This document shows positions 1-32,042 of a DNA stretch of 32,042 bases, piece by piece. Both the position numbers and the translations under genes were made by a program. The notes beneath the pieces are model-generated. The model made no database searches and was not told the DNA's origin. It saw only the letters and a list, made by a program, of their open reading frames with translations. The DNA is from Abditibacteriaceae bacterium (GTDB lineage: Bacteria; Armatimonadota; Abditibacteriia; Abditibacteriales; Abditibacteriaceae), in NCBI GenBank assembly GCA_031372065.1, contig JANMKN010000003.1:1-32042 (forward strand), in the 5' to 3' direction. Each line of letters begins with the position of its first letter. The first letter of the stretch is position 1.

Positions 1-138
1 CTCCCCCAAACGCTGCGCTGGGGAGAGGGAATGAAAATCAAACGCTGCGTCCCTTCGCCAATGCGATGAGGGGACAAAGTGACAGCGTAGTTCCCTCTCC
101 CCAGCGCAGCGTTTGGGGGAGAGGGTTAGGGTGAGGGG
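1..138. repeat. REP-like palindromic repeat pair in inverted orientation (left copy truncated by the window edge)
   Basis: 1-31 CTCCCCCAAACGCTGCGCTGGGGAGAGGGAA is the exact reverse complement of 91-121. Each copy is itself a CTCCCC...GGGGAG hairpin, and the right copy continues GGGTTAGGGTGAGGGG, typical of this intergenic repeat class. Confidence 0.8.
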
Positions 139-237
139 TGCGAGTGACGAAGTCGCTCTTGGCAACGCCACCCATTAACTTAATGCCATTGGGCTAATGG
201 CCCACTTTCGCAATTCGGCTTTTCAAACCGATAGCGC

Positions 238-675
238 CTAACGGTTACTGACTGCTTCGCCAAAATAGGCGTCCAAATCTAACACTTCGTCGCCATCCAA
301 TTCGCGGCGCTGATAGCGGCCATATTTGCCTTCGACTTTATCCCACGGCTGCACCGCGAATTTCACGCTTTGTCCGGCTTTTAGGCTGGCTTGCGGCGTG
401 AGTTTATTGGCGCGCATTGTCCAAACGTAAACCAAAATGCGAGCGGGCAATTTGCCTTTGGAGGCTTTGACGCCGGTTAATTCAATAGCCGCGAGGCAGT
501 CTTTATAAGGCACCGTGCCGGGACGCGGCGTTTTGGCGATAGCTTTGATTTTTCCCTGCGCCATCAGTGGTTGCGCTACCGCTTTTTTTGGCGTGGTTTT
601 GGTCGGCGCGGCGATGGCAACAGAAAGCAATAAGGCATTCGCGGCAAGGGTAAGGCAAGGGATGAAATGTTTCAT
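238..675 (-). CDS. Secreted hypothetical protein resembling the accessory domain found with AlgX/AlgJ-like proteins
   Basis: Signal peptide (MKHFIPCLTLAANALLLSVAIA), RBS AAGGA, motifs PRPGTVPYKD and VYVWTMRAN; lies 14 bp downstream of the AlgX-like gene on the same strand. Confidence 0.7.
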   Translation of the reverse strand: MKHFIPCLTLAANALLLSVAIAAPTKTTPKKAVAQPLMAQGKIKAIAKTPRPGTVPYKDCLAAIELTGVKASKGKLPARILVYVWTMRANKLTPQASLKAGQSVKFAVQPWDKVEGKYGRYQRRELDGDEVLDLDAYFGEAVSNR

Positions 676-689
676 GAAAATTCCTTAAT

Positions 690-1796
690 TCAGCGTGTCA
701 GTGGCACTTTTTGCCAACCGAGGCTTTCGGTGAATTCGCGGGCGCTGAAGCACCAGATGACGAGTTTTTTCTTTGGCAAATACGACGCGTCGGCCCTGAT
801 GCGGCGCATGAAATCAGTGCGCGCGGGTGTCGCGCCGGAGCCGCGCACGGCGATTAGATCAACGGCAAAGCCCAGTTCCAAAGCCAATTGATCGGCTAAA
901 CCGGCGCCGCGTGTGTGCATATCGTCGCCATCATGAAAAACAAGGTCGTGACTATCGCCGAGCAGCAAAACCGGGCTGTCACGGTTGGTTTCGATGGGCT
1001 GTAAATTCGCGGTTGTTTTCGCTTTGTCCGAAGGCGTGCCGACAAAACGCAGGGGCAAAGTTTCTTTTGGCGTTTTGTCATCTGGCGAGCGCAAATCGCC
1101 GTTGATGGCGACGCGTTTCCACGCCAAGGCGAATTCCATTTTTGTTATGTTTTGCAGCCACGATTTTCCTTTGAGTTCGGAAGCGATGCGTCGCGCTGCT
1201 AAAACGCAAGCGCGGCCCGACCAATGCGTATCGGTCTTGCAATAAACGGCGTCTTCATCGGCGCGATGCGCGAAAAATTCGGGCGCTAAATCCAGCACAT
1301 TCACGCCGCTTTTTCGCAGCATTTCATAGAATTCTTGATGAGCGGCATCGAAACGCGGCAAACCGTTTTCCATGTTAATGCGCGCTGTGAGTTTGTCGGC
1401 GTAAACGATGCATTTGGGCGGCACGGGCACGAATAAAAGTTCAATGCCCGCTTTGTCGAGTTGCGCTTTGAAATCGAGAATCGCCGGAATCGGATCGGTG
1501 TGGTCGGGATTGTTGGCCTGACTGACATCAAGGGCGCGGTCGCCCCAGAATTTGCCGACGCCAACGTGCCGCAATTCCGGCCCCAAAAACAGCCAACCCT
1601 CGCGCCCTTTGACGGCAATCGAAAGCGCTTTGGCCGCCGCACCTGCTTTGGCGCGGCATTCTTCTCGAAAGGCTTGTGTGGCCTCGAACGAAGCCGTGGG
1701 AACAATGGGAATTTCTGGCGCAGTGGCGGGCGTTTCATTGGCGCTGACGTTGCGCAATAAAAGGAAGGGGAGGATGAAGAGGAAAAGACGCTGCAT
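690..1796 (-). CDS. AlgX/AlgJ-family SGNH-like polysaccharide O-acetyltransferase
   Basis: Signal peptide; G-x-x-GWLF, VPVPPK, KTDTHWS (D-x-H) and LLGDSH (GDS) motifs in the AlgJ/AlgX permuted order. Confidence 0.85.
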   Translation of the reverse strand: MQRLFLFILPFLLLRNVSANETPATAPEIPIVPTASFEATQAFREECRAKAGAAAKALSIAVKGREGWLFLGPELRHVGVGKFWGDRALDVSQANNPDHTDPIPAILDFKAQLDKAGIELLFVPVPPKCIVYADKLTARINMENGLPRFDAAHQEFYEMLRKSGVNVLDLAPEFFAHRADEDAVYCKTDTHWSGRACVLAARRIASELKGKSWLQNITKMEFALAWKRVAINGDLRSPDDKTPKETLPLRFVGTPSDKAKTTANLQPIETNRDSPVLLLGDSHDLVFHDGDDMHTRGAGLADQLALELGFAVDLIAVRGSGATPARTDFMRRIRADASYLPKKKLVIWCFSAREFTESLGWQKVPLTR

Positions 1797-1818
1797 AGCA
1801 ATAACTGGTTGGGGGTTC

Positions 1819-2811
1819 TTAACGTCGGCGACGCTTTTTTGCCGCGTTTTCTTCTGCTTCGATGCGCTTCAATTCGTTTAAGCGACGCTGGCGCATTTGC
1901 GCTTGCAACGCTTGTTGGCGCGCGGCGATTTCGACGGGCGTCACGCCGACGGGCTTGATTTTTTTCAGTTGTTCCCAGCGCTCATTACTCACGCGTTCGG
2001 CGCGGCCATCGGCAAATAAAACGCCGCGTGTGGTGTCGGCGGCGGGCGTCACTTCGTAGGCCATATAAACATCAGAGCGATTGGTGACATCGGGCAAACG
2101 CACGCCCGCAAGCGCCACGTTCAAACGAAAGGTTTCGCCGGTCGAAGGATGGTCCCACAGGCGATAATCATGCACAAAAGGATACATTTGTTGGCGCAGG
2201 GCCGGCGTCACTAACTGCGTCCATTTGGGCAAACGTTCCTGCCCGCGATTGTGTTTCCACTGCAAAATTCCCGCGCCCAACTGCTGCAAAGTGTTGACAA
2301 CAGCGACGTTGCGATCTGCTTCGTTTTCCATTTCGTCGTCGAAATTAAACGGGCGCAAATCGGTGATGTTGCCGACGTTTTTTAAATCTAACAGCGAAAG
2401 CAAAAGTTTGTCTTTGGGACGCAGTTTGCGCGGCGTTTGCAAGGCGCGCATATCGTGGCGCGCAATGGCTTCCATATCAATGCGATTTTCGAGGCCGTAA
2501 ACAATTAAATAAGTGCCGCTTTCCAGCTTTACGGTGTCGCCTTTGGTGAAATAAATCGAGTTGGCCGCCACGTTCATGCCATACATATTGCGAATCATCA
2601 TGCGCTGCTGCGCATCGGCAGTGGAGCCTTCCGATTGAAAGCGCGCGAAACTTTCATCCAAATCTTTGGCGCGCACCGAAAGCGGCACCGCTTTGCCGGA
2701 AATCAATTCTTTGAGGCTCAGTTGGCGCGCGGCGGCAGAATTTTGGCTGTGCGCCGGAAATATCAAGGCGGCGGGCAAAACAGCAACTAAGATGCTACGA
2801 AGCAATTTCAT
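1819..2811 (-). CDS. Secreted protein, paralog 1 of 3, with DUF1559/H-X9-DG-like C-terminal half and Arg-rich helical tail
   Basis: Sec signal peptide, RBS AAGGG; NTLQQLGAGILQW...ERLP, HPSTGE, GVLFADGRAE; clear similarity to the two neighbouring ORFs. Confidence 0.75.
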   Translation of the reverse strand: MKLLRSILVAVLPAALIFPAHSQNSAAARQLSLKELISGKAVPLSVRAKDLDESFARFQSEGSTADAQQRMMIRNMYGMNVAANSIYFTKGDTVKLESGTYLIVYGLENRIDMEAIARHDMRALQTPRKLRPKDKLLLSLLDLKNVGNITDLRPFNFDDEMENEADRNVAVVNTLQQLGAGILQWKHNRGQERLPKWTQLVTPALRQQMYPFVHDYRLWDHPSTGETFRLNVALAGVRLPDVTNRSDVYMAYEVTPAADTTRGVLFADGRAERVSNERWEQLKKIKPVGVTPVEIAARQQALQAQMRQRRLNELKRIEAEENAAKKRRRR

Positions 2812-2836
2812 TTTTCCCTTTCGAAATGTTGCTTAA

Positions 2837-2960
2837 GAATCAGTTTGAAAAGTCTTAGTCGAGGCGCAAAAGAGGCAATTTGTCATCCTTCGCAAGCTCA
2901 GGATGACATCTCTTCTGTTTTGCTCAATTCTCATACTTTTGAGACTTTTTAAACTGATTC
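2837..2960. mobile_element. 124-bp MITE (non-autonomous, IS5-like ends) with TAA target duplication
   Basis: Terminal inverted repeats GAATCAGTTTGAAAAGTCT / AGACTTTTTAAACTGATTC (18/19 match), TAA on both sides (2834-2836, 2961-2963), internal hairpin TGTCATCCT-N10-AGGATGACA (2881-2908), no coding capacity. Confidence 0.7.
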
Positions 2961-2973
2961 TAAGAGAGTGAAA

Positions 2974-3915
2974 TCAAGGAGACGGCGGGTTAACAACGAC
3001 ATTCATTGATGTAGTTCCGATTCGAAAACCTTGTGGTTGTGCAGCAGTTTTTATCGCGACTTTTAGCACCCGCTCCCAGCGCTCGGCATTGACGCGTTCG
3101 ACATGAAAATCGGCGAATAAAACGGCGCGTGAGCCATCGGCTGCCGGGGTGCGTTCATAAGCCAGATAAACCCACTGACGGTTGGTGATTTCATTCACAA
3201 CGCGCCCCGAAAGTGCCGGGTTGAGGCCAAAACTCTCATCGGTGGACGGATGTTTCCACAGCACGCCCGGCGCGTAAGGCGCCGTCCATTGCTCTAATTC
3301 GGTCGTGCCTGTGCTTGTCCAACGCGGCAAACGTTGCTCGTCTTCATTGTAAGTTCTTTGCTGCAAAGCCTGTCCGAGTCTTGTGAGCGTGCTGACGACA
3401 CCGCGATTGCGATCCGCTTCGCTTTCCATGTCGTTTTCGGGGTCGAAAGGCTGAAAATCGCTGAGGTTGCCGATAGTGCGCAAATCTAAAAGCGAAAGCA
3501 ACAATTTGCCTTTGGTGCGCAGCTTGGCCGGTTGAAAAGCGATAGGATTGAGTTCACCATCCGCATTATAAGGCGCCTGCGTTTTTAAACGGTCTTCGGT
3601 AGCATAAGCCACCAGATAAGTGCCGCTTTCCAATTGCAGCGTGTCGCCTTTGGTGTAATAAACGCGATTGGAAAACGCATTTGCCACGCCCATTTGAGCA
3701 CGCAGCAGAGCCGAAGACGCGTCGCTCGCATTATCGCCGCCCGCTTGAAAATGCGCGTAAGTTTCGTTTAAGTCTTTGGCCTGCAAAGAAAGCGGCACCG
3801 ATTTGCGGGCGATTAAATCGTGCAGCGTGGCAACGCTCGCCGAGGGTGCCGACTGGCTATACGCTGGCTGGACAATCGCCAGAGCCACGGTGAAAGCAAG
3901 AGACAGAAATTTCAT
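2974..3915 (-). CDS. Secreted protein, paralog 2 of 3, DUF1559/H-X9-DG-like C-terminal half
   Basis: Signal peptide; YYTKGDT, LLLSLLDL, STLTRLGQALQQRTYNEDEQRLP, HPST, AVLFADFHVE. Confidence 0.75.
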   Translation of the reverse strand: MKFLSLAFTVALAIVQPAYSQSAPSASVATLHDLIARKSVPLSLQAKDLNETYAHFQAGGDNASDASSALLRAQMGVANAFSNRVYYTKGDTLQLESGTYLVAYATEDRLKTQAPYNADGELNPIAFQPAKLRTKGKLLLSLLDLRTIGNLSDFQPFDPENDMESEADRNRGVVSTLTRLGQALQQRTYNEDEQRLPRWTSTGTTELEQWTAPYAPGVLWKHPSTDESFGLNPALSGRVVNEITNRQWVYLAYERTPAADGSRAVLFADFHVERVNAERWERVLKVAIKTAAQPQGFRIGTTSMNVVVNPPSP

Positions 3916-3948
3916 GAGACGATACCAAAAAGAAGCGTTTGCAGAATT

Positions 3949-4956
3949 CTAACGGCGACGCTGCGTGGCCGATTTCCTTGATGAACGGGCTTTGTCGGCG
4001 CGTTCGTCGGCTTCCATGCGCTCCAATGCGCTTTGGCGACGCTGGCGCATTTGCTGCGTTTGTCGCTCACGCGCGGCTTGGATGGCTTTTTCTCTGGCGG
4101 CGATTTCGGCGGGTGTCATGCCGACAACTTTTGTTTTTTGCATCCGGCCCCAGCGTTCGGCCTCTACGCGCTCGACATGACCATCCATAAATAAAACAGC
4201 GCGGGCGCCGTCGGCAGCGGCTGTCCATTCGTAAACCATATAAACCTGCGCGCGATTGCTAATATCCGGCACGCGCCGGTTGGCTAAAGCCGCGTTCAAA
4301 CCGAAGGCTTCGCCTGTCGAAGGATGTTCCCACAAACGCTTGTCATGCACGATGGGATAGCATTGGCGGCGCAGCGCATTTGTGACGCGCCCTGTCCATT
4401 GCGGCAACTTTTCCTGCCCGCGCGAGTGTTTCCACTGCAAAATGCCTTGCCCCAGTTGGCGCAGCGTTTGTTGCACGGCGTTGTTGCGATCCGCCGCCGT
4501 TTCCATGTCTTTTTCGGGGTCAAACGGACGAATATCGGTTAGGCTGCTACCATAAAAATTTTGTGTCGAAAGCAGCGACAGCAACAATTTGTCGGCGGGC
4601 CGCAGCTTCGTTAGAACTGTAGCCGCGCGCCCGTGATTCATCCAATTCGGGTCTAATTCCGATTCCGGGCGATAAGCGATTAAATATTCGGAGCCGCCAA
4701 AAGATACGCTTTGGCCTTTGGTGTAAAAAATCGAAAGGTCGCGGTTCGCGCCGCGCCCGCCCATCATCAAAACTTCCGTTGCCATGAAGCGAACGCGCCG
4801 GAAAGAACCATCTAAATCTTTCACGCGCAGCATTTGCGGAATGCTGTTGCCGCTGATGACTTCTTCCATCGTGGGCGATGGTTTATTCGTGGTTTGTGCG
4901 CTAAGTGGCGCAACGCAGCACAGCGCGGCCACAGCGAGACTCCAATGTTTTTTCAT
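3949..4956 (-). CDS. Secreted protein, paralog 3 of 3, DUF1559/H-X9-DG-like C-terminal half and Arg-rich tail
   Basis: Start moved to ATG at 4956 (MKKHWSLAVAALCC; RBS AAGGA upstream); FYTKGQS, LRQLGQGILQW, HPSTGE, AVLFMDGHVE. Confidence 0.75.
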   Translation of the reverse strand: MKKHWSLAVAALCCVAPLSAQTTNKPSPTMEEVISGNSIPQMLRVKDLDGSFRRVRFMATEVLMMGGRGANRDLSIFYTKGQSVSFGGSEYLIAYRPESELDPNWMNHGRAATVLTKLRPADKLLLSLLSTQNFYGSSLTDIRPFDPEKDMETAADRNNAVQQTLRQLGQGILQWKHSRGQEKLPQWTGRVTNALRRQCYPIVHDKRLWEHPSTGEAFGLNAALANRRVPDISNRAQVYMVYEWTAAADGARAVLFMDGHVERVEAERWGRMQKTKVVGMTPAEIAAREKAIQAARERQTQQMRQRRQSALERMEADERADKARSSRKSATQRRR

Positions 4957-5167
4957 TGCCAATGTTCCTTTGATTTTGTTAGGCGAAATTAGGGAGATTA
5001 TACAAATTCCGCAATGGGCACACACTGTTTCAAGTGCGCCAACTTACGGTTTTGAGTGCGGGCGCTTGCCAAAAAGTTCGCTTGTGCCCTGCGATATTGT
5101 TTTGCGACGCCTTTAAAGGCCATACTTGTCGAACTTTCACGCAAAATTTCACTGCACAGGAGAACTC

Positions 5168-6139
5168 ATGCCGCTGGTTGATATGTCGTTGGAAAAGCTG
5201 CACCACTATCAGGGCCGCAATCCGCGCCCAGACGATGTAGATTCGTTTTGGGACGACGCTTTGGCTGAAATGCACGCACTTGATCCGCAAGTTGAATTAA
5301 TCCCGCACGAAATTGATGCGCCCTTTGCCGAGTGTTTTCACCTCTACTTCACCGGCACCGGCGGTGCGCGTGTTCATGCCAAATATTTGCGCCCAAAAAA
5401 CGCGGGCGCGCCGCATCCGGCATTGTTGCAATTTCACGGTTATTCGGGCAGCAGCGGCGATTGGCACGACAAATTGGGCTGGGTCGGGCGCGGTTACAGC
5501 ATCGCCTCGCTCGATTGTCGCGGGCAGGGCGGATTATCAAACGATGCCGGTGGCACAAGCGGCAACACGCTGCGCGGCCATATTATTCGCGGCTTGCAGG
5601 ATGCGCTTGATGGCGACCCGCACAAATTGTATTTTCGCCATGTGTTTCTGGATACGGCGCTTTTAGCGCGCATCGTGGCGGGCTTCGACGAGGTAGATGA
5701 AAACCGCATCGGCGCCACGGGTGGCAGTCAGGGCGGCGCTCTTACATTGGCTTGTGCGGCCTTAGCGCCCGAAATTAAGCGCGCCGCGCCGGTTTATCCG
5801 TTTTTGTGCGATTATTTGCGCGTTTGGGAAATGGATTTGGACGTGTCGGCTTACGAAGAACTGCGCACTTGGTTTCGCCACTTCGACCCGCGCCACGAAA
5901 AGCACGACGAAGTGTTTCGCTGCCTTGGTTACATAGACAATCAACACCTCGCGCACCGCATTCGCGGGGAAATTCTCATGCCCGTTGGCATGATGGACAC
6001 CGTTTGCCCGCCCAGCACGCAATTCGCGGCCTTCAACAAAATTACTTCGCCCAAAAACGTTTTAATCTATCCCGACTTCGGTCACGAAGGTTTGCCCGGC
6101 TCCGGCGATGCCATCTGGAATTTTATGGGCGGCGTGTAA
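5168..6139 (+). CDS. Acetyl xylan esterase / cephalosporin-C deacetylase (CE7, AXE1 family)
   Basis: Start MPLVDMSLEKL after RBS AGGAG; FHGY, DCRGQ, GGSQGG nucleophile elbow, MDTVCPPSTQFA, FGHE catalytic His. Confidence 0.93.
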   Translation: MPLVDMSLEKLHHYQGRNPRPDDVDSFWDDALAEMHALDPQVELIPHEIDAPFAECFHLYFTGTGGARVHAKYLRPKNAGAPHPALLQFHGYSGSSGDWHDKLGWVGRGYSIASLDCRGQGGLSNDAGGTSGNTLRGHIIRGLQDALDGDPHKLYFRHVFLDTALLARIVAGFDEVDENRIGATGGSQGGALTLACAALAPEIKRAAPVYPFLCDYLRVWEMDLDVSAYEELRTWFRHFDPRHEKHDEVFRCLGYIDNQHLAHRIRGEILMPVGMMDTVCPPSTQFAAFNKITSPKNVLIYPDFGHEGLPGSGDAIWNFMGGV

Positions 6140-6218
6140 GTCGAAAGATGAAGAATGCAGTTATTGTTCACTCTTTTCTACACCCGCTAAAATAACGGGA
6201 GCGCTTCATGATAACTAA

Positions 6219-6254
6219 AGCAGACCCAACCCTGTTAGGAGATTTGAGTCTGCT
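6219..6254. terminator. Stem-loop downstream of the esterase gene, possible terminator
   Basis: AGCAGACCCAA...TTGAGTCTGCT (10/11 bp) but only a weak pyrimidine tail. Confidence 0.35.
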
Positions 6255-6270
6255 CTCATTCTCACAAATC

Positions 6271-6356
6271 AATCAAAATGGTTTTGCTAAAAACCATTTT
6301 GATTCTTGTTTTAAAACTTGTGAGGGCAAACTGTAGTTGCCTTACGGTGATATAAT
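6271..6356 (+). promoter_or_regulatory. Perfect 15-bp inverted repeat plus extended -10 promoter for the large surface-protein gene
   Basis: AATCAAAATGGTTTT-gcta-AAAACCATTTTGATT (6271-6304); TGaTATAAT at 6348-6356, 20 nt before the ATG; RBS GAGG. Confidence 0.6.
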
Positions 6357-6376
6357 TTCAATTCGAGGCTTTTATC

Positions 6377-9300
6377 ATGAAGAACTTAGATTTAAGAGTT
6401 CTGTTTTCGACGGTATTCGCGCTTATCATATTTCTCTCAGTCCATGCCGGGGCTGTGCCGAGTAGCCGCACGACATATGCAATTCGCGTTGATGGTTTTA
6501 TCAAGGAAAATAGCACAGGTGGGATGCTTGGGTTAGGTATTGCCGCTCCTGAACGAACACCTTTGTTAAACGGGACGATTACTAATTATCCCGGCGTGTT
6601 GGTTATTGCGCCAACGATTCAAGCAACGCCTAATCCCGATTGGACAAGCGGCCCTAATAGTGTCGAAGTCGGGCTTTATACAGGCAATTATCAACAGCCT
6701 TATCAGGGCGTAAATGGCGATTTGCATCTTTCGTCCAATCTGTGGCTTGGCTTGCAAGAAGGCGCGACACTGTCACCGGGCAGCGATGGAACTTATCAGG
6801 CGCCACAGCAAACACCCGCGTGGGATGTGGCGGTTGTAGATCAACCTTCTCCGCGTCAATTAAAGGTGCAATATCTTAGAGACGATTATGGTGTTTACAA
6901 TTACTTCTTTGTGCCGCCTAATGTTTTTACCAATTACTTGGGCGGCACCATTTATCAAAGGCGCGATCCCAAAAGCCTTTATAATGGCTGGTTAGAGATC
7001 AATTTTTCGTCTGATGAATCTCAGGTTTCCGGCACTATTTTAGTGACTTCAGGTGGCTTGCCCGGCATTGTCGAAGGCGTTTCCTATGGTGCGTATTATT
7101 ACGAAGCCCAATTTAGTGGCACCCGCACTTCTGTGCCGGTGGCGCCGCCAACGGGCAAGTCTTCCGTTTCTGGGAAATTGTTCAATGATATAAACAGCAA
7201 TGGTTATCAAGAATCGTATGAACCCGATCTGCCGGGTTGGACAGTGAAGCTAAAAGCCGTTCTTGGAAGTGACAATTTTACGACCACAACCGATGCGCGC
7301 GGAAATTATTACTTTGCCGATGTGCAAGGCGGCAACGATGAATTTTCCAGTTTCTATCGCATCACGCAGATACGTCCTGCCGGATGGACAAACACAACGC
7401 CTGATGTTGATTATCGAAACATATCCGTGGCGCCGGGAGCGGTTTGGACAGATGAAAACTTTGGAAATAAGCGTGTCGGCTCTAAGATAGCGGGCGGCGT
7501 TTTTCATGATGTGGCAGTGCGCGGGTTTCAGTTCGCGAGTGCAGGCCCCGGCCTCGAAAACGTGCCGGTTTTCCTCGATACCAACGATAACGGTTCGCTG
7601 GACAACGGCGAACCTCAGCAAAAGACAAATGCCCAAGGCTATTATGTCTTTGATGAATTACCGGCAGGTAACTACACCGTGCGCATGATTTTGCCCGGCA
7701 CCGATTGGATTTATATTTCAGCCGCCACCTGGCAAGCCACCTTGGGAACGGACACTATAACGGAGGGAGTGGACTTTGGTGTAGCCCATCTATCTTCGAT
7801 TAAAGGCATAGCTTTTGAGGACATTGATGCTGATGGTTTTCAAGATCAGGGCGAAATGCCGCAGGCTAACTGGCGCATTTATGTGGATGCCAACGACAAC
7901 ACGAAGTTAGATGCTGGTGAGCCAAACGCTTTAACCGATGCCGAGGGAAAGTATGTTTTAAATTTCCTGCGTCCCGGCGCTATCGTAGTGCGCGAAGTGT
8001 CGCAAAGCGGGTGGCAAACAAGCTCACCTTTCGAAGGCGCTTGGCGTGCAATTTTGCTCAGCGACGAAAAGGCTGAAGGCGTCAATTTTGGTAACTCGCG
8101 GCACGGCACTATTGCGGGAACTGTCTTTGAGGACGGCACTGGCGACGGTGTGCCGGACGGTTATAAAGATGCGCCGCTTTCCGGTTGGACGGTCTTTGAA
8201 GACGCCGACAATGACGGAGTTTTCGATAATACCAGCACGACGATAAATTTCTCTGTATCTCAGGGCGTTCCCGATAACGATGTCCTATTCGTGGATTTAC
8301 CTGTCAGTGGCTTAAGTGGACAGATTAATGATGTTGATATTAAATTGAATCTTGCGGTTCTCTCTCCTGATCACGATATTTATCTCATTGCTCCATCAGG
8401 GCGTCGTGTCAAATTGATAAGCGAGGAGGCGAACCTTGATAGCAATTCCTTGACGAATACGATCTTTGATGACCAAGCCAGCATCACACTCTCGGAGGGC
8501 ACCGATCCTTATACTGGAAATTTCCGTCCCGCTGAAGCATTGAGTAATTTCAATGCAGGAGACCCTAATGGCATATGGCGATTGCAAATTGTGGATAACA
8601 CCGACAGTTTTGGAGAAGCCACCCTGCAAAGTTGCTCTGTGATCTTGAAAACCGGCGAAGCGACGGCTGTTAGCGATGCCAACGGCAACTATAAGTTGCA
8701 GCGCATGGCGCCGGGCGCTCATGTAGTGCGCGAAGTGTTGCAATCGGGTTGGATAACAACAACGCCCGGTCTGAGCGCGACTGTTACAGTCGGCAACGGC
8801 GCTATTATTACGCAGAACTTTGCGAATGCCAGACCCGGCAAAGTTTCGGGCATCGTTTGGAATGACATTAACGGCGACCTGTATCAATTCGATGGAGAAC
8901 CGGGCCTGTCTAATTGGCGCGTGTATATTGATGCCGACAACGACGGCATTTTTGATGCTAATGAAAAGAGTGCGCTTACAAATTCACAAGGCGCCTATCA
9001 AATAAGCGGACTTAAGCCGGGCAACTACCTTGTGCGTCAAGTGTTGCAAGCCACTTGGCGGCAATCGTGGCCCAAATTTAATGATGGTCAGCAGGTGCAA
9101 ATGAGTAGCGGAGAAACCGTTGCATTAATAGATTTTGGGAATTCAAAGACAGGCGCGATTTCGGGCCACATCTTTAATGACATAGAAGGCAATGGCGCTC
9201 AAGACTTAACGGATACACCTCTTATCGGTTGGCCGGTTTATCTTGATAGTAACAACAACGGCCAGTTTGATACGACGCTGACTACAAAATCTTCCGCTGA

Positions 9301-11248
9301 TACTCCCAGAACCCTGCTTAACCAAACTACTTCCAGTGTTTCTGTTTCTGGACTGAGCGGAAGCGTGTTGGATATGGAGGTCAAGCTGAACATCCAGCAC
9401 CCCGTTGATAGTGCCCTGAGCGTTTTCTTGGTGACACCATCAGGTCGCCAAATACGTTTATTCGCCAACATTGGCGGCAATGGTGACAATTTTACCAACA
9501 CCGTTTTTAATAACGCCGCTCTGGTGCCGATTCGCTCCGGTTCGCCGCCTTTTATTGGGGTTTTTCAACCCGAAGAAGCGCTTTTCCTATATGCGGGCGA
9601 GAGTTTCAATGGCACTTGGAGTTTGGTTGTTAAGGATTCTACTGCGGGGCAAGCAGGAGGCGTTTTGCAAAATTGGTCGTTGACTTTTCTGACATCTACC
9701 GAAAGGCTGCGCTATACAAATAGCGATGGAAACTACTCCTTTGGGGCTTTAGCCTCCGGCACTTATATAGTGCGCCAAATCAATCAACAAGGCTGGCGTC
9801 GCACCTTTCCTGCTACTGACAACTACAGCGTAACCATCAGCACCGCAACGGATGCCATGGGCCGCGACTTTGGCAATGTGGATACGACAATTCCCACTGC
9901 TGCGCTCAACGATGTGACAATTACGGAGGGGAACAGCGGCACGACCAATGCTACCTTTACCGTCAAACTGGATATAGTCAGCAGCCAAGCCGTGAGTTTG
10001 AATTACGCGACTGCCAACGGCACTGCCGTTGCGACAGGTGACTACACTGGCAAAACCGGCACACTTACTATCCCTGCCGGGCAAACCACGGGCACCATTA
10101 CGATTCCTATTAAAGGTGATGTTTTGGATGAAGCGGATGAGTCATTTTTTGTCAATCTGACTAATCCTGATGGCGCCCGCATTAGCGATGCTCAAGGCCG
10201 TTGCGTCATCGTAGATAACGACGTCACCCCGTCGGTCGCTATCAACGATGTGACACTTATCGAAGGCGATAGCGGCACCAAGAATGCCACATTCACCATC
10301 AAATTGAGCGCGGCCAGCGGCCAAACGGTGACGGTCAATGCCATTCCTTACAACGGTTCAGCGCGCACACCTCAAGATTACGTCACTGGTGGCGCCCGCT
10401 TGGTGTTTGCCTCCGGCGAAACCACAAAGACTTTTAGCGTTCCTGTCAAAGGCGATTTGCTGGATGAGCCGCAGGAAAACTTCTTTGTTATTTTGTCTTC
10501 GCCCGTCAACAGTTCGATTGCGCGGGGCCGCGCCATTGGCACCATCAACGATAACGAAGCAGCGCCTTCGATAAGCATTGACGATGTGCGAATCGGCGAA
10601 GGCAATGTCGGGCAACGCGTCGCGTCCTTCCGTTTGAAGTTGTCAGCGCCCAGCGGCCAAGTAGTTCGTGTCAGCTATGCCACGGCGGGCGGCACCGCTG
10701 CCGCCGGAGTGGATTATGTGGCTGTCCCTGCCACGCAAATCGCTTTTAGCGCAGGTAACCTTTACGCTTACGCCCGTGTGCTGATAAACGGTGATGTGCT
10801 CAACGAACCGGACGAAACTTTTAACGTGAACTTGACGGCACCGCTTAATGCCACCATTGCTGATGCTCAGGCATTGGGCACCATTCTCAACGATGATTCG
10901 GCGCCGTCTCTGACCATCAACGACGTGAGCATCAGCGAAGGCAATAGTGGCACGAAGAATCTGACCTTCACCGTCACGCTGTCCAAAGCCAGCGGCCAGG
11001 CTGTGACTATCATTTATGACACCGCCGATGGCATAGCGAAGTCAAGCAGCGATTACACTGCCAAAAGCGGCACGCTGAGTTTTGCACCGGCGAGTGCTTT
11101 AACTCGCACCTTTAGCGTGGCTATTAGTGGAGACTCGGTAGTGGAAGGTGATGAAACCTTCTTTGTATTTTTGTCAGGCGCCACTAATGCCAGCGTTGGC
11201 AAAGCACGCGGCGTCGGCACGATTTTAAACGACGACACGTCGGGTTAA
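6377..11248 (+). CDS. 1623-aa surface/adhesin-like protein: signal peptide, unique N-terminal domain, about 6 SdrD B-like repeats, 2 proprotein-convertase P-domains, 4 Calx-beta domains
   Basis: Repeated G-x-[VIA]F-x-D-x-[ND]-x-[ND]G...Y-x-VR[EQ]...[ND]FGN units; P-domain motifs (L-x-[AT]PSG, NG-x-W-x-L-x-[IV]-x-D); Calx-beta repeats (INDV-x-x-x-EG...DY...E-x-F-x-V-x-L...GTI-x-NDD). Confidence 0.88.
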   Translation: MKNLDLRVLFSTVFALIIFLSVHAGAVPSSRTTYAIRVDGFIKENSTGGMLGLGIAAPERTPLLNGTITNYPGVLVIAPTIQATPNPDWTSGPNSVEVGLYTGNYQQPYQGVNGDLHLSSNLWLGLQEGATLSPGSDGTYQAPQQTPAWDVAVVDQPSPRQLKVQYLRDDYGVYNYFFVPPNVFTNYLGGTIYQRRDPKSLYNGWLEINFSSDESQVSGTILVTSGGLPGIVEGVSYGAYYYEAQFSGTRTSVPVAPPTGKSSVSGKLFNDINSNGYQESYEPDLPGWTVKLKAVLGSDNFTTTTDARGNYYFADVQGGNDEFSSFYRITQIRPAGWTNTTPDVDYRNISVAPGAVWTDENFGNKRVGSKIAGGVFHDVAVRGFQFASAGPGLENVPVFLDTNDNGSLDNGEPQQKTNAQGYYVFDELPAGNYTVRMILPGTDWIYISAATWQATLGTDTITEGVDFGVAHLSSIKGIAFEDIDADGFQDQGEMPQANWRIYVDANDNTKLDAGEPNALTDAEGKYVLNFLRPGAIVVREVSQSGWQTSSPFEGAWRAILLSDEKAEGVNFGNSRHGTIAGTVFEDGTGDGVPDGYKDAPLSGWTVFEDADNDGVFDNTSTTINFSVSQGVPDNDVLFVDLPVSGLSGQINDVDIKLNLAVLSPDHDIYLIAPSGRRVKLISEEANLDSNSLTNTIFDDQASITLSEGTDPYTGNFRPAEALSNFNAGDPNGIWRLQIVDNTDSFGEATLQSCSVILKTGEATAVSDANGNYKLQRMAPGAHVVREVLQSGWITTTPGLSATVTVGNGAIITQNFANARPGKVSGIVWNDINGDLYQFDGEPGLSNWRVYIDADNDGIFDANEKSALTNSQGAYQISGLKPGNYLVRQVLQATWRQSWPKFNDGQQVQMSSGETVALIDFGNSKTGAISGHIFNDIEGNGAQDLTDTPLIGWPVYLDSNNNGQFDTTLTTKSSADTPRTLLNQTTSSVSVSGLSGSVLDMEVKLNIQHPVDSALSVFLVTPSGRQIRLFANIGGNGDNFTNTVFNNAALVPIRSGSPPFIGVFQPEEALFLYAGESFNGTWSLVVKDSTAGQAGGVLQNWSLTFLTSTERLRYTNSDGNYSFGALASGTYIVRQINQQGWRRTFPATDNYSVTISTATDAMGRDFGNVDTTIPTAALNDVTITEGNSGTTNATFTVKLDIVSSQAVSLNYATANGTAVATGDYTGKTGTLTIPAGQTTGTITIPIKGDVLDEADESFFVNLTNPDGARISDAQGRCVIVDNDVTPSVAINDVTLIEGDSGTKNATFTIKLSAASGQTVTVNAIPYNGSARTPQDYVTGGARLVFASGETTKTFSVPVKGDLLDEPQENFFVILSSPVNSSIARGRAIGTINDNEAAPSISIDDVRIGEGNVGQRVASFRLKLSAPSGQVVRVSYATAGGTAAAGVDYVAVPATQIAFSAGNLYAYARVLINGDVLNEPDETFNVNLTAPLNATIADAQALGTILNDDSAPSLTINDVSISEGNSGTKNLTFTVTLSKASGQAVTIIYDTADGIAKSSSDYTAKSGTLSFAPASALTRTFSVAISGDSVVEGDETFFVFLSGATNASVGKARGVGTILNDDTSG

Positions 11249-11267
11249 AATTCTCGCCCCACCAAGG

Positions 11268-11302
11268 AAGCAGCCTTTATCCGTTTGGGATAAAGGCTGC
11301 TT
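11268..11302. terminator. Intrinsic terminator between convergent genes, overlapping the 3' end of the endonuclease III-like ORF
   Basis: 15-bp perfect stem AAGCAGCCTTTATCC / GGATAAAGGCTGCTT, 5-nt loop, followed by T residues on the + strand. Confidence 0.75.
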
Positions 11303-12002
11303 TTGCTTGTCTTTGTTGGCCGGTTGGACATAAATCCAACAAAACGCATTTTGGGCAAGCGGGGTTGTTGAAAAAGCAGACTTTTTGCCCGTGCAGCATC
11401 AAAATTTCGTGATTGTCATACACCTGCTGCGCGTCCCATTCGGCAGGCAATTGGGTTTCTAAAACGGCGTGTGAGGGGCCAACGGCCAGAGACGCAGGAA
11501 TCAAACCAAGACGCGTAGCCACGCGGTGATGATGCGAATCTACCGGCAAAGCGCGGCGCTGCAAGCTGCTGAAACACAAAACCGCCGCGCTGGTTTTTGG
11601 GCCGATGCCCGGCAATTCTTCGAGCCAGCGGCGCGCTTCGGGAACCGGCATTTCGGCTAAACAATCCAACGATAATTCGCCCCGTTTTTCGCTGATTAAA
11701 CGCAACATGTTTTGCAAGCGCGGCGCCTTTTGTTCGGGCCATGTGCAAGGCGCAATGGCTTCTTCAACTTCACTTATCGGCGCGTCGCGCACTTCTTCCC
11801 ATGTCGAAAAACGCGCGCGCAATTGACGAAAAGCGCGGCCCGAATCGGCGTTTTTGGTGCGATGCGACAAAAGCGATGAAACTAATTCGCTGAGTGGATC
11901 GAGATTATGAAAATACGGAATCGGGCAATCGTATTCGCGGCACAAACGCTCGTGAATTTCCAATAAAAACGCGCGTTTGTCTTGCATCTCTGCTTTCGTC
12001 AT
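11277..12002 (-). CDS. Endonuclease III-like HhH-GPD DNA glycosylase with 4Fe-4S cluster loop
   Basis: LPGIGPKT (HhH with Lys), LPVDSH (catalytic Asp), C-x6-C-x2-C-x5-C (CFFNNPACPKCVLLDLC). Confidence 0.9.
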   Translation of the reverse strand: MTKAEMQDKRAFLLEIHERLCREYDCPIPYFHNLDPLSELVSSLLSHRTKNADSGRAFRQLRARFSTWEEVRDAPISEVEEAIAPCTWPEQKAPRLQNMLRLISEKRGELSLDCLAEMPVPEARRWLEELPGIGPKTSAAVLCFSSLQRRALPVDSHHHRVATRLGLIPASLAVGPSHAVLETQLPAEWDAQQVYDNHEILMLHGQKVCFFNNPACPKCVLLDLCPTGQQRQAKAAFIPNG

Positions 12003-12228
12003 GACAGCAGCAGAAAGCCAATCCGATGCCGCTTTTCAAAATTCCTCATTCAATGTCATCAGTAAACGCACAAAATCAAGCAGACAAAGCTAACCACAAG
12101 TTCTTCTCCCAAGTGCGGTCTTTTCCCGCACCATCTGCACAATAGGCCGCACTTCGACGAAAAAGTGCGGGATAATAACATTGTTGGGCCGATGCGCGCG
12201 GTGTGGCTGAGTGCGATACAATAAAAAT

Positions 12229-12636
12229 ATGGCAACGAGACACAGATGGGATGAAATGCTGGCAAAGTATGAAGCGGTTGACAAGGAAACTTATCAACGG
12301 CATCTGGTAGCTTTCGTAAGAAGTTTTGTTGTGCGTGAGAAAAGAGAACGATGGATTAACATTTTAATCAGTAAGCCGGAGCGGGCGCAACGCGATGGAT
12401 ACAGAATGATAAATGATTTGGACAGAGATAAATATGGAGGCTACATTTATAGCACTCTGCCTAAACTCAAAAACAAAAAAGGCATTTATTATGAGTTTTC
12501 AGATAAAGCCATCTGGCTTCCTTGTGAAGATGCTCTCGATATTGGACGTGGCAACGACGCTATTTTCTCCATCGAAGAAGGAAAACTGGCGGCATTTTTC
12601 TTTCACGAATGGGACGAGTTCCTATGCCAAAAATAA
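12229..12636 (+). CDS. AT-rich hypothetical protein (about 135 aa)
   Basis: Open frame with globular-like composition, visibly lower GC than its neighbours, ATG 6 nt after TACAAT. Confidence 0.65.
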   Translation: MATRHRWDEMLAKYEAVDKETYQRHLVAFVRSFVVREKRERWINILISKPERAQRDGYRMINDLDRDKYGGYIYSTLPKLKNKKGIYYEFSDKAIWLPCEDALDIGRGNDAIFSIEEGKLAAFFFHEWDEFLCQK

Positions 12637-12803
12637 CCCTGTTACGTTCTGACACCGGCCCAATAAGGCGCTGCCCCCGACCTCCTTATATGGTCTAAGA
12701 GGTGGGCGGAGGCAGTTTCTTGAGAAAGCCGCGACTGCCGTGCTGCCAAATTTTTCGGTTTGGGCATCCTGCTGTAGAAGGCTTATCCCTTGGCCTCACA
12801 GGG
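12637..12803 (+). ncRNA. Candidate structured ncRNA, possibly 6S RNA
   Basis: 167-nt intergenic segment that folds by eye into a rod: CCCTGT/ACAGGG ends, GGCC..ATAAG/CTTAT..GGCC, TGCCC/GGGCA, CCGA/TCGG, and a central GGCGG-a-GGCAGT/ACTGCC-gtg-CTGCC stem with internal bubbles. No covariance search was run. Confidence 0.4.
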
Positions 12804-12833
12804 ATGAAGAATCGCGCTGTGAGTTGGTAACTG

Positions 12834-13982
12834 CTACCATTCCGCGACGCAGCCATCTTCATTGCGCCACACGGGGTTGCGCCATTTGTGGCCGATTTTT
12901 GCGGCTTCGCGCACTTTGTCTTCGTTGATTTCAATGCCAAGGCCCGGTGCGGTCATCAGTTTGACAAAGCCTTTTTCGTAATGAAAAATCGTCGGGTCGG
13001 CCAGATAATCCAAAACATCGCTGCCCTGATTGTAATGAATGCCCAGACTTTGCTCTTGAATAAAGGCGTTGGGCGTGCAGAAATCCACTTGCAGCGAGGC
13101 AGCCAGTGTAATCGGCCCCAGCGGGCAATGCGGCGCGACGGCTACATCGTAGGCTTCGGCCATCGCCGCGATTTTGCGCAGTTCCCAAATGCCGCCGCAA
13201 TGACTGACATCGGGCTGCAAAACATCTACTCCGCCGCTTTGCAACAGGTCTTTGAATGCCGCGCGTCCAAACATTCGCTCGCCTGTGGCAATGGGCGTGG
13301 AAGTGTGGCGCGAAATTTCTAAAATTGCCTCGTTGTTTTCCGGCAAAACCGGCTCTTCGATAAACATCGGCTTGAACTGTTCCAGTTCGTGAACCAGCAC
13401 TTTGGCCATGCCTTTATGAACGCGGCCATGAAAATCAATGCCGATACCGATTTCCGGCCCGACGGCATCGCGCACGGCGCCCACGCGTCCGGCGGCTTCT
13501 TCGATTTTGGCGGGCGAATCAATCCATTCCATTTGCGCCGTGCCGTTCATTTTCAAGGCTGTATAACCGGCGGCGACGCGCTCCTTGGCTTGTGCGGCGG
13601 CATCTTTTTGCGCTTCGCCGCCAATCCACGCATAAACGCGCATTTTATCGCGCACCGGGCCGCCCATCAGGTCGTAAATTGGCACTCCAAGCGCTTTGCC
13701 TTTGATGTCCCACAGCGCTTGGTCAATGCCGGAAATGGCACTCATCAAAACCGGGCCACCCCGGTAAAAACCGCCACGATAAATCATCTGATAAAAATCT
13801 TCGATGTGACCGGCAGGCTTGCCGATAAGAAACTCGGAAAGCTCTGCAACGCACGCGGCCACGGTATCGGCGCGGCCTTCGACAATCGGCTCGCCCCAAC
13901 CGCACAGGCCATCATCGGTAGTGATTTTCAAAAACAACCAGCGCGGCGGCACTTTGAACAGTTCAAGTTTTGCAATTTTCAT
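12834..13982 (-). CDS. dgoD: Galactonate dehydratase (enolase superfamily)
   Basis: MKI...VPPRWLFLKI-x-TD-x-G-x-x-GWGEP, GGFYRGGP, KMNGT, DFHGRVH, APHCPLGP, IQEQSLGIHYN, WRNPVWR...AEW; 382 aa as typical for DgoD. Confidence 0.96.
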   Translation of the reverse strand: MKIAKLELFKVPPRWLFLKITTDDGLCGWGEPIVEGRADTVAACVAELSEFLIGKPAGHIEDFYQMIYRGGFYRGGPVLMSAISGIDQALWDIKGKALGVPIYDLMGGPVRDKMRVYAWIGGEAQKDAAAQAKERVAAGYTALKMNGTAQMEWIDSPAKIEEAAGRVGAVRDAVGPEIGIGIDFHGRVHKGMAKVLVHELEQFKPMFIEEPVLPENNEAILEISRHTSTPIATGERMFGRAAFKDLLQSGGVDVLQPDVSHCGGIWELRKIAAMAEAYDVAVAPHCPLGPITLAASLQVDFCTPNAFIQEQSLGIHYNQGSDVLDYLADPTIFHYEKGFVKLMTAPGLGIEINEDKVREAAKIGHKWRNPVWRNEDGCVAEW

Positions 13983-14003
13983 AGTGTTCTCAGAAGTTCT
14001 AAT

Positions 14004-14570
14004 TTAAGCAGGTGATTTTGTTTGCGGTGCGGCCAAATGCGGGCGCGCGATGCCGCGCACGCTCCATTGGCGCTGCTCAAACGACAGCACATAAACCGTG
14101 TCGAAAAGTTTGCCGTCCGGCGCGGTTACGGTAATGCCAGCATTGGCAAACTGGAACTTTTTGTCGGTGTTTACAAAGCGAAAAACAACGTTTTTGTTGC
14201 CGGGCAATTGCGGATAATTCGCTTCGATCTCGTCTTGAAAGCTGCGGGCTTCGGGAAACCCTTGTCGCAGCGCCGCTGTGCTGTATTGCAAAGCGACGGC
14301 GTAATTTTTTTGTCGCAGCGCCGAAAGCTGGCCGCGAATTCTTCCCGCTATCGCCATGCGCGTATCTTTAGTGGCTTCGTGCCAATGCGTGCCCACTGGC
14401 GGCTCCAAAAGCGCCGGATTTTCGCTGGGTTTATCACTTTCGCGCTTGTTGAAGGCGCTCAATTGCCACGCGAAAACGCCGAATGTCAGCAGTAAAATTC
14501 CCAGCCCCGTTATGATTTGACGGACTGGGAACAAACTTTTGGGCGAATTGGAAGTGAACTTTTCGGCCAT
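14004..14570 (-). CDS. DUF4864-like membrane-anchored protein
   Basis: N-terminal TM helix; I-x-x-QL-x-A-x-x-x-x-x-Y-x-x-A...F...I...YPQ...V-x-F...W-x-V-x-G pattern. Confidence 0.7.
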   Translation of the reverse strand: MAEKFTSNSPKSLFPVRQIITGLGILLLTFGVFAWQLSAFNKRESDKPSENPALLEPPVGTHWHEATKDTRMAIAGRIRGQLSALRQKNYAVALQYSTAALRQGFPEARSFQDEIEANYPQLPGNKNVVFRFVNTDKKFQFANAGITVTAPDGKLFDTVYVLSFEQRQWSVRGIARPHLAAPQTKSPA

Positions 14571-14700
14571 GCAAACCAGTATCCCTTAAACCGAATCAGG
14601 GCCGCACGACCTTTTATAATATCGAAGAGCGTTCTGCTACGGCTCGCTCGGCGATGCGCACCCCAAGTTTGTATCCGGTTTAGCCGCAACGTGCGTGATA

Positions 14701-15246
14701 TTATGTTTGCAGACCGGTGGCGCTTTTTTGTCGTGGTTTTGGCTGCCTTTTTATGCCGCCGTCCACGCCACTTACGCGCCACAGGCCTTCTTCGAAAATC
14801 ATCATATAATGCGCATCGGCTTTGACGCCATCGGTTCCTGTCACTGTAACCGGCACCTGAAAATATTTGCCAGATTTATCAATTTGCGCGGAGCCAAAGG
14901 TCACGCTTTTGTAGCTTGCGAATTGCGGATAGCCTTTTTTTATCATGGCGCCAAACTCTTGGGGCGAACGAAAGTTGGCGCGCAAATTCTTGCTTTGATA
15001 CTTCGTAGCCGTAACGGAATCGTTGCTTTTGAAAGCATCCAGTTGGTTTTTGATCGAAGACAGCGCAGCATCGCGTTCTTTTGCTGTCGCGGCGCGCCAT
15101 TCCAATGTTGGCGCCTCGGAAAACAGAATTTGCGCTTCGGCTTGCTTGCGCTGATAATCCATTATCTGCCAACCCAAGGCGCCGAAACTGAGAAAGATAA
15201 CCGCCAGCGCGAGCAAGGTTTTGCGAGTGTCCAGTGATTTTTTCAT
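14701..15246 (-). CDS. DUF4864-like membrane-anchored protein (paralog)
   Basis: Start MKKSLDTRK overlaps the upstream stop (ATGA); TM helix; IKNQLDAFK...FRSPQEFGAMIKKGYPQ...WRVSGV. Confidence 0.78.
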   Translation of the reverse strand: MKKSLDTRKTLLALAVIFLSFGALGWQIMDYQRKQAEAQILFSEAPTLEWRAATAKERDAALSSIKNQLDAFKSNDSVTATKYQSKNLRANFRSPQEFGAMIKKGYPQFASYKSVTFGSAQIDKSGKYFQVPVTVTGTDGVKADAHYMMIFEEGLWRVSGVDGGIKRQPKPRQKSATGLQT

Positions 15247-16244
15247 AAATTGACTTTGTTTTCCGTGCGCGCCGATTCTAAAATGCCAAGAGCCAGACAA
15301 AGCGATTCTAAACCGGCCTGCCCATCGGCGCGCGGCTCGGTTTCGCCCCGCGCCACCGTAACAAATTCGTCCATTTGTTGTTTGAAGCCAAGACCAAGCG
15401 CATCAGCCGGAAACGCGATATTTTCGTTAGATATTGCTTCGCCGCGCGTGACAACGAAATGGCGATTGCCGTTTTCATCCGGCGCGCCGCCGGGAAAGCG
15501 CAAAATGCCTTTTGGCCCGAACAATTCAAAAACGCGCCCGCCGCTGCAATTTTCGGGCAAGCCCCACGACCACGCGAGAAGCAGTTCATCGCCGCTTTGA
15601 AAACGAATCGTAGCGCTGCCGGTATCAATCGCCGTATTACTTTCGCGCAACGTGCGGCCTTGGGCGAAAACCCATTTTGCGGGGCCGAAAGTGTAAAGGG
15701 CAAAATCAAGATTATGAATGCAGCCATCCAAAAATGGCCCGCCGCCTTTTTCGTCTTGATTAAACCACGGTGCGCTTGGCCCGGCGCCCGCCATAATATC
15801 GCGCCACACGAGGGGGCGCCCGATTTTGCCCGCTAAAACCGCCTCGCGCCACGAGAGCCATTCGGCATCGAAGCGGCGCACAAAACCAATTTGCAAGGGC
15901 GCGCCGCTGGCTTTCTGCGCTTGCAACATCGCTTCGCCTTGCTCGCGCGTGCGCGCCATCGGCTTTTCGCAAAACGTCGCTTTGCCAGCGTGCAAAGTTT
16001 CGATGGCAATGAGTGAATGCAGCCACGTCGGAACGCAAATGAGAACCGCATCTACTTCGTGCAGCCACGTTTTGTAATCGGCGGCGACGTGCGCGATATT
16101 CCACTGCTTCGCTAATTCCTGCGCGGCGTTTTGATTCACATCGGCGACGGCGAACAATTCTACATCGTCACGATTTGCCAGATGCGGCAAATGCGCGCTG
16201 CTAATGCCACCGGCGCCGATAATGCCAATTTTGAGAGGGGTCAT
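15243..16244 (-). CDS. Gfo/Idh/MocA family NAD(P)-dependent oxidoreductase
   Basis: IGIIGAGGI Rossmann motif, CEKPMA, GFVRRF, GGPFLDGCIHNLD. Confidence 0.92.
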   Translation of the reverse strand: MTPLKIGIIGAGGISSAHLPHLANRDDVELFAVADVNQNAAQELAKQWNIAHVAADYKTWLHEVDAVLICVPTWLHSLIAIETLHAGKATFCEKPMARTREQGEAMLQAQKASGAPLQIGFVRRFDAEWLSWREAVLAGKIGRPLVWRDIMAGAGPSAPWFNQDEKGGGPFLDGCIHNLDFALYTFGPAKWVFAQGRTLRESNTAIDTGSATIRFQSGDELLLAWSWGLPENCSGGRVFELFGPKGILRFPGGAPDENGNRHFVVTRGEAISNENIAFPADALGLGFKQQMDEFVTVARGETEPRADGQAGLESLCLALGILESARTENKVNL

Positions 16245-16304
16245 GTCAACAATTTAACGCCGTTGGCTTGTCGGCACAAGAACGGGGCGCGTTAAACTTT
16301 GCCC
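16245..16304. promoter_or_regulatory. 60-bp symmetric divergent promoter region, probably two leaderless promoters
   Basis: The + strand reads GCGT-TAAACT-N6-ATG and the - strand reads GCGT-TAAATT-N6-ATG; internal dyad CCGTT..CTTGT-cggc-ACAAG-AACGG; no Shine-Dalgarno on either side. Confidence 0.55.
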
Positions 16305-19300
16305 ATGAGACCTCTTCTGCTCCTTTTTATTTTGTTTTGTGGCCTTGCCCACGCCGCGCCGCTGCCGGTTATTAACGCCGATTTTGAAGGCGCGGACGGC
16401 AAAATCGCGGGCTGGCAATTATCCGGCGGACAGGGCGCCGCAAAAACCGAAAACAAAATTTCGTTTGCCAGCGTGACGGGCAACGGTGACGATTCGAGTT
16501 TCTGGCGCAGCGGCGCGCTTTCGTGGCAACCAAACGCCGTTTATTGCCTGAAATTCAAGGCGCGCGGCATGAATGCAGCGGGCGGCACGCCGATTACCGG
16601 GCCGGTTTTTACCAACCGCGATTTAGGCGGCATCGGTGAGCCGTGGCGCGATTACACCACTTATTTTCAAACGCCAAGCCAGATAAATCCCGATAGCGCG
16701 TGGCTGCGTTTCGGGCAATGGCACGTCAAAGGTGAAATCGGTTTCGATGGGGTGCAACTGATGACTGCGCAGCCGGTTTACGCGCGTAGCGGCGCCATTG
16801 AAATGGGCGAAGGCGAAACAATTTCTGGCAACGATTATTCGATGCGCGCCCCGCTGGGCGGCGAGAACAACAACACCAGCCGCGCCTTGTTACGGCACAG
16901 TTGCACTTTCAATTCGGATCGCTGGGTTTTTGGCGCGGGCAGCGAAGTGATTTATAAGCACGAAATCGCCGGACGCGCGCAAACCAAAGCGCAAATTGAA
17001 GTAGGCGTGACGTGGTATTCCGGCGGCCAATTGGCGCTCGAAGCCAGCCGCGATGGACAAAATTGGAAGGCGCTCGGCGCACTCGATAAATTATCGGCAG
17101 GCCAATTTGCTGTGCCCGCCGAATTGCTACCCGCGCAGGCCATTTTCATTCGCTTGCGTGCCCAAAGCAAAACCAAAGTCGGCGAGAATTCTGATCCCGG
17201 CTCGTTTCAAGTTGGCAGCTACCGTTTCAATTCGACTTTCGACGGCGCGCCTGTCGAATTGCGCGGCGTCACGCGCTTTTTTGCGATTGAAAAAGAATCG
17301 CCGAATTTGCCGGTCAAAATAATCACGGCGGGCGATGGATTGCCGGGTGGCAATAATGAAATTGACTTCGAGGTTGAGCGCGGCGCACAAAGTCCACAAA
17401 AAGTGAAAATTGGTTTTCCAGAACTGATGTCATTTGGGCTTTCCGAACACAATCTCGTTTTAGGCGCGCAACGCATTCAAGTGCCTTACAATATGTCGCA
17501 TATAGGGCAGCAAACACGTCATCTTTACATAAGCGATGGCAAAGAAACTCTTTTTTCAGCCACCACTTCGTTTTTTGTGCCCGAACTTTATGCCGCAAAT
17601 TATGGCGAAGCGTTGCCGGATTCGTCGGCGCAAAATAATCTTTGGTGGTGCAGTTCCGGCTGGAAAGTGGCGCAAAAGCGGCCCGCGCCGCAAAACAAAA
17701 GCGCGGCGCTGAAAATTGCCCTCGCGCGCAACGAAAGCGAAGCCGCGCAATTCGTTTTGCGCCCGTTGAGCGGACTGAAAAATCTTGCAATTGAAACGTC
17801 GTCTTTAACGGGCGCCAATGGCGCAACGATTGAGAAAACGAATCTCGAAGTTTTGCGCGTTGGCTATGTGAAAGTGGTGCAGTCGACGGATGAAACCGGC
17901 GTAGCGGATTTCTGGCCTGACCCGCTTTTGCCGATAGAAAAACCGCTCCATTTGGCCGCCAATCAAAATCAGCCCTTCTGGGTGCGCGTTTGGGTGCCCA
18001 AAAGCGCAAAAGCGGGCCTGTATAACGGCAAAATCACGCTCAAAGCCGATAATTACAGCGCGATTGTGCCGCTACAAATTACGGTTTGGAATTTTTCGTT
18101 GCCCGACAAAATGACCTGCGAAACGGCCTTTGGTTTTGATCCCGGCAACGTTTATCGCTACCAGAATTTGAAGACGAATGCCGACAAGCGCCGCGTTTTG
18201 GATTTGTATTGGAAAAGTTTCAGCGCGCATCATATTTCGCCTTACGATCCGGCGCCGCTCGACAGCTTCCAAGTGACGTGGCAAGGCGGCAGTTCGTGGC
18301 AAGGCGGGCAAAAAACCGCAGACGCGCACAGCGGCAAATTTGCGCTCTTGGTGAAAGATGAATCCACCGCGCAACAATATGCGGCCAGTTATAGCGCGCG
18401 ATTCCTAATTCCTAAAAGCGGTTTCAAATTATCGTTCTGGCATCGTGCCACTGCCGGTCATGCGTTTCTTGTGACTTTGACGCACGAAGACGAAAACGGC
18501 CAGTGGATGCCGGGCCGCAACAACGATCTGCGCATCGAAGGCACGGGAAACTGGACGAAGTTTGAAAAAGAAATTAAACAATTTTCGCCCGGCTCCAAGC
18601 AAATTTCTGTGACGCTGCGGCCCGCTTTGTGGGCCGAAGATGGCTCGACAACAGGGCAGGTTTTCTTTGACGATGTTTCGCTGCTTGACCTTGAAAACAA
18701 CAAGGAATTGTTGCCCGACGGCGATTTTGAAAAAGCATCAGCCGCGCCGCATCCGCTTTTCGATTGGACAGCGTGGGACAAAGCGATGGAGCGTGCCATC
18801 AACGAATTCGGTTTCACGATATTTCGCCTGGCGCCGCAAGGTTTGGGCAGCGGCACGTTTGCCTCGCGCGATGAGCCGGAATTAGCCGGATTTTCTGAAA
18901 ATACGCCCGAATATCAAGCGGCGCTCAGGGAATATCTGGGAGGCATCGAAGCGCATTTGAAGGCCAAAGGCTGGCTGGAGAAGGCTTTCGTTTATTGGTT
19001 CGATGAACCCGACCCGAAAGATTACGCTTTTGTGATGAATGGCTTCAAAAAGCTCAAAGATTATGCGCCCGGCCTGCGCCGTATGCTGACCGAACAGCCC
19101 GAAAAAGAACTGCTCGGCGGGCCGAATTTGTGGTGTCCGGTCAGCAGCGAATGGAAGGAAAAAGACGCTCAAGCGCGCATGAAAAGCGGCGATAAATTTT
19201 GGTGGTATGTTTGCACCGTGCCCAAAGCGCCTTATGCCACGGAGTTTATAGATCATCCCGGTAGCGAAATGCGCGTCTGGCTCTGGCAAACATGGCAGCG

Positions 19301-19757
19301 CGGCGTCAGCGGCATTTTAGTGTGGGAAAGCAGCTACTGGACAAGCGGCGCGGCCTATCCCGATGCCTTGCAAAATCCGTATGCCGACCCTATGAGTTGG
19401 GTGTCGGGTTATGGCACCAAAACCGGCACCAAAATTGGCTGGGGCAACGGCGACGGGCGCTTTTTCTATCCGCCGGAAAATTACAACAAAACTGCGGCGC
19501 CGATTATCGCCGGGCCGGTAGATTCAATTCGTTGGGAAATGCTGCGCGATGGCATCGAAGATTACGAATATCTGGCGATTTTAAAGCGCGCTTTGCAAAA
19601 TAAAAATCTCGCGCCACAACGCCGTGCCGAGTTGGAAAAACTGCTGGCCGTGCCGGAATCTATCACCAAAGATGCGACAACTTTCACGCGCGACCCGGCA
19701 CCAATCGAAGCCCGCCGCGCCGAAATTGCACAGTCCATCGCGGCGCTGCAAAAGTGA
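16305..19757 (+). CDS. Secreted multi-domain glycoside hydrolase-like protein (GH123-like / DUF4091) with CBM-like domains
   Basis: Signal peptide; INADFE CBM-like N-terminus; LARNESEAAQ, WPDPL, QPFWVRV, YWFDEP, WWYVC, NGDGRFFYPP, SIRWEMLRDGIEDYEYL. Confidence 0.82.
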   Translation: MRPLLLLFILFCGLAHAAPLPVINADFEGADGKIAGWQLSGGQGAAKTENKISFASVTGNGDDSSFWRSGALSWQPNAVYCLKFKARGMNAAGGTPITGPVFTNRDLGGIGEPWRDYTTYFQTPSQINPDSAWLRFGQWHVKGEIGFDGVQLMTAQPVYARSGAIEMGEGETISGNDYSMRAPLGGENNNTSRALLRHSCTFNSDRWVFGAGSEVIYKHEIAGRAQTKAQIEVGVTWYSGGQLALEASRDGQNWKALGALDKLSAGQFAVPAELLPAQAIFIRLRAQSKTKVGENSDPGSFQVGSYRFNSTFDGAPVELRGVTRFFAIEKESPNLPVKIITAGDGLPGGNNEIDFEVERGAQSPQKVKIGFPELMSFGLSEHNLVLGAQRIQVPYNMSHIGQQTRHLYISDGKETLFSATTSFFVPELYAANYGEALPDSSAQNNLWWCSSGWKVAQKRPAPQNKSAALKIALARNESEAAQFVLRPLSGLKNLAIETSSLTGANGATIEKTNLEVLRVGYVKVVQSTDETGVADFWPDPLLPIEKPLHLAANQNQPFWVRVWVPKSAKAGLYNGKITLKADNYSAIVPLQITVWNFSLPDKMTCETAFGFDPGNVYRYQNLKTNADKRRVLDLYWKSFSAHHISPYDPAPLDSFQVTWQGGSSWQGGQKTADAHSGKFALLVKDESTAQQYAASYSARFLIPKSGFKLSFWHRATAGHAFLVTLTHEDENGQWMPGRNNDLRIEGTGNWTKFEKEIKQFSPGSKQISVTLRPALWAEDGSTTGQVFFDDVSLLDLENNKELLPDGDFEKASAAPHPLFDWTAWDKAMERAINEFGFTIFRLAPQGLGSGTFASRDEPELAGFSENTPEYQAALREYLGGIEAHLKAKGWLEKAFVYWFDEPDPKDYAFVMNGFKKLKDYAPGLRRMLTEQPEKELLGGPNLWCPVSSEWKEKDAQARMKSGDKFWWYVCTVPKAPYATEFIDHPGSEMRVWLWQTWQRGVSGILVWESSYWTSGAAYPDALQNPYADPMSWVSGYGTKTGTKIGWGNGDGRFFYPPENYNKTAAPIIAGPVDSIRWEMLRDGIEDYEYLAILKRALQNKNLAPQRRAELEKLLAVPESITKDATTFTRDPAPIEARRAEIAQSIAALQK

Positions 19758-19771
19758 AACGAATTGTGCAA

Positions 19772-20125
19772 TCACCGCTTCTTTTTCAAAGCCACCGCGC
19801 CCCAGATGAACAAGGCGGCAACGCCAAGCAGCACAAGGCCAATAAGTCCAAGACTAACTGTATCTGAGGGTGAAGCGCCCAGTCCGCCAGCACTTGCAAC
19901 CAACATAAAACAAGCGCCTGCCGCGCCGAAAATCAAGGCCAAGCCGACCAAAATAATCAGCCCGATAATACGCAAGGCGATGGTGATGCCAGAGCCTTGC
20001 GTGGGCAAAGGCGCGCCGCAATGCGGGCAAAACGTCGCATTAGTCTGCAAATCTTTGCCGCAGTTGAAACATTGCTTGCCACCAGAGGGGGGAAGGGGTG
20101 GCAGAGGTTCGGGAGTGTTTTTCAT
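19772..20125 (-). CDS. Zinc-ribbon + 2-TM membrane protein with internal lipobox-like GAAGAC
   Basis: CFNCG...FCPHCGAPL; two hydrophobic helices; basic C-terminus KKKR. Confidence 0.8.
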   Translation of the reverse strand: MKNTPEPLPPLPPSGGKQCFNCGKDLQTNATFCPHCGAPLPTQGSGITIALRIIGLIILVGLALIFGAAGACFMLVASAGGLGASPSDTVSLGLIGLVLLGVAALFIWGAVALKKKR

Positions 20126-20137
20126 GGTATCTTGAGG

Positions 20138-20503
20138 TTATTTGCGCCACTTTCTTATTGCAATAGCTCCCCAAATGCACAATGCTGTGCAACTGAGTAA
20201 GGCAAGGCCGATTAAGCCATAGCCGAGTGGAGTCACATTGGGATTACCGCCCAAGTCTGGCGACACTCCGCCTATACCTGCAACTACCATACAACAGGCA
20301 CCGGCGGCACCGAGCACCAATGCCAGACCAATCAAAATCATAATGCCAATGATGCGCAGTGCGATAGTTACACCAGAGCCTTGCGTTGGCAAAGGCGCAC
20401 CGCAGTGCGGGCAAAAGGTGACATGAGTTCCCAAGTCTTCGCCGCAGTTGAAACATTGCTTATTATCTGGTGCAGGTTGCGTTTCCTGTGATGTTGATTT
20501 CAT
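20138..20503 (-). CDS. Zinc-ribbon + 2-TM membrane protein (paralog) with GAAGACC
   Basis: Likely start MKSTSQET at 20503 (RBS AAGGA; ATGA overlap with the upstream stop); closely similar to 19772-20125 in protein and DNA. Confidence 0.8.
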   Translation of the reverse strand: MKSTSQETQPAPDNKQCFNCGEDLGTHVTFCPHCGAPLPTQGSGVTIALRIIGIMILIGLALVLGAAGACCMVVAGIGGVSPDLGGNPNVTPLGYGLIGLALLSCTALCIWGAIAIRKWRK

Positions 20504-20844
20504 CGTGTATTCCTTCTCGAACGACGAAAACGCAAAAATTGACCGACTATCCAGAGAAGTAAAACCGCTAATGCTACAATTGGATGCTCGAATAGAAAAC
20601 GAAAGGCCCACCACGCTCCGCCGCCTAAAGCCACAAGACAGGTGCCTATCGCGCCGATAAAAATGGCTATGCCTGCCATTGCGGACAAATTTGCACGCTT
20701 TTTGGACTTCTTTATTGCAGAATCTTCTCGCAAAGCGGTGCCACAATGCGGGCAAAATGCCACGTTTGCTTGCACTTCCTTGCCGCAATGAGGGCAGAGG
20801 ATAGTTGTGGATTTAGTAATTTGGTCAGCACAAACCTCGCTCAT
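20500..20844 (-). CDS. Zinc-ribbon + TM membrane protein with GAIGTC
   Basis: CPHCG...FCPHCG; RBS GGAG inside the end of the lgt-like gene; hydrophobic helices; Arg-rich C-terminus. Confidence 0.75.
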   Translation of the reverse strand: MSEVCADQITKSTTILCPHCGKEVQANVAFCPHCGTALREDSAIKKSKKRANLSAMAGIAIFIGAIGTCLVALGGGAWWAFRFLFEHPIVALAVLLLWIVGQFLRFRRSRRNTR

Positions 20845-20848
20845 GTGG

Positions 20849-21535
20849 TTATATCTCCGAAAGCTGTTTGACGGTGCGGCGCGTCCACAGCCACCACAGC
20901 GCGGCGCTGATTAAAATTTCTACGCAAACCCATTGTGCCAGCGACAGGCCGCCAAACAAAGCCGAACTATCGCGGAAAAACTCCAAAACAAAGCGCCCGA
21001 CAGCAAAAAGCAGCAGCCACGCGCGAAATAAATCGCCTTCGCGCGAAAGTTTTGGGCGAAGAATTAATAGTGCCACGAAAATGGAAGCCGAAATCAGTGC
21101 CGCGTAAATCTGCGCCGGATGCCGCCATGCGCCCTGTTGATAAATCGCCCACGGCATCTGGCAAATTTTTCCATAGCAGCAGCCGTTAAAATAGCAACCA
21201 AAACGTCCGACAGCTTCTCCGGCGGGCAAGGCCAGCGCCCACAAGTCGCCCGTTGAACGCGTGATGCTCAGTCGTTTTTTGCACAATTCGACGGCCAGCC
21301 AGCCGCCGATTAAGCCGCCCATTAAGGCTTTGCCATTAGCGCCTGCAAAATTCAAATTCGCGCCCGGTGTGGAAAGCAAGGCGCCAATGCGCGCGCCGAT
21401 AACGCCGCCACATAAACCGGCAATCGCAATGTAGCCGATGCCTTCCGTCGCCAGCTTTTTGCCGCGCGCCGCCAAATAAAACACAACCGCGCCGACAATA
21501 AAACCGAGCAAAGTAAAAAGTTCGCCTATTTTCAT
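20849..21535 (-). CDS. Prolipoprotein diacylglyceryl transferase (Lgt) family protein, non-canonical paralog
   Basis: GGVIGARI, GEAVGRFGCYFNGCCYG, RHPAQIY, RFVLEFFR, LSLAQW; polytopic hydrophobic profile; short (228 aa). Confidence 0.88.
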   Translation of the reverse strand: MKIGELFTLLGFIVGAVVFYLAARGKKLATEGIGYIAIAGLCGGVIGARIGALLSTPGANLNFAGANGKALMGGLIGGWLAVELCKKRLSITRSTGDLWALALPAGEAVGRFGCYFNGCCYGKICQMPWAIYQQGAWRHPAQIYAALISASIFVALLILRPKLSREGDLFRAWLLLFAVGRFVLEFFRDSSALFGGLSLAQWVCVEILISAALWWLWTRRTVKQLSEI

Positions 21536-21538
21536 GGT

Positions 21539-21799
21539 TTAAAATGGAAGACAGAGCCTTGGCGATACAGAAAGGGCAGGATTAAAACGATTCCGCGAGT
21601 TTTGCAGCCTGTTGAGCGTCGCAAAACATATCTCGTGCCCGCGAAAACGATGCTCCGGCTCGCGAAAACGATGCTCCGGCTCACGAAATCGATGCTCCGG
21701 TTCAAGAAATGACTGCTCCGGCCCGCGAAATGGATGCTCCGGCTCAAGAAATGATGTCTCCGCGCCGAGAAACGATGTCTCCGACTGCCGCAAACGCAT
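21539..21799 (-). CDS. Possible 86-aa heptad-repeat peptide (EPEHRFR)n
   Basis: ATG 6 nt after the radical SAM stop and stop 3 nt before the lgt-like start, so it fills the gap exactly; it could also be an artefact of the stop-free 21-bp repeat. Confidence 0.3.
   Translation of the reverse strand: MRLRQSETSFLGAETSFLEPEHPFRGPEQSFLEPEHRFREPEHRFREPEHRFRGHEICFATLNRLQNSRNRFNPALSVSPRLCLPF
21638..21784. repeat. Tandem repeat, about 7 x 21 bp (consensus CYCGCGAAAWCGATGCTCCGG)
   Basis: Units start at 21638, 21659, 21680, 21701, 21722, 21743 and 21764 and degenerate toward the right; no spacers. Confidence 0.92.
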
Positions 21800-21805
21800 C
21801 TTTGT

Positions 21806-23371
21806 CTATTTTGCCGTCAACGCAATCGTCGCCGGAAAATCTTGCGCGTCATCAAAAAGATAGCGCCAGCAGAACGAATAACGGCGCGGGTCGCTTTCGA
21901 AAGTGCCACTATGCACGCAGCATTGGCGAAGGCGGGCTTCGTGCAAAGTGTGGCTGTCCATGAACATTTTTATCGTCACGCGAAAGGTGCGTTCGGCGGC
22001 TTTGTTGAGGTCGTCGGCGGATAATTCGCCGCGTGGATACAGCAAATTCATCAAGTCGGAGAGTTCGCCCATGCAGCCGCAAAGTTTGGCTAAATCGCGC
22101 GCCAGTTGCGGCGCACCCAGCGGCAGTTGCTCGGAGAAAACGCGCGCTAAAGCGCCGGAAGACAGCATTCCTTTGACGGCGTCCGAGGCGCTTTCAAACG
22201 AAATGGTGTTGGACACCAAATGCAGCCATTTTTTCAGTTCGTCGCGCCCGATAAGTTGCGGCAGCGATTTCCAGCCGCGCCGCGTTTTGAGAAAATACGA
22301 AATATCACAGCAATCGCGGTGCGAGCAGGGCAGGGGAATGAAATCATTCGGCCCGGCCAAACCTTTGCTTTGCGCTTGTAAGCGGCGTTGCACGCCGGTG
22401 GGTGTGAGGCGGCTCTGCGGGTCGAAATGCGGCGCGCGGCCCGAACCGAACATCGGCTGAATCGCTAATCCTGTGCAGCGTTTTGTATCCAAACCGAGTT
22501 GCAAAACCGCGCCGATTTCGTCGTCGTTGACGCCTTGCGCGGCAGTCATGACCAGCGTTGTCCAAATTTCGGCTTCGCTTAAACGGCGCAGCGCTTGGAG
22601 TTTTTCTTCGGCGACATTTTCGCCGCGCAAAGTTTGATAAGTTGACGGCTTAAAGCCATCGAATTGCAAATAGACTTCGAGTCGCTCGCGCTGGCTTTGC
22701 AAGAACTCCAAAAATTTATCGTCGCGCGCGATGCGGCGCCCGTTGGTGTTCAGCAAAATGCGCGTGATGGGCAAATCGCTGAGAGCTTCAATCAGTTGCG
22801 GTAAATCTTCGCGCACCGTTGGTTCGCCGCCAGAGAGCATTAAAACGCCGAGTTTGTCGTTTTCGCGCGCTAAAATCGTTTCGACAGTGTGGCGAATTTC
22901 ATTTATCGTCGGATATTCCGGCTTTGGCGAGGGTGTTCCCGGCTTGAGCGCGCCCGCGTAGCAAGCCGGGCACGCATAATTGCAGCGCTGCGTGACATTG
23001 AGCAATAAAATGCAAGTGTGCTGGCCGTGCGAGGCGGGCAGGCCGTTTTGATAGCCGTGCGGAAACGCACCGAAATTATCGGCGCGGTCGGGCGTGATTT
23101 GCAAAGTCGGCGCGCTCCAGCCGTTGCGGTTGCGCCAGATTTCGGCGTCTTCCTCGTAAAGCGATTCGCTTTCGCCATGCAGCGCGCAAAAACGGCGCAT
23201 CCAAATTTTGCCGCCCTTTGAAATCAGCATTCCATCGCGCCACACATCTTCATCGCTGCGGCGCGGCGTCTCGAAACATTGCGGGCAAACGGTCGTGGTG
23301 TATTCTTCAATGAGATAATCGCGCGGCGGCAAGCCGGAAGTCGGCAAGCCGCGCGGTTTTGAATCCGTCAT
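21806..23371 (-). CDS. Radical SAM enzyme of the tetraether lipid synthase (Tes/GDGT-MAS, MJ0619)-like family
   Basis: N-terminal T-x-x-x-CPQC...CALHG metal site; CNYACPAC radical SAM motif; SGGEPT, NTNG, VYLQFDG, GVNDDEIG; C-terminal PCSHRDC, FMD, RQCCVH, YSFC. Confidence 0.85.
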   Translation of the reverse strand: MTDSKPRGLPTSGLPPRDYLIEEYTTTVCPQCFETPRRSDEDVWRDGMLISKGGKIWMRRFCALHGESESLYEEDAEIWRNRNGWSAPTLQITPDRADNFGAFPHGYQNGLPASHGQHTCILLLNVTQRCNYACPACYAGALKPGTPSPKPEYPTINEIRHTVETILARENDKLGVLMLSGGEPTVREDLPQLIEALSDLPITRILLNTNGRRIARDDKFLEFLQSQRERLEVYLQFDGFKPSTYQTLRGENVAEEKLQALRRLSEAEIWTTLVMTAAQGVNDDEIGAVLQLGLDTKRCTGLAIQPMFGSGRAPHFDPQSRLTPTGVQRRLQAQSKGLAGPNDFIPLPCSHRDCCDISYFLKTRRGWKSLPQLIGRDELKKWLHLVSNTISFESASDAVKGMLSSGALARVFSEQLPLGAPQLARDLAKLCGCMGELSDLMNLLYPRGELSADDLNKAAERTFRVTIKMFMDSHTLHEARLRQCCVHSGTFESDPRRYSFCWRYLFDDAQDFPATIALTAK

Positions 23372-23413
23372 GCCTTAATTTTAAGATATTAAACTGCTTC
23401 GCGTTGAAGGTTT

Positions 23414-23965
23414 ATGAAGAAGTATCGCGTTTGGATTTTGCTATCGCTTTTCATTTTGGCAAGCGCCTCGCTTTGGTTTTACTGGCCGCGCGGCGGAATT
23501 TTGCGCTGGCCGCCAACTCCTACGCGTGTGCGCTTAACGCGGCCTTATGGCATGGCGCCGCAAGCGTTTGAGGCGTTCATTCGCGCTTGTAGCAAGTCCA
23601 AAATTCATCCATATCGCATCGGGCAAACGATTGGCGAGCATCCGTTGTCGGTTGGCTATCACAAAAAAGATGGCATCACCAAGTGGAAAGGCGATTCGTT
23701 TGAATATTGTGCTGCTGTGGATTTGGGCACCAGCGATTTGAACGATTATCAGATCAAAAACTTTCTCGAATCGCTGGCTCAGCAAGGTTTTGCGGCGTTT
23801 TACCGGCACGAAGGCCATTGGAAGGGACACGAGCATATTCACGCGATTTATGGGCTTTTGCCGATGAAATCGCAGTTGCGCGGCCAAGTGAAGCAGTTTT
23901 TGCGCGAACGGCGCGCAACGCGCCAGAAACCACTCAAATGGGCGCGCCGATTCAAAAACTTATGA
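23414..23965 (+). CDS. Membrane-anchored hypothetical protein, putative LAS/M15-type Zn peptidase
   Basis: N-terminal TM; S-x-G-Y-H...AVDL...GFAAFYR...EHIHA gives the H...D...HxH ligand order. Confidence 0.55.
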   Translation: MKKYRVWILLSLFILASASLWFYWPRGGILRWPPTPTRVRLTRPYGMAPQAFEAFIRACSKSKIHPYRIGQTIGEHPLSVGYHKKDGITKWKGDSFEYCAAVDLGTSDLNDYQIKNFLESLAQQGFAAFYRHEGHWKGHEHIHAIYGLLPMKSQLRGQVKQFLRERRATRQKPLKWARRFKNL

Positions 23966-24046
23966 ACGGCACCCAATTGGCAGCGTATAGCTTACAGTCA
24001 AGCGCCGTTGAAAAGCGGCGCGCACTGAGAAGTTCAAAGGAGAAAC

Positions 24047-24367
24047 ATGATCAAGCATTGGAATCGTCTGACCGCCATAGCGACCTTAGCCGCTGTTTTG
24101 GCAACCACACTTTTCGTAGGCACCACACCCGTGCAGGCGAAATCGAGCACATGGAAAAAGGTCGCCATCGGTGCGGCGGCTGTGGGCGCTTATGGCGCTC
24201 TCAAAGGCAAGAAAACGCTGGCCATTGGCGGCGCCGTAGTCGCTGCGGGTTCTTATCTGAAAGCCAAAAAAGACAAGAAAAAAGAATGGCGCCGTTCACA
24301 CCGGTATCGTTCTTCTCGCTACAGCAATTCTCGCTACAGCAACACGCGTTACCGCCGCGCTCGCTAA
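24047..24367 (+). CDS. Small secreted basic protein with Gly/Ala-rich helices
   Basis: Strong RBS AAGGAG, signal peptide ending VQA, two AIG[AG]A segments, Arg/Tyr/Ser tail with a duplicated TCTCGCTACAGCAA. Confidence 0.7.
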   Translation: MIKHWNRLTAIATLAAVLATTLFVGTTPVQAKSSTWKKVAIGAAAVGAYGALKGKKTLAIGGAVVAAGSYLKAKKDKKKEWRRSHRYRSSRYSNSRYSNTRYRRAR

Positions 24368-24383
24368 AGCGCACCAGCCGCTA

Positions 24384-24424
24384 AACAAAACGCCTGTCCG
24401 ATTGATTCGGACAGGCGTTTTGTT
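24384..24424. terminator. Bidirectional intrinsic terminator
   Basis: 18-bp perfect stem AACAAAACGCCTGTCCGA / TCGGACAGGCGTTTTGTT between convergent genes. Confidence 0.88.
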
Positions 24425-24442
24425 GTTTTAGACACTCAAAAT

Positions 24443-26083
24443 CTACTCGGCGCCGACGCCGATATAGGTGCGCAATTTTTCGGATTCAAATTTCGCTTCG
24501 GCTTCCGGGTCGCGCGTGAAAAGCGAAACGAGAATACCGACCACAAACGCCGCTGTCATTGAGAAGAGAGCAGGATTTTTCATGGCGAACGGCGCTGGAT
24601 TGACGGGCAGTTTGGCTTTGAGAGCCGCTGCTTGAAACACGTCCTCCCACACTGTCGGACTAAGCACAATCAAGACGATAGCGACGATTAAGCCTGCCGC
24701 CATGCTGGCGACGGCGCCTGCCGTAGTGAAGCGTTTCCACGAGATGGAAAGAAAGAGTGCCGGAAAGTTGGCGCTGGCTGCCACGGAAAAGGCGAGGCCA
24801 ACCATGAAGGCAACGTTGACATCTTTAAACAACAACCCGAAGCCGATGGCTAAAATGCCCAGCAGAATAGTTGCGCCTCTGGCGACTTTGACTTCTTCCT
24901 TTTCATTTGACTGACCATGCCGCAGCACGCCGACATAAATGTCATGCGACAGCGCCGACGCGCCAGCCAAAGTCAAACCGGCGACGACTGCCAAAATTGT
25001 GGCGAAAGCAACAGCGCACAAGAAACCGAGAAACGGACTGCCACCAAGAATTTCTGCCAATAGAGGCGCGGCCACGTTCGATCCCATGCCCGGCGTGCCG
25101 GGCTTCGGTTTGGCGAGATATTCGGCGCCGACCAAAGCTGCCGCACCGTAGCCAATGGTGAATGTCAGAATGTAAAAGAATCCGATGAAACCGGTAGCCA
25201 CAAACACCGATTTGCGTGCTTCGCGAGCGTCGGGCACGGTATAGAAGCGCATTAGAATATGCGGCAATCCGGCGGTGCCGAACATTAGGCCGAGCGATAG
25301 CGAAACCAAATCGAGCGGGGAGGTCGCGACCTTCGAAGTGAAACCGGGGAGTAATAATTTTTCTCCCGGATGCAAGGTTTTCATAGCACCGGTTGCAGCA
25401 TCCTTAACTTCAACAGATGGCAAAGCACCCACGGCATGAAACAAGTTGGCGTAACTCCAACCGTAATGCGACAAGACCATCAAAGCCAGCATCGTGGCGC
25501 CGCCGATCAGTAGCACGGCCTTGATGATTTGCACCCATGTTGTCGCCAGCATACCGCCGAAGATAACGTAAAGAATCATCAGCACACCAACCGGGAATAT
25601 CGCTGTTTCGTAGGGCAAGCCAAACATCAGTTTGATGAGGTCACCCGCGCCCTTCATTTGTGCTGTCAGATAAATTACGACTGTAACCAACGAGCCGATG
25701 GCGGCCATCGTGCGAATGGGTCGTTTGGATAAGCGATACGCCACCACATCGGCGAAGGTATATTTGCCGAGATTACGCAGCGGCTCGGCGATGAGAAACA
25801 TCACGATGGGCCAGCCCACCAGATAGCCGACAGAGTAAATCAGGCCATCGTAACCACCGGTGGCGACCAAACCGGCAATGCCCAGAAAACTGGCCGCACT
25901 CATGTAGTCGCCAGCCAGCGCCAGTCCGTTTTGAAAGCCGGAAATGCTGCGTCCGGCGGCGTAGAATTCGCTGGTGGTTTTGGTTTTTTTGGCCGCCCAG
26001 TAGGTAATGGCAAGCGTCACCATCACGAAGGCGAAGAAAAATCCGATGGAAACGGGATTAGGTTGTCCGATGGTTGTTGGCAT
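24443..26083 (-). CDS. actP: Cation/acetate symporter (SSS family)
   Basis: FYAAGRSISGFQNGLALAGDYMSAASFLG, AEPLRNLGKYTFAD, ATTWVQIIKA, GTAGLPHILMRFYTVPDA; paired with a DUF485 gene. Confidence 0.93.
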   Translation of the reverse strand: MPTTIGQPNPVSIGFFFAFVMVTLAITYWAAKKTKTTSEFYAAGRSISGFQNGLALAGDYMSAASFLGIAGLVATGGYDGLIYSVGYLVGWPIVMFLIAEPLRNLGKYTFADVVAYRLSKRPIRTMAAIGSLVTVVIYLTAQMKGAGDLIKLMFGLPYETAIFPVGVLMILYVIFGGMLATTWVQIIKAVLLIGGATMLALMVLSHYGWSYANLFHAVGALPSVEVKDAATGAMKTLHPGEKLLLPGFTSKVATSPLDLVSLSLGLMFGTAGLPHILMRFYTVPDAREARKSVFVATGFIGFFYILTFTIGYGAAALVGAEYLAKPKPGTPGMGSNVAAPLLAEILGGSPFLGFLCAVAFATILAVVAGLTLAGASALSHDIYVGVLRHGQSNEKEEVKVARGATILLGILAIGFGLLFKDVNVAFMVGLAFSVAASANFPALFLSISWKRFTTAGAVASMAAGLIVAIVLIVLSPTVWEDVFQAAALKAKLPVNPAPFAMKNPALFSMTAAFVVGILVSLFTRDPEAEAKFESEKLRTYIGVGAE

Positions 26084-26101
26084 GAGGGTTCTCTGTGGGT
26101 T

Positions 26102-26443
26102 TCAGTTATCTTCGAGGCGCTTTTTCACGTTGCTGACCATCGTGTCGTAGCTATCGTTAGCCCAGCGCACATAAACGCCAGTTAGCATCCACGCGAAAAT
26201 AATGACGCCGATGCCAACAGGAATGCCGGACGTGGCGCCACTGACCGGACGCGAAAGCACCGCAGGCGCGAAGGCCAACAGGAAGATAAAGCCAAAATAA
26301 ATCAGCATCATCGCTACCGTTAGGCTCAGTGATATGGCATTCTTGCGGCGCGCTAACTCTTTGAATTCCGGGTCTTGCAGCATCTCATGCGCGCGTTTTT
26401 GCGCGCCTTGCAATTCGGTTTGCGGCACTTGTTCTTCGTTCAT
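26102..26443 (-). CDS. yjcH: DUF485 (YjcH-like) small membrane partner of ActP
   Basis: Start MNEEQ; PEFKEL...[10 protein letters not shown]...GIPVG...YVRWAN; immediately upstream of actP. Confidence 0.85.
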
Positions 26444-26551
26444 GGGCTTTCCGATTCTAAAAATGGAATGTGTGAAGCTGCAATCAGGATAGCAAAACGC
26501 CGCGCCGATATAAACTGGCACGGTGCGAAAATCAAAAAGGAAAGGCTCCTT

Positions 26552-27565
26552 ATGAACAATATTCAAGCGCTGCTGCTGCCGATTCAAAGATTACACGAAA
26601 TCATTCGCGATGCCGTCGTTGTTGCCTGCGAGGAAGCCGCTCTCGAAGACATGGCAGGCATCGCCAAAGAAGCCGAAGGCGACACTATTTACGCGGTTGA
26701 TCGCATTAGCGAAGAAATTCTCATTGAATTCTTCGCCCACGAAGTTGCGCCGCATGCGCCCCTTGTTTTAATCGCCGAGGGCTTGGATGAGGGCCAAATT
26801 GTGCTGCCCGAAGGCACGCGCGAAGAAGATGCAATCTGGCGCATCATCGTTGATCCGATAGATGGCACGCGTGGTTTGATGTATCAAAAGCGTAGCGCGT
26901 GGATTCTCACGGGTGTAGCGCTCAATCGCGGCCCTCATACCAATCTGCGCGACATTGAACTGGCTGTGCAAACCGAAATTCCGCTCGTCAAGCAGCATTT
27001 ATGCGACAGCGCGTGGGCTTTTGCGGGCGAGGGCGCTCATGCGACGCGATTCAATCGCATTACAGGCGAAAGCGTGCCGTTGCATTTGAAGCCCTCGACG
27101 GCTAATACCGTCGCGCACGGCTTTGCGATGATCGCGCGCTTCTTTCCGGGTGCCCGCGAAGAGCTTGCGGCCATTGACGAAGAGATTATTATCGGCGCGC
27201 TTGGCCCTGTTCAGCGCGGCAAGACCCATTGTTTTGAAGATCAATACATTTCCAGCGGCGGCCAATTATGGGAATTGATGAGCGGACACGACCGTTTTGT
27301 CGCCGATTTGCGTCCTTTGATGGAGAAACTGCTTCAAGCGCGCGGCCTAAGTCTTGGCATTTGCTGCCATCCTTATGATTTATGCACCGAACTCATCGCG
27401 CGCGAGTTGGGCATCCTTGTAACGGACGAACACGGCGCCTTTTTGCACGCGCCGCTCAATGTCGAAGCCGAGATAACGTGGTGCGGCTACGCGAACCCTC
27501 AAATTCACGCCCAAATTGCGCCTCTTTTGCAACAATCGCTGCGAAAACGCGGCTTGCTGCCGTAA
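26552..27565 (+). CDS. Inositol monophosphatase / FIG superfamily phosphatase
   Basis: Start MNNIQ after [14 protein letters not shown]...[16 protein letters not shown] motifs. Confidence 0.85.
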
Positions 27566-27639
27566 AAATCGCTTCTTGTGGCACTTCATTGGTGTTTCGC
27601 GCGTCCGGTTTGGCCAAGACTTTTGAGGTTTTGGGAAAT

Positions 27640-29115
27640 ATGGCGACAAATCAATTTTGGCTGCGTAAGTTGAGCGTGGCGACGGCGTTTTTGCTGGCTT
27701 TGTTTGGAGATGTTCTGTCCGCTTCTGCCACCACTCCACCGCAGGTTTTCGGCATTGTCGGCGATTATGGGCGCGCTGGCACGCCTGAAAGAAATGTGGC
27801 GAGTCTGATTCAGAGTTGGAATCCCGATTACGTCGTCACCGTAGGCGACAATAATTATGATCTTGGTGGCGCGGACACCATTGATGCCAACATCGGCCAG
27901 TTTTATCACGATTACATAGCGAATTACAAAGGCACTTACGGGGCCGGGGGCGTGACGAATCGTTTTTGGCCGGCTTTGGGCAATCACGATTGGAGGACAC
28001 CCGGCGCACAACCCTATCTGGATTATTTCACTTTGCCCGGCAACGAGAGATATTATGATTTTGTGCAGGGGCCAATCCATTTTTTTGTCGTAGATAGCGA
28101 CCCCAGTGAACCGGACGGCAACACTTTTGATTCGCTGCAAGGCCGGTGGCTGCAAAATGCCTTGGCCGCTGCAACCGAGCCTTGGAAGATCGTTTATTTT
28201 CATCATCCGCCTTATTCTTCTGGCCCGCATGGCAGTTCGGCGTGGATGCAATGGCCGTTCCGCGCCTGGGGCGCAGATATTGTTTTTAGCGGGCACGATC
28301 ATGTGTATGAACGACTTGAGGTGGGCGGCTTCCCTTATATTGCCAATGGTTTGGGCGGGCGCAGTATTTATAACTTTGGCGCGACTACCGCTGGAAGTGT
28401 GGTGCGCTATAACGCCGATTACGGGGCGATGCGCGCCGAAGTGGATGAGTATCGTTTGTCCACTCAGTTCATCGCGCGAACCGGCGCCGTGGCAGATAAC
28501 TTCGCTTTGGCCCGCCTGCATGGACAAATCAATCGTCTTTCCGGCGTGGGTTTAAGCGGCGTGGTTATCTCTGCCACCGATGGCAACGCGCAAAATCCTC
28601 ACGATAGAGTGGATGTGAGCCTGACCGATGGAGCTTATAATCTGCGCCCGCTGCCGCAGGGCACTTATATGGTAGTTCCCCGCTTGACGGGTTTTGTTTT
28701 TTCGCCCGCACAGGCCACCGTGACCATTGGTGCCAGCGGCGCCCCTGCGGTCAATTTCGTCGCCACAGCGCTGCCGCAAATTATCATCACTACGCCTTCT
28801 GCCAGTCAATCGGTGAATGGGCTGATGGTCATTGATGGGCGCGCGGCGGCTGACCCCGGTGGCACCGGATTGCTCCGTGTTTTGGTTTATCTGCGCCGCG
28901 ATAGTGATGGTTTGTGGTGGCAAGGCACCAATTGGGGCACGCCGCGCACCGCGTTACTCGCTGCGCTCACTGGCACCAATTGGTCTTTAGATCATGGTTT
29001 GCCGGGCGCATCCTCCATGCCCGCCGGTGCCTACACTATTACAGCGTATGCTTATGATCGCGCTCGGAATTATAACGCGGCAGTGCGCCATTTTTATAGC
29101 GCCCCTTCTCAATGA
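27640..29115 (+). CDS. Secreted calcineurin-like metallophosphoesterase with C-terminal carboxypeptidase-regulatory-like and Ig-like domains
   Basis: Signal peptide; GDYG, GDNNY, LGNHDW, HHPPYS, SGHDHVYER; beta-rich C-terminal modules. Confidence 0.88.
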   Translation: MATNQFWLRKLSVATAFLLALFGDVLSASATTPPQVFGIVGDYGRAGTPERNVASLIQSWNPDYVVTVGDNNYDLGGADTIDANIGQFYHDYIANYKGTYGAGGVTNRFWPALGNHDWRTPGAQPYLDYFTLPGNERYYDFVQGPIHFFVVDSDPSEPDGNTFDSLQGRWLQNALAAATEPWKIVYFHHPPYSSGPHGSSAWMQWPFRAWGADIVFSGHDHVYERLEVGGFPYIANGLGGRSIYNFGATTAGSVVRYNADYGAMRAEVDEYRLSTQFIARTGAVADNFALARLHGQINRLSGVGLSGVVISATDGNAQNPHDRVDVSLTDGAYNLRPLPQGTYMVVPRLTGFVFSPAQATVTIGASGAPAVNFVATALPQIIITTPSASQSVNGLMVIDGRAAADPGGTGLLRVLVYLRRDSDGLWWQGTNWGTPRTALLAALTGTNWSLDHGLPGASSMPAGAYTITAYAYDRARNYNAAVRHFYSAPSQ

Positions 29116-29135
29116 TGCCGCAGCGGGCAGCAAAC

Positions 29136-29186
29136 TAACACAACAAAACGCGACGAGATTCAATCTCGCCGCGTTTTGTTGTGTTA
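29136..29186. terminator. Bidirectional intrinsic terminator
   Basis: 24-bp stem TAACACAACAAAACGCGACGAGAT / ATCTCGCCGCGTTTTGTTGTGTTA with one mismatch (a G-U pair on the minus strand), between convergent genes. Confidence 0.88.
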
Positions 29187-29193
29187 CGCTCGT

Positions 29194-32042
29194 TTAACCG
29201 CCGGAAGCGTCGTCGTCCAGAATAGTGCCTTGGCCTTGACCATCGCTGATGGTCGCACCCGCAGCGTTGCTCAAATCCACGGTGAAGGTTTCGTCGTTTT
29301 CATGAACGGCGTCGCCTACCACCGTGACGGTGATGGTTTTGGTCGTCTCGTTCGGCGCAAAAGTCAGAGTGCCAGCTTTACCGCTGTAATCGCCCGGTTT
29401 CACCGCGCTGCCGTTGCCTGTTTGATACGACACCGTCACCGCTTGGCCGCTGACCTTCGACAAACTCACCGTAAAGACGAAGTTCGTCGTGCCGCTGCTG
29501 CCTTCGGCCAAAGTCACATCGTTAATCGAAAGTTTAGGCAAGGCGTCGTCGTTGGTGAGGACTTGCGTGCCCGTCTTGCTGCCTAAGGTGCCAGCCTTAG
29601 CCGAGAGAAGTTGCAAACGAATCGTTTCATCGGCTTCGGGCACCGTGTCACGCTGCACTACAAACGCGACAGCTTTGTTGGTTTGGCCCGGTGTGAAGGT
29701 CAGCGTGCCACCATCACCGCCGGGAGCGGTGTAATCGCTGCCGTAGGTCGCCGTGCCGCCAAAGCTATAGGTCACAACCACTGGTCTGCTGCTGGCAGCC
29801 GACAATCGCACTGAGAAGTGCAGGCTTTGCGTGCCGCTGTTGCCTTCGTTGATGGCGACTAAATCGGCGGTGGAGACAGTGGGCAAGGGATCGTTATCGT
29901 CAATGAAGGCGCGTCCGCCCAAAATGCCGCCATTGCTGCGAATGCTGGCCTGATTGCTGTTGGACAACAAGAGGCGGAAGGCTTCTTGCAGTTCGTTCAA
30001 GCTGTCGTCCAAAACTGGCACACTGATGGTTTTGCTGGTTTCTCCCACGTTGATGGTGTAGCTTGTGGTTGCCAACCCTGTATAATCGCTGCCTGCCGTG
30101 GCCGAGTAGTCTTGGGTGGCGGCATCGAAGGTGATAGCGCGCAAGGCCGGACTGCCCAAACTCACCACAAAGTCGGCGTTGATGCCACCCACGGTTTCAG
30201 TGACGGTGGGATTGCTCACACTCAGCACTTCGCTTTCAAAGGCGCCGATGTCAGGCTTGCCGCCGCTGGGTTGCGGGCGCGGGAAGCCGCGCTGATCGGT
30301 GGCCGGAGCATTGGCAGCATTGGCTTTGCCCTGCGCCGGAGAGCCGGGCAAAAGCGCCATCGTCTTGGTCGGTCCGCCGTTGTCGGCTAAAGCGCTCAGT
30401 TTGGCATCGAGCGCATTGGCCGCTGTGCCGACTTGATCGCCATTGACGCCGTTGACGAAGCCGGGGGCCGCGCTGCCGTCACCAATCAAGTTGTAGCCGC
30501 CGGAAACAAAAGTGCCACTGGCGCCGCCACTCACGTCGCCGACCGCGTTGTTGGTGGCGATGGTGTTCTTGATCGTCGCGCTGGCGCCGGGGTTGTAGAT
30601 GCCGTAGAAGGAGTTACCGCTAACAGTGCAACTCGCAATGGTCGCTGTGCTGCCGATGGTGATAGAAATGGCGCTGTTGTTGCCGGTCACTGTTGTATTC
30701 GTGATGGTCGCTGTGCCGTCGCTGTAAATGGCGACACCATCGCCGGTGCTATTGGTATTGCCGCTCGCCGTGCAGTTCGTGACGGTCATCGTGGGGTTGG
30801 TTGGGAGGCCGTTGGTGAAGTTATCGAAACCGTAACTATTACCGCTCGCGGTGCAATTGGTAATAATCGCCGTCCCGAAGTTATAAATGCCAACGAAGCC
30901 TTTGCTGACGGTCAGGCCACTGAAAGTAGCGCTCACGCCAGTCTTCACTTGGAAGATAGCAAACGATTTGTTGCTGTCGCTTTCTTCGATTGTCAGCAAA
31001 TTGGCGCCGGGGCCGGTGATGGTCACAGCCTCGCTTAGGTCATTTAACGCAGTGCCGAGCAGGATGGTCTGCGCGCTGTTGAAGAGCGCAGAGAAGGTAA
31101 TCTCACTGGCATCAGCGTCGCTGTTGGCATAAGCAATCGCTTCGCGCAGGCTGGTGCCGCTGCCATAAGCCGGGTCGCTGGTGCCGTTGTCTTCATCCGC
31201 CGTGGTCGTCACCACGAGGGATTCGTTAGGCGTGAATTGCAATTCAAAGGCGCCGATGTCGTCGCGGTTGACTTGTGGACGTGCCACGCCGCGCTGATCG
31301 GTCGTGAGCGTGGTGTCCGTGGTGTCACCCGCGTTGATGGCTAGGCTACCGCCTTGCAGCGCCATCGTTTGCGTGGGGCCGCCGTTGTCAGCCAAAGCAC
31401 TCAGCTTCAACTGTGCCGCCGTGCCGCCGTTTTGGTCGCCGGACTGATTGAAGTTGCCTATTCCGTTGCCATCGCCGATGAGGTTGAAGCCCAAACTCAC
31501 GAATGAGTTGGTGCTGTTATCACAGGAAACATCGGTGCCGCTGTCAGAGCTGCCGGGCAGCGAGGTGCGGTTGTCGGCGATAATGCTGTTCTGCACGCGT
31601 GTGCGGGTGAAGTTGTTGCCAGACGAGAATACTCCGCTGCCCGCATCCAGCGGCGCGCTGTTGCCGGCAATGGTGCAGCTTTCGATGCGCAGCAGTCCCT
31701 GAAGGCTGTAAATACCTCCACCTCCCGTGGAGGCGCTGTTGCCGGAGATGGTGCTGTTGCGCAGCAGCGTGCTGCTCGCTGGATCAGGCTGCCCGACCAC
31801 GAAAGCCGAGGGGCTGCTGTAAATACCGCCGCCCCTCACTGCGGAGTTATTGCTGAGGGTGCTGTTTTCCACCGTCAGCGTGCCAAAGCCGTTATAGATG
31901 CCGCCGCCGCCGCCGCTGATGTTGGGGTCGGGAGTGGAGTTATTGCTGAGGGTGCTGTTTTTCACCGTCAGCGTGCCGGAGTTAGAGATGCCGCCGCCGG
32001 AGAAGCGCGCGGAGTTATTGCTGAGGGTGCTGTTTTCCACCG
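29194..32042 (-). CDS. Large surface protein, 5'-truncated: beta-helix repeats, two choice-of-anchor Q domains, CSLREA-like motif, three Calx-beta domains
   Basis: NST-x-S-x-N...GGGI repeats; S-x-G-[FY]NLIGDG...LADNGGPT-x-TMAL..GS-x-A...TDQRG...DIGAFE twice; GTSLREAI; C-terminal Calx-beta units. The frame runs off the window edge. Confidence 0.88.
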   Translation of the reverse strand, partial: VENSTLSNNSARFSGGGISNSGTLTVKNSTLSNNSTPDPNISGGGGGIYNGFGTLTVENSTLSNNSAVRGGGIYSSPSAFVVGQPDPASSTLLRNSTISGNSASTGGGGIYSLQGLLRIESCTIAGNSAPLDAGSGVFSSGNNFTRTRVQNSIIADNRTSLPGSSDSGTDVSCDNSTNSFVSLGFNLIGDGNGIGNFNQSGDQNGGTAAQLKLSALADNGGPTQTMALQGGSLAINAGDTTDTTLTTDQRGVARPQVNRDDIGAFELQFTPNESLVVTTTADEDNGTSDPAYGSGTSLREAIAYANSDADASEITFSALFNSAQTILLGTALNDLSEAVTITGPGANLLTIEESDSNKSFAIFQVKTGVSATFSGLTVSKGFVGIYNFGTAIITNCTASGNSYGFDNFTNGLPTNPTMTVTNCTASGNTNSTGDGVAIYSDGTATITNTTVTGNNSAISITIGSTATIASCTVSGNSFYGIYNPGASATIKNTIATNNAVGDVSGGASGTFVSGGYNLIGDGSAAPGFVNGVNGDQVGTAANALDAKLSALADNGGPTKTMALLPGSPAQGKANAANAPATDQRGFPRPQPSGGKPDIGAFESEVLSVSNPTVTETVGGINADFVVSLGSPALRAITFDAATQDYSATAGSDYTGLATTSYTINVGETSKTISVPVLDDSLNELQEAFRLLLSNSNQASIRSNGGILGGRAFIDDNDPLPTVSTADLVAINEGNSGTQSLHFSVRLSAASSRPVVVTYSFGGTATYGSDYTAPGGDGGTLTFTPGQTNKAVAFVVQRDTVPEADETIRLQLLSAKAGTLGSKTGTQVLTNDDALPKLSINDVTLAEGSSGTTNFVFTVSLSKVSGQAVTVSYQTGNGSAVKPGDYSGKAGTLTFAPNETTKTITVTVVGDAVHENDETFTVDLSNAAGATISDGQGQGTILDDDASGG
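31843..32042. repeat. Three near-identical 42-bp coding direct repeats
   Basis: GGAGTTATTGCTGAGGGTGCTGTTTTYCACCGTCAGCGTGCC at 31843 and 31936, partial copy at 32011; encodes GTLTV[EK]NSTLSNNS. Confidence 0.9.

Follow-up and report, generated by a model that had tools for sequence, protein, structure and literature searches.

The window, a 32,042-nucleotide stretch of DNA from an Abditibacteriaceae bacterium, carries a five-gene cassette that is likely an undescribed pathway attaching a chemically unusual lipid to small membrane proteins; a literature search found no published account of it. Dedicated lipidation by the cassette is well supported by inference from the linkage of its genes, the enrichment of a G-x-C motif, the presence of a separate housekeeping pair and the residues retained by its Lgt paralog. 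Our preferred reading, to which we give a probability of about 0.5 from sequence comparison and structural models, is that a radical SAM enzyme would remodel the end of a lipid, whose diacylglyceryl part the paralog would transfer to a cysteine of membrane proteins that would remain uncleaved. The computed basis of this pathway is linkage, co-retention, folds, retained Lgt arginines and conserved cysteines. Tail-to-tail coupling, the activity first put forward for this locus, is one option only for the radical SAM enzyme, and a doubtful one.

A conserved module of five genes

The genes for the radical SAM enzyme (21806-23371, 521 aa), the Lgt paralog (20849-21535, 228 aa) and three small proteins, s1 (20500-20844, 114 aa), s2 (20138-20503, 121 aa from its ATG) and s3 (19772-20125, 117 aa), all lie on the minus strand; their co-orientation and coordinates are confirmed. 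The tight coupling described for the last four is also as claimed, with a 4-bp gap, an ATGA overlap and a 12-bp gap. The 270 bp between the first two genes hold 6.8 copies of a 21-bp tandem repeat (21637-21783, no strand) that matches three other contigs; the nearest relative lacks the repeat, and its two genes share a 4-bp overlap. As far as tested, the repeat is no functional part of the cassette. An 86-aa ORF in this gap was rejected as a gene, being repeat read-through and having no family match, and promoter and terminator scans gave signals at chance level. A divergent ORF (23414-23965), considered as a processing protease, occurs among the fetched loci in just two other close relatives and is hence not core.

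At 67 of 80 related loci, spanning eight or more phylum-level groups, the radical SAM gene has a co-oriented Lgt paralog next to it; small membrane proteins carrying G/A-x-C at a helix end are encoded at 59 of these 67, so that the linkage of the three components is conserved in other genomes, in many bacterial phyla and in some archaea. Among longer proteins, a weak test for fusions of the two enzymes gave two matches, neither with a radical SAM domain. Ten of the 13 loci without an adjoining paralog reach a contig edge on the expected side; two complete-looking loci, L029 and L049, have the radical SAM gene and acceptors, and the DNA fetched for them shows no paralog. In a set of 41 related genomes, the paralog is present in 21 of 23 that are positive for the radical SAM enzyme and in 0 of 18 that are negative; the mirror-tree correlation is 0.78 over 63 genomes, a value inflated by kinship that we do not count as evidence. 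When an even sample of 101 Bacteroidota genomes was searched with the family model for Tes, 12 gave a match, with a paralog in the flank at 9 of the 12 and a small membrane ORF with a cysteine ending its last helix at 10. Cultured carriers of the cassette include Fimbriimonas ginsengisoli, identified by a radical SAM match, Clostridium bowmanii and Mangrovibacterium marinum. No match pointed to phage carriage of the cassette.

At the N-terminus of each of s1-s3 is a zinc ribbon of the CxxC-CxxC type (PF13240, above cut-off in 3/3), followed by two membrane helices. The first-pass annotation called these proteins lipobox-bearing, with G-[AT]-C at the end of the first transmembrane helix. A helix-associated G-x-C is indeed present, as I-G-T-C69 in s1 (cysteine codon 20638-20640), A-G-A-C70-C71 in s2 (C70 codon 20294-20296) and A-G-A-C72 in s3 (codon 19910-19912); the cysteine is not the last residue of the helix, at least four hydrophobic residues following it before the second helix, and none of the three motifs matches the canonical lipobox [LVI][ASTVI][GAS]C (PMC4728403). 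Compared with a canonical prolipoprotein, a zinc ribbon precedes the helix, the cysteine stands at 69-72 and positions +2 to +5 are hydrophobic. Because s1, s2 and s3 are paralogs (s2 and s3 are 62-67% identical), they are not three independent occurrences of the motif.

Among nearby membrane ORFs in the same orientation, 86 of 179 have G-x-C after an uncharged hydrophobic run, compared with 2 of 81 distant, 1 of 74 opposite-strand and 27 of 2,172 genome-wide membrane ORFs. This enrichment is beyond chance, and the cassette is a genuine, conserved module. The view that the co-encoded cysteine proteins are the paralog's likely acceptors is supported. The acceptor motif, for which 'lipobox' is a loose name, reads as a G at -2 with hydrophobic residues after the cysteine. 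Lys and Arg are commoner before the helix than after the cysteine in 87 of 92 acceptors, and by these positive-inside counts alone the cysteine is predicted at the outer end of the helix. Hydrophobic residues fill positions +2 to +5 in 80 of 92 acceptors versus 1 of the 18 canonical-like lipoproteins that this genome encodes, and the acceptors look uncleaved. Their arrays are variable, with up to about 10 genes per locus, and 14 of 87 array members have no cysteine at the aligned column.

The Lgt paralog and the radical SAM enzyme

The earlier description of a dedicated Lgt paralog stands. The protein matches PF01790 (121 bits), has seven helices and, as a model, aligns with E. coli Lgt (5AZB) at a TM-score of 0.74. 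It retains R111, G122 and R181 (equivalent to R143, G154 and R239), as well as E185 and R188, and has M72 for H103, K69 for M100, G4 for Y26 and C114 for N146. Housekeeping Lgts were defined by the TIGR00544 cut-off, H/Y/W at position 103, Y26 and N146, and the paralog shows none of these features (73 bits against 118.9). A separate housekeeping Lgt that passes TIGR00544 adjoins lspA in the same genome (G000:C161). All 64 cassette paralogs form one clade against six housekeeping Lgts (support 0.999); R143, G154 and R239 are retained and H103 is replaced in 64/64, Arg or Lys is invariant at the M100 position, and the window's branch has Gly for Y26. H103 is essential in E. coli Lgt (PMC4728403, PMC13251419); activity of the paralog is not assured with H103 lost and Y26 changed to Gly, although one housekeeping-type Lgt has Leu there as well. 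Judged by its sequence, the paralog is likely a dedicated Lgt-type enzyme whose acceptors are the co-encoded cysteine proteins.

The radical SAM enzyme has the motifs originally seen in it, namely a rubredoxin site (C29xxC32...C62xxH65) and a C-terminal cysteine group (C349/C354/C355/C431/C433/C484/C485/C501), besides the CxxxCxxC of the SAM cluster (C130/C134/C137). It matches PF04055 and PF23545, its top PDB sequence match is 7TOL (E 4.5e-39), and its model, in which residues 387-447 are mostly below pLDDT 50, aligns over the whole length with GDGT-MAS (7TOM; TM 0.72, 22% identity). MoaA was rejected as its identity (TIGR02666, 57 bits against a cut-off of 284, core region only), and SPASM was ruled out by family scores, PDB match and fold. 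A search for anti-phage systems (PADLOC 2.0) gave just generic radical SAM-core matches to viperin models. The proposed likeness to Tes holds for the fold and not for family membership: the enzyme scores 182 bits with NF045702 (Tes, cut-off 450) and 221 bits with NF045646 (TrsS, cut-off 490), its top-scoring NCBIfam model, and 19 Tes sequences, sampled to the exclusion of acidobacterial homologs, form one clade (0.999, FastTree) separate from 77 cassette enzymes. It is a Tes/TrsS-superfamily enzyme in its own Lgt-linked clade, not a Tes ortholog.

The ligands of the Tes N-terminal cluster (C73/C77/C80) correspond to F103/N109/P112, with H115 alone kept of the set, and are gone in 42/42 enzymes of the window's branch. 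Three cysteines conserved in all sampled Tes (C354, C484 and C501), taken as coupling-cluster ligands from conservation and not from coordinates, are retained in the window's branch and all missing from the Clostridia/CPR/DPANN and Bacteroidota branches; the coupling cluster's Met439 is Lys in the window's enzyme. The nearest sister clade of the cassette enzymes lies beside class I methyltransferase and thioredoxin genes, without Lgt. This neighbourhood and that of TrsS look non-lipid, so a lipid substrate does not follow from the fold.

Proposed pathway and competing explanations

In the pathway that we favour, the cytoplasmic radical SAM enzyme would act first, altering an acyl chain of a phospholipid at its end. 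The paralog would then move the diacylglyceryl part of this unusual lipid onto the conserved cysteine, which by the positive-inside rule would face outward and lie roughly one helical turn deep in the outer leaflet, at the level of the Lgt active site. As the enzymes would sit on opposite faces, and no cytoplasmic motif common to acceptors across phyla was found, the lipid would be the simplest common intermediate. With neither donor nor acceptor of the standard kind, the pathway would need a private Lgt; the Arg or Lys at the M100 position may take over from the His base that is lost, or may bind an additional anion. LspA cleavage would be unnecessary, the proteins remaining full length. Roughly half of this reading goes to a tail-coupled macrocyclic or membrane-spanning lipid, and roughly half to a terminal C-S or other single-chain product. 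Counting against the pathway are the auxiliary-cluster ligands, which appear from alignments to vary by branch, the lack of recurring lipid-synthesis genes around the 80 loci, the missing cysteine in some array members, and L029 and L049.

Specifically, the radical SAM enzyme may weld acyl tails as Tes does, with the paralog loading the product to give a macrocyclic or bilayer-spanning lipid on the cysteine; we hold this as a tentative possibility. GDGT-MAS has two hydrophobic lipid pockets (PMC9433317). The original claim that the enzyme couples or cyclises lipid tails is not established: there is no Tes orthology, the sister clade has no Lgt, and the putative coupling-cluster cysteines kept in the window's branch are lost in two others.

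Alternatively, the paralog could add ordinary diacylglyceryl and the radical SAM enzyme act on the protein or later, for example cross-linking a lipid tail or residue to cysteines of a fourth co-retained component, the membrane protein X. We consider this unlikely. X has two invariant cysteines, predicted on the cytoplasmic face, and is retained in 20 of 23 radical SAM-positive relatives, even where it lies on another contig; the cassette clade's near-invariant C120, C349 and C485, not in Tes, would also fit. Against it, X was detected beside 0 of 12 Bacteroidota radical SAM genes, and the acceptors of different phyla have no cytoplasmic motif in common. X has no match in Pfam or NCBIfam and only hypothetical clusters in Atlas, and its match to DUF4395 covers 20 columns at a probability of 9%. 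It may be a branch-specific accessory, DUF4395 and an ICMT-like methyltransferase taking that role in another branch.

A free membrane-spanning or ether-like lipid as end product, with the small proteins as recyclable carriers or scaffolds holding it transiently on cysteine, is quite improbable. The Tes fold and the three retained cysteines speak for it, as does the proposal of branched GDGTs as products of bacterial Tes homologs (PMC8941075); against it, the acceptor arrays vary in a manner unlike a catalytic carrier, and Tes homologs are reported in just 3 of 14 acidobacteria producing iso-diabolic acid (PMC13159169). Diacylglyceryl in thioether linkage is, moreover, stable.

We give little credence to non-lipid radical chemistry (sulfur, selenium, metalloid or methyl transfer) with the cysteine proteins as thiol or metal carriers merely anchored by the paralog. 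The sister clade's neighbours, the description of TrsS as a selenoprotein family (PMC13188914), an ArsP-type permease within the L065 cassette and the ICMT/PEMT-like methyltransferase of the Clostridia/CPR/DPANN cassettes, of which the window has none, would suit it, but the 80 loci show no recurrent family for arsenic, selenium or thioredoxin and an anchor is superfluous for proteins with at least two membrane helices.

Very doubtful, too, is a catalytically dead paralog serving as lipid-binding scaffold or flippase-like partner, G-x-C being a disulfide or metal site. The H103, Y26 and N146 equivalents are lost, and the second Lgt of M. smegmatis (Y26H/N146C) failed to complement an lgt mutant of C. 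glutamicum (PMC12462473, PMC13251419). However, a dedicated enzyme would likewise fail on canonical lipoboxes, the housekeeping Lgt of this genome has N146C as well, R143, G154 and R239 are invariant, and the motif beside the Lgt fold resembles a lipobox across phyla.

Ordinary maturation, in which lipidation and an LspA cut release short or hairpin lipopeptides and the radical SAM link is incidental, would explain a lipobox-like motif at signal-peptide depth (mostly 16-27 residues past the last K/R) and acceptors many of which stop 4-13 residues past the cysteine, but is highly improbable given the hydrophobic +2 to +5 positions, the near-universal radical SAM linkage and LspA, which is not recurrent around the 80 loci and was not found in four of five small-genome MAGs with the cassette (PF01066, of phospholipid synthesis, is in three of the five, an uninformative count).

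If the favoured pathway is true, it would be a second self-contained prokaryotic route of S-linked lipidation, one whose substrates are integral membrane proteins that keep their full length, with no signal peptide cut off, and whose lipid is supplied by radical chemistry on the tails. The extra Lgt copies of many genomes, possibly MSMEG_5408 of M. smegmatis too, would then be explained, and a bacterial-type Lgt would be placed in DPANN archaea, where none had been recognised (PMC12462473). Were the lipid tail-coupled, it would be a new post-translational modification, with a range that takes in Armatimonadota, mycobacteria and DPANN archaea, and the actual role of many bacterial 'Tes homologs' now called branched-GDGT synthases. 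Even without the mechanism, lipid geochemistry is affected through Tes-homolog counts: since most Tes-like matches in the Bacteroidota sample are in the cassette, bacterial Tes homologs are unsafe as a count of branched-GDGT synthases.

Comparison with known systems

Archaeal Tes (GDGT-MAS; MJ0619) welds lipid tails together. The cassette enzyme shares its whole-length fold, rubredoxin site and SAM cluster and, in the window's branch, C354, C484 and C501. It differs in its separate clade, sub-threshold score, missing N-cluster ligands and added C120/C349/C485, and in K468 and S488 replacing Met439 and Y459; no Lgt lies within 1.5 kb at any of 20 archaeal Tes loci. TrsS shares C120 with the cassette enzyme, which again scores below cut-off in a separate clade, and none of 16 TrsS-type loci has an Lgt within that distance. 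Mss, the bacterial membrane-spanning lipid synthase, is a radical SAM enzyme for tail-to-tail coupling of bacterial acyl chains (PMC13159169, PMC13459092), reported as just remotely related to Tes (PMC13159169), and shows that such chemistry exists in bacteria; compared by description, it differs in producing free lipids.

The paralog shares with E. coli Lgt the seven-helix fold and R143, G154, H196, R239, E243 and R246, and differs in lacking H103, in a basic residue for M100 and in a small head domain. As in the lipobox pathway, the acceptor cysteine would follow a hydrophobic helix at the outer face, but its helices are internal or C-terminal ones, its -2 residue is G and the residues behind it are hydrophobic; the cassette has no LspA or Lnt. 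MSMEG_5408 reportedly carries Y26H and N146C (PMC13251419), as do all 14 paralogs from cassettes of the Actinomycetota/Chloroflexota branch, and a Mycobacterium branderi plasmid has a full cassette with both changes; these substitutions make its membership of the cassette a lead, and the accessible parts of PMC13251419 and PMC12462473 mention no radical SAM neighbour.

Eukaryotic CaaX processing (prenylation, Rce1, ICMT) leaves a thioether lipid on a cysteine near a hydrophobic C-terminus. The cassette would resemble it in such a lipid on a cysteine so placed and, in the Clostridia/CPR/DPANN branch, in the ICMT-like methyltransferase, but has no protease, and its cysteine is predicted outside whereas ICMT faces the cytoplasm.

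A conserved three-part module

The five minus-strand genes were recovered with the positions and gaps given by the first-pass annotation: a radical SAM enzyme (rSAM, 21806-23371; family matches PF04055 and PF23545), an Lgt paralog (20849-21535; PF01790) and three small membrane proteins, s1 (20500-20844), s2 (20138-20503) and s3 (19772-20125). Among named relatives, Abditibacteriaceae MAGs come closest, at 88% identity. The linkage of rSAM, Lgt and small GxC protein anticipated in the annotation is conserved: 288 loci were confirmed, and of the best 80, 67 have an Lgt-family gene adjoining the rSAM in the same orientation; 59 of these 67 carry at least one G/A-x-C protein. Ten of the other 13 loci are cut off by a contig edge on the side where the gene would lie, L029 and L049 have no Lgt paralog within the fetched DNA, and L080 belongs to a sister clade. 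By record title, the module occurs in Armatimonadota/Abditibacteriota, Chloroflexota, Actinomycetota, Gemmatimonadota, Rhodothermales, Bacillota, Bacteroidota, Ignavibacteria, Patescibacteria and Woesearchaeota, with some copies on plasmids. In control loci with short flanks, none of 20 archaeal Tes genes (GDGT-MAS, the lipid-tail-coupling rSAM) and none of 16 TrsS-type genes, a related (seleno)protein family, has an Lgt within 1.5 kb.

Searching an evenly drawn set of 101 Bacteroidota genomes with the Tes model yielded 12 matching genomes (seed included), 9 with an Lgt paralog in the flank and 10 with a small membrane ORF whose last helix ends in Cys, 8 of these being G-x-C. Matches of this type occur in 15 of 151 Bacillota genomes, where the module is rare, as only the seed falls in the cassette clade. 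Among 41 relatives, which are kin and not independent, 23 have the rSAM, and the paralog (called at E below 1e-55, a threshold placed at a visible gap, plus one frameshifted copy) is present in 21 of these 23 versus 0 of the 18 rSAM-negative genomes. The module is real and conserved.

The last operon gene in relatives encodes protein X, which has three membrane helices and two invariant Cys, matches no family and was detected in 36 of the same 80 loci. It is present in 21 of the 41 relatives, 20 of them rSAM-positive; in the remaining one it lies at a contig end, adjoining an acceptor gene. In the window's genome X (103 aa) has been relocated from the operon (G000:C231:7448-7759; L101:2449-2760). 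The Clostridia/CPR/DPANN branch has DUF4395 and ICMT/PEMT-like genes in place of X (30 loci), and the Bacteroidota loci show neither X nor DUF4395/ICMT-like genes. At a minimum, the module comprises rSAM, paralog and acceptor.

Several local features accompany the cassette. A 21-bp tandem repeat inside the rSAM-Lgt gap (21637-21783), absent from the nearest relative, also matches contigs C395, C368 and C5 and resembles a small dispersed element. A plus-strand ORF (23414-23965, 183 aa) diverges from the rSAM at 42 bp; it has a hydrophobic N-terminal stretch, an HxH motif and a weak Atlas lead to Peptidase_M15_3, and among relatives only two close ones have it next to the rSAM. A GH123-like glycoside hydrolase is convergent with the cassette, and the window also encodes two large Calx-beta surface proteins, of which the first lies in DNA of lower GC content (hydrolase and Calx-beta regions 16299-19757, 6377-11248 and 29194-32040). 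In a same-genus genome (L002; G002:C8 and C15) both rSAM and paralog contain stops, through joint decay or long-read errors, and an acceptor and X lie on another contig. Elsewhere, an ICMT-like domain is fused to DUF4395 and an ArsP-type permease is inserted ahead of the paralog (L065:7364-9292), and two co-oriented DUF3558 genes directly precede a mycobacterial plasmid cassette (L188:3242-4299).

Probable acceptors and the proposed pathway

Each of s1, s2 and s3 has an N-terminal zinc ribbon followed by two hydrophobic helices, and these are the only members of this hairpin family in the window's genome. Their Cys motifs (I-G-T-C69, A-G-A-C70 and A-G-A-C72) bear out the G-x-C part of the lipobox claim, but none is a canonical lipobox, and hydrophobic residues continue past the Cys. 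In the window's lineage the family forms variable arrays, and the Cys is kept in 73 of 87 matches to a profile built mostly from Cys-bearing rows. Long tandem arrays occur at L158 (G012:C1:4856400-4859700), L023 and L020, some distant from the cassette and some Cys-less, and in two genomes a four-helix protein without Pfam match interrupts the acceptor array (L016:2816-3208, L166:3170-3625). Acceptors are otherwise dissimilar: elsewhere the last helix stops 4-13 residues past the Cys.

We favour, at a probability of roughly one half, a pathway in which the cytoplasmic rSAM would modify the acyl terminus of a lipid, the paralog would then move the modified diacylglyceryl onto the acceptor Cys, and the protein would stay whole and uncleaved. 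The rSAM is placed inside because it lacks a signal peptide and needs SAM. In 87 of 92 acceptors (5 of 97 motif matches, DUF4395 proteins, having been dropped), lysines and arginines are more frequent ahead of the helix than behind the Cys, which places the Cys outside. With the rSAM inside, the Lgt site and the Cys outside, and nothing shared by the acceptors inside, a lipid is the simplest link. That the rSAM could act on the protein, or after transfer, is an unlikely reading. Somewhat less probable still is a free lipid as product. The motif was fixed as G-x-C following a run of 13 uncharged hydrophobic residues, and X and ICMT-like ORFs were removed from the mechanical six-frame set beforehand; it then occurs in 86 of the 179 co-oriented membrane ORFs lying within 1.5 kb, versus 2/81 beyond 3 kb, 1/74 on the opposite strand and 27/2172 genome-wide.

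Patchy spread, plasmid copies and variable arrays point tentatively to an envelope function in biotic interactions; PADLOC gave no specific match for the cassette components.

The radical SAM enzyme

By sequence and by structure alike, the closest solved match of the window rSAM is GDGT-MAS (TM 0.72; next SkfB, 0.35), in agreement with the likeness to Tes first proposed, but the enzyme scores below both Tes and TrsS cut-offs. In a FastTree phylogeny (113 sequences, two partial rows left out) cassette rSAMs form a clade of 77 (support 0.81; 0.99 with two sister rows) apart from both families. The sister clade adjoins methyltransferase and thioredoxin genes; its members (L080:1311-3773, L185, L187, L147) lie next to a class I methyltransferase gene and genes of thioredoxin-like or DUF3179 type, with no Lgt, and occur in Nitrosotalea and on haloarchaeal and mycobacterial plasmids. 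Non-lipid chemistry by the cassette rSAM is an improbable reading.

Among the ligands named in the available text of PMC9433317 and PMC13459092, the rubredoxin site is kept in the window's branch, whereas C73/C77/C80 are lost and M439 and Y459 become Lys and Ser, two positions reported there as dispensable for Tes activity. Three Cys invariant in 19/19 Tes, putative coupling-cluster ligands judging from their conservation, persist in the window's branch as C354, C484 and C501; the Clostridia/CPR/DPANN and Bacteroidota branches have lost all three, having instead retained the N-cluster. Tes-type coupling is hence possible in the window's branch and not assumable family-wide. The cross-linking or cyclisation of tails proposed earlier keeps a tentative place, making up half of the favoured reading.

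The Lgt paralog and known systems

The window's genome has a second Lgt, downstream of lspA on contig C161, which passes TIGR00544 and retains H103 (E. coli numbering). The 64 cassette copies form one clade separate from 6 housekeeping copies, and the modelled paralog has seven helices and matches 5AZB. In E. coli H103, Y26 and N146 are essential, but the first and last of these differ among other bacteria; M100 lies at the first lipid site (available text of PMC4728403 and PMC13251419). In all 64 paralogs R143, G154 and R239 are retained, H103 is replaced by L/V/I/T/M/F and N146 by Cys; M100 is R/K in 63, versus Leu in 6/6 housekeeping copies. With R143, G154 and R239 retained and H103 and N146 naturally variable, catalysis is plausible, and lipidation of the co-encoded proteins, as first proposed, is a prediction. 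A dead scaffold, which the loss of H103 might suggest, is slightly less probable even than non-lipid chemistry.

Y26 is His in 14/14 Actinomycetota/Chloroflexota-branch paralogs. M. smegmatis MSMEG_5408 is reported to have the same Y26H and N146C pattern (PMC13251419, in part) and reportedly failed to complement a C. glutamicum lgt mutant (PMC12462473, in part); an M. branderi plasmid carries a full cassette whose paralog has both changes. Among incomplete MAGs, three from Woesearchaeota and one from Patescibacteria yielded no Lgt other than the paralog and no LspA; another, titled Woesearchaeota, carries LspA and a canonical Lgt. The Woesearchaeota-titled DPANN MAGs L043, L055 and L074 have the bacterial-type paralog as the sole Lgt found, inside a full cassette that includes ICMT-like and DUF4395 genes. 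The ordinary cleavage pathway is very improbable, with positions +2 to +5 after the Cys hydrophobic in 80/92 acceptors versus 1/18 canonical-like lipoproteins of the window's genome.

A literature search of mostly open-access main text turned up no paper that connects a Tes-like enzyme with an Lgt paralog, and the available portions of PMC13188914, PMC4758666, PMC13274423, 10.1101/2025.01.07.631728 and 10.1101/2024.02.27.582317 do not describe the module, which is apparently undescribed. Bacterial Tes homologs have been proposed as branched-GDGT synthases (PMC8941075) and match producers poorly (PMC13159169), as far as the accessible parts of both go. Tes itself lacks C120, C349 and C485, which all cassette branches have in common. 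The parts of the module belong to known superfamilies, yet they fall outside both Tes and the canonical Lgt/lipobox pathway.
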